From an uncultured virus (IMG/VR IMGVR_UViG_3300036760_001400) (Duplodnaviria; Heunggongvirae; Uroviricota; Caudoviricetes), in the IMG/VR virus record IMGVR_UViG_3300036760_001400: 64,000 bases of DNA; one strand, 5' to 3'. The translations under genes and the position numbers were made by a program. Position 1 is the first letter of the stretch; each line of letters opens with the position of its first letter. Of the stretch, positions 1 to 64,000 are shown piece after piece. Under the pieces are notes generated by a model that was given only the letters and a program-made list of their open reading frames with translations, was not told the DNA's origin and made no database searches.

Positions 1-191
1 TCTTTTTTTTTTTTGTGGGGGTGGGGGGGCCCCCCCGGAAGGCCCACCCACCCACTTCAACTGGAAGGAAGAGTCTATAGGACCTTGAGATGGGAGAGGA
101 AGGAGGTTCCCCAAACCTCTCCCATCTCACAGGCTTCCGCGTGTCCAAAGGTACGGTATCCAACACAACCCATTTTGTCAAGGAGAAACCC

Positions 192-1082
192 ATGTCATCT
201 AATGAAGAGCCGGACTACGATAGCAGTGAATCGGATAACGATGGAGATGTTACGCTCACCGATTCTGTCGGTTTGGCCAGGGATCCTGTATCCAATACCG
301 TAAAGACATCCTTCGTAGTCGGAGACCCTTCAAAGCTGAACTTTGATGATCTGAGGGTCGGTGAGCACATCAAGCTCCGGTGTGGATGCGAAGGTTGGAT
401 CAGCGAGCTATCTGGTGCAGACCTTTCCTTTGAACGGTGGTTCCGGATCATGGTCACTATGGACAACTGCCAGAGGAAGATGAGCCTTGAGAACTTCTAC
501 CGTGAAGAGACCGGAAATACGGTGCGTGTAATCATTTCCTCCGAATTTGGCGTTCAACTTCCCGCCAGTCCAAAAAGTCCACCTTCATGGTATCCAAGAT
601 TTGACAGCCCTCCTGATCCCGTAAGATACAACAGGGCTATCGCGGTCAAATTTGCTGACGGGATCACGTTCATGATCCCTGGAGCCCTCATTCAAGGAGA
701 CATTTACGATCTCTCAAACTTCCTTCGTTCCATGTTCATCAAGACCGGGATGGGCAATAAAGGAGTCAACGTTGCTGTGGCGGAATACATGTCTCCCGTT
801 AACGCGAATTCCTTCCGGGATTTCATTTCAAGGGCCCCAATGACCTTGGAGGAAATAAACAGAGGGGCTCTCTACGATTGGCTTATCTCGCAGCTCCGCG
901 TGTCTGCCCCTGGAACGATGATCGATGGAGGCGTGTCCCCCATTCCGAAGGACAAGGTTCGTGATGTCCTGCTTTCGGTCAAGGCAAACCGCCTATGGAA
1001 CAGAAATCCGATCAGGGTGATCTCGGATGACCATGTCATCCTTCTTGATAGCGATGGAACTATTCCGGAGGAAATCTCTTGA
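192..1082 (+). CDS. hypothetical protein with acidic N-terminus
   Basis: Long ORF; AAGGAG SD precedes ATG at 192; stop overlaps the next start (TTGA). Confidence 0.6.
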   Translation: MSSNEEPDYDSSESDNDGDVTLTDSVGLARDPVSNTVKTSFVVGDPSKLNFDDLRVGEHIKLRCGCEGWISELSGADLSFERWFRIMVTMDNCQRKMSLENFYREETGNTVRVIISSEFGVQLPASPKSPPSWYPRFDSPPDPVRYNRAIAVKFADGITFMIPGALIQGDIYDLSNFLRSMFIKTGMGNKGVNVAVAEYMSPVNANSFRDFISRAPMTLEEINRGALYDWLISQLRVSAPGTMIDGGVSPIPKDKVRDVLLSVKANRLWNRNPIRVISDDHVILLDSDGTIPEEIS

Positions 1083-2059
1083 GTTACACCACAGGTGCAA
1101 GGGGAATTACGCCCAAGAGTGTGATTGGACCAGGGTGCGCGGCAAAGCTTCTCTCTGAGCTTCGGGAAGCTCCAGTCGAGGTGCTGGCTGTCCTGCCTGT
1201 CGAAGGGGATTTGCATTCCAGGGAGATCGAGACCATTGCGATCGGAAGCATGATGTCGGTGACAGTCGAGGCAAGGAACATCTTCTCCCACTCGGTATCC
1301 AAGAACGATGGGCGATCTCTTGTTATCGCCCACAATCACGCTTTCCAACGGAAGGCGGAGCCTTCCGTTGGGGACCGTGAGTTCATGCATGGGATTCAGC
1401 AGGCCGGTAGGATTCTTGGGGTTCCGATCCTGGATGGGATCGTTATCGGAGAGGAAGAGTATTTCTCGTTCCTTGAACATGGGCTCCTGTTTGAGAAAGG
1501 AAAGCTCTATAAGGTCCAAGCCATGGATCCGGAGAAGACCTGCCCATTCTACCCGGTGTCTGTTGGCCGGGAGAGGATCTCATCTCCAAAGGATGTCGCG
1601 GATCTTATTCCCTTCCTGAGGAAGGAGAGTCTTCCGACAACCGTTGTTATTCACCTGACGCCTGATTTCGAGGCCGTCTACGTTCAAGCTTTCAGGTCAA
1701 AGGTTCACCCATCAGCCATGGAGGAGGCTAGATGGATCCTGAGGGAGACCATTCGCCGTCCGTCCACGAAGTATATCGTTCTCGCGAACAACCACTCGAT
1801 TCTTGAAAAGCGTTCCCAGTATCACGATGACCTGACAGACAGGTTGAGCGCCCTCAGGGTCGGGGCCACGCTTCTCTGTATCCCGGTGGTCGATATGGTT
1901 GTCCTGGAGGAGAGGGGTTTCTACTCTTTTGCGGAGCACGGTAGAGTGTTTCCTAAATCCTCCCGTTACATTATCCCCGAGAACGAGGGCCTGAAGTTGA
2001 AAGGTCCTCCGAAAACGCGCCGCGCGGACATCCCTCCGTATTCATGGACGTTCCGGTAG
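1079..2059 (+). CDS. RadC-like protein with two tandem JAB/MPN domains
   Basis: Domain 1 has E...IAHNH...PSxxD...ILDGIVIGEEEYFSF (RadC JAB signature); domain 2 repeats the pattern as ISSPKDV...LANNH...VVDMVVL...FYSFAEHG. Confidence 0.8.
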   Translation: MSYTTGARGITPKSVIGPGCAAKLLSELREAPVEVLAVLPVEGDLHSREIETIAIGSMMSVTVEARNIFSHSVSKNDGRSLVIAHNHAFQRKAEPSVGDREFMHGIQQAGRILGVPILDGIVIGEEEYFSFLEHGLLFEKGKLYKVQAMDPEKTCPFYPVSVGRERISSPKDVADLIPFLRKESLPTTVVIHLTPDFEAVYVQAFRSKVHPSAMEEARWILRETIRRPSTKYIVLANNHSILEKRSQYHDDLTDRLSALRVGATLLCIPVVDMVVLEERGFYSFAEHGRVFPKSSRYIIPENEGLKLKGPPKTRRADIPPYSWTFR

Positions 2060-2399
2060 GAGGGCGAATGCAAAAGGAGCAAGAGAAAGTTACCTGTACC
2101 AAGGATCGTCCATGGGACGGGAAGACGCTTCCGGTCATGCATGTAGATGCGGACTTCATGGATGATACGGGTACTTTCAAGTGTCCCAACTGCGGTTATA
2201 TCTGGTCCCTTGGGCCGGATGTTTAAGGAGATTCGAATGGCTAGCGGTACCCTCAAGTGGGCCGATCCGGATTACGCGACCCTCAAGTGTGTCTGCGGCA
2301 GTGAAGATGCGGCTCTCGAGAAGTATCAGCGTTCCCTGAAAGACGCCCTTCGTTCCAACGGACCGTTCGATTGTTATACCATCGTAGAGGTGGAGAGTG

Positions 2400-2594
2400 A
2401 TGAAGCTCGAGATGTATCGTAAGGCTCTCCAGGAGGTCTACAACGTTCTTGGTCCTTACGGGAGAGCCTGTTCCGACAACAAGTGCCTGGGTTGCGCCTA
2501 CGAGATGGGGGAGGCCTTCGAAGCCGCTCGTAAAGCGCTTGGGATCCCTAAGAAAAGGAGGAAGAGTGGATTACATCCCGCGCGAAAAGTGTAA
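2400..2594 (+). CDS. small Cys-containing protein
   Basis: GGAG SD; YRKALxxVxxVLGP...C-C-GC-EM motif also found inside 43627..44352. Confidence 0.55.
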   Translation: MKLEMYRKALQEVYNVLGPYGRACSDNKCLGCAYEMGEAFEAARKALGIPKKRRKSGLHPARKV

Positions 2595-3126
2595 GGAAGG
2601 GTACGCGTACAAGATCCACTCCAGGAACTTAAGTATCGGAGTATTCCGAAAGACCCTCTCCGGGAGCTCCCAGTTCAAAAGTGGGTTCATCGGAATTCGG
2701 GAAAAGATCGGAAAGCTATTCCTCTTTACAGAGTATCACCGGGATGATGGCTCGCCCTATGGGACAGTAAGCCCCGAGAGCGAGATTGAAAAGTGTCCAA
2801 TCGAGGATCTCAGGGTGGACCTCGGGGTGATCTGCGGGAACTGCAAGATGGAGGTCACCTATAAGATTGACCCGAAGCTTGCCCCTCCTTATCCCGGGAA
2901 GTGGATCCATGTAAGCGAGAGTTCGTGTAGTGATGTCAATCCAGGAGGCGTATCTAACGAGGCTCTCTTTGACTACCTTGATCAGCTCGATCAGAGGCTG
3001 TTCGGAAAGAGAGTGTGCTTTAGGTGTAAAGAGGGGCGCCATGGAGGGCACAGGGAGTTTGGGGTCATCGTCCTGTGCGAATGCGATGAACCCGTTTGCG
3101 TTAAAAAAGAAGCCCCCAGTCCGTAA
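2566..3126 (+). CDS. hypothetical protein with CxxC motifs
   Basis: AGGAGG SD before GTG at 2566; ends inside the terminator hairpin. Confidence 0.55.
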   Translation: MDYIPREKCKEGYAYKIHSRNLSIGVFRKTLSGSSQFKSGFIGIREKIGKLFLFTEYHRDDGSPYGTVSPESEIEKCPIEDLRVDLGVICGNCKMEVTYKIDPKLAPPYPGKWIHVSESSCSDVNPGGVSNEALFDYLDQLDQRLFGKRVCFRCKEGRHGGHREFGVIVLCECDEPVCVKKEAPSP

Positions 3127-3140
3127 GGACTGGGGGCTTC
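3103..3140 (-). terminator. intrinsic terminator between convergent operons
   Basis: GAAGCCCCCAGTCC-GTAA-GGACTGGGGGCTTC 14-bp stem, followed by a U-tract on the minus strand. Confidence 0.85.
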
Positions 3141-3156
3141 CTGTGCCGGAGTAGAA

Positions 3157-3723
3157 CTACGCTTTGATCGTGATCTTCTTTCCGGGCGGACGGCCGATCG
3201 GCTTCTTGACCATGCCGGGCTTAGGAGCGCCCGCAACCTTCACGGGAGCGGGAGCGGGAGCCTCAACCTCGGCCTCAGCCTCAGTCTCAGCCTCGGAAGC
3301 GTCAGCCTGTTCTACGCGGGAGTAGAAGAGACTGATCCGCTTGCCGTTCTTGGCAGACGGATCATCCTGGGTGACCTTCTTCACCCTGATGAGGGCACCT
3401 TCAGCATTGACTTCATCGCCGTCAGCATTCAGGCGGGAGATGCTGTCGGTGTCGATATCGCTCTCTCCGGGCTCATCCACGCCGCAAGCCCAGAAGAAGT
3501 TGGCCGAGCGGAAGGCCGAGTTCTCGGACATGGGGATGAAATCCAGAAGTCGCCCACCCTTGTGGGGACCTTCGTGGACTTCCATCTGGACATTGAGCTG
3601 CGGGGACTTCTTCTGGGAGCTCTCCCCATCCACGATCGAGACGACCTCGGCGAGATAATCGCCATCGGGAACCGGAGCGCCACCCTTGGAACGGGTATCC
3701 ATGTTTACGCGTACCGTAGCCAT
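3157..3723 (-). CDS. DUF669-like phage single-stranded DNA-binding protein
   Basis: PVPDGDYLAEVVSI...SSQKKSPQLNVQMEV..GPHKGGRLLD pattern; low-complexity tail; directly downstream of the Sak4-like gene. Confidence 0.75.
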   Translation of the reverse strand: MATVRVNMDTRSKGGAPVPDGDYLAEVVSIVDGESSQKKSPQLNVQMEVHEGPHKGGRLLDFIPMSENSAFRSANFFWACGVDEPGESDIDTDSISRLNADGDEVNAEGALIRVKKVTQDDPSAKNGKRISLFYSRVEQADASEAETEAEAEVEAPAPAPVKVAGAPKPGMVKKPIGRPPGKKITIKA

Positions 3724-3739
3724 TGTGAACCTCCTAGAC

Positions 3740-4609
3740 CTACTTGATGACAGGCCGCGCGCCTAAAGGACGCGCGACAAACTTCCTGGCCGGCACTACG
3801 ACCGGCCGGGACACGACGACAGATTCCTCGGGTCCTCCTTCCTCAGCCTCAGCCGAACTTTCATTTCTGACTTTCGTGGGAGCTTCCATGATGGTCTTGA
3901 TGACCTCAGCGGGCCTTCCTTCAATGTCCACCTCTCTCACATCTCCAAATGCGTGGAATCGATCAAGGCAGCCGAGTGATGGATCATTGACCACCAGCTT
4001 CCGACGCTTATCCTTCTTTGCGTAGTAAAGAAGGGCAATCGTATTAAAGCTTGGAACGATGGACTCACGAAGACTTCCTGGGAGGACTGGGGAGATCTCA
4101 AGAAGCGATCCTTCCTTGGGAGCTCCAGCGATACAGGTCACAATCAGATTGAAGGTTCCATTGAGAAGATCATGGACCAGACTACGTCCTCCCTCAATGA
4201 TCCGTCCCCAATCTCGAAGATCAACAACTCCTACAGACCTAGCGTACTCATCCTCGAAATGAGCCATAGTTGCCGTCAGTGAGTCGAGGACGACGTACTT
4301 GTATCCTCCGGTATAAGCCTTCAGGATGATTTCCTTCAGGCGCTCCCGAATGGGCGGTCGTTTCTCTGGAGGCATGGACTCCCATTGCCCTGTCTTGAGA
4401 TTCTTGACCTTCTTAACCAGGGTCTCGATATCGAGGTTGGAAGCCTTGACATAGTCCTTGGCCGCGTGAACCCCCTCTTCAGCTTCGATACCAAGGGTCT
4501 TTCCGAGGTTGCTCACACTATAGGCAAGGACCGTCTTTCCAGATCTCTGGGGACCCAGAAGGATGACCTGCGCTCTGTTGCAACTGGACATATAGTCCAG
4601 AAAGTTCAT
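3740..4609 (-). CDS. AAA_24 / Sak4-like ATPase (single-strand annealing)
   Basis: Walker A GPQRSGKT, Walker B VVLDSLT, DWG motif; exonuclease-ATPase-SSB context. Confidence 0.8.
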   Translation of the reverse strand: MNFLDYMSSCNRAQVILLGPQRSGKTVLAYSVSNLGKTLGIEAEEGVHAAKDYVKASNLDIETLVKKVKNLKTGQWESMPPEKRPPIRERLKEIILKAYTGGYKYVVLDSLTATMAHFEDEYARSVGVVDLRDWGRIIEGGRSLVHDLLNGTFNLIVTCIAGAPKEGSLLEISPVLPGSLRESIVPSFNTIALLYYAKKDKRRKLVVNDPSLGCLDRFHAFGDVREVDIEGRPAEVIKTIMEAPTKVRNESSAEAEEGGPEESVVVSRPVVVPARKFVARPLGARPVIK

Positions 4610-5361
4610 CTACATACCTCCATAGAAAAAGAGTTACCGATCTTCCTAAGGTTGCAGGTTGCGCAGATAAGCCTGAGATTCGAGAGACGATTCAACACCA
4701 AGATATCGCCCTCGGTCTTTCCAGCCATAAGCGCGATCTTATGGTCTATGTGACAGTTCTTACGGCTTACTACCGTAAGCTTACAGACCTCACAAGCCTT
4801 TCCAAGATATTCAGAAAGGTGCTTGTAAAGATCCATCGGAGAGTAGCCTAGGAGGTCAAAGCTCTTAGCGCGTCTTCTGGCTACACCAAGCTTGTCCATA
4901 GAGAACTTTAGTCTCCCCCTCAAGTTCTTGGCGAATACCTTTACCTGATGGGAAACATTCCTCCATGCGCACTTACAGAATCTTGCCTTGGCGACACTGG
5001 AAAGATCATATTGAGGCATGTGGCGTATTTCTCCACATCTACAAGTCGTCTTCCACCATGTCCTACCAAGGATCTTCTTCTGGATCTTCAGGGTTACGAG
5101 CCCAAACATCATCCCAGGCTTAAGGCCATGCCTTTCTTCTTTCCACTTCCTAAGAACGTCTCCTTTCAGGCATCCGCATGACGCCTGGATTCCTGCCCTG
5201 AAGGTTCCAAGCCTGACCTTGGCTTTCTTTCCACAAGTGCATCTGCAGATGACAGACCTTACCCACCTCCTTCTTTTCCCAGAGACGAATACCTTGGAAC
5301 CCTCTTCAATAACCGTGAGGCGTTCGAAGCGTTCTCCCGCTTTTACTTGGACCTCACGCGT
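4606..5361 (-). CDS. HNH endonuclease with N-terminal CxCxCG repeats, possible ACG start
   Basis: C-terminal CxxC...HIDHK...N.RLICATCN; the frame stays open upstream of ATG 5112 and encodes GERFERLTVIE...CRCTCGK...SCGC; GAAAGGAGG SD ends 6 nt before ACG at 5361. Confidence 0.75.
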   Translation of the reverse strand, partial: TREVQVKAGERFERLTVIEEGSKVFVSGKRRRWVRSVICRCTCGKKAKVRLGTFRAGIQASCGCLKGDVLRKWKEERHGLKPGMMFGLVTLKIQKKILGRTWWKTTCRCGEIRHMPQYDLSSVAKARFCKCAWRNVSHQVKVFAKNLRGRLKFSMDKLGVARRRAKSFDLLGYSPMDLYKHLSEYLGKACEVCKLTVVSRKNCHIDHKIALMAGKTEGDILVLNRLSNLRLICATCNLRKIGNSFSMEVCR

Positions 5362-5422
5362 AAGAAACCTCCTTTCGTTAATGAGAACGTTCTACCAGGG
5401 ACACGTGTCAGGATAGGACGCG

Positions 5423-5626
5423 CTACGTCTGGATCTTTGCCTTTTCTCCCATGAATGCCTTGACCGCCAGAGAGGCCAATGTCATTGCCCCCGCTACAGC
5501 GTTCTCAGGGGAGATACCGTTCACGCTGGCTGCAGACGGAAGTACGGCCACAAAGAACTCGCGGAGATACGTGATCTCCTCGCTCGACCAGACCGGGGCT
5601 ACCTTGGTGCGGACCTGCATGGGCAT
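5423..5626 (-). CDS. hypothetical protein
   Basis: AGGAG SD; fits the operon. Confidence 0.55.
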   Translation of the reverse strand: MPMQVRTKVAPVWSSEEITYLREFFVAVLPSAASVNGISPENAVAGAMTLASLAVKAFMGEKAKIQT

Positions 5627-5642
5627 TCTCCTAACGGGTTAA

Positions 5643-5882
5643 CTACATTCCATAAAAGAACTTGGTAAGATTCTTTTCATTCGGATGCTGTCTGCAGAGC
5701 TCATCCTCGAGATCACTTTTGACCTTATCGAGAAGGTCGATGGCCTTGGCTGAGGGCCTATATTCTCTCTTACTGAGAACTTTAGAGATCCTCAGGGATA
5801 CATCCATGAGCCTGGCTCTTACATCCTTAACATCAGCTCCAAACTCCTTCCATTCCTCGATGCTGAGCTTCTTGCGGGCCAT
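5643..5882 (-). CDS. hypothetical helical protein
   Basis: AGGAG SD; fits the operon. Confidence 0.6.
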   Translation of the reverse strand: MARKKLSIEEWKEFGADVKDVRARLMDVSLRISKVLSKREYRPSAKAIDLLDKVKSDLEDELCRQHPNEKNLTKFFYGM

Positions 5883-5896
5883 GGGTTATTCTCCTA

Positions 5897-6412
5897 TTAA
5901 AAACCAGCCTTCCTACAAGCTTCTTTACATTCCCTTTCCCAGCGAGCGTCTTCTTCATCACATGCATCGGAGATTTCCGCAAAGCTGTAGCACTTGAATT
6001 CACCCTTTTCTTTCGACCTAAGATCCATGTTCATCTGGATCATGTTTTTGTGGGCAGTCTCCATACCGCTACAACCGTTCCTAGGGAAGACCCTGAACCC
6101 GATCTCCCTTTTTTTCAGTAACTCTCCAAGATTAACATTCTTATCGATCCCGTCACCACAGATCGTGTTCTGGACGTCATTGAAGAGATAGTCGAATGCT
6201 TCCATGAGACCGATGAAGATGATTGGGGTACACCAGGTCTTTCCGAAGATCTGCGCCATCCAATCCAGAACACCCGCCGATCCATCAACACGATCGACAT
6301 CGATCTCATAGAGGGGAGGAAAACGCTTTGATGCGCCCTCCTCTCCAAAGCACCAAATAACACCGATCTTCGGATTATAGACCCATTGGTTCTTGAAGAT
6401 GATCTCGTTCAC
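5897..6412 (-). CDS. hypothetical protein
   Basis: GTG start overlaps the upstream TGA; AAGGAGG SD. Confidence 0.55.
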   Translation of the reverse strand: MNEIIFKNQWVYNPKIGVIWCFGEEGASKRFPPLYEIDVDRVDGSAGVLDWMAQIFGKTWCTPIIFIGLMEAFDYLFNDVQNTICGDGIDKNVNLGELLKKREIGFRVFPRNGCSGMETAHKNMIQMNMDLRSKEKGEFKCYSFAEISDACDEEDARWERECKEACRKAGF

Positions 6413-7347
6413 ATACCCTCCTTGATCGAAAGCTCCGAATGGAGCTTTTCTTTCTTCGTGTATAGTTCCTCGATCATCCTGGGGTTCTCGTCGATGCACG
6501 GGGGCCTGAACGAGCACAGCCACAGGCAGTGATCCCCGATGTTCCGATGGATATAGGGAAGGGGGGTCTTCCCGGTGATGATGAGAGCCGCGTTATACAG
6601 GATCTCGTGGGCCAGCCTGAAGTGCTGGGGACCCCGGGTGATCGGCATCCGGAAGAAGTAGCTTCCTGGTTTTTCGATGATCGACTGGTAGATCCTGTAG
6701 TAGAAGTCGTCGTAACTCTCTTTATCCTTCTTCTCGTTCTTCGGCTTCCGGGTCACGTTGTAAAGGACCACCGGGATCTTGATCCCGAACTTAAGGGCTG
6801 CAGCCAGAGAGTAAAGGGTCAGCTGCTGATCGAGCATGAGCGTGTTGTCGGTTTCCGAGAACCCTGAAAGAAACTTGTGTTCGACGACCATGCTGACCTT
6901 GTATCCGGTCTTCTCGGTCCAGATACCGTCAAGCTTTCCGGCGTACATGACATCAGGTAAGGCATTTCCCTCCCGGTCAAGGATAGGAACCGCGAACTCC
7001 TCCTCCACGTGACTCGTATCGTAGGCTTTCATGTCCTTCTTGGCGACCGTCTCCAGATAGGCCTCGACAACGGCACGAGTAGCCAGGAACTTACAGATGG
7101 CCTTCTCTTTCTCCTGAGGATAGGGTTCCAGCCGTTCCACATGCTCGTCGTAGATCTTGTCGAAAGCGGCCATGGAAGCTTCTGCCGTCCCCCCTCCATA
7201 GATGGTCTGGAGGCTGGCATGAGCCGCCGTCCCTTCGTCCAGGTAGATCTTCCTGCGTTTCGGAGTAAGCCTGCGGACATATCCAAAGTCATGGCTCTTC
7301 GGGCACATGAAGAGACTCTTGATCTCGGAGTTCGTGATTATTCTCAT
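6409..7347 (-). CDS. PD-(D/E)XK Cas4/RecB-like exonuclease
   Basis: N-terminal CP, GTAAH, E-E-F, GKLDG, VEHK, QLTLY, C-terminal CxxxCxFxxxC. Confidence 0.85.
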   Translation of the reverse strand: MRIITNSEIKSLFMCPKSHDFGYVRRLTPKRRKIYLDEGTAAHASLQTIYGGGTAEASMAAFDKIYDEHVERLEPYPQEKEKAICKFLATRAVVEAYLETVAKKDMKAYDTSHVEEEFAVPILDREGNALPDVMYAGKLDGIWTEKTGYKVSMVVEHKFLSGFSETDNTLMLDQQLTLYSLAAALKFGIKIPVVLYNVTRKPKNEKKDKESYDDFYYRIYQSIIEKPGSYFFRMPITRGPQHFRLAHEILYNAALIITGKTPLPYIHRNIGDHCLWLCSFRPPCIDENPRMIEELYTKKEKLHSELSIKEGM

Positions 7348-9062
7348 GAGACCTCTCCGGGCATCTTGAAGAGTTCCCCGAGCTCCTTATCGTTCCATTT
7401 CGTCCCGAACAGGTAGCTGACCACGTTCGTTCCACGCTTGAAGCTTTCCTGGATCTTTTCGTCCATAGAACCCTTCATCATGACGTCCACGTAAAGAACC
7501 GCATTCTTCTGACCCTTCCTGTGGAGTCTGGCTTCGCTTTGAATGCGAACCCCATAGCTCCACCAGTTCGTTACATAGGAAGCCAGGTGGGACATCTGCA
7601 GGTTAAGGCCGAATCCTCCCTTCTGGACCTGGGAGAGGAAGAAGTCAGATTCCCCGTGAGTAAATGAGTACTTCGCGGCCTCGGCATCCTTGTGCTTCAA
7701 GCGTCCACTGTAGATGACAGGCTTCCGTCCAATCTTCTCGAGAGCTTCATACATGATCTCGAGATCCTCGATGAAGCGGGAGAAGAGAACAACCTTACCG
7801 TCACCTTCCTGAGCCAGGTCGACAATAGCATCTCGTTTAGGGTTCTCCTCGAAGCGGATGATCTCTCCGCCTTCATTCTTTGTCCACCCGGAAGATATCT
7901 GCTGGACCTTTCCCGCTCGAGCCATCGCATTCTTGATAGCGATCATCTCCTCGGTCTTCGTGTCGGAACCTTTCTTATAGGCGCTGACCGCAATCTCGAA
8001 GTCGTTCATGGCTTTCTGGAGAGCGGACTTCTGTTCTCCCTTAGCCTCTACCCAGCGGACCTGGTAGCTCTTGGGAGGCAGGTCCTTGAGGACGTCTTCC
8101 TTCTTGACCGACATGCCGACCACGTCCAAGAGACGCTTAAGCTCTTGTTTCATCTCAGGGCGGAGACCGACGGGACGGTTCCATGGAGAGTTGTCGAACT
8201 CGACATATCGATTGACGAACCGCCAGTAGGAATTCCCGGCGTACTCTTCAGACAGGAAGCGCATCTGACTCCAGAGGTCTCTTACATCGGAGATGTAAGG
8301 CGTTCCGTTGAGAGCCAGCTTATACTCGGCGTTGTCCGCGATTTCAATCGAAGCCTTGGTCCTTTGGGCAGCGTGATTCTTGATGAATCCGGTCTCGTCC
8401 CCGATACACAGGTCGATCTTCGTTCCGGCCATCTCATTGATGATCGCCTTGGATGTATCCCAGGTCACGATGAGAAAGATCAGGTTTCCGATCCCGGACA
8501 TCTTCCAGGCTTCCACGATCTTCTCCTTCTTCCGTTTGGTCCCGATGCACTCGTAAACTTTGTAGGGGCAGGAAAGGTGAAGCTTCATTTCATCCTGCCA
8601 CGTGGAAACGAGTGACAGAGGGCAAAAGATAAGGACCCTTCCTTTCTTCTCGATGGTCCACAAGTGTTGGGCAACGGCAAGCGAAAGGTAGCTCTTCCCT
8701 GTTCCAGGCTCCCACCAGGCTCCGAGCTTCTTCTGCCAGATGGCGCGCTTGTAGCCGAGATCCTGGTGAGGCATCGCGGGGTTCTTGAGGACGATCTCCT
8801 GTCCGTTTGGCGTAAGGCCTTTCAGGGCCTGGCGCTTGGCGTTGAAGACACTCTCCATCCAAATGTAGAGTTCTTCCAGATTATCATCGTATCCATTGTC
8901 CTTGGATACGGACATGATGCCCACGGCCGAGATGATGTTCGCCGGGCACTGCCAGATCTCTCGCGCAGTCGAGTAATGAGCTCCGACATCACGAGCCTCA
9001 TCCTTCCTCTCGAAAGGGAGGTCCTCGAAAAGGAATCGGTTGGCCTTTACTCTAAGTTTCAT
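7344..9062 (-). CDS. SNF2-family SF2 helicase
   Basis: PGTGKS, CPLSL, DET(G), LNGTP, GGFGLNL, QSEARLHRKGQ motifs. Confidence 0.9.
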   Translation of the reverse strand: MKLRVKANRFLFEDLPFERKDEARDVGAHYSTAREIWQCPANIISAVGIMSVSKDNGYDDNLEELYIWMESVFNAKRQALKGLTPNGQEIVLKNPAMPHQDLGYKRAIWQKKLGAWWEPGTGKSYLSLAVAQHLWTIEKKGRVLIFCPLSLVSTWQDEMKLHLSCPYKVYECIGTKRKKEKIVEAWKMSGIGNLIFLIVTWDTSKAIINEMAGTKIDLCIGDETGFIKNHAAQRTKASIEIADNAEYKLALNGTPYISDVRDLWSQMRFLSEEYAGNSYWRFVNRYVEFDNSPWNRPVGLRPEMKQELKRLLDVVGMSVKKEDVLKDLPPKSYQVRWVEAKGEQKSALQKAMNDFEIAVSAYKKGSDTKTEEMIAIKNAMARAGKVQQISSGWTKNEGGEIIRFEENPKRDAIVDLAQEGDGKVVLFSRFIEDLEIMYEALEKIGRKPVIYSGRLKHKDAEAAKYSFTHGESDFFLSQVQKGGFGLNLQMSHLASYVTNWWSYGVRIQSEARLHRKGQKNAVLYVDVMMKGSMDEKIQESFKRGTNVVSYLFGTKWNDKELGELFKMPGEVS

Positions 9063-9074
9063 GTTCTTGTTAAG

Positions 9075-9138
9075 TCCCTCGGGTCGCGGACCAAAAAGCC
9101 TTGCTGAGAGCAGGGCTCCCTTTCACGACCCGAGGGAC
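9075..9138. promoter_or_regulatory. hairpin in the divergent intergenic region covering the helicase RBS
   Basis: GTCCCTCGGGTCG / CGACCCGAGGGAC 13-bp stem with an inner AGCCTTGCT/AGCAGGGCT stem. Confidence 0.6.
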
Positions 9139-9267
9139 ATTCTCGTTTATCTTGCCGGCTCGTAGGTTTGGTCGGCCTACAAGCGGAACGATAGGGAGTA
9201 TATCTTCCGGCCACTTTAAGTCAAGATCAAAATGCATTTCATTGCGAAATTCTTTTAGGAGGTTCTT

Positions 9268-9798
9268 ATGGCCAAGCGTGTCATCCAGGAGCCGTATTTT
9301 ATTTATCCCGGTGAACGTCGTCCCGTGATTGTCCAGGCCAAGAACAAACGCCACGCGATCCACAAGGTGCAGGAGAGCCCTGAGTATGACGGTTTTCCCC
9401 CCTATGTCTTCACGATCGAAGACTTCAACAAACGCTGCCTCTCCAGCGTGAAGGTAGCTGAGCCCGTGGAGAAAATCGATAAAGTCTATAAAGTCGATGA
9501 GGTCGATATCGCTCTCTTTATCGCGGTCAAGTCGGTCGAGGGGGCCGTGAACGAGGTCTTCGTAGCTCCCACCAAGGGGATGATCGTTTCGGAGGCCGAC
9601 AAGCTGGGGCGTCATCTTTGTCCAGGAATCGATTCCCTGGTCGTCTACAAAATCCCCATGCCCGATGATCTGGATAGCGCGGAAAGTCCGAAGGAGCCCA
9701 TCCGTGCCAGTTTCTTCTACAAGCCCCCGCTTGGAAAGAATCCAAAAGTCGCAGATGCCGCGCTCGTAGATGGTCGGATCCAGAAAGAGATTAAATAG
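9268..9798 (+). CDS. hypothetical protein
   Basis: AGGAGG SD; first gene of the divergent operon. Confidence 0.65.
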   Translation: MAKRVIQEPYFIYPGERRPVIVQAKNKRHAIHKVQESPEYDGFPPYVFTIEDFNKRCLSSVKVAEPVEKIDKVYKVDEVDIALFIAVKSVEGAVNEVFVAPTKGMIVSEADKLGRHLCPGIDSLVVYKIPMPDDLDSAESPKEPIRASFFYKPPLGKNPKVADAALVDGRIQKEIK

Positions 9799-9807
9799 GA
9801 GATTGCC

Positions 9808-10395
9808 ATGCTGAAAGTAGAAGACTTCATGCTCGAGGAAACGCGTGAGGAGGCCGAACGTAAGATCCTCAAGAAGGGAATTGACGGCGTGAAAGAAATG
9901 GCTTTCGGTTTCCTTGGAAAGGCGAACGGCCTCTACAGGCGCGCTTCCAGGGGAGACCCAAACCCGATGCTGGTCGGAAAGGCCATCGCCTATCTCACAT
10001 GTTTCCAGGACCTGGCTCCCGTCATCGGAATCAAGAAAGAGCTTTACCTGCCTGTGATCAAAACCCTGTGGGAAAAGCTTGGGGAGATTTCCGTGAAGGT
10101 CGAGGACGAGGGAAAAAAGACCATCATTGAGCATCGTCGCGATCCTGCCGGAATCAAGGTGGAGCAGGACAAGCTGGAGCTTGACAAGAAGAAGGTCGAG
10201 GTCAGGGAGGCTAAAGCCGAGCTGACGATTGTCGATGACCGTTCAGCGGTGAATGAAAGGATGATTGAAGACGTGTCTATGTGGCTTCATCGAAGCCTTG
10301 GCTATGACAAGAAGGACGCCGATCGGAGGGCGCGTATGGTCTACAAGCCAGGCGCCTCGCTTGAGGAGCTGATTTCTGCGGGATGTAGAGTGTAA
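9808..10395 (+). CDS. hypothetical protein with RuvA C-terminal-like helical tail
   Basis: Ends SLGYDKKDADRRARMVYKPGASLEELISAG, resembling LGY...A.......S.EELI. Confidence 0.5.
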   Translation: MLKVEDFMLEETREEAERKILKKGIDGVKEMAFGFLGKANGLYRRASRGDPNPMLVGKAIAYLTCFQDLAPVIGIKKELYLPVIKTLWEKLGEISVKVEDEGKKTIIEHRRDPAGIKVEQDKLELDKKKVEVREAKAELTIVDDRSAVNERMIEDVSMWLHRSLGYDKKDADRRARMVYKPGASLEELISAGCRV

Positions 10396-10408
10396 AGGGA
10401 GAAGCGTC

Positions 10409-10696
10409 ATGGAAGAAAGGAAACGCTGTAACTGCCGTACCTGCGAATACGGTAGAGAAATTCAGGCTCTCGCAGACCGTCAGGCAACTCCAGAAGACAA
10501 GCGCAGAATCGAGAGGCTCTATGAGTCTTTTGCGCTTGAGGAGGATGATAACGGAATGTATCGAGGCCGCTGGACGGCTATGAAGGATGTCCTATGTCTG
10601 ATTCGAAAGGATCATTTCCTATCCAAGGGTTATGATCATCGACTCGATGGACATGAGGAATGCAGGCTGTGTGAATTACTTACAGGCCTTAGGTAG
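10409..10696 (+). CDS. hypothetical protein with Cys motifs
   Basis: GGGAG SD; CxCxxC and CxxC. Confidence 0.5.
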   Translation: MEERKRCNCRTCEYGREIQALADRQATPEDKRRIERLYESFALEEDDNGMYRGRWTAMKDVLCLIRKDHFLSKGYDHRLDGHEECRLCELLTGLR

Positions 10697-10860
10697 GAGG
10701 GAAAGAGATGAGCTGGATCTTTGCATTCATGGCGATGGAGCGTAAATACGGTTGGGGTCGTCCATTCCAGGCTGTCTGGAATCTATGGACTCGAAAGAGT
10801 CCATGGCGCGCCTGGGGAAATAAACCGACGTTTACGTTGGCATCTTGAATCAAAGGAAGG

Positions 10861-11157
10861 ATGATGGTAGATCTACAGCGCATCCGAGATATGCGGGATC
10901 AGATCAGGGGAATCCTCGGGGTAAAGATCGGGGAGCCCATCACGGACGAGATGCTTTCCGCTGCCGTAGCGAGCCTCTCGGAGATCTGGACGTTTCGGAT
11001 CCTCTGCTCTCCGGAGCGTCATACAACCCTGAGCGCCGTTGACCTGATGAAGAAGATCTCGGAGGAGATCAGTTTACTTCTCATGAAGCAGGCCGACGAG
11101 ATGCTCCCTCACGCGAAGACGTTTTCGTTTTTCCATAAGCCAAAGGATCAATCTTAG
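10861..11157 (+). CDS. hypothetical protein
   Basis: AAGGAAGG SD. Confidence 0.5.
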   Translation: MMVDLQRIRDMRDQIRGILGVKIGEPITDEMLSAAVASLSEIWTFRILCSPERHTTLSAVDLMKKISEEISLLLMKQADEMLPHAKTFSFFHKPKDQS

Positions 11158-11170
11158 AAAAGGGCTAGAT

Positions 11171-11470
11171 ATGCAAACGTACCAACATGGAGACTACGCG
11201 CATACGTGGTCGGTGTCCTGCTTGATCTGCCAGAGGGAACTACAGGAGAAACTCGACGCCGCACTTCTTCAGAATGACAGACTGAAGAACCTGAGGGATC
11301 TGGAGGACTACAGTCGTGGAGAGATTACGCTCTCTCGGCTAAGCGAGATCTTGGGCCAGTCGCCGCCTGTTCTCCGGGCTTTGCTCGTTCAGGTCGGGAA
11401 GGTCGCGAGTGGGAAAGAAAGTGAGGGCTTCGGTAAACCCCTTGGAACCAAACAGAAGGAAAGGCTGTGA
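11171..11470 (+). CDS. small protein with UPF0175-like HTH
   Basis: YSRGEITLSRLSEILGQS resembles the Y..G.IS..KAAELLG helix-turn-helix. Confidence 0.45.
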   Translation: MQTYQHGDYAHTWSVSCLICQRELQEKLDAALLQNDRLKNLRDLEDYSRGEITLSRLSEILGQSPPVLRALLVQVGKVASGKESEGFGKPLGTKQKERL

Positions 11471-11498
11471 TTTCTTTTCCGCTATTCCATTTTTACCG

Positions 11499-11529
11499 TT
11501 GACACATTCCTCGCCTTAGGGTATATCTT
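11499..11529 (+). promoter_or_regulatory. sigma70-type promoter
   Basis: TTGACA, 17 nt, TATATC(TT), upstream of the structured leader. Confidence 0.6.
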
Positions 11530-11534
11530 CCTAC

Positions 11535-11707
11535 CGAGAGTAGCCGCGAAGGGACCTTGTGAAAGAACTGGAAAAGGCGTTTAAGCTGGGCGTTGTCTCC
11601 TGCAACTCTCTCGCAGGTGCCAACACCCTTTGCGGCGTGGGAGCACGCCCGGCTTAAACGCCTTTTTCTTTTTCTAGAACATACAGCCCTTCCTGGGAGT
11701 AACTCTC
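11535..11707 (+). ncRNA. structured 5' leader RNA of the DUF3987 gene
   Basis: ~22-bp stem 11572-11593/11645-11666 with G-U pairs; 11543-11553 is complementary to loop segment 11626-11636. Confidence 0.6.
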
Positions 11708-11722
11708 AACCAAGGAGGCTGC

Positions 11723-13018
11723 GTGTCCCAACAGTCCTCGTGGATCGATCGGTACGTATCGACTGTAGAGCGATATACCGACAGCCCTACGATCTTCATC
11801 AGAACGGCCGCCTACTTCGTAGCCGGGGCGGCCATCAGGAAGCTGGCCTACTTCAGAGAGTCAAAAAACCTTTTTCCAAACCTCTACTACGTTCTGGTCG
11901 CCCCTCCCGCCCGCTTCAGAAAAACCCACGCGCTCAACTTGGGTCTCACTGTCCTTGAGGAGGTGGTTCCCTGTAATCACTTTCTTCCTCAAGGTGGGAG
12001 CGACCAAGGTTTCGATGTAGCGCTTGTCCAGACCGATGGCTATGGGATCGCGTACTACGAAGAGCTCATGAAGTTCCTCGCCCTCTCGTCAAGGGAGCAC
12101 ACCTCCCAGATGGGGGTAAAGTTCCTCGAGTACTTCGATCCGTCCGGAAAGGACACGGTCACCAGAACGAAGAAGGATGGGGAGCTCGTGATTCCGAAGG
12201 GCACGTGTTCAACCTTTGCTTCAGCCTGCACGGATGATGACTTCCTTAAGTTCATGAGTTCAGGCGCCGTATCGAGCGGTCAGCTTTCGAGGTGCCTGGT
12301 CGTCAGCCCAAGCGAGGAGGACATCAGGCCTACCTATACAACCGTGCCTATTGTCCCGGATCATTTCTACCACAGCATGGCATCCGATCTTAAGAGCATC
12401 CTTCCAAAGTTCCAGACGGAATACAGGTTCACGAAGGATGCTTTAGATGAGATTGCCAGCTGCGATGATGCGGTATCGGAGTGGCACGAGGAGAACCATA
12501 ACTACGTCCTTCGGAAATCGACCGCGCGGGTCACCCACATCCTGAAGCGCCTGGCTCTCATCACGGCGGTCATGCGTGGGTCTAAGAATATCGTAGAACC
12601 GGAAGACGTGCAGGCAGCGTGGACAGGTCTCGTTTCCCCTCATTACCTTCGAACGATCAAGTACTTTGCCCGCTTTGGACAGCAGGAACGCTCAGACCAG
12701 ATGCTCAGGACGAATATCCAAAGACGGCTTGAGGGGGCTCCATCCACGGTACTTATCCTGGCGAGGGATTTGAACGAGAAACCGGAACATGTCTTCATGG
12801 CTGTCATGACGCTTCTCAAGCACGGGTCGATTTTCAAGGAGACCTTTAAGGGAGTTTCTTACTGGCGATCCTACGATCAAGAGAGTGACATAGATCCGAA
12901 CACTCCTATTGCCAAGGAAGAGAAGATCATCCGGGAGCTTCGTAAGCTTCTCAAGGAAGACGGCAAACCAAAGAAAGCTGGAAACATAATCAGGGTGGAG
13001 CATGAGGAGAAAGTCTGA
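11723..13018 (+). CDS. DUF3987/YfjI-like P-loop helicase of phage replication modules
   Basis: TDSPTIF...FPNLYYVLVAPPARFRKT (variant Walker A), YYEEL (Walker B), SGQLSR; AAGGAGG SD before GTG. Confidence 0.8.
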   Translation: MSQQSSWIDRYVSTVERYTDSPTIFIRTAAYFVAGAAIRKLAYFRESKNLFPNLYYVLVAPPARFRKTHALNLGLTVLEEVVPCNHFLPQGGSDQGFDVALVQTDGYGIAYYEELMKFLALSSREHTSQMGVKFLEYFDPSGKDTVTRTKKDGELVIPKGTCSTFASACTDDDFLKFMSSGAVSSGQLSRCLVVSPSEEDIRPTYTTVPIVPDHFYHSMASDLKSILPKFQTEYRFTKDALDEIASCDDAVSEWHEENHNYVLRKSTARVTHILKRLALITAVMRGSKNIVEPEDVQAAWTGLVSPHYLRTIKYFARFGQQERSDQMLRTNIQRRLEGAPSTVLILARDLNEKPEHVFMAVMTLLKHGSIFKETFKGVSYWRSYDQESDIDPNTPIAKEEKIIRELRKLLKEDGKPKKAGNIIRVEHEEKV

Positions 13019-13197
13019 TGGATCTTAAATGCCAGAGCTGTAAAGCCTCTCTCGTTCATACGGGAGACGGTTCCGATAGCGTTTCAACCTACACGGTCTA
13101 CGACTGCAGGAACTGCGGAGCCACTTTCATCCTTGCCGTAGAAGACGGTAAAGAAAAGATGGTGCAGGTGAGGGAGGCCCTTTTCAGGTACTCGTAG
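13018..13197 (+). CDS. small zinc-ribbon protein
   Basis: ATG overlaps the upstream TGA; CQSC...CRNC; below the ORF-track length cutoff. Confidence 0.55.
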   Translation: MDLKCQSCKASLVHTGDGSDSVSTYTVYDCRNCGATFILAVEDGKEKMVQVREALFRYS

Positions 13198-13383
13198 CAA
13201 CCGCGGGCTCCGCCTGTAGCGGGGTCCGATTGTTCTTTGATAGATGGACCAATCCTTGGCGGGATTTGTCTATCTGTATAACGTACCCAGGTCCTCTTCT
13301 GTGTGGGTTTCACCCCGGCATGGGGGAGGGCGCTGGAACGCCCTCCATAGGAGAGCATTCCAGCGCTTGTGAAAGGAGCGAGA

Positions 13384-13614
13384 ATGAGGGTGGTCAGCTG
13401 CGATCGGTGTAACATGCCCCTGGGGCATGCAAGCAGAACGCTTGCACTTTCGGAAGCTACGGCCAGGCCGCATGATACGTCAGCGATGGTCTACTTTCCG
13501 CGTGCACTGGACATCGGTCGAAAGCTTGTCCAATCCGATTTCTGTGCAAGCTGCCTGGATGATCTTGAGACCTGGTTTAATTCCAAAAAGTTCGAAGGTA
13601 AGGAAATCAGATGA
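13384..13614 (+). CDS. small zinc-ribbon protein
   Basis: AAGGAG SD; CDRC...DFCASC. Confidence 0.6.
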   Translation: MRVVSCDRCNMPLGHASRTLALSEATARPHDTSAMVYFPRALDIGRKLVQSDFCASCLDDLETWFNSKKFEGKEIR

Positions 13615-14990
13615 TCTGTCCAAGGTGCGAGAAACCTTCGGCCCTTTTTGTCCAGAAGATCACGATGGACAAGAGGGATACGAAAAGGAACGTCCTCGTG
13701 GAAGGAAAGGAAGTTTTCCTCTGCGACCCATGCAAGCGTGACTGGATCTCGACTTCATCCCTCTTCAGGGTCTACTGGAAAAAGGTCCGCACCAAGAAGC
13801 TTGGGGACCTTGAATTCGAGTTCATGTACTCCATGTTCCTGAAGGAGAACGAGAGATACGGGAGAAGCAACAAGAGGAAGTTTGCCCAGGCTGCCGTAGC
13901 TACGATCGGCGTCAATTCCATGGCGGATATCCCCAAACGCGCTTCGGTCTTCATTCCGGATGCTGATATCCTGACCCGTGAAGATTACGCCTGGGCCGCC
14001 GGTGTCATCGATGCCGTGAACGCAGCGGTAACCTCAAGTGGTGATCCCAAGAAGACCTGCCTCTCCATCAACCTGAACAAGAAGGACATCCTTGATCGGA
14101 TGGTCGATCTGGTCGGTGGAAAGGTGGTCAAGAGCGGAGAGAGCTGGCTCTTTACCACGACCCGGGATAATTCGGAAAGCCTGCTTCGACGCATGGATCC
14201 GTACCTCAAGTGCTCCAGGAAGAACCATCCAACCTCCCTCTCTGATGATGACCGCACGTTGGGATGGCTGGCCGGATTCATCCAAGCTTCCGCTGGAGAC
14301 GGTATCAAGACACGGTGTGAGTGGGCTTCCAAGGTCTTGGCAACCTTCTTTGATGGTGAAATGTCGTTTGACCGGGGGGTCTGGACCTTCTATCCTGAAG
14401 AAGGGATGTGGGAGAAACTGAAGATTTTCATTCATAGAAAAATTGATCCTGCCGGCGCTCAAGGCCCAAGGGCAGGATTGATTCCCAGGGAGGCTGGCCG
14501 CCTTCCGGATCCCGTGGGGGTGGGCATCGCTCTGGGTATACCGAAAGGTTCCCATCGAGAGCGCCCCCACGGGCCCAAACCGAATTCCGAAGTGGGTTCA
14601 AATCCCACGGTGGAAGGCGGCCAGATCGTCGTTCCGAAGTTGGAGTTTCCCCCTCCCTCTTCGGTTTGGGACAGCGCCCCGACGATCGAGATCGGGGAAA
14701 AGACATTTTCCAGGCTCAAGGAGAAGTCTTGCTTCCTTTGCAAGAGGATTGCCAAGGACCTGGAAAAGGACATGATGATCCTTAAAATGTCCAGCGAGAC
14801 GACGCTGCTTGGGAAGATCAGGCATCTATACGCTGAACTCGAGATCGAGCCCAAGCAGGATTGTGAGCAGTGTGGGCAGGAAGTGGCCTTGAGGCATTTC
14901 GAAGAAGACTTCAAGTTGTGCGAGAACTGCTCTCGTAATGAGAAGGTTGTTTTCGAAGTGCAAGAAGACAAGAAGTGGACGATGGTGTGA
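13611..14990 (+). CDS. degenerate double-LAGLIDADG protein with flanking zinc ribbons
   Basis: YAWAAGVIDA and LGWLAGFIQA helices, each followed by homing-endonuclease-like segments (ILDRMVDLVGGKV, LLRRMDPYL); CxxC pairs at both termini. Confidence 0.65.
   Translation: MICPRCEKPSALFVQKITMDKRDTKRNVLVEGKEVFLCDPCKRDWISTSSLFRVYWKKVRTKKLGDLEFEFMYSMFLKENERYGRSNKRKFAQAAVATIGVNSMADIPKRASVFIPDADILTREDYAWAAGVIDAVNAAVTSSGDPKKTCLSINLNKKDILDRMVDLVGGKVVKSGESWLFTTTRDNSESLLRRMDPYLKCSRKNHPTSLSDDDRTLGWLAGFIQASAGDGIKTRCEWASKVLATFFDGEMSFDRGVWTFYPEEGMWEKLKIFIHRKIDPAGAQGPRAGLIPREAGRLPDPVGVGIALGIPKGSHRERPHGPKPNSEVGSNPTVEGGQIVVPKLEFPPPSSVWDSAPTIEIGEKTFSRLKEKSCFLCKRIAKDLEKDMMILKMSSETTLLGKIRHLYAELEIEPKQDCEQCGQEVALRHFEEDFKLCENCSRNEKVVFEVQEDKKWTMV
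14445..14687 (+). ncRNA. highly structured RNA with a tRNA T-arm, embedded in the CDS
   Basis: 13-bp, 10-bp, 8-bp and 11-bp perfect complementary segments, GAAA tetraloop, GTGGG-TTCAAAT-CCCAC arm. Confidence 0.6.
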
Positions 14991-15174
14991 TATCAGCGCT
15001 GGTTTCTTTTTAACGTGGTTAGGAGGGTTTGACGGCAAGAAGATGATCGCGAACCGGATGAACGAAACTCGACCGGACTGACTGAAGAAGTAGCGCGTGT
15101 CCCTGTTGTACAGATGGTGGTAGCTACACTGTCTGCCTCAAGCCTGGATATCCAGTTCCAAAGGAGGTTTTCCC

Positions 15175-16086
15175 ATGTCCAGTCATTTGGCGGCGATCGA
15201 GGTGATGAAACTGCCTTGGATCGCTCTCTTGTTCATGCTGGCACACTGGAAGACGGCGGTGGCCGCTGTCTGGGGTGTCGGCTTCACCGTCATCCTTGTC
15301 AAGAGGATGTGCGAGTGGTATCGCGAAGACGGCCGTGATGCTGCGGTCGGAGCTTCTTCTGAGGGGGCTATTTTCTCCAACATGAAGCTGCTTTCCCGTG
15401 ATCGTCGTGGGGCCCGTCTGAAGGGTCTCATGACAAACGGGCTCTTCTGGATCCTCTACCTGGCTCATGCGACCGGTAAGAGGATCGCCAAATGGGCTTT
15501 CTACCCGATCCTTGTCGTCCTGGATAAGGCCCAGACGAAGGGAATCGAGGAAGGGAAGATTCCTGGGCTCAAGCATCTTCCGGTCATCGTAACCGATGAT
15601 ACGGATGGCCTTCCCAGTCCCGAGCCGACGGTTCTCATCGAGGGAGAGAATGCGTCGAAGTGCGTGAGCTGCAAGATGGTCGTGGCTCGCAGCAGCCGGC
15701 CTCATGTGTGTGAGAGCTTGGGAGAAGTCCATCTTGAAGGACTGAGAATCGTTCCTCCGGTCGCCGTACGCTCCATGCCCAAGAAGAAGTCCATGAAGTG
15801 CGATGACTGTAGCAAGATGATCATCGAGGACAGCAGCCACAAGTGCCTTAGCCGCGCTTGTGTCGATGATGATAGCGTGGTCCACTGCGAGTGTGGCACG
15901 GTCTACGTGCAGACCGATGACTTCGAGCACGTGTGCCCCGAGGAGGATGAGAAAGATCTCCAGGCCGAATGCAAGGACTGCGAGATCGAGTACGATCCGT
16001 CCGTGGACGTGCACGTTGCCCGATTCTGCAAGGGCTGCGATGAAGTCCACTGCAAGAAGCAGGACTGCGGCCACGTGGTCGCATAG
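15175..16086 (+). CDS. membrane-anchored protein with Cys/His-rich C-terminus
   Basis: AAGGAGG SD; hydrophobic N-terminal segments; repeated CxxC...HxC. Confidence 0.6.
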   Translation: MSSHLAAIEVMKLPWIALLFMLAHWKTAVAAVWGVGFTVILVKRMCEWYREDGRDAAVGASSEGAIFSNMKLLSRDRRGARLKGLMTNGLFWILYLAHATGKRIAKWAFYPILVVLDKAQTKGIEEGKIPGLKHLPVIVTDDTDGLPSPEPTVLIEGENASKCVSCKMVVARSSRPHVCESLGEVHLEGLRIVPPVAVRSMPKKKSMKCDDCSKMIIEDSSHKCLSRACVDDDSVVHCECGTVYVQTDDFEHVCPEEDEKDLQAECKDCEIEYDPSVDVHVARFCKGCDEVHCKKQDCGHVVA

Positions 16087-16118
16087 TCGAGTAGTTAACC
16101 CGGCGTGAAGTTGACGGG

Positions 16119-16149
16119 GGGGGTGGGCTCCCGAAGGGGGCCCACCCCC
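16119..16149 (+). terminator. GC-rich hairpin
   Basis: GGGGTGGGCTCC-CGAA-GGGGGCCCACCCC after the gene; no U-tract. Confidence 0.5.
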
Positions 16150-16175
16150 ATCCTGGCCTGAGTAAGGAGGCAGTC

Positions 16176-16427
16176 ATGTGGAAAGCTGAGGTCTGTGCGG
16201 CCATAGCTTGCATTTCCCTCGTAGTACTTTGCTTCAAGCTCCTCCGTTGCGTCCATGCCTGGGAGCTGGTCGATAAGACCGAAATGAAGCCTCCTATCGA
16301 GGACATGAGAGCTGGGATGGACTACAGTCTACTCGATACAAGGTGGATGGTCAGGCGGGTTCTTATCCTTGTTATCCGCTGTCCCAAGTGCGGGACTGCC
16401 AAGGTTATCAGGGAAACGAATCCGTAA
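16176..16427 (+). CDS. small membrane-anchored zinc-ribbon protein
   Basis: AAGGAGG SD; hydrophobic start; CxH...CPKC. Confidence 0.55.
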   Translation: MWKAEVCAAIACISLVVLCFKLLRCVHAWELVDKTEMKPPIEDMRAGMDYSLLDTRWMVRRVLILVIRCPKCGTAKVIRETNP

Positions 16428-16584
16428 TGAAGTACTGCAACCGGCACAAGACCCGCAAGGCCGCTCTCAAGGTCTTATGGGCCGATGGGCGGGCTGTCTG
16501 GTATTCCTGCGGACAGACTTGCCTGAAAGTCTGGAAGAAGAAGACGGGACGGTGGGCCTGTGTTGTAAAGGTATCTGAGGTATC

Positions 16585-16905
16585 ATGAAGGTTCTTGAGC
16601 GCGATATCTCGAAGAAATGGATTGCCGCTCATCTCAAACTTCATCCTGGCGATTATGCCTATAGAATCATCGATACTCCATGGGGTGGCGCGAAGCCGTT
16701 CGATTGGTTCCTGTTTTGCGGGAACATGACGTTTGCCATTGAGTTCAAGGTCGATCGGCGAAAAAAATTCAAGTACTCAATCTCCGAGATCATGCCGCAT
16801 CAGCGCTCCGAACTTCTCAAGTTCCACAATGGAAAAGAAAGGATGTCCAAGGTCATTGTCTATCACCCTGACTCGGATCAATGGTTTGAAATCGAGGTGA
16901 AATAA
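16585..16905 (+). CDS. RecU/VRR-NUC-like PD-(D/E)XK nuclease (Holliday junction resolvase)
   Basis: E...KPFD...AIEFK...IMPHQ motif. Confidence 0.75.
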   Translation: MKVLERDISKKWIAAHLKLHPGDYAYRIIDTPWGGAKPFDWFLFCGNMTFAIEFKVDRRKKFKYSISEIMPHQRSELLKFHNGKERMSKVIVYHPDSDQWFEIEVK

Positions 16906-17335
16906 TGAGCCGCTCTCACTACTGCCGCGAGGGGGAAGATATCGCGATCGAGTGGTTGAAGCGTTATCCGCGTATCATCACATACTGTTTTTCGTGCCGT
17001 AAGAGGATGAGGAGCGTTCCGGTTGATGACGCTCATCTTTCCTGGTTTCCAATGATTCACGAGATGATCGCCTACGCCAGGAGGGTTGGATTCCATGAGT
17101 AGCAATCTTTGGGAAGCGTCCCTTACGGGCGATCTGGTCTGCGGTCATTGCGGTCATGTGACGATTGTCCATGATAAGCAGAAGCTTATCCAGGGAGTTT
17201 TGGCCTGCTATCAATGCAGGCATTCTTTAGAGCTCAAACTGGAGATCATTGATCTTGCGGAGAAGAGAGCGATGGCTGCCTATCCAGGCGGACGTCCGCA
17301 GGAAGGTGGTCCAAAATGGAAGGGAGAAAACCTAT

Positions 17336-18946
17336 ATGAAGGGTAATAAACCAGCGCTGATAAGAAAGCCTATTGATGATAAGCCTAGAAAGCCAAGGAT
17401 CTTCATCGTAGGCGGAGAAAAAAGGAACTTCAAGTCGGGGGAAATCCAGGATAGGATGGATGTGACAATCCATCTGAAAGATGATGGGCCAAAGATAAAA
17501 GTCTCCAGTACATCCTTTGATATTGTCTTTGGTCTTCCCTGGATCACATTTACCCTGCAGTCGAACGCGCGTGCATGGGCTAAGGCCAACAGGATTCCGT
17601 TTGTCGAAGTTCCAAAGGTTGGGAGAATCGAGTTCTGGCTTTCCGAGAAGTACATATGGGCCAGAAAGTACTTTGAGTCTCTCGACAAAAGAGAGCGGGA
17701 TAGAAATAGCGTTGTGACTGAAGTCGCTCTTGATGAGCCCGTGCCTGCGCCTGAGTCTGATGGCAAGCTTCCGCCGCTCCCTATAGAACCTCACCGCTGG
17801 GACGAAGATCAGTTATGGGAGGCCTATGGAGAGGAGTTCGTCAATAAGATCAAGGGCCTCGATGGAGAAATAACGGACCGGAAGACCTTCATCGGTCTCA
17901 TGGAGGATGAGACTGGCTTGAAAGGGGAGCCGGTCGAGATCCTGATGATGATCCTTCGGCGTCAGGGAGTCATTTCTGAAGACACGGGTGGAATCGTATC
18001 GATTGGTAATGTAAACCAGATCGATATCGAGAAGAAGAAGGAATTCATCCAGCGTTCTGGGGAAGTGGTCAATAAGCAGTCTATCGGGAATTTGACGAAC
18101 TCCGGTGGCAGGTCCAGCACAGACCTTCTTGCGTTCTTCTCGAAGCTTGGAGACGGAACTTTGTTCGAATCAACACGCTCTCTTTTCAAGGCTCTCTGTG
18201 AAGTCGGGCTCTCGCATAATGGAAAGCAGTATACGGACAACCAGATGAGGAAGTATCTCTACATGGTCTCGGATCTGGGCGTGAAACGGGAAGGCGTCGG
18301 TCGTGGAGTTGGAAACCAAAATGCTTTTCGTCTCAGACTTCCTGTGTCAAAGGATGTCGTGGTAACGGAAGCGCGAGAGATGCCAGATCCCTTGCCTGCC
18401 CAGGTATCCATATCCGTACCTGCACCTGTTCCCGTGATCGCGTCCATTCCCGCTCCTGCTCTACAGGCTTCCTCCGTTCCTTCCCTCCCTCTTCCGGCAC
18501 CCGTATCCGAGAAGGCTCTTGATGTCGATTTGTCGAAGACAGGAGTGGTCTACGACATGGTTTCCAAGAGTTATCCGGAAGGCAGGATTCCAGATCTTGT
18601 CGGACTGGTTGATCCAGCCAGAGCTCTCAGGGGGATCTTCTATGACAGCCAGTGGAACAGGGCGGCTGCCATCGGGATCCTGCAGCGCATCAGAATTCCT
18701 GTGTCCGATCCCAATATCATGAGGGTTGTACAACGGAAGCTTGATTTTACAGAAGATGAGTGGAGCTGGTTTTCCATCGAGTACCTCAGGGACCAAACAC
18801 TCATGAGCCTTCTTCCGATCATCGTGGTTACGAACGAGCTGTGGCGTGTATGCAGGGACTGTTCGGATACGTTCTCGTTCCATGTTCCAGGCATTTGTTG
18901 GACCTGCAAGGGAATTTCCAGGAAGACCGTTGAAAATTCCAAGTGA
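17336..18946 (+). CDS. large hypothetical protein with Pro-rich linker and C-terminal zinc ribbon
   Basis: GGGAG SD before ATG 17336; 536-aa open frame. Confidence 0.6.
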   Translation: MKGNKPALIRKPIDDKPRKPRIFIVGGEKRNFKSGEIQDRMDVTIHLKDDGPKIKVSSTSFDIVFGLPWITFTLQSNARAWAKANRIPFVEVPKVGRIEFWLSEKYIWARKYFESLDKRERDRNSVVTEVALDEPVPAPESDGKLPPLPIEPHRWDEDQLWEAYGEEFVNKIKGLDGEITDRKTFIGLMEDETGLKGEPVEILMMILRRQGVISEDTGGIVSIGNVNQIDIEKKKEFIQRSGEVVNKQSIGNLTNSGGRSSTDLLAFFSKLGDGTLFESTRSLFKALCEVGLSHNGKQYTDNQMRKYLYMVSDLGVKREGVGRGVGNQNAFRLRLPVSKDVVVTEAREMPDPLPAQVSISVPAPVPVIASIPAPALQASSVPSLPLPAPVSEKALDVDLSKTGVVYDMVSKSYPEGRIPDLVGLVDPARALRGIFYDSQWNRAAAIGILQRIRIPVSDPNIMRVVQRKLDFTEDEWSWFSIEYLRDQTLMSLLPIIVVTNELWRVCRDCSDTFSFHVPGICWTCKGISRKTVENSK

Positions 18947-18958
18947 GGAGAGTTTTGA

Positions 18959-19756
18959 ATGCCGTTTAAGCCTACCGATAATACCTACACTCCGGAAGAC
19001 ATGAGAAAGCTTCAGGAAGAGCTTCGTGGGTTTCCATCAGAATCATCCAGGGCATCCGTTGCAAAAGCTCTTATGAAGTCCTGGGGAAAGACCCAGGATT
19101 GCATGGAGCGATGGATCTTGATCGCTCTTAGTTTCGGGCCATCGGTTCTCGATGCTTTCGAACGCGGAAAGATCAACCGCGATCGTCTTCTCCAGATCGC
19201 CCGGTTCAGCTTCAGGATGCCATCCTGGAAAAACTTCCTGGCTGAGAAGGTGATTGAGGAAAACATCCCGCAGAGGAAGATCAACAAGATCAGGGACCTG
19301 ATCTACGCCGGGCGGCATCCTCAGGAAGCCATCGATATCGTGCTTGGACGCCGCTCTGAGGAACCTATCACCAGAAAGGAGATGTTCTCCATAGAGGTGA
19401 CGATCAAGGAAATCGAGGCATACGGAATCGATTGGAGGAAGAAATGGGAGTTTCTCAGGACCCTCATCAAAGGGAACCTGAATACCCTCCAGAACGGGAA
19501 GTACAGGGATCGCCTGTTCTATGACGCGGTGGCCATGAAGGTGGCCGCTGATGATATCAGCCGGTTTGCCAATGAGCTCGTGGGTGAGATTCCAAAGGAA
19601 ATCATGAAGGCAATCCACTCTGAAATCACCGGGATCTTTGTTCAGGATGATGGGCCTAAAAAAGAACCGGATGTATTTCCAAGGGTCGAGTTTGTCGATG
19701 AGGAGGAAAGGGAGAGTGTTGATGTTCCAGGTAAATTGGAAGGAGGGCTTGAATGA
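18959..19756 (+). CDS. putative ParB/KorB-like HTH DNA-binding protein
   Basis: VAKALMKSWGKTQDCMERWI...VLDAFERGKI resembles the ParB HTH region. Confidence 0.4.
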   Translation: MPFKPTDNTYTPEDMRKLQEELRGFPSESSRASVAKALMKSWGKTQDCMERWILIALSFGPSVLDAFERGKINRDRLLQIARFSFRMPSWKNFLAEKVIEENIPQRKINKIRDLIYAGRHPQEAIDIVLGRRSEEPITRKEMFSIEVTIKEIEAYGIDWRKKWEFLRTLIKGNLNTLQNGKYRDRLFYDAVAMKVAADDISRFANELVGEIPKEIMKAIHSEITGIFVQDDGPKKEPDVFPRVEFVDEEERESVDVPGKLEGGLE

Positions 19757-19838
19757 TGTGTTAGGGGGAGACGGATGTTGATCCCAACCTAGAATTCTTT
19801 TGATGTATTGGTGGGTTGGTGAATTTTACGGAGGATCC

Positions 19839-20459
19839 ATGGCTGAAGTAGCTGTTGTGAAAAAGAGGAAGAGAAAGGTTCCGAAGTATCAGTCCCTTCT
19901 AAACCTGTTTACCCTCAGGGTTCCTGGCCGCGAAAAGGGGCGGGATGGAAGGATGTATGACATCTTCATCCGTACCGGTCCCATGGGGGGCGCCTACACA
20001 AAGAGGGAGCTGATGCAGAAGGAGGGCATGCTCTCGGAGCTTGCTGAGATCGAGAAGGATGCGAACAAGCGGTACAAGAATTCATCCGAGGTTCGCATGG
20101 TGGTCTCATCAAGGGAAGCGTATTTCAAGCGGCTTCTTGAAAGTCGCTTGAACGCGATGAAGGCCGCCGTATACAAGGAAGTTGATAAACAGGGCCTGAT
20201 TCCCCTAGCCTCCTCTATCCGGATCCATTCGGAGGACGAAGAGCGTAAGTTCTTCTTCCAAGGCTTCGTGAACAAGGATGGTGAGCTTATCATCGGCAGT
20301 CGCGATGATGCGGCTCTCTGGGCTATCGAGATGATGTCCAGCACCCAGGCGATGGCTCACAAGTACCGTTTGTCCAGGAAGGTTGGAGAGAAGCTGACCG
20401 AAAAGGGGCTGCTTTCAACTATTGTCCGAGACCGCCTGACAAACACGCTCAGGTCGTAA
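19839..20459 (+). CDS. hypothetical basic protein
   Basis: GGAGG SD before ATG 19839. Confidence 0.6.
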   Translation: MAEVAVVKKRKRKVPKYQSLLNLFTLRVPGREKGRDGRMYDIFIRTGPMGGAYTKRELMQKEGMLSELAEIEKDANKRYKNSSEVRMVVSSREAYFKRLLESRLNAMKAAVYKEVDKQGLIPLASSIRIHSEDEERKFFFQGFVNKDGELIIGSRDDAALWAIEMMSSTQAMAHKYRLSRKVGEKLTEKGLLSTIVRDRLTNTLRS

Positions 20460-20717
20460 GGAACCATATTCTCTCTCTTTGGAAAGGGGGTTCATTTGGA
20501 GAAGAGAGAGTATCGGAAAGCGTGCCGTACATGCGGGCAGTTCTTCCGGACAACCCGGAAGAAGGATGTATTCTGTGAACGTCACAAGCCGGGCAATGAA
20601 GACACCTTTAAGCTAAAGGGCAGGAAGGAGGTGGAACGGGAAAGAGGGAAATAGAAGTCCGCGGTGTCCTTTTGGCCGGTGTTCGGTCAAAAGCGTTTTT
20701 GAAAATGGAGGTTCAGA

Positions 20718-21163
20718 TGCACATTGCATTCACGGTTCCCATGTGGGCGATGATCGGCTTTGGCACCATCGCCTACCCATCGATCGGCGCGATGATCGCG
20801 AGCTTCTTGGCGCGTACCTCCGAGAAGAGGCTTCCCAGATGGCTTGTCTTCTCGTCCGGTGCAGCGTGGCCGGTCACGCTCGGTGCGGCCATTGCCGCAT
20901 TCCCCGTCTGGCTTGCCATTTGGATCGTCAGCAACTATAGCCAGGCTGTTCAGGCGACGCTTCGCGGAAACGGGAAGGGCATGCCTCCTAAATTGAAAGT
21001 TACGTTTGGATATCTTTCGAACGTTCTTCTTACCGCCCCTTTCAAGGGAAACGAGGCCATGAGCCATGGCGTTGTGATGGACGTGAGACCTGGTGAGTCG
21101 TATGTCGAGTTCAATGGTGGCAGCCATTTGTGGGTCAATAACAAGTATCTCCTGGCTGCCTAG
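20718..21163 (+). CDS. membrane protein with C-terminal SH3-like strand pattern
   Basis: GGAGG SD; two hydrophobic segments. Confidence 0.55.
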
Positions 21164-21181
21164 TCGTCACCTGAAGTACCC

Positions 21182-21222
21182 GAAGGGCCGGTCCCCCGAA
21201 AGGGGGGCCGGCCCTTTTCTTT
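21182..21222 (+). terminator. intrinsic terminator
   Basis: AAGGGCCGGTCCCC-CGAAAG-GGGGGCCGGCCCTT followed by T-tract. Confidence 0.8.
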
Positions 21223-21244
21223 AACCCAACAGGAGGGGGTAGGA

Positions 21245-21820
21245 ATGAGAAAGCCAAAACGGAAGCTCAAGCCCATGGATATGGCGACATATCGCCGCCT
21301 CAAGAAGAAAGGGCACTGCTTCGATACAGAGCACCCGAAAACCATCGTGGATTTGATGGTTAAGGCAAACAAGGCGATTTCCGAGTGCGTGACCGAGCGT
21401 GAGATTTTAGAGAGCCTTAAGGTAAGGATGGCCCAGATGATCGACCTTGGCCTTCATGAGGAGGCCAGGAAGACGTCCTGGTCGGAAGGTTTTCACGAGG
21501 GTCAGGCGGAAGCTGAAGAGCGATTCATAAAGGAGAAAGCCTGCTTCGAAAAGATGCACAAGTTTTCCGAGGGAAAGGTCCTCCGTAACCTTAACTTTGG
21601 GGAAGTCCTCTCCATGTTTACAGCTCTTCTCAAAGATCCGATGTTCGGGATCATGGGGAAGATCAGTGTCCTGGTACCGGGAAGCATGTCTATCTCTCCT
21701 ATCGGAGAAAGGGATTTAAAGGAAATCGTCCGTTCCATTGTGGTGGAGAAAATAAGTTCATCTTTTTTATCAAACACAGGAAAGGAGGCTGACCGTGGAC
21801 ATGGCAATCGTGAGAGGTAA
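21245..21820 (+). CDS. hypothetical protein
   Basis: Open frame with SD-like sequence upstream. Confidence 0.55.
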   Translation: MRKPKRKLKPMDMATYRRLKKKGHCFDTEHPKTIVDLMVKANKAISECVTEREILESLKVRMAQMIDLGLHEEARKTSWSEGFHEGQAEAEERFIKEKACFEKMHKFSEGKVLRNLNFGEVLSMFTALLKDPMFGIMGKISVLVPGSMSISPIGERDLKEIVRSIVVEKISSSFLSNTGKEADRGHGNRER

Positions 21821-22106
21821 GGTAGGCTCTGAGATTTCCATCATCAAGGGAGATGGAAGCGAGCGCTGTCAGTTCGAGGTGGATGTAGACCTCGAGGAAG
21901 AGAAGGTCGAGAGTGGGAAGGCGGTTATCTACTCTGTTGCGACCCAGATCCTGGCTACCGGGGATTCGGAGCTGACGGAAAAGATCAAGGTCCTCCTTGA
22001 GAAAGGGGATGATGTCCTGCTGTACGGCGGCTTTGGATATCACAACAGTCGCCTGAAAATGAAGGTCCAGGACATCATGCTCCCGGACTTCGCGGTTCAT
22101 TCTTAG
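21795..22106 (+). CDS. hypothetical protein (possible OB-fold)
   Basis: AAGGAGG SD; LEKGDDVLLYG pattern. Confidence 0.45.
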   Translation: MDMAIVRGKVGSEISIIKGDGSERCQFEVDVDLEEEKVESGKAVIYSVATQILATGDSELTEKIKVLLEKGDDVLLYGGFGYHNSRLKMKVQDIMLPDFAVHS

Positions 22107-22114
22107 GGGGCCTT

Positions 22115-22771
22115 ATGCCTTTTGTTACAAAGGCGAAGCCTCTGATATTCAATCCAAAACCCGTAAGGTCATCCAGGATCCGCTTCCGGTATTTCTTTAC
22201 TGTGGAAGAGTGTCCGTGGCTCACGTCGGAGAGTGAGCGGGTCTTTGTGATCGAAGTCCCTCCGAAAGAGGTCATTCTCAGGTTTAGTGAACGCCTTTCC
22301 GAAGGTACAAAGCTCCATCGTATTCACTTCAATAAGCCGTGGAGCTACATGGCGGTTCACTTCGAGGAAAGGATGTATCGAGGAGCGAGCATCTTCTTTT
22401 CGAACAGGCGGCTTAAGGATGATCGGGATCCATGGCTGTATCTTGTTCCACTTCCGAACAATGATTACGGGGGCAATGTCTACCCGGGAGTCTGCCTCGG
22501 AGAGGGACCCTCCTATGGTCGCAGTTCCATAGAGAAGTCCTCCCTGATAGCTCATGACTCGTTCTGGACAAGCGCGTTCAATGATGAGATCGGTATTCGA
22601 AAGTCAGGGATACCTCGTGGTATTCGAGGGGCTGATGAATTATCGACCTTAGAGCTTGTGAAGGAGGTTGCCAAAAAGTCTTATGGCACTTCTGCGTGGA
22701 TCAGAGCACCAGGTCACCTGTCGTCCATTTGGAAAGCGATCCGTTTCTTTTCTGGCATTTTTGGTGATTAG
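22115..22771 (+). CDS. prokaryotic E2 family D-like protein (paralog 1)
   Basis: LYLVPLPN...GVCLG...FWTSAFN, matching the Prok-E2_D / PRTRC protein B pattern. Confidence 0.65.
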   Translation: MPFVTKAKPLIFNPKPVRSSRIRFRYFFTVEECPWLTSESERVFVIEVPPKEVILRFSERLSEGTKLHRIHFNKPWSYMAVHFEERMYRGASIFFSNRRLKDDRDPWLYLVPLPNNDYGGNVYPGVCLGEGPSYGRSSIEKSSLIAHDSFWTSAFNDEIGIRKSGIPRGIRGADELSTLELVKEVAKKSYGTSAWIRAPGHLSSIWKAIRFFSGIFGD

Positions 22772-22780
22772 GAGGATTTC

Positions 22781-23461
22781 ATGCCATTTCTGACATCCAA
22801 TCGCAAGGCTTCTGAAGTGAAGGCGGAGGAGGTCTATTATCCTGAGATCAAGTGGGAAATCGAGGATCACGATGGAAAGTACGAGGGAAACGAGAAGGGT
22901 ATTTTGACCATCATGATCGAGCAAGCTCCAAGGAATCGAACTATCAAGTACCGTGAGATGTTCTATTCCGGAGGGCACGAGAACTACTATCTGCAGATTC
23001 CGTGGGAGTACTATATAGCCCGAGTTTCATCCAAAGGTGTCATCCTTCTTTCCGCAATGTTCTTCGCGAACCGGGAGATCACGGGCATCGACAAGAAGGG
23101 AATCTGCTGCGCCCCCCTTCCGAACAACGATTACGGTAAGGACAAAGGTCTCGGGGTCTGCCTTTGGAAGGCGGGGGCTTCCTTCGGAAGTGACCCAAGG
23201 AAGGCGGCTATGAAGGCACACGAGTATATCTGGACCTCCGCCTTCAATCCGGGTGTCAGCTACTATGAAGCTGGGAGACCCGATGAAATCCATTCGTCTA
23301 AGGGATGGCCTGGGTCTCTTGAGAAGTGGCAGAGCCTGACCAAGGAAGCGAAGAAGATCACCTGGATTCCGGTCTATTCAAAGAAGCTTCAGAAGGACTG
23401 CGAGACCCTGGAGGACGCGTTCCTCTGGCTTTCGAAAACGACCGATCACATCTATCAATAG
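22781..23461 (+). CDS. prokaryotic E2 family D-like protein (paralog 2)
   Basis: IPW...APLPNNDYG...GVCLW...IWTSAFN. Confidence 0.65.
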   Translation: MPFLTSNRKASEVKAEEVYYPEIKWEIEDHDGKYEGNEKGILTIMIEQAPRNRTIKYREMFYSGGHENYYLQIPWEYYIARVSSKGVILLSAMFFANREITGIDKKGICCAPLPNNDYGKDKGLGVCLWKAGASFGSDPRKAAMKAHEYIWTSAFNPGVSYYEAGRPDEIHSSKGWPGSLEKWQSLTKEAKKITWIPVYSKKLQKDCETLEDAFLWLSKTTDHIYQ

Positions 23462-23468
23462 GAGAGAT

Positions 23469-24344
23469 ATGGGAGCTCATAGAATCCTCGAGCTTGATGA
23501 GGAGAGGATCTCGAAGGAGCGTCCTCCGGCGCTTCTTCCAATTCAGGCGGGAACTCATGGGGACGTTATCGTTGAGACCGTAGACGGTATTTCAAGGTTT
23601 AATGTCTTCGGGAAGCCAAAGGTCCTTTCTCCCAGGAAAGTGACCTTCATGTCCAGGGTCGAGGTTATGAATGTGACCCAGAACATTCTTACGTCGGGCC
23701 AGAGGGAAGAGCGTTGCCTCTTCCCTCTGGCCAGCACCCACCCGGAAGAGGTATACAGGTACTGGAGTTACGCTCGGTTGGCAAAGGGAAATGTTCTTGT
23801 TTCAGGCATTGGGCTTGGTGTTTTTGTCCAGCAGGTAAACTGCAAATATGTGCTGGCTCTCGAGCCTGATAGGAACATCTACGACCTTGTCTTTCGGAGC
23901 TTTGTTGATTTCAAGTACATCAATGTGGGAATGGTTCACGGGGCCTTAGGAGAGGAGGTCAAGCGTCATTCTGACAGGAAGTATGACTTCATTTTCCTGG
24001 ATCCAGTCGCGTATACTGGGAATCCCTCGAATGCTCTAGCTACAAAGAGGCTTCCCGAATTCAATCGGTTGATCAACGCGAGCCGAAATATCCTTTCTCA
24101 GAATGGAAGGGTTGCCATCAAAGGATACGGGAGCTTGATCAAGAAATACCAAGAGGAGTGCCAGAGCATGGTCATGTACGCTCTTGCATCGGACGATTGG
24201 GCCTCAAAGTATGTAGAAGGGCTTCATGACCCGATGGAAGAAATGTGCATCAAGTGGGCCAGGAAAAACTGGAAGCAGGTCGGAAAGAGAGACTATAAGT
24301 TCGTCAACGCGTGGGCCAGAAAGACGGCCATGGTTGTAACTTAA
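23469..24344 (+). CDS. class I SAM-dependent methyltransferase / spermidine synthase-like protein
   Basis: GNVLVSGIGLG, VLALEPD, YDFIFLD. Confidence 0.65.
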   Translation: MGAHRILELDEERISKERPPALLPIQAGTHGDVIVETVDGISRFNVFGKPKVLSPRKVTFMSRVEVMNVTQNILTSGQREERCLFPLASTHPEEVYRYWSYARLAKGNVLVSGIGLGVFVQQVNCKYVLALEPDRNIYDLVFRSFVDFKYINVGMVHGALGEEVKRHSDRKYDFIFLDPVAYTGNPSNALATKRLPEFNRLINASRNILSQNGRVAIKGYGSLIKKYQEECQSMVMYALASDDWASKYVEGLHDPMEEMCIKWARKNWKQVGKRDYKFVNAWARKTAMVVT

Positions 24345-24347
24345 ACA

Positions 24348-24382
24348 GGTAGGGGGGCCCCGTTGGGGCCCCCCTACTTATT
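24348..24382 (+). terminator. hairpin terminator
   Basis: GTAGGGGGGCCC...GGGCCCCCCTAC followed by TTATT. Confidence 0.7.
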
Positions 24383-24394
24383 GAGGAGGAATGG

Positions 24395-24661
24395 ATGAGC
24401 ACTTGGAAAGCTGTTGTTCTTGATGAAATTGGATCCATTGAATTGTCGGGCAACGAGTACGACTACCTTGTTACGACAAACCTTCTTCCGAGGATATCCT
24501 TTAACAAGAGTTTCATCGGATTCTATGTCAACGTGTCCGTTCTCATTCTGACGCTCAAGGAGGATGACGAACTCTCTGAAGATGAGGGTGAGCGGGCTCT
24601 CCTGAAGGACCTTATTGCGAAACTCACCCCCTTTATCGGAAAGAACCTATTTCTTCCTTGA
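24395..24661 (+). CDS. hypothetical protein
   Basis: GAGGAG SD. Confidence 0.55.
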   Translation: MSTWKAVVLDEIGSIELSGNEYDYLVTTNLLPRISFNKSFIGFYVNVSVLILTLKEDDELSEDEGERALLKDLIAKLTPFIGKNLFLP

Positions 24662-24685
24662 CATGGACTTCAGTATGTATATCAT
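24658..24685 (+). promoter_or_regulatory. sigma70-type promoter
   Basis: TTGACA, 16 nt, TATCAT. Confidence 0.55.
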
Positions 24686-24709
24686 ACTGTAAGGCTCAAG
24701 GGAGACGAG

Positions 24710-25075
24710 ATGGACAATATCATTCAGGGGCAGTTTGGAAAGAACAACAAGCCCATGGGCGGGCCGAAGTTTCCAGAAGTCCGCTTCGGAGAATCCCAGA
24801 ACTCGATCGTCTGTTCTAACTGCAAGAACACGAGACGTGTCGGCTTCTGGATCATCGTAGGGGAGCACGCGATGCTTATCTGCATCAACTGCACGGCCCA
24901 GGCCGTCCTTAAGTACCAGGAGACTCACATCGGATCCCAGAAAGTCTTCGAGGTCGATGCGGAGATCTCTCCGGAAGCCATGCAGAAAGTTGTCGCGGAG
25001 GTTGTCCAGGAGAACCGTGACCTTCCTGAAGAGCGTGTGGCGAAGATCGCCCAAAGCGCTATCGAGAAAATCTAG
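24710..25075 (+). CDS. ClpX-type C4 zinc-finger protein
   Basis: CSNC...LICINC. Confidence 0.5.
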   Translation: MDNIIQGQFGKNNKPMGGPKFPEVRFGESQNSIVCSNCKNTRRVGFWIIVGEHAMLICINCTAQAVLKYQETHIGSQKVFEVDAEISPEAMQKVVAEVVQENRDLPEERVAKIAQSAIEKI

Positions 25076-25080
25076 GAGGC

Positions 25081-25377
25081 ATGATGGCCGAGAGTAAGAA
25101 CGAGAGCCTGAGAGCGAGCTGCCCAGACTGTAAGTGTGATGTCTTTTTGCCTCTCATGGGCATCTGGATCAACATGAGTTTTCAAGGGAACCGCCTCAGG
25201 ATGATCTGGCCGGATCGGGCCGAGGACGATAAAGAAGAGTTTGCCAACGTCGCCTGCCCAAAGTGCGGAAATGTCCTCGTTGTTCACGCGGATGGAAGGA
25301 TTGTAAGATCCGGAAACAAGATGTTCTCTGGCAATATGGCGCCTTCCAAGAAGAAACAAAAGGCAAGCAGGGTATAA
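25081..25377 (+). CDS. zinc-ribbon protein
   Basis: CPDC...CPKC. Confidence 0.55.
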   Translation: MMAESKNESLRASCPDCKCDVFLPLMGIWINMSFQGNRLRMIWPDRAEDDKEEFANVACPKCGNVLVVHADGRIVRSGNKMFSGNMAPSKKKQKASRV

Positions 25378-25384
25378 TACTTTC

Positions 25385-25597
25385 ATGGGAAGGAAGTCCC
25401 GTTCCAAGTGGATGACTAGGGCTGAGATCTACGAAGGCGTGGTTCTCAAGCAAGGCCCCGATGCCTCGAAAGAGTACCTCGAGCAGTTCCAGAAGAAGCT
25501 CGACAAGTTCATGAAAGGTGCCCAGGAACTTGAAGACGAGCGTGAGGATCTCGAGGAAGAAGAGGAGAAGGGCAAGCGTGAACCTAAGCCTGACTAA
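25385..25597 (+). CDS. small charged protein, probably leaderless
   Basis: TATAAT 6 nt before the ATG; no SD. Confidence 0.5.
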   Translation: MGRKSRSKWMTRAEIYEGVVLKQGPDASKEYLEQFQKKLDKFMKGAQELEDEREDLEEEEEKGKREPKPD

Positions 25598-26243
25598 GAC
25601 AGGGGAGCGTTCGATCTGCGTGTTCTGTAAGAACTCGTTCTTCTCACGTAAGAAGGTTAGAAGACCGGTAACATGCGGACGTCCTGAGTGCATTCGTGGG
25701 TACAAGAAGAGTCACGGGGTTCTTTGGCCTCGCATCATGGAGGTTTCGGATTACCACAGTCTGCTTGAGAGCCTGAAGAAGGGTTCGATGGAAAAGGAGT
25801 GGTTCCTGGCCTTCTCTCTCGGTGAGACCGGGATGACGGTCCAAGAGCTTCTTGAGCTCAGGCCTGAGGACCTTTTTTCCGACGGCGTGACCCATGCTTT
25901 GGCCATCAAACATTCTGGCAAGAGAGGCGCTCCGAGGGTTCTCCATCCGATCTCAAGCCGTACGGCAGGTGTCTTTGGACGGTGGGCCAGCAATAATAAG
26001 ATAGAGAGGAACGAAAGGATCTTTCCCTACGGGAAGCATGCCATTTACGGTATGTGGAAAAAAGCCCTGGAGGCAGCCTCTCTTACCGGATACGATACCC
26101 GGTCACTCCGTCATATGTACGGAATCCTGGTCGCTATGGCGACGGATGATGAGAAGATGGTGGCGCGGTACTTGAGAATGAGGGATTTCGCAAGTGCGAG
26201 ATTCTATGTTAAAGAAGCACGAAGGCTTTTGAAAGGAGCTTGA
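25578..26243 (+). CDS. degenerate tyrosine-recombinase-fold protein with N-terminal zinc finger
   Basis: ETGMTVQELLELRPEDL, RSLRHMYG, VARYLRM...ARFY; CxxC...C-x4-C N-terminus. Confidence 0.7.
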   Translation: MNLSLTKTGERSICVFCKNSFFSRKKVRRPVTCGRPECIRGYKKSHGVLWPRIMEVSDYHSLLESLKKGSMEKEWFLAFSLGETGMTVQELLELRPEDLFSDGVTHALAIKHSGKRGAPRVLHPISSRTAGVFGRWASNNKIERNERIFPYGKHAIYGMWKKALEAASLTGYDTRSLRHMYGILVAMATDDEKMVARYLRMRDFASARFYVKEARRLLKGA

Positions 26244-26545
26244 TCATGGGCGTGGCAACCAAGAAGAACACTGAGGTTCTGGCGCCGGTTCTGGTAGAAG
26301 GAACACCCTTGTGTCCGTTCTGCCAGAAGCAGGATTACATGAAGGCTGACACCCTTCAGATGACGACGGTCCGCGGAGTCTTTGAATGCGTCTCCTGTGG
26401 ACTTCTTCGCCTTGCGAAGGCCGAAGAGATGGACATCTGGGCCAAGATGAAGGGCCGCAGGCCCCCGACGCCTCCTGACGCGGCTGGAAAGACCTTGGAC
26501 CACGAGCTGGTCGCTCGAAGCACGAATATCGCCAGGGGATCCTAA
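26240..26545 (+). CDS. zinc-ribbon protein
   Basis: CPFC...CVSC. Confidence 0.55.
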   Translation: MIMGVATKKNTEVLAPVLVEGTPLCPFCQKQDYMKADTLQMTTVRGVFECVSCGLLRLAKAEEMDIWAKMKGRRPPTPPDAAGKTLDHELVARSTNIARGS

Positions 26546-26955
26546 GGATTAGGGTATGTACCGAACCGGAATCTCCAGTCTTGCTTCTTACTGGGCCAAA
26601 CCAAAGGTAGGTCCGGTAGTTGTCGTTTCCACGCCAGAAGCTAAAGAATACATCAGGAGACGGTTCTGGTACCAACATCCCATGTTCGTCCGTGGGTGGC
26701 AGTCAAAGGCCTCTGAACTTCAGGGGATCTTCTAATGCCGCAGGAGGAGAAAGTTCAGGTTGTCAAAGTGTACAACGGCAAGAGAGATAAGTGGGCTGTT
26801 GGACGATTCCGGGCTACAAACGGAAAGTCCGGAGGTCATTATTACCTCGGGATGTTTGTATCAGGTGGAATCAACTTCGACCTGAATAAGAACTTCTCCT
26901 CTCAAGAAGACTGCGAAGGATGGCTCGTCTACCATATTGACGGTAGCGTGAATCT

Positions 26956-27174
26956 TTGATGACTTCGAAAGAGATCCGCAAGATTCGCGGAAACATGAGC
27001 CGTGAAACATTTTCACTCCTGGTTGGGGTAAGCGTTCCGAGCCTCTGGAGATGGGAAACGGGAGAAGCATCTCCAGAGGGCGCCGGCCTTAGGCTGCTTG
27101 AGCTCATCAAGGACAAAAGGGTCATGGTGACTATGCTCAGGGACTATGTCAGTCGGAGAATCAAGAACGTATAG
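26956..27174 (+). CDS. XRE-family HTH regulator
   Basis: IRKIR.NMSRETFSLLVGVSVPSLWRWETG..SP. Confidence 0.85.
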   Translation: MMTSKEIRKIRGNMSRETFSLLVGVSVPSLWRWETGEASPEGAGLRLLELIKDKRVMVTMLRDYVSRRIKNV

Positions 27175-27301
27175 TTTCCAGTGAAGCCGTGGGCCGTGAA
27201 GTACAGCAGCCTAACAATCGTGAAAGCAAGCTCGGTAGAAAGGCCAAGGATTATTTTACCTTTCTATTAAGCCGAGACATGGCTTCACTGGAAACTATAC
27301 C

Positions 27302-28234
27302 ATGTCTCTTGTCGGGAAGAAGATCCTCGTTACAGGAGCGTCCGGCTTCCTTGGAAAGGAAGTCATGCGCCTGTCAAAGAAGACGGGGGGTGCCTTCTAC
27401 ATATCAGAACGCTCGATCAAGATGGATCTTCGAAATGATCGAAACGTTCAGAACATCTTCGTCAAGGTAGATCCCGATATTGTCATTCACCTTGCCGCTA
27501 AAGTAGGCGGCATTATGGCCAACATGGCCGCTCCAGGAGAGTTCTTTTACGATAACATGAAGATGGGCATGAACGTCATTCATGCCTCGATGCAGTACAA
27601 CACCAAGATCATCATGGTCGGAACCGTCTGTTCCTATCCACGCGAATGTCCTGTTCCTTTCGTGGAAGAGGACTTGTGGAGCGGATATCCCGAAGAAACG
27701 AATGCTCCATACGGAGTTTCAAAGCGGGCACTTTTGGTAATGTGCCAGGCCTACAAAAAGCAGTATGGCCTTAACTTCACCTACCTGATTCCAACGAATC
27801 TTTACGGACCTGGAGATAACTTCAATCTGGAAACATCCCATGTCATACCGGCCATGATCCGTAAGATGGCCGAAGCGATCAAGAACAAGAGTCAGGAGAT
27901 CACCTGCCTTGGAACGGGGATGGTGACAAGGTCCTTCCTTCACATAACGGATGCGGCCAAGGGAATCCTCATGGCTGCGGACCTTCATGGATATAACGAA
28001 CCTATCAATCTTCCCGGAAGCGATGAAGTGAAAATGGATGACCTTGCTGCCATGATTGCAAAGATCATAGGCTACACGGGAAAGATAAAGTGGGATCCAT
28101 CCAAGCCGGATGGGCAGCCAAGACGCGCGATCAACGGAGACCGCGCAAGAGACCTGCTCAAGTGGAAACCTGAGATCTCCCTGCAGGAAGGCCTGGCTTC
28201 CATGGTTTCCAGTTTTATGGAAAACCGTTTATGA
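27302..28234 (+). CDS. fcl: GDP-L-fucose synthase
   Basis: TGASGFLG, HLAAKVGGI, GTVCSYP, YGVSK, PTNLYGPGDNF, SHVIPAMIRK, KPDGQPRR. Confidence 0.92.
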   Translation: MSLVGKKILVTGASGFLGKEVMRLSKKTGGAFYISERSIKMDLRNDRNVQNIFVKVDPDIVIHLAAKVGGIMANMAAPGEFFYDNMKMGMNVIHASMQYNTKIIMVGTVCSYPRECPVPFVEEDLWSGYPEETNAPYGVSKRALLVMCQAYKKQYGLNFTYLIPTNLYGPGDNFNLETSHVIPAMIRKMAEAIKNKSQEITCLGTGMVTRSFLHITDAAKGILMAADLHGYNEPINLPGSDEVKMDDLAAMIAKIIGYTGKIKWDPSKPDGQPRRAINGDRARDLLKWKPEISLQEGLASMVSSFMENRL

Positions 28235-29124
28235 AGGTTTCCGTAGCCCTTTCAATCCACAATCGCTCGAATCTGTTTGGACGCGCCCTTCGCGGGTATC
28301 TCAACCAGACGATGAACAGGAAAGACTGGGAAGTCATCCTGGTCGATGACATGTCGACAGAAGATCTAAGAAGCGTCTACAGCCCCTTCATAGGGAAGAT
28401 CAACCTGATGCACGTGAAGATGGACCATACTCGTCACCCCGTTTTCCGGGAGATGAATCCTGGGTGGAAACCAGGTCAGAATAAAACCTGGTACCATACT
28501 CCAGCGATCTCTACGAATATTGCCGTATCACTTTCCAGCGGCAGCGTCATCTGCCTCTGCCACCCTGAAATCCTCCATGCCCCGTCCAACTTCCAGCTTG
28601 CCTATGAGCACTTGAGTTCCCTCAATAACTTCCTCTTCGGGAAGACCTACCTGGGGACTTTGACCCACAATCAATGGCTCGATATGAACGATTGGCATTC
28701 GGGCTCATGGACAAGGTTCCTTCAAGAGGCCAACAAGGCAAGCCCGCTCGAAGCGTTCCCGAACAACGCGCTCTACTGGTATACGTCCTTTCTCCCGAAG
28801 GTAGCTGTGAGCGCTGTCGGAGGGGTCGATTTCAAGTATCTTCATGGGGTTGCCGGGGAAGATGACGATTTCAAGGAACGCATCAAGAAGGCAGGGTGGC
28901 CTCCGCTCTACTTCGAGAGCATCCAGGGGTTTCACCAGGATCATTCGGACGAGAAAGAAGCTCATCACCGGAGGGATACAGAAGCCTGGCACAAGGGCCT
29001 TAAGACCAATAGAGAGCTCTTGAGGAACAGGATGCAGGTGACTGGATTTCCAAAGATATCCAACGAAGGGTACGATTGGACTGGATCCGAGTGTGTCGTT
29101 TCCAGCCAAACCTACAATGTTTGA
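28231..29124 (+). CDS. glycosyltransferase family 2
   Basis: KVSVALSIHNR...QT...EVILVDDMSTE; VGGVD...GEDDDF..R. Confidence 0.85.
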   Translation: MKVSVALSIHNRSNLFGRALRGYLNQTMNRKDWEVILVDDMSTEDLRSVYSPFIGKINLMHVKMDHTRHPVFREMNPGWKPGQNKTWYHTPAISTNIAVSLSSGSVICLCHPEILHAPSNFQLAYEHLSSLNNFLFGKTYLGTLTHNQWLDMNDWHSGSWTRFLQEANKASPLEAFPNNALYWYTSFLPKVAVSAVGGVDFKYLHGVAGEDDDFKERIKKAGWPPLYFESIQGFHQDHSDEKEAHHRRDTEAWHKGLKTNRELLRNRMQVTGFPKISNEGYDWTGSECVVSSQTYNV

Positions 29125-29881
29125 CAGGAACGATACGATCGCTGTTATCGTTTCCATCAGACGGGCTGAGGATACCAACTACATTCACAGGGCTATAAAG
29201 AACCTTGGGAAGTCTGGGTTCTTTGAGCGTTTCGGGAAGCTTCACGTCGTCCTTGGTTCAAGCGATACGTCTTATCTCAACTGCTACAAGGACGATCTCG
29301 ATATCGTCATTCATCCAATGGATTCCGAAGAAGAGATCTTCTGGAAGGATCTCTACCTTACCTCGAAATGCGCCTACGGGCATGTACGCATGATCAAAGT
29401 GGCCCTTTCCTTCCCCGGGTGGAAGTATGCGGTCCTTTTCGAGGACGATACGATTGTTGCCAGGTATTGGGCCAGCTTCATCGAGGATATCCTTCCTGAG
29501 ATTCACGCTGTCCACCGTGACAACTTCATGCTCTCAATGTACCAGCACCGTGGAGTAAAAGACCATTACGACAAAGGGGAGCGGTGGTATCCAATCGATC
29601 TTCCTGCAGAAGCTCCCTACTATCATGGAGGTCTCGCCGAGGTTCATACCCGCTTCTCACTCGATGGAATGACCGGGCACATTAACGCTAGATGTATTGA
29701 TCGGGCTGACCTTCCAAGCGATTATGCCATGGGCGAATACACCTTCCTCAGGCATGGGGCAGTTCTGGCTACCGCGCCATCCCTCATTCAACATATCGGG
29801 AAAGTATCCACAGGACAGTCGGGGGGTTTTCATCAATCCGATCTCTTTATGGAGGACATTCGTGGCATATTCCCAGCTTGA
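29117..29881 (+). CDS. GT-A fold glycosyltransferase
   Basis: VLFEDD, PSD, PSLIQHIGKVS. Confidence 0.7.
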   Translation: MFDRNDTIAVIVSIRRAEDTNYIHRAIKNLGKSGFFERFGKLHVVLGSSDTSYLNCYKDDLDIVIHPMDSEEEIFWKDLYLTSKCAYGHVRMIKVALSFPGWKYAVLFEDDTIVARYWASFIEDILPEIHAVHRDNFMLSMYQHRGVKDHYDKGERWYPIDLPAEAPYYHGGLAEVHTRFSLDGMTGHINARCIDRADLPSDYAMGEYTFLRHGAVLATAPSLIQHIGKVSTGQSGGFHQSDLFMEDIRGIFPA

Positions 29882-30494
29882 AGAAGAGAAGTTCATTCTG
29901 GATTTCTTTAAGAGTCACCTCCCAAAAGATACGTTTTTCTGCGATGTAGGCGCTTTTGATGGAATGACCTTCTCCAATACAAGAGCTCTCTACGAGCGTG
30001 GCTGGAGCGGGATTCTCATCGAGCCGCATCCCCTGGCCTACAAGAAACTTCAAGCCCTCTATATCGACGACCCTCAAATGTCCTGTCTTCAATATGCTGC
30101 TGGAGACAGGGTGGCTCGCGGGGAATTCATCGATCTCATGTATCCGATCTCCAACTACGGAGATCTGATGCTGTCATCCTGTAATGAAAAGGAGAAAGAA
30201 CGATGGCCTCATTTGAAGCGATGGACTGGAGTCACGGTTCCCGTGATCAGCCTTCGTGAAGTTCTCGATAAGCACGGTAGATCACCGGAGTTTCTTTCAA
30301 TCGACTGCGAGGGGATGGATATTGAAGTCCTGGAAAGCGCGTGTCTTGTAAAATCCAAGACTCTCCCGTCCCTTATCATGGTCGAACACAACGAGAACAG
30401 GCATCTTGCCCTCAGCAATGCGGACGCGATCCTAAAGGTGTTCGGGTATACCTGTGTGTACACAAATCCAATCAATGCCGCGTGGACAGTATAA
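29862..30494 (+). CDS. FkbM-family methyltransferase
   Basis: YSQxxEE, DVGAFDG..SNT...GWSGILIEP, FLSIDCEG; GGAGG SD before GTG. Confidence 0.88.
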   Translation: MAYSQLEEEKFILDFFKSHLPKDTFFCDVGAFDGMTFSNTRALYERGWSGILIEPHPLAYKKLQALYIDDPQMSCLQYAAGDRVARGEFIDLMYPISNYGDLMLSSCNEKEKERWPHLKRWTGVTVPVISLREVLDKHGRSPEFLSIDCEGMDIEVLESACLVKSKTLPSLIMVEHNENRHLALSNADAILKVFGYTCVYTNPINAAWTV

Positions 30495-30504
30495 GGAGGT
30501 TCCC

Positions 30505-31305
30505 ATGAAGCGCTTCGTAGCCTTTGCTTTTGGTTTCATCATGACCACCCTGTCGGGTGCTGATGAGATCATCCTTCAGAACGAAAACGTGATTGAGTGG
30601 AAGTCCTTGATGGACAAGGGGGATTCGATCGATGTCGTTTTGACCAACGGAAAGAAGATGACGGTCAAGAAGTCCGACATAAAGGAGATCCGCGTCAAAG
30701 CTCCCGCTCTCTTGACGGGAGCTTCTTTTACGCTTCCTGAACCGATCAAGGTCGCTTCGATCGACCTCCTGAAAGCAGTCGATCCAAAAAAGGATAAGAT
30801 CCAGGGAAGCTGGGAATTCGAAGGCTCCACTCTCAAGACCAAGCATGAGGGTGTCTTCCAGCAGCTCCAGCTCCCGATGGCTCCCGCTGAAGAGTACGAT
30901 CTCAAGATGATCGTGGAAAGAAAGGGTGCCCAGTGTCTGAATCTCTTCCTTCCCCTGTCCCAGAAGAAGGCGGCCCAGGTCGTCATCAACACGGGCGCCA
31001 ATTCATCAGGGATCTTCCCTATCGACGGAACAACTCATCAAAGTCCAGGGAAGAATGAGACGTATTACGGACAGGGCGTATTCCAGGAAGGAAAGCCGTC
31101 GACCGTCTCGGTCATGGTCCGAAAGACCCGCATTGTGATCGAGGTCGATAACAAACCCATCATCGACTGGAAGATCGACCTGGCTCGCCTTGGAACCAAT
31201 GACGAGTGGAAGCCAAAGCGTCAGGATGCGCTTATGATTGGGGCCTGGTGTGACTTCCTTTTCCACAAGATCGAGTTTACAGGAGCTGGAAAATCCGGCC
31301 ACTAG
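30505..31305 (+). CDS. secreted protein with lectin/ConA-like beta domain
   Basis: Signal peptide; DEIILQN...VKKSDIKEI module; IDLLKAVDPKKD..GSW...EEYDL. Confidence 0.55.
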   Translation: MKRFVAFAFGFIMTTLSGADEIILQNENVIEWKSLMDKGDSIDVVLTNGKKMTVKKSDIKEIRVKAPALLTGASFTLPEPIKVASIDLLKAVDPKKDKIQGSWEFEGSTLKTKHEGVFQQLQLPMAPAEEYDLKMIVERKGAQCLNLFLPLSQKKAAQVVINTGANSSGIFPIDGTTHQSPGKNETYYGQGVFQEGKPSTVSVMVRKTRIVIEVDNKPIIDWKIDLARLGTNDEWKPKRQDALMIGAWCDFLFHKIEFTGAGKSGH

Positions 31306-31315
31306 GAGACAAGAT

Positions 31316-31343
31316 GGAGGCCGGCCCATATGGGCCGGCCTCC
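31316..31343. repeat. 28-bp perfect palindrome
   Basis: GGAGGCCGGCCCAT|ATGGGCCGGCCTCC. Confidence 0.9.
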
Positions 31344-31353
31344 CCTTTCCCAC

Positions 31354-32343
31354 ATGATCCATACTGTCCTCGTCTCAACCATCAACCACGACCATCCGCA
31401 GCGTGGGATGGAGCACGCTTTCCGCGGAATCTTCAAGAATGTCGATACCTTTGACTTCCTCGACAAAAAGAGGAAAGGCGTGTCGGTAGACATCATCAAT
31501 CGGGAGCTTCTACAGAGGGCTTCGGCCGTAAAGCCAGACTGGATCTGGTTTCAGCTCCAGGAGTCCAATGTCATCAAAGCAGAAACGATCCGGGAAATCC
31601 GCACGCGTTCTCCGAAGACGGTCATCAGTCATTGGATGGGAGACTGCAGGCTGTCGGTTCCTCCTGGATTGGGTGAAATCTCGAAAGCGTGCCATCTGAC
31701 GCTGGTCTCGAATTCAGGCCAAATCCCCCTCTTCCAGGCGGCTGGAGCATCTATAGCAAGATACCTTCAGGTAGCCGTGGATTGGGAAGAGGACCTTTTC
31801 CCGAAGACTGATCACCCGCTTCCGTTCCCTGTTCGGGATGTAGCCTTTTGCGGGAACTATTATGGAAACTCATTTCCGGGAACGGTAGACAGAGTGACGG
31901 CTATTCGGGCCTTGATGGATGCTGGAGTTTCAGTAGGGATCGTAGGATCCAACTGGCCTGTTGGATTTCCTGTTCTTGGAATATGCCATGTCAAGGAACA
32001 GGTCCACGTCTACCGTAAGGCAAAGGTGGCCTTGAGCGTCAATCACTTCAATACCATCGAACGGTACTATTCCGATCGACAGCTGATCGCCATGGGATCG
32101 GGAACCCCCCTGGTATCGATCTATGTGCCCGGTCTCGAGAAGGAGTTTGAGGACGGGAAGCACTGCCTGTGGTACCGCTCCATAAGCGAGCTTATCGACC
32201 ACGTGAAGATGCTTCTTTCGGATAGAGCCAAGGCCTCTCTTATGGGCAGGAACGGAAGAGCTGAAGTGATCCGATCCCATACCTATTTCTCGAGGATCCT
32301 GTCCATTCTGCCAGAGATCGAGCAGATCAGGTCATCTCTTTAG
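31354..32343 (+). CDS. CgeB-like GT-B glycosyltransferase
   Basis: HWMGD, DVAFCGNYY, YRKAKVALS, YYSDR, HTYFSR. Confidence 0.8.
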   Translation: MIHTVLVSTINHDHPQRGMEHAFRGIFKNVDTFDFLDKKRKGVSVDIINRELLQRASAVKPDWIWFQLQESNVIKAETIREIRTRSPKTVISHWMGDCRLSVPPGLGEISKACHLTLVSNSGQIPLFQAAGASIARYLQVAVDWEEDLFPKTDHPLPFPVRDVAFCGNYYGNSFPGTVDRVTAIRALMDAGVSVGIVGSNWPVGFPVLGICHVKEQVHVYRKAKVALSVNHFNTIERYYSDRQLIAMGSGTPLVSIYVPGLEKEFEDGKHCLWYRSISELIDHVKMLLSDRAKASLMGRNGRAEVIRSHTYFSRILSILPEIEQIRSSL

Positions 32344-32938
32344 AGCAGTACGCCTCCCTTCCGAAACCGCTTGGTAGGTGTTCTACCTTGAGACGCCGAC
32401 GTAGGAAGGGGGGCTTAAATATTTCAGGAGGGCCAATGCAAGGGGAAGCAAAAGAGTTTCTCGAAAGTCTCGAGAAGAGCCAGGATCTTGAGGATCGCAT
32501 AGTGGCAATCCTCATGCAGCCGGTGATGGAAAAGGTAGACCGCGCCCACTACATCCAGCTCAAGGGAAGGGCAAAAAGAATCATCAAGCTCTTCGAGGAG
32601 TGTGATCCCATCTAGCCTTTGTGAGAGGTACCGTCCATGCGGTCAGCGGCGGGAAACCAGGACACACGGAAGGGGTCTGCCTGAATATAAAATAAGGCAG
32701 ACACTGCTCTTTGCCCTAGAAGAGCGGTGGGTTGTTCTCCACCTTTCGTCGCTTCGGACGGTACCTCTCTTTTTAATCTACTTTGAAATCAGGAGATCGA
32801 TGTGCTTGGAAAAGAAAGGGGTGGAAGTGAGTACAAGCCAAAGAGCCTTGAAGGCATGCCCTTGGGGTGCTGGCTCTGGGTCGGTTGCATGGTCATGATT
32901 GCCGTCTGGCTCGCAAGAAGATTCTTCTAGGAGGAGGG

Positions 32939-33436
32939 GTGAGAATAGCACGAGGAGACATATGGGATTTCGGAAACCGTGGATACGAGGTTGTGATCCC
33001 TGTTAACTGCGGCTGGAAGCTTACGGGTCACAATGTCATGGGCCGCGGCCTGGCCAAGCAGGCTCTTGACCGGTATCCAGGAATCGATTTGTACCTTGGG
33101 AAGAAGCAGGCGGAAGCCGTGGAAAGCGGAGCTCCCATGGGATCCGCCCTGTGGATCATAGATCACCCGGATCATCCGCTTATCTTCTTTCCAACAAAGT
33201 CTCTGAATAAAAAACAGCCATGGCTTTCCTGGAAGCAGAAATCCGACAAGAAGATGATCGGGAAACTGCTTGATGCTTTTCCTGATTGGGCTTCTGACCG
33301 CGGAGTCAAGAAAGTTGCCTTCCCGCTGCTTGGCGCCGGTGAAGGAGGGCTCGATCCCATCGAGATGAGGGACTTCATCCGGAAGAAGCTTGGAGATGAT
33401 GAGCGCTTCGTTCTTGTAACTCCCGCCTACATCTAG
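32939..33436 (+). CDS. macro domain (ADP-ribose processing) protein
   Basis: GDIW, IPVN, VMGRGLAKQ, FPTK, VAFPLLGAGEGGL; AGGAGG SD before GTG. Confidence 0.85.
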   Translation: MRIARGDIWDFGNRGYEVVIPVNCGWKLTGHNVMGRGLAKQALDRYPGIDLYLGKKQAEAVESGAPMGSALWIIDHPDHPLIFFPTKSLNKKQPWLSWKQKSDKKMIGKLLDAFPDWASDRGVKKVAFPLLGAGEGGLDPIEMRDFIRKKLGDDERFVLVTPAYI

Positions 33437-33639
33437 GAGATCCACCATGGCTGTTTCCGTCTGTGTCACGTGTGACTCTGTCTGCGACCCCTACTTCACA
33501 TGCGGTAGAGACGCGAGGGACTACTGCATCGTGCACCGGGAGCACGGCTTTCATAACTGCGTTACGAAAGCCATTCCAGAAAAGAATCAAAAGGAAGCCC
33601 TGTCTACGGAATCTATCGTGAAACTATTTGGAGGTTCCC

Positions 33640-34308
33640 ATGCTGACCGCGCTTAAGAAGTTTCTCAAGGGGGATGACCGGCCTGAAGTCGTGAAGATGT
33701 TCGAGAAAGCGAAGGATGAACGTCAAGCTCTCGTCCTTCTGAAGGAATCGAGGGGTCGCGATGAATCCAGACGCGCTAATGCAAACCAGCATATCAACAG
33801 TCTCGTTCTCCTTGAGAAAAGGCTCATGGAGCAGGGCCAGGAGGAAAACGCGACCGATAGCGAGAAGATGCATCTTGTCCGCCAGATCAAGGCCCTGCGC
33901 GAGGAAATGCGCGATCTCCAGGCCAAGGTCGACAAGATCTACACCCCACGTCTTCGTACGGTTTGCCAGCACATCGCATCCCTTGAAACGGTGATCGAGG
34001 TGAAGAGCGAGCCCATTCCATCCATCGAGGCACTCGAGAATACCGCCGTCAAGGCCAGGACCATGATGGGGGACCTTGACCAGGCGGTAGAGCTGGCTCA
34101 CGGTATCAGCACTCCATTCATGAAAGAGGGCCCCGACAAGGAGGAAGAAGCTATCATGGCCGAGATGCAGGAGCGTGCCGACAAGGTGAAAGAAAAGAAG
34201 ATCAGGGAGAAAGAGGAGAAAGAGGACAAGGAGATCATGAGCATCTCGAAGGCGAAGGCAAAGACAAAGATGGCGAAAAAGGCCCTTGAGGTGGAGGATG
34301 AGGAATGA
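33640..34308 (+). CDS. coiled-coil protein, possibly PspA/Snf7 (ESCRT-III)-like
   Basis: N-terminal amphipathic MLTALKKFLKG, long heptad helices, DKEEEAIMAEM segment. Confidence 0.45.
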   Translation: MLTALKKFLKGDDRPEVVKMFEKAKDERQALVLLKESRGRDESRRANANQHINSLVLLEKRLMEQGQEENATDSEKMHLVRQIKALREEMRDLQAKVDKIYTPRLRTVCQHIASLETVIEVKSEPIPSIEALENTAVKARTMMGDLDQAVELAHGISTPFMKEGPDKEEEAIMAEMQERADKVKEKKIREKEEKEDKEIMSISKAKAKTKMAKKALEVEDEE

Positions 34309-34655
34309 GCACGAATGAAGCCATCATCCTTCTTCGCCTCACGATCAAGGCCAAGATCGCCCTTGACCAGGACAAGGTCAGCGAGGTCAAGACCATCCTC
34401 GGGACGGTCGAAGAGGCAATCCGCCTGTTCCAGACGGTCAGCGACGAGGAGCTGATCCAGGCCGACGTCCCTGTCTGCATCTGCGCGGATAAGCGTGGAT
34501 GGAGTACCTGCGGAGACAAATGCCACTATCATCCTCCCGAGTACATCTGCCTGTGCGGTGGATGTGGAAACTGCACCCTTATTGGAGAGAGGCAGGCATG
34601 CCAAAAGCGTGTAGCCTACATGAGGATGTGCCACAGGTGCGATCCCCAACCCTAG
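34305..34655 (+). CDS. Cys-rich hypothetical protein
   Basis: ATGA overlap with upstream gene; many Cys/His. Confidence 0.55.
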   Translation: MSTNEAIILLRLTIKAKIALDQDKVSEVKTILGTVEEAIRLFQTVSDEELIQADVPVCICADKRGWSTCGDKCHYHPPEYICLCGGCGNCTLIGERQACQKRVAYMRMCHRCDPQP

Positions 34656-34681
34656 ATCCACCCCATGGGGTGGATCTAGGG
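34650..34681. repeat. 32-bp perfect palindrome
   Basis: CCCTAGATCCACCCCA|TGGGGTGGATCTAGGG. Confidence 0.9.
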
Positions 34682-34910
34682 GGTCATCCGGGTTAAAATA
34701 ACCCGGTGAGACTCCTTCTTCGCATCATCTGCTTCTTCAGGAAGCACAAGTCCATCCGGTTCATCATTTCCGGAAGCTCCTACTGTATTCGCTGCGGGAA
34801 AAGGCTGTAGTCACGGGGCGCGGCCCAAACCGAAATGGCAGACCCCAAAAGGGGCGCTTTTAACATATCGAAGTACGGTAGGAATTGCATTACGGTATAG
34901 TGGAGGAACA

Positions 34911-35216
34911 ATGAAGGATAGCAACACAACGACCCTCACTGTAAAGGAGATCGAAAGGGCAAGGGAGAACGAGAGGCGAATCAAGGGTGCTGCCCTTAGA
35001 ATCGCCTCAAAGCTCCCGAACCGTTTGAGGGAAGCTGCCCGTGACAGGATCTTTGAGGAAATGGATCAGTGGCACGCGGAGACCTACTTCTTCACGCACG
35101 GCGTCGTTATCCAGCACATTAGAGGATTTCTTTTGTGCTACTTCGAAGAAAGGGAGAACGGACCTATATTTGGACTCGGAGTCGAGGACATCGTGAAGCT
35201 CATGTCCCATAGATAG
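34911..35216 (+). CDS. hypothetical protein
   Basis: GGAGG SD; TATAGT immediately upstream. Confidence 0.55.
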   Translation: MKDSNTTTLTVKEIERARENERRIKGAALRIASKLPNRLREAARDRIFEEMDQWHAETYFFTHGVVIQHIRGFLLCYFEERENGPIFGLGVEDIVKLMSHR

Positions 35217-35262
35217 AAGGTCACGAAGGTCGATTACACCATCCTCGAATAAGGAGAATCCC

Positions 35263-35601
35263 ATGCACATCAATGAATCCATTTTCGGCATCAAGTTCGA
35301 CGTTCTCGGCAAGGAGCTCGTCAAGCACTGTGAAGAAAGGTGCCTCTACCATGACGGCCGAAAGAAGTTCTACGAGGCACAAGAGATCAAGTTCAAGGAT
35401 GAGATGGATGAGCTTGCGAAAGCGAATCCTTCCTACTCGAACAAGACAACCCTCTCAAACATGGAAAGGATGTCCGAATCAAAGGCCCATCATTCGGCTC
35501 GATCGAGATTTTTCGCCTTCTCGACCCTTCACCTTCTTTCTGACCACTACAAGATGACTCGCGAAGAGCTCGTCCTGTTCGAATTCATTTCTGGGACTTG
35601 A
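35263..35601 (+). CDS. hypothetical protein
   Basis: TAAGGAG SD. Confidence 0.6.
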   Translation: MHINESIFGIKFDVLGKELVKHCEERCLYHDGRKKFYEAQEIKFKDEMDELAKANPSYSNKTTLSNMERMSESKAHHSARSRFFAFSTLHLLSDHYKMTREELVLFEFISGT

Positions 35602-36209
35602 GATATGCGCATGAGCCGGGACGAGATCTGGGCCTACTCCCTCTGCACGGCCATCGCTCATACGGAAGATCGGGAGGAGATCGAGTTTTACACCCTATGG
35701 ATCTACAGCCTTGGGTTCAAGTTCTATTTCGTGTAACAGGGGGATCATGAAGATGGAATACAACAGCGCTCTTCCGGACTACGGTGACAAGATGACGGTA
35801 GCTGAATTCCGGTCCTCCTGCGAGGACGGCTCCTTCATCGACTACGACGGCTGCGGCCACCCTGTGAAGGGTGACAAGATGATGGCCAGCCTGACCATCT
35901 ATCCGTCAAACCTTGAGGCGATCCCGAAAGATGCCACTCACATCATGTGGTTCAATCGATAGGAGGATCTTCGGTTTGGGCTTGTTCTATGAACCGTAAA
36001 TACCGCTGTGTGAGCTGCAGTTTCGAGTGGGAAGGTTACCGGGTGCTAAAGGATCTGGATACCGGGAAGGTAAGAAGGTTTCAGGATCCCCCTATGAGAG
36101 GGGGAATGACCGAGTGCCCGAAGTGCCTCAACCTCTACGTCGAGTGGATGAATGCGCTCGAGATTCTTGGAAAGCTTGGAAAGTATTGGGAAAGGTAAAG
36201 GAGGATACC

Positions 36210-37220
36210 ATGGCAGATGAAGTTGGCTTTACAATTAGTTCCACCTCTGGCATCGGTGGTGCTGGTGGTGCTGGTGGTGCTGGTGGTGCTGGCGGTAGCG
36301 CTGGAAGCGGAAATATTAATGCAGCAAACCCTCTGCCCGTACTTCAGGGGTCTGCTCCTCAAGATCAGGTCAGGAAGTTCGAATGTTCCAGATGCGGGAC
36401 CAACAACTATCAGAAGGACATCCGGACCCTTTGCATGACCTGCGTCAAGCTCAACAAGAGCGAGATCGATAACCTGATCAGCCAGAACAGAAAGCTGGTC
36501 GATGAGGTCGATTTACTGAGGAGTACTCTAGCCGTCAAGGAGAGGGAAGTCGCTGAAATCGGGGTCATCCTAAAAGCTACGGAGGATGCGGCAGCTTTGG
36601 ATGGGATTGATAAGTTGGCGTTGAAGGCGGATCGTATCATGGCAAATAATGCCGTGAGAGCCTGGCTCTCGTACCGGGACCATGTGAAGATATCCAGTCA
36701 CTGTATTCCGTGCAGGGCGGGTAGTATGTGCATCGAGCTGACCTCTCTCGAAAAGAACGCGGTAAGCGAGCTCCCGAAAGTCGTCTGCCCAGACTGCGAT
36801 TCCAGAGACAAGGAGATTCTGATGCTCCGGGATGCCGTCTCAGAATACTTCAAGCTTCTAAAACATACGGGGGTCTGCGAACAGTGTAATTCTACCGAAG
36901 GTCAAATGTGCTGGGTGAGCGGAGATATCAGGACCTCAATTTCACTCAAGATGAACCGCTCGAGTGCCCAGCCTTACTCTTACTCTCTCTACAAACGGCT
37001 GCTGGAGTCAGCCGGTCAATTCTCTGTGTTCGGAGACGGATCAGCCATCCTCTACCATGGGGGTAGATACAAGTTCATCAAGGTCAACCTGAAGGAGATT
37101 CCCATTGGATCCTGTGAGCACCTGTCGGAAGGGGGCACTCCTGGAGATGCTGTCGAAAACGCAATGAAATACATCGCGTCTTCCAGTACGCACGTAGTGA
37201 ATGTAGACAACCAGGAATAA
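36210..37220 (+). CDS. Gly-rich / zinc-finger / coiled-coil protein
   Basis: GGAGG SD before ATG 36210; (GGTGGTGCT)x3 repeat; several CxxC. Confidence 0.6.
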   Translation: MADEVGFTISSTSGIGGAGGAGGAGGAGGSAGSGNINAANPLPVLQGSAPQDQVRKFECSRCGTNNYQKDIRTLCMTCVKLNKSEIDNLISQNRKLVDEVDLLRSTLAVKEREVAEIGVILKATEDAAALDGIDKLALKADRIMANNAVRAWLSYRDHVKISSHCIPCRAGSMCIELTSLEKNAVSELPKVVCPDCDSRDKEILMLRDAVSEYFKLLKHTGVCEQCNSTEGQMCWVSGDIRTSISLKMNRSSAQPYSYSLYKRLLESAGQFSVFGDGSAILYHGGRYKFIKVNLKEIPIGSCEHLSEGGTPGDAVENAMKYIASSSTHVVNVDNQE

Positions 37221-37254
37221 CAGATGGTACGATGGGTCTAGAGGGAACTAACCC

Positions 37255-37998
37255 ATGAAGCTTGCCGCTGTCACCACGTGCTATAACGAACGGGAGTATG
37301 TCCGGCAATTCCTGGTCCACTATGTTCCTCAGGTCGATTTTGTTCTTATCATCGATAACGAATCGACCGATGGAACAGTGGAAATGGCTTCTGCGTTTTC
37401 CCAGAACGTCCGCTTGAGCTCGTATAGGACAGGTGACCGGTTCGACGGGAACAAGAAGCAGGAAGCCCTTGTCCTCGCCAGACAGGGGCTCATAGGGCAC
37501 GTGGACTACGTCCTCCTGCTGGATGTGGATGAGCTCGTCGTACCCAAGGACGGCGGAACGATCCGGGAAGCCCTGAACAGGCTTCCTGGACATTCCGCCT
37601 ACGGGACATCAGGCTACGATATCTACACGTATCCTGGGGATCCTCCGTACGATTCCTCCCTTCCTGTCCTTGCCCAGAGGAAGCGTGGAGTACAGGACAG
37701 CCAGTACTCGAAACCGATCGTCATCAAGCCGGAGTATGAGGGCATCTTCTCTCTCGGGTGCCACTACTTCATAAATACCGCCATGCCTGAGCTCACGCCC
37801 TTCAACCTATGCCATATCAAGGGATTCGATGACGAGCTGTATATCGAACGGTGCCTTCGGTTCACAAGCAGGGTGAAGGACCATAAGAACAACTATGGCG
37901 GTGGTGGGAGCTATTACTGGCTTGCGACACGAAAGGATTATCTGGCCAAACTGTCTTACGAAAAGACGGCGTCCAGGGTTATTCAGGTCATTCCATAA
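37255..37998 (+). CDS. glycosyltransferase family 2 (Glyco_tranf_2_4-like)
   Basis: TTCYNE, IIDNESTDGT, LLLDVDEL, YSKP, GCH. Confidence 0.85.
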   Translation: MKLAAVTTCYNEREYVRQFLVHYVPQVDFVLIIDNESTDGTVEMASAFSQNVRLSSYRTGDRFDGNKKQEALVLARQGLIGHVDYVLLLDVDELVVPKDGGTIREALNRLPGHSAYGTSGYDIYTYPGDPPYDSSLPVLAQRKRGVQDSQYSKPIVIKPEYEGIFSLGCHYFINTAMPELTPFNLCHIKGFDDELYIERCLRFTSRVKDHKNNYGGGGSYYWLATRKDYLAKLSYEKTASRVIQVIP

Positions 37999-38296
37999 TG
38001 TCGTATTTCTAACATCAAGGAACGGACCTAACGGAGGATCAGCGATGAGTACCCGCGATAGAGAGCATTGGATGGACTCGTTGATTCAAGCGAACGCCGA
38101 GACTGGCGACGAGTTCTTTCAATCGTGGTTTCTGGTCCTGCTCCACAAGCTTCATTGATCGAGAGGTAAGTGATGCTCAAGAGAATCTGGCGCTGGTGGA
38201 TGATTGGGGATTGTGGGCGTCGCGGGTGCGGGCATTCGGTCGCCTACCATCTTCCGTTTGCCGGCTGTATCAAGTGTGACTGCGAAGAGTATCAAT

Positions 38297-38327
38297 AGAA
38301 GGATTCTGAGAACGGAGGACGAAAATG
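38297..38327 (+). repeat. intergenic direct repeat copy 1 (stop-to-start spacer)
   Basis: AGAAGGATTCTGAGAACGG-AGGACGA-AAATG; matches 39331-39363. Confidence 0.85.
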
Positions 38328-39002
38328 GACATGTGGCACGCTGAGAAGGCTGAGGACCAATACGAGGAGCATGTCCTCACCACGGTTCGCCCCTGCGCGA
38401 ATGGCGGATGGGAGATCACGCACGACGGACTCACCTTCTTCTGTCCAAAGGATTCTCCGGTCGAGCCCAAGGTCGGCATGAAGGCCCGTTTCTACGGACG
38501 GGGTTTCGGATACCCGGTTCGCGGCCTGGACATCGACGGCCGAGAAGTGTTCTACCGCACGCAGGCCGAAGAGGAGGTCAGGCGCCGGAAGATGGTCGAG
38601 GACATGAAGGAGAAGAAGCGGAAGGACTACGAGGCCAGCCGGAACGAGTATGACCGGCGAGTGGCAACCCTCCCCGATGTGTTCCAAAAGCGCGTCGAGA
38701 AGTTCCGCAACGCCGGGGGCGACGAGTGGCGGCACGAATTCGAGCCTTACGAACTGTTCACCTGCGAAGAGGCTGTCAAGATCGCCGCCCACTGCAAGAC
38801 CACCGAGGGCGTCGTAGCGTTCCATGACCTACCTTGGGAGGAGCAGAAGAAGGCGGGTATCAGCGATGACCACAGCGGCAACACGTTCGGAATGGCCTGC
38901 CGACTGGCCCACTGGTATCTGAAGGCCCCGGAGAATGTTACGAAAGAGCACGGGGCACTTGTCGGTCTTGTCGGCTGCGACGGCTATAGCTGCAAGCATT
39001 GA
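38325..39002 (+). CDS. hypothetical phage protein
   Basis: GGAGG SD; GC3-rich open frame; HSGNTFG motif. Confidence 0.65.
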   Translation: MDMWHAEKAEDQYEEHVLTTVRPCANGGWEITHDGLTFFCPKDSPVEPKVGMKARFYGRGFGYPVRGLDIDGREVFYRTQAEEEVRRRKMVEDMKEKKRKDYEASRNEYDRRVATLPDVFQKRVEKFRNAGGDEWRHEFEPYELFTCEEAVKIAAHCKTTEGVVAFHDLPWEEQKKAGISDDHSGNTFGMACRLAHWYLKAPENVTKEHGALVGLVGCDGYSCKH

Positions 39003-39017
39003 AGAAGGATTTAGTGT

Positions 39018-39329
39018 ATGAGCAACAAGCGGCAAACCCTTGAGATCGGCGGGGCTGGCGGGAGCGGCTGGTCTTTCTGGTACAAGGAAGAGACGGGGGA
39101 CCTTGGGCGGGAAAAGGAAGTCCTCTTCTACCAGCCGTGGGGCCAACGGCCTCCAGCAGAAGTTTCGAAGGAGAAGGCCGAACGCTGGCCGAGCATGGAC
39201 TATGACGAGCGGTGGAAATTGACGGCAACTCTCTACCCTCATTGCATTGGAGACGGCCAAGTCAAGCCGCTCCGCTGGCCTGAACTGAAGATCGCGCTCT
39301 GGTGGTGGAATTGGGCGAAGACTGCATAG
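39018..39329 (+). CDS. Trp-rich hypothetical protein
   Basis: Fills the gap between the repeat copies. Confidence 0.5.
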   Translation: MSNKRQTLEIGGAGGSGWSFWYKEETGDLGREKEVLFYQPWGQRPPAEVSKEKAERWPSMDYDERWKLTATLYPHCIGDGQVKPLRWPELKIALWWWNWAKTA

Positions 39330-39330
39330 A

Positions 39331-39363
39331 AGAAGGATTCTGAGAACGGGAGGACGACAAATG
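39331..39363 (+). repeat. intergenic direct repeat copy 2
   Basis: AGAAGGATTCTGAGAACGGGAGGACGACAAATG. Confidence 0.85.
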
Positions 39364-40005
39364 AAAATCAAGATCGACTTCTGGCTGCAAGGAAAAGCCT
39401 CCTACGAGACGGAGGCCGATGATGTCAAGATGGCCCTGGAGATCGGCGTCAAGGCTGGGGTGGATTTCAGCTACGCCCGCCTCGACGGCGCCCGCCTCGA
39501 CGGCGCCCGCCTCGACGGCGCCCGCCTCGACCGCGCCAGCCTCGACGGCGCCCGCCTCGACGGCGCCCGCCTCGACGGCGCCCGCCTCGACGGCGCCCGC
39601 CTCGACGGCGCCAGCCTCGACCGCGCCAGCCTCGTCGGCGCCAGCCTCGTCGGCGCCAGCCTCGTCGGCGCCAGCCTCGACGGCGCCAGCCTCGACGGCG
39701 CCCGCCTCGACGGCGCCAAGAATCTCACGATGCCTACCGGAGAGTCGTGGGAGGAGTATCTGACGCAGACGGTTCCCGCGCTCCTCACGGCGGGCGGCAA
39801 GGCCCTGGACGACGTGGCCAACGAGGAGCATTGGTCGTGCCATGACTGGAACAACTGCCCGATCAAAGCGGCGTTCGACGTGAAGTCCGCCGACGATGTT
39901 CCTCCGCTCTACAGGATGCACGCGAAGCAGTTCGTGAGCCTGTTCGACGCGAAGCAGATTCCGCTCGACAAGGTGAATCCGAAGATGGCGAAGAGCAAGG
40001 CTTAG
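39361..40005 (+). CDS. pentapeptide repeat protein
   Basis: (A[R/S]L[D/V][G/R])n encoded by 15-bp tandem repeats at ~39475-39717. Confidence 0.92.
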   Translation: MKIKIDFWLQGKASYETEADDVKMALEIGVKAGVDFSYARLDGARLDGARLDGARLDRASLDGARLDGARLDGARLDGARLDGASLDRASLVGASLVGASLVGASLDGASLDGARLDGAKNLTMPTGESWEEYLTQTVPALLTAGGKALDDVANEEHWSCHDWNNCPIKAAFDVKSADDVPPLYRMHAKQFVSLFDAKQIPLDKVNPKMAKSKA

Positions 40006-40301
40006 AAGCCTGAAACGATGAACAGCGAGGCGCATTGTCGCGGGCAGGATCGGCTCTGCACCTGCCCATGTGGGAAGGGGCTTCGGCCAGAGTTTTCCAT
40101 CCTACGGCAGGAGCGCGGGAGAATCTGTGCCGACTGCCAAGCGGGGGAGGGTGAGGACCGCGCCGAAGCGGAGGCCGAGGCTTGCGTCTGTAGTTGGAAC
40201 GAGTTGAGCGGGTTCAGCGTGTGCGGGATGCCGTGTCCCGTCCACAAGCCGATGAATATCAGATGACCGGACGAACTATTGCGTGAACTAGAGGACCGCG
40301 C

Positions 40302-40763
40302 ATGGACGTGAAGAAGGAATCGGGTTGCATGTTCTACTCGCCACCGGACGCCCTTGACGAGTGGATGGACCCCATGATGCGTCCGGTCTGTGAAGAGATC
40401 AACCGTTCTGGGTGGGTCTGGACCGCTGAGAGTTGCCAGGGCCACCCGGACGCCGAGAAGTCCGGAACCTGGGGGCACAACACCCGCCCGATGCTACGCC
40501 TCGTCACGAAGGACGAGAGCGTCGGCCGGATGTGGGCGGCGATCATGGAAGCCTACGAAATCGAGCGGCGGGCAACGGAAGAGTCAATCGAGGAGCACGG
40601 GAACATGTCCGAGTTGATTGGCTTATCCGTCTATCCCATGAGCGGCCGGAATCCTGGCTGGAGCGAGGTGCTCATCTACATCGAGGCCAAGACCGTGTAC
40701 CAGCGCAACGAGGGTATGGGTGTCTGGGAGAACTTCGGGAAGATCGTGAACCGGAAGTCTTAG
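40302..40763 (+). CDS. TYW3-like fold protein
   Basis: D..M..V...IN....WTAESCQGH motif. Confidence 0.5.
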   Translation: MDVKKESGCMFYSPPDALDEWMDPMMRPVCEEINRSGWVWTAESCQGHPDAEKSGTWGHNTRPMLRLVTKDESVGRMWAAIMEAYEIERRATEESIEEHGNMSELIGLSVYPMSGRNPGWSEVLIYIEAKTVYQRNEGMGVWENFGKIVNRKS

Positions 40764-41229
40764 ATTTTCTATTCGAGGATTGACGGATGAAAAAGGTGCC
40801 GGAACTATCCAGCAAGATCCTCTTCAAGGCATACGTCGCCGGGAGCTGCGCACGGCATCGGCTGGCGCACGGGAAGAAGTTCGTTTCGGATCGGAAGGCC
40901 GAAGGATTCACCCACTACGGCGCGGCAGAGGAGGCGGGGGTCAAGGCGGCGTTCGCCTTGCTCTGGAAGCACGCCACTCGAAAGGTCAAGGTCTGAACAA
41001 TTAGTCGAGGTATACGATGCCCGAATGTGTTTGTTGCCGTAGTGAGCATAATGACGTGGTGGCGGTAGAAGGCGACCGCTGGTGTCGCCAATGCCAGAAA
41101 GACGGATGCCCACAACCGAAGATCCAGCGCCCCCTCAACAATCGACCCGAGGATGGTGGCGCTGGGTGCCCTATGGAAGGTGGCCGAGATTTGCTTGGGG
41201 ATTAGGCAGACTTGAACTTATGAGAATTG

Positions 41230-41450
41230 AAGGTGAGCCCGGCGGGGGCTTGAGAAAGCTGGGCAGTTCGAGGGAGGTACCCGGGAGTAATCCCGCCCTC
41301 GGGCTGCTTGGATGCCGCCGGGGATTTCTAACACGAGGCGCCATTGCGCGCCTACACCTTAGTGACCTTGTGAGAACGAACGAGCGGCCCGTCCCGGCGA
41401 GCCTGTACTGCAAAGTGCGGGGCAAGCCTCGCGTCTGGGGCGGGCGCTCG
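41230..41450 (+). ncRNA. structured intergenic RNA with three GNRA tetraloops
   Basis: Nested stems with G-U pairs on the + strand; GAGA, GTAA and GCAA loops. Confidence 0.65.
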
Positions 41451-41486
41451 GATTAAGGAAACCCTGGAGAAGATGCCGGTGATGAA

Positions 41487-41840
41487 ATGAGCGACCTGAC
41501 TTTCGACGCGCTGAGAATTGTCAACGTGACGCGGTGTGAGCGGTGGCACGGCCCCGGCTCCGATCCGTGGTCCCTCGCCGACTGGTCGAACGCCCTCTGC
41601 GGCGAGGCCGGGGAGCTGGCGAACGTCATCAAGAAGATCCGTCGCCAGGAGACGGGCGCGGTGAACCAGGGCGACCCGTCCATGCAGGAGTTGAAGGGGA
41701 TGGCGGGCCTTGAGCTTGCCGACGTCGTGATCTACGCGGACCTCCTCGCCAAGCAACTCGGCGTCGATCTGGCCGACGTCGTGAAGAGGAAGTTCAACAA
41801 GGTGTCCGAGAAGTACGGATTCCCCGAGAGGCTCACATGA
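41487..41840 (+). CDS. MazG-like nucleotide pyrophosphohydrolase
   Basis: LCGEAGELANVIKK...ELADVVIY...LGVDL...KFN. Confidence 0.88.
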   Translation: MSDLTFDALRIVNVTRCERWHGPGSDPWSLADWSNALCGEAGELANVIKKIRRQETGAVNQGDPSMQELKGMAGLELADVVIYADLLAKQLGVDLADVVKRKFNKVSEKYGFPERLT

Positions 41841-42469
41841 AGAAGTTCGCCGTGCTGATTCGGCCCTGGGCGGTCTACGCGAAGGAGTGGAGCTTCTTCG
41901 TGGAGCAGGGGGGCTTGCGCGATTCGTGGGGCAAGGAGTGGGTTCCGATCATGGCCCGGGACCTGGAGAGTGCCAGAAGGAAGGGCTACGCCAAGGACGG
42001 ACGACGCGATCCCTTGGCGCACGCCCGGTGAGTCACGGACTAATCGTTCGAGGACAGGAGGGTAGATGATCCGGATCATGTTCGAGTCGATCACCTGCGA
42101 GGTCAAGGGCTGCGAGGCAGACGCCTACTGCCGTCTGAAGACCACCTCCCAAGCTTGGGATAAGCCTCCGAGCGGCCAAGGGCTTTACTGTCAAAAACAT
42201 GCCACAGCGGTTGCTGATGGGATCGAGGCCCACGCCAAGAAAAACGGGAGCGATGTCGAACGTGGCTGGGTGGTTACTGAGAGAGCGTCACAATAACCAG
42301 ACCATGAAGGGTTTGAAGGGCTGTTATTTTTGCGGGCGCTTCGTTGAGAAGAAACGCCAGAGGCATCCGGTAGTTTGCCGTCGCAAGATATGTCTCGCGA
42401 TGGCCGTGCTTGGGGAAATGTGCCAAGCTGACCACGAAGAGAGAATCAAAAGGGTTAGATCAAATTAAT

Positions 42470-42811
42470 ATGCCGACATCAGGAGCCTACGAGTTCAAGC
42501 TCTCCCCGAAGGCCGTGGACGGCGTGATCGACGACGAGCTGGGGATGTTCCCCGGTGAATGGGCGTGGAAGAAGCAGATCGAGGGCCGCTTCCTCGCGGT
42601 CTACGCCTGCTGCCCCGACTGTGGGCTCCTCATGACGCTGTGGAGGCGGTTCGGGTCGGACGTCCACAAGGGCCACGCCATCGACGGCGCGGGGAACATC
42701 AGTCCGAGCGTCCTGCACTCCTACGTTTGCCTGGGCGTCGAGAAGTGCGGCTTCCACACCCAGCCGACGAAGCTCCTGGACTTTGTGGACCTGCGCGGAA
42801 CGTCAGTATGA
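42470..42811 (+). CDS. DUF6527-like zinc-binding protein
   Basis: CCPDCG...ISPSV...CGFH. Confidence 0.45.
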   Translation: MPTSGAYEFKLSPKAVDGVIDDELGMFPGEWAWKKQIEGRFLAVYACCPDCGLLMTLWRRFGSDVHKGHAIDGAGNISPSVLHSYVCLGVEKCGFHTQPTKLLDFVDLRGTSV

Positions 42812-42818
42812 GCAAATT

Positions 42819-43457
42819 ATGAAGCCCTACTACGAGTCTGGTGGAATCACGATCTATTGCGGGGACTGCTTTGAGATAACACCCGCAGTCGTGGCGCAAG
42901 CCGATCTGACACTTTCCGATCCTCCCTACGGGCTAGGAAAATCGTGGGAAAGAACATGGCACGGCAATAACGGGAAGACTAGATTCGGTGGTGAGACGCC
43001 AGAGTGGGATCATGCTGCCCATCAAAAGTCCTTCGACATCTTGCTTCAGACGAAGCATTCGGTGGTGTGGGGAGGGAACCAGTTTATTACGCCTCCCTGC
43101 GGAAACTGGTTCGTCTGGGACAAGATTCAGAAGTCTGTGCGGGCTGAATGCGAGATGGCTTGGACAACCCTAAAGGGCGGCCACAAAATCTTCAGAATGA
43201 GCCGCATTGACGCCTACTGGAACAAGGCCGAGTTCCGAAAAGAACATCCGGCAGAAAAGCCAATTCCTTTGATGGAGTGGTGTCTCGGTTGGTTCAAGAC
43301 TTCAAAGGTCGTGCTTGACCCGTTCATGGGGGTTGGCACTTCCTTGATTGCGGCAAAGAGAACAGGTCGAAAGGCTATCGGCATCGAACTGGACGAGAAG
43401 TATTGTGAGGTCGCTGTCCAGAGGCTCGAAAACTCGGTGTTGGCACAGAAGAGGTAA
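42819..43457 (+). CDS. N6A/N4C DNA methyltransferase (beta class)
   Basis: GDC, SDPPYG, VWDK, HPAEKP, VLDPFMGVGTS, GIELD. Confidence 0.92.
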   Translation: MKPYYESGGITIYCGDCFEITPAVVAQADLTLSDPPYGLGKSWERTWHGNNGKTRFGGETPEWDHAAHQKSFDILLQTKHSVVWGGNQFITPPCGNWFVWDKIQKSVRAECEMAWTTLKGGHKIFRMSRIDAYWNKAEFRKEHPAEKPIPLMEWCLGWFKTSKVVLDPFMGVGTSLIAAKRTGRKAIGIELDEKYCEVAVQRLENSVLAQKR

Positions 43458-43626
43458 AGGATGACGAAGGAAGAGGTTTTCGAGCTTGGGGCGAAGTGGG
43501 AGAGGGCTCAGACGGAAGTGCGGCAGGCCAATCAAGCTGAGGACGAGGCTCACATAGCCTACATAATGGCGATGGATCAATTCTTCAAGGAGCACGGGAC
43601 GCTTCCCGTTACACGAAAGGAATAGT

Positions 43627-44352
43627 ATGAGCACGACCACCCGAGTCTGTTTCTGTGGGGGCTGTAGCTCCTGCATGATCTGGCAGAGGAACGATGAGAT
43701 CGCCGCGCTCCGCGCCGAACTAGACAACGCCCGCCGCGCCATCACCATCCACGCGGACACGGCGGCGGCGAGACAGGTTGAGATCGACCGGCTCACGCTT
43801 GAGGGGGTCAAGCTCCGCGCCGAACTTGAGCGCCCGAATTACGGCCACTGGTCTACGGCCCAGCTCGCGCTCAAGGCCGTAACGAAGGAGAGGGATGTCT
43901 TGCTTCTTCAGGTCGAAGCCTACCGCACGGCGCTGGAGCGTGTCGTGCGGGTGCTTGGCCCGGCGTTTGCTCAAGGGGCTCTCACGGAAAAGCCATTGAG
44001 CGATGCGGAGGCTAAGAAAATCATCACGGACGCTGGATTTGTCCCAGTGAAGCCTCCTGACTGCGGGTGCGAGGGGTGTTTCGAGGAGATGAACTCGGCG
44101 CTAAAGCCAGAGTGCGAGCCAGACTGTCGGGTGCATCACTATCTAGAAGAGGGCGCGGAAAAGCCAAAGGACGCCAGCGCCGACGAAGAGAGAGTTCCCT
44201 TGGAACACATATGCGCGTGTGACGGCACCGAGCCGAGCCGCGAGTGCCCGATGCACCGAGGCACCGAAAAGCAGAAGTGCGGCTGTGGGTGTCATGCGGT
44301 CAATAAAGGGTGTTCATCGTGTCCGGCTTGTGAGTGTGGCGGGTACGCTTAA
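43627..44352 (+). CDS. coiled-coil and Cys-rich protein
   Basis: Mosaic of short helical and Cys modules. Confidence 0.55.
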   Translation: MSTTTRVCFCGGCSSCMIWQRNDEIAALRAELDNARRAITIHADTAAARQVEIDRLTLEGVKLRAELERPNYGHWSTAQLALKAVTKERDVLLLQVEAYRTALERVVRVLGPAFAQGALTEKPLSDAEAKKIITDAGFVPVKPPDCGCEGCFEEMNSALKPECEPDCRVHHYLEEGAEKPKDASADEERVPLEHICACDGTEPSRECPMHRGTEKQKCGCGCHAVNKGCSSCPACECGGYA

Positions 44353-44397
44353 GAGGGGATCTATGACCTGGACCGACTCAAACTCGACGGTGACACG

Positions 44398-44709
44398 GTG
44401 CTGGTACGAATCACGCCGCGTCCAGATGGGCTGGTGCCGAGTCTGGATGAAGCGGTGGTGGGATACGGAGGTCTGATCGTGAAGACGATGTCTTGGGTCA
44501 AGTTCGAGGGGAACGCCCCAAACGGTCCGCTTCCAGGCGGAGCCCTTGATTCTCGGAAGCTCGTCGTCCTTGTGGACGCGGACGGGATGCGCTGGGTCGG
44601 CATCCGGTTTTGGAGGCCTGACCTCTCGGAATGGTGGGCGAATTCTCAGAAGGAATCGGCGGTCGTCACTCATTGGATGGACCTGCCCGAGCCCCCGATG
44701 GATGCATAG
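44398..44709 (+). CDS. DUF551-like protein
   Basis: C-terminal VTHWMDLPEPP; start uncertain. Confidence 0.7.
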   Translation: MLVRITPRPDGLVPSLDEAVVGYGGLIVKTMSWVKFEGNAPNGPLPGGALDSRKLVVLVDADGMRWVGIRFWRPDLSEWWANSQKESAVVTHWMDLPEPPMDA

Positions 44710-45460
44710 AAGATGAGGTCGAAGAAGCGCCATCGGCCTTGCTGGCTGCGGAAACGGTACAAGGAGCCGATTCACCAAACCCAATGCCGCCGCTACAAGG
44801 ACTGCTGTATCTGTGCGGGCTGGCACGATGAGGGACATAGTTCATGACGTCCATGAAAATGCCCTGCTGGAGCTGTCGCCGCCCGATTCGGCGTGGTGGA
44901 AACCGCTGCTCTGGGTGTCGGCACTTCGTCTGCCTACTCTGCGTTCGCCGCTACTGCCATTGTTCGTCCAAACTGTCCGGGATGCTCAAAAGCAGCTACA
45001 AGGGGATGCATGGGCGGGTTCGTAGAACCAGCGAAAGGACTATGCCATGAAAAGACTCAATGCAATCTACTCGCTGCCGTTCAACGGCAAGACTGGCGTG
45101 CTCCTGTCGAGGCCGAGGCGGTGTATCTCGCATCGCCACAAGGTTGTGCTGAAGAAGTGGACGTATCGGCCCGAGTGGACGGTGGCTTCATAGAATCGAT
45201 GATACGGAACATTTTTTTAAGGGGGATTGTAAATGGATCCGAAGAACATTGGTGAATCATGGTGTGATGGGAATCATTTCCATATCAAGACTTGGATTGA
45301 TAGGGAAACGGGGAGCTGGCACATCGTCGTCACGGACACAAACCACTTGGAGCCGGTTATTGTTTTTGAGCAGCATGGTGGGCGCGGAGCTGGGGGCGGT
45401 GGTCTCGTAGTTGTTATGAAGTAGCGGTGAATCTGGACTGCATGATAGGAGGGTAGATCG

Positions 45461-45679
45461 ATGGAGAAATGCTGTGATGCAGACTTCCACCACCAGATTG
45501 AGTATCCGAGAAAAGAAGGTGGATCCGTAGAATCGCTTACCAGCCATAATTTCCATGATCACGAAGCGAGAAAGTATCTCCATGCTTCTTTGGACGAGTG
45601 GCTTAATGCGAATCGTGGTATCGAAAGTACGGCAGATCACTTCATCGTGTTCCGGAAGTTCCCGACTGTATTGGTTTAG
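45461..45679 (+). CDS. hypothetical protein
   Basis: AGGAGG SD. Confidence 0.5.
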   Translation: MEKCCDADFHHQIEYPRKEGGSVESLTSHNFHDHEARKYLHASLDEWLNANRGIESTADHFIVFRKFPTVLV

Positions 45680-45695
45680 ACTTTTTGGAGGTTCT

Positions 45696-45848
45696 ATGAA
45701 GCAACCCAAGCAGCATGGTTCGGTCCTGGTCGAGTACCTGATGTTGTGTGGCGCCAGTGTGGCAGCGCTCGCGGCAGTCGCTGATGCTCTGTCGCAGTTC
45801 TATGCAGCGTTTGCGGAGCAGCTCCGCGGTATGATTCAAGGAGGATAG
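45696..45848 (+). CDS. Flp/Tad-type prepilin-like protein
   Basis: GGAGG SD; MKQPKQHG|SVLVEY followed by a hydrophobic helix (G-1, E+5, Y+6). Confidence 0.7.
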   Translation: MKQPKQHGSVLVEYLMLCGASVAALAAVADALSQFYAAFAEQLRGMIQGG

Positions 45849-45873
45849 ACAGGTAATCGTCTAAAGAGAGCGC

Positions 45874-46497
45874 TCAGAGACCCTTCATCCCGTTCAGGGA
45901 TTTCACAGTCCCTGTAGCACAAAGTGCCGTCGCTCCCGACCATCCCAAGAACTTCAGAACGGGCATGGAGTCCGGAACCAGGAAGACTGAGGCCAGCGCT
46001 ACAATTGAGGCAACGGCAGCCCAGGGAAGGCCTTCCTGAAGAGCGCCAGCCAGGCGTACACGCTCCTCCTGGATGATCTCGCGGACCCTGGGCTCTGCCT
46101 GTACTACAAGGGATTGTGAGGCGCTCTGGATATAAGGGTCAAGGGCCGTCGATCCTTGGGCGGCGGCCTTGGCCGCCGCCTCTTGACTCTTCAGGTTCAT
46201 GAGAGTAATGACTGCTCCAGAGCCAAGGATGATGGAAGCTCCGCCGTAACCTGCTGCCTTCTGGTACTTTCCGTCCTTTGGAGCAAGATAGTATGTAGCG
46301 GAAGCCATGACTGCAGCGCCGGCAAGGAATGGAATCCCAGCCATAAGGGCGTCTGCCAGACGGTTACGCTCTTCTGAGATGATCGCTCTTATCGTAGGGA
46401 TGGATTGGTTGACGATGTTCTTGATCGCCGGGTCCGTCAGCTTTGAGGTCAGGCTGACGAGGGCGTTATCGGACAGGCTTTCCTCTGCGACAACCAC
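45874..46497 (-). CDS. membrane protein with two internal helical-hairpin repeats
   Basis: IxxEERxRLAxAL..G.P...LxP....K..G occurs twice; GTG just after the upstream stop is the likely start. Confidence 0.65.
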   Translation of the reverse strand: MVVAEESLSDNALVSLTSKLTDPAIKNIVNQSIPTIRAIISEERNRLADALMAGIPFLAGAAVMASATYYLAPKDGKYQKAAGYGGASIILGSGAVITLMNLKSQEAAAKAAAQGSTALDPYIQSASQSLVVQAEPRVREIIQEERVRLAGALQEGLPWAAVASIVALASVFLVPDSMPVLKFLGWSGATALCATGTVKSLNGMKGL

Positions 46498-46499
46498 AG

Positions 46500-47153
46500 C
46501 TAAAAGTTTACCGTCTTTTTCCAGGTCGAAAGAACCTGACCGGTGCTCAGGTTGGTAACGACGAAAGAGACGGTACGAGGTCCTGGAACCGCCTTGATCC
46601 GGTCCGTCACGAAGTAGAAACTCTTCGTACTGCTGCTCGAGGGACCAAGGATCATATATTCCAGATTCCAAGGCATTTCAAGCAGAGCCTCATTAACGTC
46701 CTTACCAATATAGTCCCTGGCCGCGATCGAGAGCTCAAGGGGAGTCCCGCCCTTGTTGGTGATCGTGAGATCGATTCTTGGAGTTCCAAAGACCTTCCAG
46801 CCTTGTTCGGCGGACAGGATGATATCCTGGGCCACGAAGAGATTGGGGACTCCTGGAACCGTATCGGCCACGGGTGCCTGGAAAGCGTAGGATGTACCGA
46901 TAAGACCGATGGCTACGCCGGAGATGATTCCAGCCACCTTCAGGTGAGTGGACCACTTCACCTCTTTGGGAATGAGAGCGGATCCGATGATGACGAGTGC
47001 ACCGGCAGCTACAGCTCCAACCGCCGCCCCTACGTTATGGATCGTTCCGGTCGTCTTTTCGATCTGCTGCTTAATAGAGTCCGGAACAATATCTATCTGG
47101 GACAGGTGACTGTTATCAAGAAGCTGGAAGTTGAGGCGTTCGTCTACTCTCAC
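46500..47153 (-). CDS. membrane protein with C-terminal Ig-like domain, probably leaderless
   Basis: Two hydrophobic helices then beta-rich ITNKGG..LGPSSS domain; TGGTAGAAT 6 nt before GTG. Confidence 0.6.
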   Translation of the reverse strand: MRVDERLNFQLLDNSHLSQIDIVPDSIKQQIEKTTGTIHNVGAAVGAVAAGALVIIGSALIPKEVKWSTHLKVAGIISGVAIGLIGTSYAFQAPVADTVPGVPNLFVAQDIILSAEQGWKVFGTPRIDLTITNKGGTPLELSIAARDYIGKDVNEALLEMPWNLEYMILGPSSSSTKSFYFVTDRIKAVPGPRTVSFVVTNLSTGQVLSTWKKTVNF

Positions 47154-47212
47154 GCGGTAATTCTACCACCTTACCGATGGCGATAAAAGGCTAAACCCTA
47201 TCCTATCGATGG

Positions 47213-47244
47213 GCCCTGGAGGCCCCATGGAGGGCCTCCAGGGC
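47213..47244. terminator. near-perfect palindrome / terminator hairpin
   Basis: GCCCTGGAGGCCC-N6-GGGCCTCCAGGGC followed by TTTCTTT. Confidence 0.7.
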
Positions 47245-47679
47245 TTTCTTTGTCGGTTTCCCTTCCGATCATCTGACGGATCACCGGGTGACTTTTCCTG
47301 AGTCCAAAGTCGAACAGCCTTGAGAACAGAGGTGCCATCGACCCAAGGAGTTCGAGGAAGAAGGGTGGCGGGCCATCTCCCTTGGCGCGCCAGGAGGAGA
47401 CCATGGTCCAGCCGCCGTTTCCGTCATCATGGATGGCGAAGGAGCGTTCATCCCTGTACCCCCCTTCTCCTTCCGTGGTGACATGGAAACCGGGCTCGCA
47501 GTGAGGGAGAACATCCGGCAGCTGTGAAATCTTCCCAATCACCTCCGCTTCCACGGGAATGACCGTTCGGATCTCCTGGGTGGATGCCTGGGCAAGATCG
47601 AAAAGGAACCCGGAACGATGCCGTTTATGACGTTTTCTAGTTCTCATGACTTCTCTAGTATATACAAGGAGGGAATCCC

Positions 47680-48282
47680 ATGCCCATGATATCAAGCCGT
47701 GATAAAACGCTTCCCCCTCTTCCTGGCGAGAAGAGCCTTGACGTATTCTTCTGTAGCGGTATCAGAGAGAGCAGCAGGAAGGGCTTCGTCCTTATGGCTA
47801 AGGAGCCAGCGGTTGCCAGGGTAAGGACTGCCTACAGCGCCTATACGATCAAGATCCCATGGCATCTTTTTGGAGCCACCCTTCATTTCAATGTTGGGAT
47901 CGGGCTGCTGAAGACAGGACTATGGTTCCTGGACAAGAGGCCGTCTTCTTCCCATAAGAATCTTATCTACAACTGCTCTCTTCCTAACGTTTCAGGCGAT
48001 GGAACCGTCTGTTTTGGGAAAGCCGCTCCGTATTGCATGCTTCCTGTAGGAAAGTACATGGACAGCCTCTACAGTCGGTTCTGGCAGACCCGGTTCAACC
48101 AGGAGATCTATCCCCACTACAACCCATGGAGTCAGGCGGGCATGATGAGTTTCTCGATCGATAGCATGTTCAAGAGGTGGGAGGATGATACGAAGGCTGG
48201 GAGAGACATCTTGTTCAAGCCTAATCCTTACGCAAGAACCATCGAAGACGCTATGTCCAAGCTGGATCACTACTGCTATTGA
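47680..48282 (+). CDS. prokaryotic E2 family D-like protein (paralog 3)
   Basis: IPW...RPSS...IYNCSLPNVSGDGTVCFG...FWQTRFN. Confidence 0.7.
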   Translation: MPMISSRDKTLPPLPGEKSLDVFFCSGIRESSRKGFVLMAKEPAVARVRTAYSAYTIKIPWHLFGATLHFNVGIGLLKTGLWFLDKRPSSSHKNLIYNCSLPNVSGDGTVCFGKAAPYCMLPVGKYMDSLYSRFWQTRFNQEIYPHYNPWSQAGMMSFSIDSMFKRWEDDTKAGRDILFKPNPYARTIEDAMSKLDHYCY

Positions 48283-48312
48283 CGGGCTTGTAATAGATGG
48301 AGCGGGTCATGG

Positions 48313-48903
48313 CTAGAAACTCCCCAAACGGTTCTTGATATAGTCTTCCCTCTTTGAGGGGAGGCAGTGAAGGTAAACCCGAGTGATGTCCATGGAGGAA
48401 TGGCCCATCTGACGGGAGACATAGTCTAGATCCCCCTTCGTCCACTCCAGAAGGTAGATAGCCCTGGAGTGCCTAAGGGAGTAGAGAGTATAGCTCTTGG
48501 CAAGGCCTGCCTTGGCTGCTGCTGCCTTGAACATCCTCCACATCGTAATCCGGGAGAACCCGAACAGCTTGTCCTCAGGCTTCCTGCCTTTTACCCAGGC
48601 CTTGAGATCAGAGGTAAAGTCCTCACTGAGATCCACATCCCTGAAGAAGACTGGGGCCTTCCCGGTCTCCTCGTCCTTCTTCTGCTTGATCGTCTGGACG
48701 TGGACCCGGTTCTCCCCAGGATAGAACCCTCTAATAGGCAGGTGAACGCTCTCAGTAGGCCTGAGACCCGTATTGGCCATGAACTTTAGGAACCGATGAC
48801 TATCCTCTCGTAGTTTCTTGGCTGCCACCAGGAGAGCGTCAATCTCGTCTTTTACGAGGTACTTATCCCTGTCTGGAGGCCTGTAGCTTACGGTTCCTGG
48901 CAT
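48313..48903 (-). CDS. tyrosine recombinase/integrase (catalytic domain only)
   Basis: TGLRPTE, K, YSLRHSRA, MGHSS, TRVY; the likely start ATG 48903 lies 7 nt after TATAAT. Confidence 0.88.
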   Translation of the reverse strand: MPGTVSYRPPDRDKYLVKDEIDALLVAAKKLREDSHRFLKFMANTGLRPTESVHLPIRGFYPGENRVHVQTIKQKKDEETGKAPVFFRDVDLSEDFTSDLKAWVKGRKPEDKLFGFSRITMWRMFKAAAAKAGLAKSYTLYSLRHSRAIYLLEWTKGDLDYVSRQMGHSSMDITRVYLHCLPSKREDYIKNRLGSF

Positions 48904-48931
48904 GTGAGGCATTATACCCAAGGGGCTAGTT

Positions 48932-48956
48932 TGAAACAATCTATCAGATTGTTTCA
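48932..48956. promoter_or_regulatory. inverted-repeat operator between divergent recombinase and wHTH genes
   Basis: TGAAACAATCT-ATC-AGATTGTTTCA overlapping the putative -35 of the recombinase promoter. Confidence 0.7.
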
Positions 48957-49018
48957 CACGATGGTGGAACAACATATGTATTTCCACTACATGCCTATGT
49001 TCCACGGTCTCTTTTACC

Positions 49019-49417
49019 ATGGAGGAACGCATGCTATACTCCCCCTCAGAGCCTGTTAGGAGCCTCCGGATGCCCCTAGGATACCTGCAGAAGCCTGATG
49101 AGTGGGGAGTCGAATGGCGTGCTGTTCTGTCGCTTCTGGCGGCACGCCAGCGCCTTACCCCAAGGGAAGCAGCGACGGAACTGTGTCTTGGGAAGGACAT
49201 TGAGACCGTAGAGTACCGTGGATCCAACCGGAGGGAGGTCCGGAGGATCAGGAATACAGGCCCTTCAGAAGCGAACGTCAGACTTCGCCGACTTGCTTCC
49301 TGGGGGATGGCCTACCGTGAGAAAGGTAGGGGTGGCCAGAATGTCTATGTAATCTCCCCCTACGGGCTGGAAGTTGATAAGAACCCTCCCAAGACCAATA
49401 GGAAGGCAAAGAAGTAA
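49019..49417 (+). CDS. winged-helix DNA-binding protein
   Basis: LTPREAA...ANVRLRRLASWGMAYR...VYVISPYG. Confidence 0.7.
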   Translation: MEERMLYSPSEPVRSLRMPLGYLQKPDEWGVEWRAVLSLLAARQRLTPREAATELCLGKDIETVEYRGSNRREVRRIRNTGPSEANVRLRRLASWGMAYREKGRGGQNVYVISPYGLEVDKNPPKTNRKAKK

Positions 49418-49491
49418 GCCCTCATAGCTCAACGGTAGAGCAGCCAGTCTGTACCTGGTTGACGCGGGCTCGACACCTGCTGAGGGCTCCA
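49418..49491 (+). tRNA. tRNA-Thr(TGT), atypical
   Basis: Acceptor GCCCTCA/TGAGGGC-T-CCA, D arm GCTC/GAGC, anticodon arm GCCAG-TCTGTAC-CTGGT, T arm GCGGG-CTCGACA-CCTGC. Confidence 0.8.
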
Positions 49492-49521
49492 TTTAACCCT
49501 GTATCTATGAAAGGAGATCCC

Positions 49522-50448
49522 ATGCTTTTACATGCCTCGAGCGGCTATCACTACATTCACGTTTTCCCGGACGACGTTGACCTGAGAAAGATCAAGGAGT
49601 GCTACACCCTCCTTTTCCTTCAAGACGTACCTAGCTGGATGAGCGTTGTCGATATGGACAAGTTCAATATGAGCTCTCTTGAGGCCAGGGATAACTTCAT
49701 CATCTTCTGGAAGCGCCTCCCGCCCTGGCTTCCCATGAAATGCGAGGCCAGGATCGCCCTCCAGTACATCGGCCCCTTTGATGACAAGGGAATGCTTATC
49801 CAGGATATGGCCTCCGTAGAAAGAGCCATCAAGAACCAGATGAGCTACGCCAGCGCCCTTCTTACCTCAGACATTTACAACAAGAAAACGTTCTCTCGTA
49901 TGGGAATACCGGTGTGCGACTCACCCGTAGGAAGTTACAAGGAACTCTTTGCCTTTAAGGGCCATCCCTCACCCAAGAAGCTCAGTGAAAGGAAATTTAC
50001 CACCACGACCTATGGACCGCTCTTTGGGCATAGGAGAAAGGTCCACGACTTCCTTTCTAAACACATCGCGCCGGGCAAGTACTTTCACTATGACGGGCCT
50101 CCTGAATTCCTTCCTGAGATTCTCTCGGAATCAAGGTCGGTCCTTTACATTACGGAACCATCGGAACCCATCCATCCAGTCCATATCATGGAGTGCGCCT
50201 ACAACGGTGCAGTCTTTCTCTCGTCTTCCGATAACGTTTACCCGCTTGATCAAATGGAGAATGGACCCTATCAGGTCTTCAAAAGACCTGACACCTTCAT
50301 GAGTTCTCTCAATGCAATGAAGGTTTTCCTGCTTGACGAATCACTGGCACATCAGGAAGCTCAAGTAAAGAAGTGGGTAAACAGGGTATCCAGGTTGCAT
50401 CCTGGGTCCGTGATGGAGGAGTATGTCATCCCAGCCAGCGGGAACTAG
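49522..50448 (+). CDS. divergent GT-B glycosyltransferase-like protein
   Basis: AAGGAG SD; YG....R, ILSESRSVLYI...IMECAYNGAVFLS resembles the CgeB-type C-terminal lobe. Confidence 0.45.
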   Translation: MLLHASSGYHYIHVFPDDVDLRKIKECYTLLFLQDVPSWMSVVDMDKFNMSSLEARDNFIIFWKRLPPWLPMKCEARIALQYIGPFDDKGMLIQDMASVERAIKNQMSYASALLTSDIYNKKTFSRMGIPVCDSPVGSYKELFAFKGHPSPKKLSERKFTTTTYGPLFGHRRKVHDFLSKHIAPGKYFHYDGPPEFLPEILSESRSVLYITEPSEPIHPVHIMECAYNGAVFLSSSDNVYPLDQMENGPYQVFKRPDTFMSSLNAMKVFLLDESLAHQEAQVKKWVNRVSRLHPGSVMEEYVIPASGN

Positions 50449-50469
50449 CAACGATAAGGAGGGAGAGAA

Positions 50470-50670
50470 GTGAATCCTTTGAGGATCCTTGGAATCATGG
50501 TGATCGGAATGCTTTTGATCTCCGTTACAACCGGGACTGCACGGGAATTTGGGAGATTCATGGGCTGCGAGATCGCCTATACGTCCGCGGAGCTTGCCGC
50601 GAGCTTCCTGTCCGGCGGCCTGGTCGTCATCCTCTACAGGAACCGTCTTTCCGGGAGGAGGAAGCCATGA
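50470..50670 (+). CDS. small two-helix membrane protein
   Basis: Two hydrophobic segments, basic tail. Confidence 0.55.
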   Translation: MNPLRILGIMVIGMLLISVTTGTAREFGRFMGCEIAYTSAELAASFLSGGLVVILYRNRLSGRRKP

Positions 50671-50723
50671 TGCTACCGAACGAACAGGTCAATTCTCTAG
50701 TCCAGTGGAAATAGGAGAATTCT

Positions 50724-51218
50724 ATGCTATCCATTCCGGAAGGATGTTATCTCGTCGTCTTCATGCCTTGCGATACCGAAGAGTATATGGGCTATGAGCC
50801 CAAGGCATGGGTCGTCAAGAGCTTCGAAATCGCGCTCCATAGCATCAGGGAATTCATTGATAGCGGTGACTTCATCCCTGAGATCGACTGCCGATTCGAG
50901 ATCTTTGATGATCAGCTCAACGCCAGTGGACAACAGGAGGTATTCGAGGACATGGTATCAGAAGCCATCCTCTCGTCAGATCGTACCGGGCTGGATGCCG
51001 AGCTCGATTCGATCCGTAATCCATCAGGCACAAAAGATGTCGGAGATCTGTGGGATGTCGAAGGTACCGTAGCCAAGTGGGGCCCTCAAAATAAGGTCGA
51101 GATCAAGGAAGAAAAGGAAGCTAAAGCATCGGCTGAACCTGAAGAAGTAAAGGAAGAGGTCAAGGAAGAGTCTTTGGAATCAAAACAAGAGGATCTTACG
51201 ATCGAGGATACTCGTTAA
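50724..51218 (+). CDS. acidic hypothetical protein
   Basis: AGGAG SD; followed by a GC hairpin at ~51235-51284. Confidence 0.55.
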   Translation: MLSIPEGCYLVVFMPCDTEEYMGYEPKAWVVKSFEIALHSIREFIDSGDFIPEIDCRFEIFDDQLNASGQQEVFEDMVSEAILSSDRTGLDAELDSIRNPSGTKDVGDLWDVEGTVAKWGPQNKVEIKEEKEAKASAEPEEVKEEVKEESLESKQEDLTIEDTR

Positions 51219-51297
51219 CTCTGCCATGGGAACCGGGCCCGGGGCGCACCTTCCCTGCGGGAAGGGCGCCCCGTGGCCCTTTTAAGGGAGGCTAACA

Positions 51298-51558
51298 ATG
51301 CACGATGATGAGATAAAGGCTTTGAAGTTCCAGGTCAGCGAGTTACAGAAGAAACTAAGCCAGATCAAGGAAGCTGTCTGCCTGGAGTGCAGCGGCTCAG
51401 GGGAAATCGGGCTCGCTGATGGGGAAGTACCGTGCCCTGTATGCAGCGGATCCGGAGACCCGACAAAGCCTGGCGTATTCAGAACGGAAAAGAGGTATCA
51501 CGAACACCCTCTCTGCGCCGCCTGTTTTCGGCAACACGAAGGACAATGTGAAGGATAG
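51298..51558 (+). CDS. DnaJ-type CxxCxGxG zinc-finger protein
   Basis: CLECSGSG...CPVCSGSG. Confidence 0.65.
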   Translation: MHDDEIKALKFQVSELQKKLSQIKEAVCLECSGSGEIGLADGEVPCPVCSGSGDPTKPGVFRTEKRYHEHPLCAACFRQHEGQCEG

Positions 51559-51785
51559 ATCATGAGCAAAAGAATGAAGCCGGTGAAAGTCCCAAACATT
51601 CTCCCATGCGGATGCATGGCGTTTGGAACAAAACTCAAGGTCAATCGGGAATCCATCACTATCATGAACGGACGCAAGGTATGCCGTCATGGAAGCGTCT
51701 GGGATCTCTCCTGGGTCATGACAGGCTGGATCAAATCCAAAGTAGGCCGTCCCAGAGGGCCCTATAAGGACAAGGAGGCAAAAAG

Positions 51786-52382
51786 ATGATTGTCTGGTTC
51801 ACTTCGGACCAGCACTGGGGACACGCGAACGTCATTCGCTACACGAACCGTCCATTCACGACGGCAGACGAGATGGGGGAGACGTTCATCGAGAACTGGA
51901 ACAAATCCGTCAAGCCCGGTGACATGGTCTACCACCTTGGGGACTTTGCCTTCCTAAAGCCTGACGCAGTCCCCAACCTCGTCAAGCGTCTTCATGGACA
52001 AATCCACCTTATCCGCGGGAATCATGACCGCTTCCTGAAGGATAAGCATCGCGAATACGGGTTCGCGTGGATTGGGGAGTACAGGGAAATCAAGATCGCG
52101 GACCAGAAGGCCATCCTGTGTCACTACCCGTTTATGACCTGGAACGGGCGTCATCACGGGAGCTGGGATCTGCATGGACACTCCCACGGAAGCCTTCCGA
52201 AGGACATGATGTCCAAGCGGCTTGATATAGGAGTGGACGCGGTCGCTGACCTCCTGTCTCTGGATGGAATACGGCATCCGATGGATTACCGGCCCATCTC
52301 TTACGATGAAGTAGCCGCTCAAATGGAGAAACGTGGAATCGGCATTGTCGATGGTCATGAAGCCAGAAAGGATGAAGAATGA
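51786..52382 (+). CDS. calcineurin-like metallophosphoesterase
   Basis: TSDQH, HLGD, GNHD, HYP, HGHSH. Confidence 0.92.
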   Translation: MIVWFTSDQHWGHANVIRYTNRPFTTADEMGETFIENWNKSVKPGDMVYHLGDFAFLKPDAVPNLVKRLHGQIHLIRGNHDRFLKDKHREYGFAWIGEYREIKIADQKAILCHYPFMTWNGRHHGSWDLHGHSHGSLPKDMMSKRLDIGVDAVADLLSLDGIRHPMDYRPISYDEVAAQMEKRGIGIVDGHEARKDEE

Positions 52383-52642
52383 TCAAACAGGAGATAAAGA
52401 TAATCGAGGCCAAGTGCGACGCTTGCGGAGAAAGCCTTTCGTTCAAAGATGGGTCTTTCAACTACCTTAACTACGCCACCCTCAAGCACAGCTTTGGATT
52501 TGGATCGCCTCTGGATGATACGCCGGGCCCAAGCTACGATCTCTGTGAGCTGTGCTGGAAAAAGGCCATGAAGGCACTCGGTACATGGAGAAAATATGTA
52601 CACGAGTATCATGATGGAATGGAACCAAAGCTTGAGGTGTAG
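52379..52642 (+). CDS. zinc-ribbon protein
   Basis: CDAC...FGFGS..D...DLCELC. Confidence 0.6.
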   Translation: MIKQEIKIIEAKCDACGESLSFKDGSFNYLNYATLKHSFGFGSPLDDTPGPSYDLCELCWKKAMKALGTWRKYVHEYHDGMEPKLEV

Positions 52643-52750
52643 CCATGGAACTGTACGACTGCCCCATCTGCGGTGAGCTCGGGCATCCATGCGGCTGAGG
52701 GGATCCTGATGAGGTCGAGGAGGACTTCGACGAGGAAAGGAGACTTTAGA

Positions 52751-53260
52751 GTGGCACTTCAGAAGATTGTATCCGGAGGGCAAACAGGAAGTGATCGCGG
52801 AGGCCTGAATGCAGCCATCGCCCTCGATCTAAAGCATGGGGGCTACTGTCCCAAGGGTCGTAGAGCTGAAGACGGAGTCATCCCGCCCCAGTACAAGCTC
52901 AAGGAAACCGTTTCCTCGGAATACCCTGTCCGTACAGCCATGAACGTCATCCAATCTGACGGAACGGTTGTCTTTACCTACGGGACTCCGAAACGCGGAA
53001 GCGCTCTCACCCTGGGCTTGTGCAAGAAGAACAAGAAACCGGTTCTTCACATTGATCTCCTGGCATTCACGGACCGTGAGGATGCGGACCTTCTTCGGAA
53101 CTGGATCAAGAAGGAAAACATCCGCGCCCTCAATGTAGCCGGGAGTCGAGAATCCACGTGTCCTGGAATCCAAACGGTGGTCGAAAGGATCATCATTCTC
53201 GCGTGCTCTGATGTCTTGCGGAATCCAGGCACTTTACGTGATGGGACACTTCGAAAGTGA
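52751..53260 (+). CDS. putative molybdenum-carrier / SLOG-family protein
   Basis: KIVSGGQTGSDRGGL, GGYCPKGRRAEDG, RT..NV..SDGT, LNVAGSRES. Confidence 0.88.
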   Translation: MALQKIVSGGQTGSDRGGLNAAIALDLKHGGYCPKGRRAEDGVIPPQYKLKETVSSEYPVRTAMNVIQSDGTVVFTYGTPKRGSALTLGLCKKNKKPVLHIDLLAFTDREDADLLRNWIKKENIRALNVAGSRESTCPGIQTVVERIIILACSDVLRNPGTLRDGTLRK

Positions 53261-53267
53261 GGAAGAA

Positions 53268-53867
53268 ATGGGAGATAAGATTCGAACGCTGATTCTAAAC
53301 AAAAACGAATGGGACATCTGTACGGAAGGACTGGATCGGGGGATGGAAGCCTGCCTCTATCATTCCAGCTCTCCTTCCAAGTATCCATGCTTCATCATCA
53401 GCACTTTGATGGAGGAACCTTTCTCGACACCCTGGTGGAGTCACTTCATCGTGACTGCGGACACCATCAACCAGGATCCGAACATCCTTCAGTACATGAG
53501 CCAGGAAGAAGTCCGTCTGTTGGAGATCGCCTCCCGTGAGAATACGGGCAAACAGGTCCTGGTAAGCCCGCTTCGAGAGGTGGAGATTCTCGATGCCATC
53601 GGCGGCCTTGTGGATGGGAAAGGTGACGATGAGCTTGTGCATAGCTCCTTGGTAGATGGAGCGATCTCCGCTATCGATGATGAAAGGAAACAGTGGAATG
53701 CGTGGTGGAACAGGATCGATGAACTCAAGGAAAGGCAGGACACGATAAATTCCATTGTAAGCAAACCCGATGATTGTGCGTCCATGAAATTCATTGAGGA
53801 GAAGGTAAGTGAAGAAGAAGAAAAAGAAGCTCTCCAGGGTTGGCCTAACGATCTCGGCGGGGACTAA
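53268..53867 (+). CDS. hypothetical protein
   Basis: GAGG SD before ATG 53268. Confidence 0.5.
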   Translation: MGDKIRTLILNKNEWDICTEGLDRGMEACLYHSSSPSKYPCFIISTLMEEPFSTPWWSHFIVTADTINQDPNILQYMSQEEVRLLEIASRENTGKQVLVSPLREVEILDAIGGLVDGKGDDELVHSSLVDGAISAIDDERKQWNAWWNRIDELKERQDTINSIVSKPDDCASMKFIEEKVSEEEEKEALQGWPNDLGGD

Positions 53868-54522
53868 AGTCTCCAAAGAGAAAGTCTATGAGTTGAAAAG
53901 AGGTCCATGCTCATCCAGAAGCGAGAGCCTGTCTATGGAGTTTTCAGACCTCCACTACGGTGTGACTTACGTATGCTCCAGACGCGGGGAAGCGCTTGGC
54001 GTATGCACCGCGCATAGTCACCCATCGGGACAATGCTGCGCCTGGATCGGAGGCTCCGACTTATTCGAGATCAGAGGAAGGAATGGAGGCCTTGGAGCCT
54101 CCTTGGGCACAAAAGCTGATCTTAAGAAATCGTGCCAAGACTGCAAGAAGAGCGGCGTCAGAAGAAACGGCAAAGCGGATTTCATCTGCAAGGTGAACGG
54201 TAAGCACTACTGTGCCATGCATGCCCATGACTTCGAGAAGCAGTGCTGCACATTTATCGATGTATTCAAGGATACGTTCTCCGGTAAGACGGAACTGTCC
54301 CTTGATCACGAGGACATGGATTCGGATGAACTCCTCTGCGAGAAAAAGAGATGCAAGGGGAAAAATCCAGACTGGTTCTGCGACAAGGCGGACAAGTGGT
54401 ACTGCAGCGGCTGCCAACATGGAAATACGAAAGAAGGAAGCGAGTGCTGCAGATATCACGGAGAGGACGCGGATGAATCCGGGAAACCTCCCAAGGTGGT
54501 AAAGTTTGCAACGATTGATTGA
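53809..54522 (+). CDS. Cys/His-rich protein with B-box-like repeats
   Basis: Three C-x6-8-C-x2-(H/C)-x-H...CC repeats; start uncertain. Confidence 0.55.
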   Translation: MKKKKKKLSRVGLTISAGTKVSKEKVYELKRGPCSSRSESLSMEFSDLHYGVTYVCSRRGEALGVCTAHSHPSGQCCAWIGGSDLFEIRGRNGGLGASLGTKADLKKSCQDCKKSGVRRNGKADFICKVNGKHYCAMHAHDFEKQCCTFIDVFKDTFSGKTELSLDHEDMDSDELLCEKKRCKGKNPDWFCDKADKWYCSGCQHGNTKEGSECCRYHGEDADESGKPPKVVKFATID

Positions 54523-54532
54523 TGGAGAATCA

Positions 54533-55417
54533 ATGCCAAACAATGGACACGGTAACGATTCCTGCTTCCGATGTGGATCCAGGTTCATCTACTACAACTG
54601 CACGCAGCTCGGTAAGAAGCTGTGTGCCATTCACGCTCACGGAGATTCGCTGGCACGTTTGAGCTGCTGTACGTACAGCCTGGCCCCGCTGAATTCAGGG
54701 GTGGTTCCAAACAAGCCAATCGCTCCTTTAACGGAGCCGGCATCCAGCTTCTGCACGATGTGCGAAGGCAACTATACCGAGATGTCGACAACCCACCGGT
54801 ACCAGACCTGCCCCTACTTCAACGGGTGCAGCAAGTGCGGAATGGATCAGGCGCTCGCCAGGCATGTGAAGGTCTGCAGCGGGTTCCCCTCCTTCATATC
54901 CCATGACTGCGTCATGTGCGGATGCAAGTTCAGGGGATCCAGCCTGGATCACCGGTCCAGCTGCGCGTACTACAAAGGGTGCCCCATCTGCGGAGGCAAG
55001 TTCTTCGCTGCGGACCATATCTCCGATTGCAGGAAGAAGGCGGTTTCCGAAAGCATGAGCTCGGAAGAAACGCTGATGTATCTCTGCGAGTCATGCGACA
55101 AGTTCATCCATGGAGACATATTCTCTGATCACACCAGGATGTGCCGAAAGCTCGGAGCCATCATTGACGGCGTCGTTTCCGTCAGGGAAACAAGGGAGGC
55201 TTCGGACAAGAGTGAAGCGAGAAAGTCCGAATGCTTCTGGTGTGGGGAGAACATCGTCAGCGAGTATCTGGAAAGTCACATGGATCGGTGCAGAAAGAAA
55301 GTGGCCGAGAGGTTCGAGCGCACGGGTCAGTTGAAACCTGCGGGAGAACCGGATCTCGTGGATAACAGGCCAAAACCAGGTGAGAAGGTGGTCAAGTTCA
55401 AGGAGGACGAGCCATGA
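54533..55417 (+). CDS. multi zinc-finger protein (B-box-like plus C2HC repeats)
   Basis: GGAG SD; six CxxC...HxxxC fingers. Confidence 0.65.
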   Translation: MPNNGHGNDSCFRCGSRFIYYNCTQLGKKLCAIHAHGDSLARLSCCTYSLAPLNSGVVPNKPIAPLTEPASSFCTMCEGNYTEMSTTHRYQTCPYFNGCSKCGMDQALARHVKVCSGFPSFISHDCVMCGCKFRGSSLDHRSSCAYYKGCPICGGKFFAADHISDCRKKAVSESMSSEETLMYLCESCDKFIHGDIFSDHTRMCRKLGAIIDGVVSVRETREASDKSEARKSECFWCGENIVSEYLESHMDRCRKKVAERFERTGQLKPAGEPDLVDNRPKPGEKVVKFKEDEP

Positions 55418-56157
55418 CACCCGATGTAATGGGAGACGCGATGCACCAGGAGGCAAAGGGCAGTTCATTCTGTATCTTCTGCGGAAACAGAAGCGGTAAC
55501 CATCACCTGTTCTGCAGAAGCAGGGATGCTGCGGAAAAGAATGGTGTGAAAAGTCTCCTGGATTCCAATCAGATCATTTCCAAAGTTCAGGGAGAATTTC
55601 CAATGAGCATCGACGGCCTTATCATGCGGTCAGCCAAGGTTGCATCCGAAGCCCACAAGGATCAGGTGAGGAAGTATTCGGAAAGCCCTTACATCTACCA
55701 CCCGATGCGAGTGGCCGGCCGTGTTACGCTTCTGATGGGATCGACACCCATCGAAGTATCGTCAGCGTGGCTTCACGATGTCATGGAGGACTCGAAAATG
55801 AGCAGGGAGGATCTCCTGGACCGCGGGATCCCACAGGCTGTGATCGAGAACGTGATGTCCCTTTCCAACCCATCGCGCTTCCACAAGGAAAAGGCCAGAG
55901 CGGAACGGAAGCTGATGGACCGTGAGTGGCTCTCCAGCCAGTCGATTTGGGTGAAGAAGATCAAGATGGCCGACCGGATCGACAATCTCTTCGAGCTCTC
56001 CTTCGAGGACGCGAAGTTCATGGCTCTTTATGTCAAGGAGTCTGAACTCCTGGCTGAGGCGATCGGAAGTGCGGACGTCAACCTGAAGGAAGAAATCCTC
56101 GCGCTCACGAAGTACTATGTGAGCGAATTGGAACGAGTGGCAAGGGAGGCGGTATAG
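55414..56157 (+). CDS. Mesh1/SpoT-type HD hydrolase (small alarmone hydrolase-like)
   Basis: AH.DQVRK...PYIYHP.RVA, AWLHDVMED, IKMADRIDNL. Confidence 0.88.
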   Translation: MTPDVMGDAMHQEAKGSSFCIFCGNRSGNHHLFCRSRDAAEKNGVKSLLDSNQIISKVQGEFPMSIDGLIMRSAKVASEAHKDQVRKYSESPYIYHPMRVAGRVTLLMGSTPIEVSSAWLHDVMEDSKMSREDLLDRGIPQAVIENVMSLSNPSRFHKEKARAERKLMDREWLSSQSIWVKKIKMADRIDNLFELSFEDAKFMALYVKESELLAEAIGSADVNLKEEILALTKYYVSELERVAREAV

Positions 56158-56205
56158 CCATGGGAGATCGATGCTACCGGAACGGTACTTGAAGGGGAGC
56201 GGAAA

Positions 56206-56535
56206 ATGAAAAGCGCGCTCGTTGGAATGAACGCAAGAAGAGCCGGGTTTGCCCTGTCAGCGATCAAGAGCTTCTGCAGAACAACCGGACTCAATCTCAA
56301 GGAGGATGGGTTTGAAACAGCTGCTGGCGATCTTCTGGGCGATCTCATGCACCTGTGTGTCGAACGGGGAAAGGACTTTCATGATCTCGTGGACGTTGCC
56401 GGCCGATACTACCAGTTTGAAGTAAGCCAGACGTGCGAAAAGTGCAAAAGGAAGTTTGACGCGGAGGCTGATGCCGTCGAGAATGAAAACATCTGTATCG
56501 AGTGTGAAAAGGAGGAGGAACATGGGCCTCCATAA
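56206..56535 (+). CDS. hypothetical protein with C-terminal zinc ribbon
   Basis: DLLGDLMHLC motif; CEKC...CIEC. Confidence 0.55.
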   Translation: MKSALVGMNARRAGFALSAIKSFCRTTGLNLKEDGFETAAGDLLGDLMHLCVERGKDFHDLVDVAGRYYQFEVSQTCEKCKRKFDAEADAVENENICIECEKEEEHGPP

Positions 56536-56727
56536 GCAGTACCCGAAGTCCAAAGATGCCCGAAAACGTCTGCACCGGTACCACGATTCCCGTGACTTCG
56601 ACTTTACATGCCGGTCTCATGGGAGCTGCGCCTACTGCATGGAAGGGCGTCAGCACAACACCCAGAAACGGAAAGCTGCGGCCAACGATCGCTTGAGAGG
56701 AGATCTCTAAGGTGGTACCATCTCCGT

Positions 56728-57186
56728 GTGGCCAAGACCGCACCCCCTGTACCCATCTCGAGCCTTCTCATCCATAAGGTCGCAAAGTACGTCAAGCAGC
56801 TAAGCCAGGCAAAGAGGGTCTACCTGGTCGGGAGCCGATCACGGCACAAGTATGGGCGTGACCTTGACCTCGTAGTCACGGTAGAGGACCCGGCTCTTCG
56901 GGGCAGGAACGTTACGTTCAAGGTTGTATCAGCCCCTCCCGGAACGCTGTCTGTTAATCTCTTTTTCGCCCTATTCGGTGAGGAGGAACCCGCCATCCTG
57001 GAATATGGCCTTGGAGCTGATAACCGGCGGTGGAAAGCGAAGGCAAAGGCCGTGGGTCTTCGCCTAAATCGCTATGGCCTCTGGAGGGGGAAGAACCTGA
57101 TCACCAACGGGATGGCCGAGATCGCCCGGATCCTCGATATGCCCCTGAAAGCCCATCTCGTATGGAGTCTGGAGCACCCTCTATGA
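56728..57186 (+). CDS. minimal DNA polymerase X-like nucleotidyltransferase
   Basis: LVGSRSR, RDLDLVV, VNLF, LRLNRYGLW thumb motif; TGGTACCAT 6 nt before GTG. Confidence 0.75.
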   Translation: MAKTAPPVPISSLLIHKVAKYVKQLSQAKRVYLVGSRSRHKYGRDLDLVVTVEDPALRGRNVTFKVVSAPPGTLSVNLFFALFGEEEPAILEYGLGADNRRWKAKAKAVGLRLNRYGLWRGKNLITNGMAEIARILDMPLKAHLVWSLEHPL

Positions 57187-57368
57187 TGGTTTACGAATAC
57201 CCGCCCATGGGTCATGGCTTCCCTAGAAGCTATTCGGACACAACGCCCCAGGAAATCCTCTACGACCATGGAAAAGTACTGGGTGCATGTGCTAGAATAG
57301 TGGACACGGGGAGGACGGTCCTCCGTCAGCCAAGACTGGAAACAACCCTCTACAGGCAGGAGTTAGGT

Positions 57369-57797
57369 ATGGCTTACGTCGTACGCGGTCCTCAGGGCGA
57401 GTTCTACGGTCGTTTCAGCGCCATACCGCTTCCATCCCAGCTTCCTCCTTACGCCATGGTCGAGAGAGAAATAGACTCACCCAGGGTCAGCATCTCCTCT
57501 GGCCTTGGAGCTCCCCCTCACCGTCCACATCGTCATGGAGGTCGTCGCGGATTCAGGGGTGGATACGGATGGGGACCCTGGTGGCCGGTTCCCTATGTCG
57601 AAGAGCCTGTCGAGAACAGGTATGTCATCGTGAACCCAGACGGAAAGCCCATCACCGTAGTCCGGGGGATTCCCAGGCATGTTCCCAAAGGCTGGACCTT
57701 TCGGGTGGCAACGGCTTCCGAGGCAGCTTCCGGTGTCCCGGATAACTCCGAGAGAAGCATGCATGGACCCTTTGGCGGAGTAGACGGAGTCTTCTAG
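57369..57797 (+). CDS. Gly/Arg/Pro-rich hypothetical protein
   Basis: AGGAG SD; SGLG...HGGRRGFRGGYGWGPWW. Confidence 0.5.
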   Translation: MAYVVRGPQGEFYGRFSAIPLPSQLPPYAMVEREIDSPRVSISSGLGAPPHRPHRHGGRRGFRGGYGWGPWWPVPYVEEPVENRYVIVNPDGKPITVVRGIPRHVPKGWTFRVATASEAASGVPDNSERSMHGPFGGVDGVF

Positions 57798-57968
57798 ATG
57801 AAGAAGCCCGTCCTGCACATCGTTCTTGGCGCAGGCCTTCTGGGGCTTCTGGTCATAGCAGTCTCTTCCAGACTGTACGAAGACTATTGGAAGTTCAAGT
57901 ACTCGGATGAGCCTTCGGCAAAGCCCGGGAAGCCTGCGATCGATTACTCGGATCCAAACAATATCTAG
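57798..57968 (+). CDS. small single-pass membrane protein
   Basis: MKKPVLHIVLGAGLLGLLVIAV; starts right after the previous stop. Confidence 0.55.
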   Translation: MKKPVLHIVLGAGLLGLLVIAVSSRLYEDYWKFKYSDEPSAKPGKPAIDYSDPNNI

Positions 57969-57988
57969 GCTATCTAGGCTATCTTGGC
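57962..57988. repeat. 9-bp tandem repeat x3 between convergent genes
   Basis: TATCTAGGC TATCTAGGC TATCTTGGC. Confidence 0.75.
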
Positions 57989-57989
57989 T

Positions 57990-58820
57990 TTAGCTGGCCA
58001 TAAGAGCGCCCACGGCAGCGTTGTAAGAAGCCACCGCCGGTACGATCTTCATGAGGCCCATTACTCCCAGGATACCGCCTCCCGTGTATCCGACAGCCTT
58101 CATCAGGACCATGTCATCGGGTACGACAAAGTAAGTTCCCGCGAAGCAGGCGATCGAACCTGCTACATAAGGGAGGGAGCTCTTGAGCGCTTCTCCGTAA
58201 GCATCGGTAGCCTGAGCCAGAACCTTCCCTAGATCAGGTCTGCTGGTAACCGCTTCGGAGAGAGCTTCATTCTCTTTTTCCAGGGTCAGGACTCGTTCGG
58301 TTTGGGTGGCCAGCCTCCCCTCCAGGTTCTCGATTTTCTTGAGAAGCTGGTTGACCTTCTTTTCGAGTTTATCCCTGAGAAGATTGAGGCTGTCGAGTTC
58401 TCCCTTGATCTTTTTGGCATACTCGGTCTGATCGAGCCAGCGACGCTTGAGCTCGGCATACTCATCGCGAAGTTCCCGGATTCTCCACCTGAGATCCCTG
58501 AGATCGCATTCCTTGAGCTTGAGAAGATCGTCTTTGGTCTTCTGACGGCGGCCCAGCGGATCTCTTGGGGATCCTTTAAGGAGCCTTTTCGCGATGCTCG
58601 AGATCTGTAGCTGGAGTTTCTTTGAACTGTACGGCTTATCGAGACGGCGCGGAGGACAGATACCTCCGGCCATGCTGTACCCTCCGCCCCCTCCGCTCGG
58701 AGGGGGCGGAGGAACGGGAACCGGTACCCGTTCGCGGAAATAGTCTGCCCCGAAATAATAGGGAGCAAAGAAGGCCGACCCAAAATAGCCTCGACTGGTT
58801 GTGGGAGGAGGGGGAGGCAT
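57990..58820 (-). CDS. coiled-coil protein with C-terminal membrane hairpin
   Basis: YFGSAFFAPYYFG N-terminus, long heptads, two hydrophobic helices. Confidence 0.65.
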   Translation of the reverse strand: MPPPPPTTSRGYFGSAFFAPYYFGADYFRERVPVPVPPPPPSGGGGGYSMAGGICPPRRLDKPYSSKKLQLQISSIAKRLLKGSPRDPLGRRQKTKDDLLKLKECDLRDLRWRIRELRDEYAELKRRWLDQTEYAKKIKGELDSLNLLRDKLEKKVNQLLKKIENLEGRLATQTERVLTLEKENEALSEAVTSRPDLGKVLAQATDAYGEALKSSLPYVAGSIACFAGTYFVVPDDMVLMKAVGYTGGGILGVMGLMKIVPAVASYNAAVGALMAS

Positions 58821-58824
58821 AAGG

Positions 58825-59310
58825 CTAAGGAGTCGGGTTCAACGTCACGACCGTACGATTTCCATTGGCATCGCAGATAGAGGTGATTCGATTGACCGTA
58901 TCATCCATCGACCTGAACACGGGAAGGAGCGGAGCTCCGGAAATCTTACCGCCAAGCGCGGCTCCGATAAGCGACATGATCTGCGTATAAGTGTATGTAT
59001 CAACCACGAAGACTCCAAGATCCGGTCCGCTGACCGTCACATCGAACCCTTCGGTCCACCCCCTCTCATTATACGTCGGATTTCTTATCGTCAGGCACCA
59101 GTATCCTACAGCATTCGGAGTAAAGGTGGCATTGTAACGCCCATTCGCGACCTCGGTGACCGTGACTACAATGACATTATTCACTCCATTGAGGGACAGG
59201 AACTTCGTAAAGTCCCCGTTGACCAGACCAAGTACCGGGACGTTAAAAATGTCAAAGACGTCAAATTCCGTCTCGACAAGTGTATTGACCTTCTGAACGC
59301 TGGTAGCCAT
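58825..59310 (-). CDS. beta-rich (Ig-like) putative virion protein
   Basis: VTEVANGRYNATFTP...GYW; RITSICDANGNRT. Confidence 0.55.
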   Translation of the reverse strand: MATSVQKVNTLVETEFDVFDIFNVPVLGLVNGDFTKFLSLNGVNNVIVVTVTEVANGRYNATFTPNAVGYWCLTIRNPTYNERGWTEGFDVTVSGPDLGVFVVDTYTYTQIMSLIGAALGGKISGAPLLPVFRSMDDTVNRITSICDANGNRTVVTLNPTP

Positions 59311-59328
59311 CTGGCAGTCCGCCCTTTT

Positions 59329-60159
59329 CTAGGTCCCCGTATACTGTACGATAAGCTCAACCCTGAGGCCAGTCGCGTTAAACGGAGCCTGAACCACGTC
59401 GCACGCAAAGACATCGCCCTTCTTGAAGGCCGTGATGTCCGGAGCGGCCGTGTTTCTCGTTCTGTTCGTGCTCGCCGTGGTTGCGCCGATGAAAGGCCTG
59501 TTGCCCGCCGTTGTGAAGATCGTCCCGAACGTGACGGAGTATGGGGTCGTGGACAGTGTGCCGGTGCCTCTTAGAATATCCACGATCGTCGTGCCTGTCG
59601 TCCCGCAGCCTTTCATGGACACGATGACATCGATGATGGTTCCAAATCGGACCATGCCAGCGTAGTTGTCCTGGCCGGTGAAAATGGCAACCACGTTGTT
59701 GGCTGTAAACGTGTTCCATTCGATGATATCAAGAGGCAGACCCGCACCGGTCACCCCTTGGATGCCGGTAGCTCCCTGCACACCGGTCGTACCTTGAACG
59801 CCAGTAGCTCCATCGACACCCGTTTGTCCATCAACACCTGTAGCCCCTTTGGAACCTGTAGCACCTTGTACGCCCGTCTGACCTTGAACTCCGGTATTGC
59901 CCTGCAGGCCGGTGATCCCTTGAGGTCCTGTGACTCCACGTATACCCGTGTTTCCATCAACGCCTGTGTCCCCGAGTCCCGTAACACCCAGTACGCCGGT
60001 AGCTCCACGAACCCCGGTAGCTCCTTGAACTCCAGTAGCACCCTGAAGACCCGTAACTCCTTGAGGCCCGGTGATACCGACGCCCGTCTCACCTTGAACG
60101 CCTGTCTCACCTTGAGGGCCAACGCCGATAATTCCGCGAGACAGATCCTGCATTGCCAT
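59329..60159 (-). CDS. collagen-like fibre protein
   Basis: Long run of Gly-X-Y triplets (GVQGAT type) followed by a beta-rich C-terminal domain. Confidence 0.85.
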
Positions 60160-60528
60160 GGATTAGAGTTCCCTATTCAATCCATGAAACCGTGTGAGGG
60201 ATTTTCTTAAAGAATTGCATTTGGTAACGTAAGCCGTCGCCATAGTCGAAGGTCTATAATATCAGATATATGCTGGAAATGGGAGCCTTGAGATGATAGA
60301 ATTCATCATCTTTAGGAAGGAGGCAGTGATGGCCTCAACACATCATCATGTCTAGCAGTCAAGTCCCGATGCAATGCCCTCAATGCAGATCGAGGGCCTT
60401 CAAGATCTACTTCACAGGTGATATGATCATTCCTGTAGGGGGTCCTGTTTGGATTTGCTGTAACGTGTGCCCCTCATGGTGGAGAGGGGAAATGTCTTTG
60501 GATGTAGGTGTCATTAAAGGAAAAGACG

Positions 60529-60864
60529 ATGGCAGATCTGGTAGTCCAGGTGTTCGAGACGGAAGCCCAGAAACAAAAAGGTCTCCAGCACATGAACCCG
60601 ATCCCGGATAACAAGATCTTCGTATTCACTCATGTGGAGCCGGACACGGTCTTTCACTCAAGGAACGTAGCTTCCCCCTTCGATATCTGCTTCGTTGACC
60701 GGGCAGGCGTTGTCCTTGAGCAGGCAACCTTGGAACCGCCGGGAGCGGTCATCTCAGCTCCCCCTCGAACGGCCTACGCCATCGAGGCCAAGGAAGGAAT
60801 CCTCTCATCCATGGATGTTGGAAGACGTGTCAACATGAAGGCTCTACTTGGAAAGGACGTGTGA
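60529..60864 (+). CDS. DUF192 family protein
   Basis: QKGLQ...FVF...FHSRNV..PFDICFVD..G...YAIE..G. Confidence 0.8.
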   Translation: MADLVVQVFETEAQKQKGLQHMNPIPDNKIFVFTHVEPDTVFHSRNVASPFDICFVDRAGVVLEQATLEPPGAVISAPPRTAYAIEAKEGILSSMDVGRRVNMKALLGKDV

Positions 60865-61160
60865 TGGAAGAAATTGGAAACACCCATGGCCCCAGTCTTC
60901 AGATTACACCCGTTGAAAACGGGTATATCATCTCAACCTTCCACGGTCAAAAGGAAAGGGGCGATATCCCCGAAATGCTTTCCAGCGTGATGAACGGGTT
61001 CTCGTCCGGAGAAGATCCCGCTGAGTCCGTGGCCAAGGCCATCGGATCCATCAAGATCAAGGAATCAACTCGTCGAAAAGCTGTCGAACATCACATCGCC
61101 AAATCCATTGAGGAAGTCCTGAAGCTGATACCTGAAATCCTTGGTTCCATGAAAAACTAG
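60864..61160 (+). CDS. hypothetical protein
   Basis: Coupled start; ITPVENGYII motif. Confidence 0.55.
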   Translation: MEEIGNTHGPSLQITPVENGYIISTFHGQKERGDIPEMLSSVMNGFSSGEDPAESVAKAIGSIKIKESTRRKAVEHHIAKSIEEVLKLIPEILGSMKN

Positions 61161-61169
61161 GAGAGAGAG

Positions 61170-61634
61170 ATGGCGGAATGCTTCAGGATTGAAGACGCTG
61201 ATCCCTTAGCTCGGGATATCCTGAAGGACATATGGGACCGTAAGCCGCTGTACATCAGAGGCGGAACGAGCATCTTCTTCTACGGTTGCCCATGCGGAAA
61301 AGAAGGCAGTATCGTTGACCTTGAGTTCCGGTTCAATATCACAGAGCACCGATGGCATGTGATCAAAAAGTTGGAAAAAGTCTATGGAGTCCTGCTTGAT
61401 CAGGAAGCTCTTCAGAATGGATCCGGTAGAATTAGGGGGCTAGCCAGTCATGTCAAAAGACTTCTTGAAGCTCCCAGAACCCTCGAGCGTAAAGCGAGGG
61501 ACGAAGCCGAAATTGCCCGTCTGCGACGATTGCAAGACGACGCTTTACGTGAAGCGGGGATGGGGACGGTGCAGGGACTGTCACCGGGGGGTAGCACTCC
61601 CGATCGGCCACGTCATCACGAAAGGACGGCATAA
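61170..61634 (+). CDS. hypothetical protein
   Basis: GGAG SD; 3' part overlaps the alternative ORF 61450..61773. Confidence 0.4.
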   Translation: MAECFRIEDADPLARDILKDIWDRKPLYIRGGTSIFFYGCPCGKEGSIVDLEFRFNITEHRWHVIKKLEKVYGVLLDQEALQNGSGRIRGLASHVKRLLEAPRTLERKARDEAEIARLRRLQDDALREAGMGTVQGLSPGGSTPDRPRHHERTA

Positions 61635-61773
61635 AGGTAAGGAGGTTTACCTGAAGAAATATATCTTCAATGAAATTGCACAAGACTCGACTATTGATGA
61701 GTCAAAAGACGATCTGCTGGATGAACTTGAGGAAAAAGGATACTTTATCATCTCTGAAATCGAGGAATCTTAG

Positions 61774-62352
61774 ATGCATGAAAGTGTCATGGAGTTTCTT
61801 CGGGAGTCAATCCAGCCTGACGAAATCAAGGGCAAGAAGGTCCTTGAGGTCGGATCGCAGGACCTTAATGGATCCCCGCGCTCCATCATAGAGCAGTATA
61901 GCCCGTCTGCTTATATCGGAATTGATTCAGGTCCAGGGAAAGGAGTGGATCTTGTCTTGGATGCCTGCGAGGTAGTCAGGCACTTTGGAAAAGGGTATTT
62001 CGACGTGGTTATCTCTACCGAGATGCTGGAGCACGCGGAAAACTGGAGGTCATCCATCAGCAACATGAAGCGTGCCCTGAAATCCCTCGGACTTATTGTC
62101 ATCACGACACGCTCTCCAGGATTCCCTTACCATGGGCACCCTGGAGATTATTGGAGGTTTACAAGGAACATCATGTCAGAAGTCTTCTCCGACATGAGTA
62201 TAAAGATCCTTGTTGACGATCCCCTGAGGGGATTCCCTGGAATCTTCATGAAGGCTTGGAAGGCAAAGGGAATCAAGGAAGTAGACCTCACTTCCATCAG
62301 CGCCATTCCCGCTCCACCGGATCCTGCCCGTGAAAATAAGGATCAGCGGTAA
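61774..62352 (+). CDS. class I SAM-dependent methyltransferase
   Basis: VLEVGS, YIGID..G.GVD, FDVVISTEMLEH, PYHG.PGDYWRF. Confidence 0.88.
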   Translation: MHESVMEFLRESIQPDEIKGKKVLEVGSQDLNGSPRSIIEQYSPSAYIGIDSGPGKGVDLVLDACEVVRHFGKGYFDVVISTEMLEHAENWRSSISNMKRALKSLGLIVITTRSPGFPYHGHPGDYWRFTRNIMSEVFSDMSIKILVDDPLRGFPGIFMKAWKAKGIKEVDLTSISAIPAPPDPARENKDQR

Positions 62353-62603
62353 AAATCCAGACGGTAAACATCACATACTCTATACTCCAGAAGGGATGTC
62401 AAACCAACTTCTTGAGGAGTTATGGAGTCTTTCTGAAGACAAGGCAATCGAGTACCCGATCTCATTGAAGCTCGGGACAACGACCGCTTATATAGAAGAC
62501 AGGAGCTACCTTCTATCGTTTCTCTGTGGACTTCAGACTGGGTTTGAAATGAACCGTGTTTTTTAGGAGTCGGCCCTAAAGGCGGACTCCCCTCACTCTA
62601 CAC

Positions 62604-62637
62604 AGCCAGGGTGGATCCCTAGGGATCCACCCTGGCT
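62604..62637. repeat. 34-bp perfect palindrome
   Basis: AGCCAGGGTGGATCCCT|AGGGATCCACCCTGGCT. Confidence 0.9.
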
Positions 62638-62658
62638 CATTATTACACAGGAGACGCT

Positions 62659-62982
62659 ATGGAAAAAGAGACTCTAGCGAATCGATGCTTCAAAATCGGT
62701 GAGCAAGCAGGCCTGAAACTCATCGACACGCTCATCCGGAAGGTAAAGAAGGAACATCCCAAACCGAACCGTGTTGAAGGGCTAAGCGCCCTTCTGGCGG
62801 GCATTTCCTCATGTCTCCTGTTCAGGGGACATCGGGAAATAGAGCGGATGCTGTTCGAGGAAAAGATGGAGATCAAGACTGCAGACCAATGGATGCAGGC
62901 GACGATCTCGAAAGTGATCGAGGCTCTTGAAAGGGATAAGGTTCCCGTTGAAGCGAGGTTTTTTATCGGGAGGAAAAAATGA
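62659..62982 (+). CDS. hypothetical protein
   Basis: AGGAG SD. Confidence 0.55.
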   Translation: MEKETLANRCFKIGEQAGLKLIDTLIRKVKKEHPKPNRVEGLSALLAGISSCLLFRGHREIERMLFEEKMEIKTADQWMQATISKVIEALERDKVPVEARFFIGRKK

Positions 62983-63060
62983 CCCGATGACTTGAAGTCA
63001 CCCCCCCCGTCACACCGACCTGTACTTCTTTTTTCACTCTTTTTATTCAAGGAGATCCCC

Positions 63061-63519
63061 ATGTCAAACCCTGTCATTGTCCCCATTTCCGAGTGGGACT
63101 CGAACTCGAAATGCCATAAGTGCGAATCTCAGGGAGACGACCTCTCGATCATCTGGATCAAGACCGGAGAGGGAAAGGTGAACGGGGTCGATTACGCCTT
63201 CGAGGACATGAGGAAGGGCGTTCCCTACGAGCACCTCATGTATTCCTGCAAGGTATGTGGTTACCAGTGGCTTTCGGAAACATCCGACTCTAGCGACCGG
63301 TCCGAAGCCATGGATAAGGAATCCGTAGCTGAGGACCTGAAAGCAAAGGACGCCGAAGCCATGACTCCCGATGAAGAAACGCCCAGCGTGTCGGAAGGTA
63401 AGGCTGAACCTTCCATCAAAGGTCATCTCAGAAGGATGATGTCCCTCCGCTCTCGGCCAGCCTTTCCTCGACCTGGAAAGGGCTCGGGTACACCAAGCAT
63501 TCCTGACATCAGCATGTAA
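63061..63519 (+). CDS. zinc-ribbon protein with disordered tail
   Basis: AAGGAG SD; CHKC...EHL..SCKVCGYQW. Confidence 0.55.
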   Translation: MSNPVIVPISEWDSNSKCHKCESQGDDLSIIWIKTGEGKVNGVDYAFEDMRKGVPYEHLMYSCKVCGYQWLSETSDSSDRSEAMDKESVAEDLKAKDAEAMTPDEETPSVSEGKAEPSIKGHLRRMMSLRSRPAFPRPGKGSGTPSIPDISM

Positions 63520-63550
63520 TGGCCAACCTTCCAACTTAAGGAAAGATCCA

Positions 63551-64000
63551 GTGGATGAAACTCATGTCTTCCAGTCTGAAAACGAACTGAAGTATTTCCA
63601 GCACAAGCTCTTCCTGAAGTCCATGGGGAATGACTTCTACGCCACCTCTATTGGGAGAATCCCCGGCTTCGAAATCGATCCGAAGATCCCGATCGAAGAA
63701 ATCCTCAAGCTCTTCGATAAATTGGAATCAAGCTTAGAAGTCATCTACAGGCAGGTGAGCGGACCTAAGAACTCCAGTTATTTCCTTAAGGGTTTCGATT
63801 CGACCGTCTTCGTGATGGCTGAATTAAGGGACACGCGTCTAAGCTGCGATGTCATCTCATCATCTCTGCCGGCAGGCAAGGTTGTAAATGAGATGCTGAA
63901 GACCTTGGAGCCTGTCGCCTTCAAGAACAAGAATGAGCCTGGAGTCTGGATCGATGTCACCTACTGGAATGATGAAGAGGTCTGTCATTCCAAGCAGTTC
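63551..64000 (+). CDS. partial hypothetical protein running off the window
   Basis: AAGGA SD, GTG, 150 open codons to the window end. Confidence 0.55.
   Translation, partial: MDETHVFQSENELKYFQHKLFLKSMGNDFYATSIGRIPGFEIDPKIPIEEILKLFDKLESSLEVIYRQVSGPKNSSYFLKGFDSTVFVMAELRDTRLSCDVISSSLPAGKVVNEMLKTLEPVAFKNKNEPGVWIDVTYWNDEEVCHSKQF

Follow-up and report, generated by a model that had tools for sequence, protein, structure and literature searches.

The folded stretch that lies wholly in frame inside ORF 13611–14990 of this uncultured sediment phage is a real, conserved and uncatalogued element that is selected at the nucleic-acid level, and the peptide read from it is a passenger. The element is most likely an RNA of the sense strand, as predicted from its sequence and folds. 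The explanation preferred here, to which a probability of about 0.5 is given, is an uncatalogued sense-strand structured RNA (14441–14670) that overlaps the codons of a protein linker and likely serves as a regulatory element through the pairing of short boxes. Positions are those of the window, the whole stretch of 64,000 nt that was analysed, and the features are listed in Table 1.

Table 1. Features of the host gene, the folded element and the dispersed 11-mer, in window coordinates
Feature	Position	Strand	Description
Host gene	13611..14990	+	ORF of 459 aa
LAGLIDADG-like double domain	13968..14435	+	residues about 120–275; Foldseek and profile matches
Hairpin H1, 5' of core	14441..14483	+	inverted repeat 14441-14453/14471-14483, 13 nt, 85%
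Closing stem S13	14494-14506/14612-14624	+	13 nt, 100% complementary
Long irregular hairpin (LH)	14511..14573	+	outer helix 14511-14520/14564-14573, 10 nt, 100%
Box A (junction strand), CCCAAACCGAA	14574..14584	+	read as PKPN; 11 nt, 100% complementary to 14660-14670
T-arm-like hairpin	14592..14608	+	5 bp, 7-nt loop, GTGGG-TTCAAAT-CCCAC
Stem 14624-14631/14680-14687	14624..14687	+	8 nt, 100%; window only
Box B, degenerate second copy of box A (TTCCGAAGTTGG...)	14632..14645	+	direct repeat
Box A', TTCGGTTTGGG	14660..14670	+	complement of box A, read as SVW; 3' strand of predicted pseudoknot
C-terminal domain	14670..14987	+	three helices and CxxC...CxxC ribbon; AF2 pLDDT 87.3
11-mer copy	34824..34834	+	leader before ORF 34912; small hairpin and T run follow
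11-mer copy	35970..35980	-	complement on + transcript, just before ATG 35989 of small CxxC ORF
11-mer copy	58296..58306	-	within minus-strand gene 57990-58820, other reading frame
11-mer copy	62758..62768	+	read as PKPN, + ORF from ATG 62660; GC-rich hairpin follows

Host gene and its neighbourhood

The host gene is located in the replication module of the phage and its upstream neighbour encodes a primase-like protein (PHROG DNA primase families, E 2e-17). The same order of primase-like gene and host gene is found in L001, a metagenome relative that ends before the element. Contigs covering the gene from sequencing runs X2, X3 and X5 are identical to the window, with no variants and no joints, and X4 provided none. 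Promoter and terminator scans of 13000–15600 returned chance-level hits only. The AF2 model orders the protein as an N-terminal zinc ribbon with helices, a double LAGLIDADG-like domain, a disordered linker and a C-terminal helical and zinc-ribbon domain. Protein searches identified 11 homologues at 42–50% identity, and a further search with A3 added P0024 as its sole new member.

The preliminary description of this DNA had named a degenerate LAGLIDADG gene, which is borne out by the altered motifs of the translation (AAGVIDAVN and LAGFIQASA, with family forms AAGVIDA[VCL] and AGF[AI]QAS) and by an I-DmoI-like fold identified with Foldseek. The predicted structure has the double alpha-beta-beta-alpha-beta-beta-alpha fold of the LAGLIDADG superfamily, and the best matches in the PDB are I-DmoI and I-Tsp061I (probability 1.0, E 9e-4, TM 0.54–0.60 normalised by target), with the bI3 maturase, I-AniI and viral LAGLIDADG proteins also matched. 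A direct comparison of the protein with Pfam LAGLIDADG_1, _2 and _3 gave no family at E up to 1, and the family profile does reach proteins bearing Pfam LAGLIDADG_1 or _3. Both motifs lack the acidic residue with which each should end, at motif position 8, which we take to be the catalytic one; some distant family members retain D/E in motif 2. On the model, the host protein is thus a degenerate LAGLIDADG fold. The C-terminal domain has no Foldseek match in the PDB at E up to 0.001, and its best VIA score (Z 3.5, to helix-turn-helix-like domains) is not meaningful.

Structure of the folded element

All of the stems and the 11-nt match named in the preliminary description are located where it had placed them, and its claim of dense folding holds against shuffled sequences: the segment 14430–14700 folds at -132.5 kcal/mol (z -4.34), which none of 200 shuffles equalled. 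The minus strand of the same segment gives z -3.71. For the core in the window, the sense strand folds at -49.3 kcal/mol (z -3.1) vs -46.4 kcal/mol (z -2.3) for the antisense strand. The T-arm sequence is confirmed, as is the GAAA tetraloop, which is found at 14543–14546 and caps LH. The T-arm-like hairpin is separated from the S13 strand by a spacer of 3 nt. Boxes A and A' lie 75 nt apart and would form a duplex of -17.2 kcal/mol, and box B pairs locally with the 3' box in the folds through the hairpin CCGAAG/CTTCGG. The open frame over the folded stretch is not remarkable by itself, since none of the six frames of the stretch, which is 64% G+C, has more than one stop.

Searches for known families and relatives

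The element does not match any family in scans of Rfam 15, a check that had been proposed with the preliminary description. The tRNA model RF00005 aligns the 17-nt T-arm-like hairpin alone, to model positions 47–63, with 13.7 bits (E 7.7) against a gathering score of 29, and ARAGORN finds no tRNA here; ARAGORN and Rfam at the gathering score identify only a tRNA-Thr at 49418. A tmRNA was likewise rejected with both programs, as was the C4 antisense RNA (RF01695) in the Rfam scans. No group I or group II intron family of Rfam was hit at E up to 10, either in 14300–14800 of the window or in 900–1354 of L002.

Among metagenome contigs, a search for the DNA of further homologues gave L001 and L002 alone. 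Scans of viral contigs, one of them built from a 3-member alignment of distant members, found no relative, the six loci returned by one scan all being ordinary tRNA genes, and genome contigs provided four chance matches in high-GC bacteria and no relative. There was also no match for four family members by tblastn against GenBank phages, for the element by blastn or for residues 285–360 among short proteins. The available parts of the literature on LAGLIDADG proteins with tRNA-like RNA, degenerate phage LAGLIDADG proteins and structured RNA in coding sequence contain nothing on the element.

Conservation across homologues

Residues 276–354, which are encoded by the folded stretch, are predicted to be disordered (AF2 pLDDT under 50), yet they are the best conserved part of the protein, with a mean pairwise identity of 0.63–0.67 vs 0.51–0.57 in the folded domains. 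A linker that is disordered but best conserved indicates that the nucleic acid, and not the peptide, has been kept by evolution. Pairing was examined by back-translating the amino-acid changes of 10 to 16 homologues, so that covariation is inferred from proteins with third codon positions unread, and the controls were mixed partners, with the two strands taken from different homologues (n=110), and partners that were slid. Full pairing of the T hairpin is possible in 11 of 11 homologues vs 66 of 110 mixed partners, with pair types V..T, A..A and P..G that correspond to GT/AC, GC/GC and CC/GG. The outer helix of LH is similar (11/11 vs 65/110) despite variants as different as PVGV..RPHG, ARGE..RPPG, AGGE..RPAG, GRGE..RPPA and PAGV..YPSG, and S13 can pair fully at codon positions 1 and 2 in all 11 homologues vs 92 of 110 mixed partners. 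H1 pairing is possible at 0.87 of the determined pairs vs 0.30–0.63 when slid; pairing scores with slid partners were far lower. The stem 14624–31/14680–87 is not kept, with 3 to 6 of its 8 pairs possible in homologues.

Several columns vary among residues that share the first codon base alone, namely in box A (P/R/L/Q), at the end of S13 (P/Q/L/R) and in the column that precedes EG (V/A/E/G), and in each the varying base faces a third codon position. The boxes also change together. P0008 combines E for K in box A with R for W in box A' (A-T to G-C) and has an altered box B too (PEPN and PEPN), and P0010 has L in both box A and box B. A second copy of the PKP[NKM] type (box B) is featured in 9 of 12 close homologues, and the SVW of box A' has an identity of 0.89 within a stretch of 0.32. 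The fifth position of the T-loop is A in all close homologues, through N or T codons, and positions 2 and 3 vary (TC, TT, CT or CC). The T hairpin is read in two frames, as AGSNPA in the close clade and as TGLKSRG in L002, TGLKSPG in P0015 and AG[FL]DSRG in P0018 and P0023. The element is read through in frame by 17 protein sequences, a count biased towards open copies in that protein databases list open reading frames.

The nucleotide-level comparison of the element draws on the DNA of one relative, the metagenome contig L002. Stops are present in all three frames of its element and the pieces of the "peptide" are scattered over the three frames. Its long hairpin is nonetheless conserved with compensatory changes (CCGTGGGGG/CCCCCACGG to CCAGGGGAGG/CCTCCCCTGG), as is its T hairpin (GTGGG/CCCAC to CCGGG/CCCGG, with loop TTAAAAT). 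The counterpart of box A is CCCAAACAGAA, a different 8-bp hairpin is found at the place of H1, and S13 is absent. The sense strand folds at -53.9 kcal/mol (z -4.6) vs -42.1 kcal/mol (z -2.1) for the antisense strand. An ORF with an HNH_3 domain starts about 30 nt 3' of the core (Pfam E 7e-5, which falls short of the curated cut-off). Neither S13 nor boxes B and A' can be recognised in L002 or in the distant clades, so a switch between boxes, if real, would be a feature of the window's clade and not of the core.

Dispersed copies of the box A 11-mer

The 11-mer of box A has six exact copies in the window (0.01 expected), three on each strand counting boxes A and A', and is its most repeated dispersed 11-mer. 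Copies with a single mismatch are absent, and two-mismatch copies are about as frequent as chance predicts. Outside the 11-mer, the four remote sites have no flanking sequence in common. Five stretches around these sites were folded, with both strands taken at 35970, and three of them show no unusual structure; hairpins follow the 11-mer at two remote sites. A DNA site bound by a protein would account just as well as RNA pairing for the exact copies scattered over both strands and for the way in which boxes A, B and A' change jointly.

Proposed function and alternative explanations

The core shared by all clades would consist of an irregular hairpin of 63 nt that ends in a GNRA-type loop, the A-rich box A and a 5-bp hairpin with a T-loop-like loop of 7 nt. 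In the window's clade, the 13-bp stem is predicted to close a three-way junction, giving a tRNA-like frame without a D or anticodon arm, and a pseudoknot may arise from pairing between box A and box A', which lies 75 nt further downstream. Box A' could then alternate between box A, in the pseudoknot, and the decoy box B, in a local hairpin. These alternatives, together with the occurrence of the same 11-nt box at four other places in the genome, make box-to-box base pairing the most likely activity. The RNA might act in cis on the mRNA that contains it, at a point between the protein's two halves, or in trans on the four remote box sites, like the antisense RNAs c4 (P1) and CI (P4). The best guess at function that the sequences allow is a pairing switch that serves regulation and is built on a tRNA-like frame. 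A point against such an element is that ribosomes must unfold it at every translation of the gene.

The RNA may instead be the partner of its own protein, the segment or a processed piece of it being bound by the zinc-ribbon, dead-LAGLIDADG protein as an autoregulatory operator, cofactor or scaffold. LAGLIDADG maturases bind intron RNA, maturases and WhiA have LAGLIDADG motifs without acidic residues, as this protein does, and the RNA of TnpB overlaps the 3' end of tnpB. The element always lies within this gene family, the fold of the protein is nearest to I-DmoI with the bI3 maturase and I-AniI among the matches, and two zinc ribbons are present. However, P0021 keeps the peptide signature of the element and lacks the LAGLIDADG domain, P0024 and P0026 have the domain with a short proline-rich linker in place of the element, and no known fold clearly matches the C-terminal domain. 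The LAGLIDADG-RNA pair of the preliminary description is not supported as an obligatory one by this distribution, and partnership with the protein is regarded as doubtful. The RNA could further be an address-bearing guide, with the 11-nt box or its complement read against the four other copies (as DNA or RNA) and the dead LAGLIDADG/zinc-ribbon protein, made from the same mRNA, as its partner. The RNA-guided factor proposed earlier has no direct support and gains one unexpected lead, the exact six-fold 11-mer, and the guide is put forward as a long shot. If true, it would represent an undescribed kind of regulator or recombination factor, addressed by RNA. A stable RNA on a tRNA frame, of the T4 species 1 RNA kind, would be a substrate of RNase P, RNase Z and T-loop modifiers and act as an excised RNA or a decoy. 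The closing stem around a long hairpin and T arm, a layout also seen in the fold of T4 rnaC, and the constant A at the fifth loop position are consistent with this, but the spacer has 3 nt and the stem 13 bp where 0 nt and 7 bp would be expected, the second and third loop letters are variable (the L002 loop being TTAAAAT), L002 lacks S13, which is not seen in distant clades either, and excision would cut through the message of a gene that keeps its reading frame. It is considered unlikely.

An intron or other mobile insertion, or its remnant, with L002 as the endonuclease-bearing form, is improbable. The HNH_3 ORF near a core where the host frame is closed keeps alive the new intron type raised earlier, as do the absence of the element from the distant homologues P0024 and P0026 and C-terminal pieces such as P0016 that begin at SVW. 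The idea is weakened by the 17 proteins that read through in frame, even with the hairpin in another frame, which indicates that translation through the element is selected. In addition, no group I or group II model was hit, no intron-less close homologue is known, and a free-standing HNH gene could have homed into a conserved DNA site. An element acting as DNA has a similarly low probability; its boxes would be iteron-like sites for a DNA-binding protein of the phage and its hairpins would function in single-stranded DNA, so that the linker codons of a replication gene would house an origin or a primase-loading signal. A primase-like gene precedes the host gene here and in L001, the exact 11-mer occurs on both strands in coding and non-coding DNA and in different frames, and boxes A, B and A' change together. 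Against this, the element is 64% G+C with no AT-rich part, loops of the GNRA and T-loop types are motifs of RNA, the folding advantage of the sense strand (3 to 12 kcal/mol) points to G-U pairs, copies 20–28 kb apart do not make one origin, and the GC skew turns near 8–10 kb, where genes diverge, rather than at the element. Strongly disfavoured is a reading without nucleic-acid function, in which the conserved linker peptide serves as a short linear motif of the protein and the stems arise incidentally from Pro/Gly-rich codons. Such G+C-rich sequence does fold readily, and the antisense strand also reaches z -3.7; but the hairpins are kept in L002 while no frame is open, residue sets share a single codon base, pair types switch together and one hairpin is translated in two different frames.

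Searches for structured RNAs usually cover the spaces between genes, and in this gene the disordered linker leaves room for a folded RNA to be written in frame. The tell-tale is a segment predicted to be disordered that exceeds the folded domains in conservation and whose substitutions are sensible at the base-pair level alone, and protein alignments suffice to look for this signature systematically. Among the tRNA-frame RNAs of large phages, which are poorly understood, the element is a further, translated case, and its exact 11-nt box, dispersed over the window, offers addressing between RNA and RNA or RNA and DNA as a concrete hypothesis.

Comparison with known systems

The host protein shares the double LAGLIDADG fold of I-DmoI, I-Tsp061I, the bI3 maturase, I-AniI and WhiA. 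Unlike LAGLIDADG endonucleases and maturases, it is out of reach of Pfam, lacks the acidic residue in both motifs, is flanked by zinc ribbons and has no intron or intein around its gene. As with group I introns that carry homing endonuclease genes, a probable structured RNA lies inside a phage gene and an HNH gene lies beside the core in one relative, whereas no Rfam intron model is matched and the frame is open through the element in 17 proteins.

The T4 species 1 RNA (rnaC, AF158101 70908–71046) is also phage-borne and has a terminal closing stem that encloses a long hairpin with a T-arm-type hairpin at the end; its fold ends in CCGGG-TTCGAAT-CCCGG and the closing strand. The element has the same closing stem and T arm around an insert, a likeness of architecture alone. 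T4 rnaC is a free-standing gene of a tRNA cluster, with no spacer between T arm and closing strand, whereas the element lies in frame within a protein gene and features a 13-bp stem, a 3-nt spacer, a predicted pseudoknot and varying T-loop letters.

The c4 RNA of P1 and P7 and the CI RNA of P4 are small structured, tRNA-like antisense immunity RNAs that are processed by RNase P and carry a box complementary to repeated boxes of the same transcript near replication genes. Boxes A/B and A' of the element are likewise on one transcript beside a primase-like gene, but the element is translated, does not match C4 and has boxes 20–48 kb away on both strands. Finally, ori-lambda lies within gene O, in the linker-coding DNA of a replication-module protein, and the element similarly occupies the flexible-linker codons of such a protein. 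The element has neither an iteron array nor an AT-rich region, and its helices are kept by compensatory change, which favours a folded single strand, unlike ori-lambda.

Fold of the element

The element at approximately 14441–14670 lies in frame within the linker of the host gene, and we consider it, at a probability of about 0.8, to be a real and conserved nucleic-acid structure not yet catalogued, most probably an RNA of the sense strand. The preliminary description had reported a densely folded, tRNA-like region here. All of its stems were recovered by an inverted-repeat check, the 17-nt hairpin is matched by the T-arm positions of the Rfam tRNA model, and 14430–14700 has a folding energy of -132.5 kcal/mol (z -4.3), a stability reached by none of 200 shuffles. 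No Rfam 15 family reached its gathering score over the element, nothing meaningful appeared when the limit was relaxed to E 10, and ARAGORN identified no tRNA or tmRNA over it. Direct repeats are found at 14554–14571 and 14670–14694 (GAGAGCGCCCCCACG and GACAGCGCCCCGACG; ATCGAGAGCG and ATCGAGATCG). For the 5' strand of the long hairpin, the second copy could be an alternative partner (-18.6 versus -28.5 kcal/mol), which may be specific to the window.

Features of the window and of the related metagenome locus L001
Feature	Coordinates	Strand	Remarks
RadC, DUF669, AAA_24, HNH, PD-(D/E)XK nuclease, SNF2 helicase	3–10 kb	-	
Primase-like gene	11723–13018		Upstream of host ORF; PHROG "DNA primase" families, E 2e-17
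Small ORFs with paired CxxC motifs (zinc-ribbon-like)	13018–13197, 13369–13614, 35989–36198; L001 1180–1452		Around replication genes
Host ORF	13611–14990	+	459 aa
13-bp closing stem	14494–14506/14612–14624	+	
Long hairpin	14511–14573	+	GAAA loop
Box A (11-mer copy)	14574–14584	+	CCCAAACCGAA, read as PKPN
T hairpin	14592–14608	+	
Box B	14632–14645	+	
Box A' (complement of box A)	14660–14670	+	TTCGGTTTGGG, read as SVW; 11-mer copy on the - strand
Palindromic hairpin	34643–34707		After ORF 34305–34655; near-perfect, 14 bp (CCCTAGATCCACCC...GGGTGGATCTAGGG), then hairpin CCGGGTTAAAATAACCCGG
Remote 11-mer copy	34824–34834	+	In leader
Remote 11-mer copy	35970–35980	-	Complement on + transcript, just before ATG of small ORF
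Tandem array	39474–39720		15-nt unit (GCCCGCCTCGACGGC-like), at least 11 copies, 61% G+C; within minus-strand ORF 39262–40035
Tyrosine recombinase gene region	48313–49491	-	Adjoins tRNA-Thr (49418–49491)
Remote 11-mer copies	58296–58306; 62758–62768	-; +	Inside two genes, in different frames
Palindrome	62610–62634		GGGTGGATCCCTAGGGATCCACCC, resembling that at 34643–34707
Small ORF	62660–62980	+	107 aa, GGAG upstream of ATG; overlaps longer minus-strand ORF 62643–63086

Genome setting and host protein

The window belongs to a 148-kb contig from sediment metagenomes and has the gene content of a phage. Two tyrosine recombinases are encoded; a recombinase beside a tRNA, as seen for one of them, is the usual layout of an integration module. 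Two small CxxC ORFs separate the primase-like gene from the host ORF, and L001 has the same gene order around the host gene. One paired-CxxC small ORF lies between the primase-like and host genes in both loci alike.

Among 5.8 billion clustered proteins, the host protein has eleven homologues, at 42–50% identity. When 1.84 billion representatives were searched with a profile, 99 matches were obtained, the weak ones covering profile positions 122–207, and Pfam LAGLIDADG_1 or LAGLIDADG_3 was present in 14 of the 24 that were scanned. Direct searches of Pfam and PHROGs with the host protein gave no match. Its AF2 model (mean pLDDT 67.7) exhibits a double LAGLIDADG-type fold, for which the best Foldseek PDB matches were I-DmoI and I-Tsp061I (E 9e-4, probability 1.0) and the viral matches were LAGLIDADG proteins. 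Neither motif has an acidic residue where we take the catalytic position to be. The C-terminal domain predicted alone gave a confident fold (pLDDT 87.3), with no clear structural relative in a structure search.

Selection at the nucleic-acid level

Residues 276–354, encoded by the stems, are predicted to be disordered (pLDDT 23–34 per block). Mean pairwise identity is 0.63 at residues 295–338 and 0.67 at 301–333; elsewhere it is 0.51 in the zinc-ribbon part, 0.57 in the LAGLIDADG part and 0.51 in the C-terminal domain. When only pairs with both bases at first or second codon positions were counted, the homologous proteins permitted full pairing in 11 of 11 cases for the T hairpin, the long hairpin and the 13-bp stem alike. 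With strands mixed between homologues this dropped to 66, 65 and 92 of 110, respectively, and sliding the partner strands by 1–3 bases gave far lower scores. The stem 14624–14631/14680–14687 failed the same test (0.46), which shows that the measure discriminates.

The residues flanking the T hairpin are V..T, A..A or P..G, which back-translate to GT/AC, GC/GC and CC/GG, and the outer helix of the long hairpin encodes PVGV..RPHG, ARGE..RPPG, AGGE..RPAG, GRGE..RPPA or PAGV..YPSG. Three columns (P/R/L/Q, P/Q/L/R and V/A/E/G) share only the first codon base; in each the variable second base is opposite a third codon position, so a silent change can compensate. One hairpin is also read in two frames, as an AGSNPA-type peptide in the close clade versus AG[FL]DSRG (homologues P0018 and P0023) or TGLKSPG (P0015). 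The second frame is seen in the DNA of the metagenome locus L002 (ACC GGG TTA AAA TCC CGG GGG, giving TGLKSRG).

L002 is the one relative on which DNA-level comparison across the element rests. The TAG terminating its N-terminal ORF falls within the long hairpin, positions 950–1126 contain stops in all three frames, and the usual peptide is broken into pieces in three different frames. What L002 keeps is the long hairpin, the junction strand (CCCAAACAGAA) and the 7-nt-loop hairpin, both helices carrying compensatory changes; it lacks the 13-bp closing stem. The core can therefore exist untranslated, a point in favour of a role as RNA or single strand that is independent of the peptide. The L002 sense strand is 11.8 kcal/mol more stable than the antisense (z -4.6 versus -2.1); the corresponding z values for the window are -3.1 and -2.3. 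An HNH_3-type endonuclease ORF (1127–1354; E 7e-5; 22.8 bits, cut-off 24.8) begins approximately 30 nt past the element core and is open at the contig end. A stop ends the L002 host gene upstream of this ORF.

Pairing boxes and the dispersed 11-mer

Pairing of box A with box A' would give a helix of 11 bp and -17.2 kcal/mol. The SVW residues, at an identity of 0.89, are an island within a stretch at 0.32, and in homologue P0008 a K-to-E change in box A is accompanied by W-to-R in box A', which turns A-T into G-C. Box B, a degenerate second copy of box A located past the closing stem and ahead of box A', is found in 9 of 12 close homologues and shares unusual changes with box A (PEPN and PEPN in P0008; PKLN and PKLK in P0010). 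Since, in the window, box B also pairs locally with part of box A' (hairpin CCGAAG/CTTCGG), box A' has two mutually exclusive partners.

The exact 11-mer of box A occurs six times in the 64-kb window against 0.01 expected from shuffles, and is its most repeated dispersed 11-mer; one-mismatch copies number zero and two-mismatch copies are at chance level. The flanks of the four remote copies have nothing else in common, and three of five stretches folded around remote copies are without unusual structure. A GC-rich hairpin follows two of the four within 7–8 nt, as it does box A. In the small ORF 62660–62980 the 11-mer is translated in the frame used by the host gene, likewise giving PKPN. The boxes and copies fit three readings alike: alternative RNA pairing, an antisense box with targets, as in P1 c4 and P4 CI, and a repeated DNA site to which a protein binds.

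Function of the element

We favour a switch in which the element, on its tRNA-like frame, would work by pairing between boxes, and put this statement as a whole at even odds. Behind it we rank, in descending order, an RNA partner of the encoded protein, a tRNA-enzyme substrate, an intron or homing target, and a DNA-level replication element.

The signature GE[DG]R...ERPxPxKxN...AG.. is kept in the distant full-length homologues P0013, P0015 and P0018, at only 27–35% overall identity, and in the fragment P0023. P0021, which is without a LAGLIDADG domain, has it too; in P0024 and P0026 the domain is present, and their short proline-rich linker does not show the signature. These patterns do not support the LAGLIDADG-RNA pair suggested in the preliminary description as an obligatory one, and the RNA is therefore tied to the linker position of the gene family rather than to the domain itself. 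An obligatorily spliced intron is argued against by in-frame read-through of the element in 17 protein sequences, a count to be read knowing that protein databases favour open frames and that the region is stop-poor in every frame. The substrate explanation, modelled on species 1 RNA of T4, is favoured by the fold of that RNA, which has the same layout as the element.
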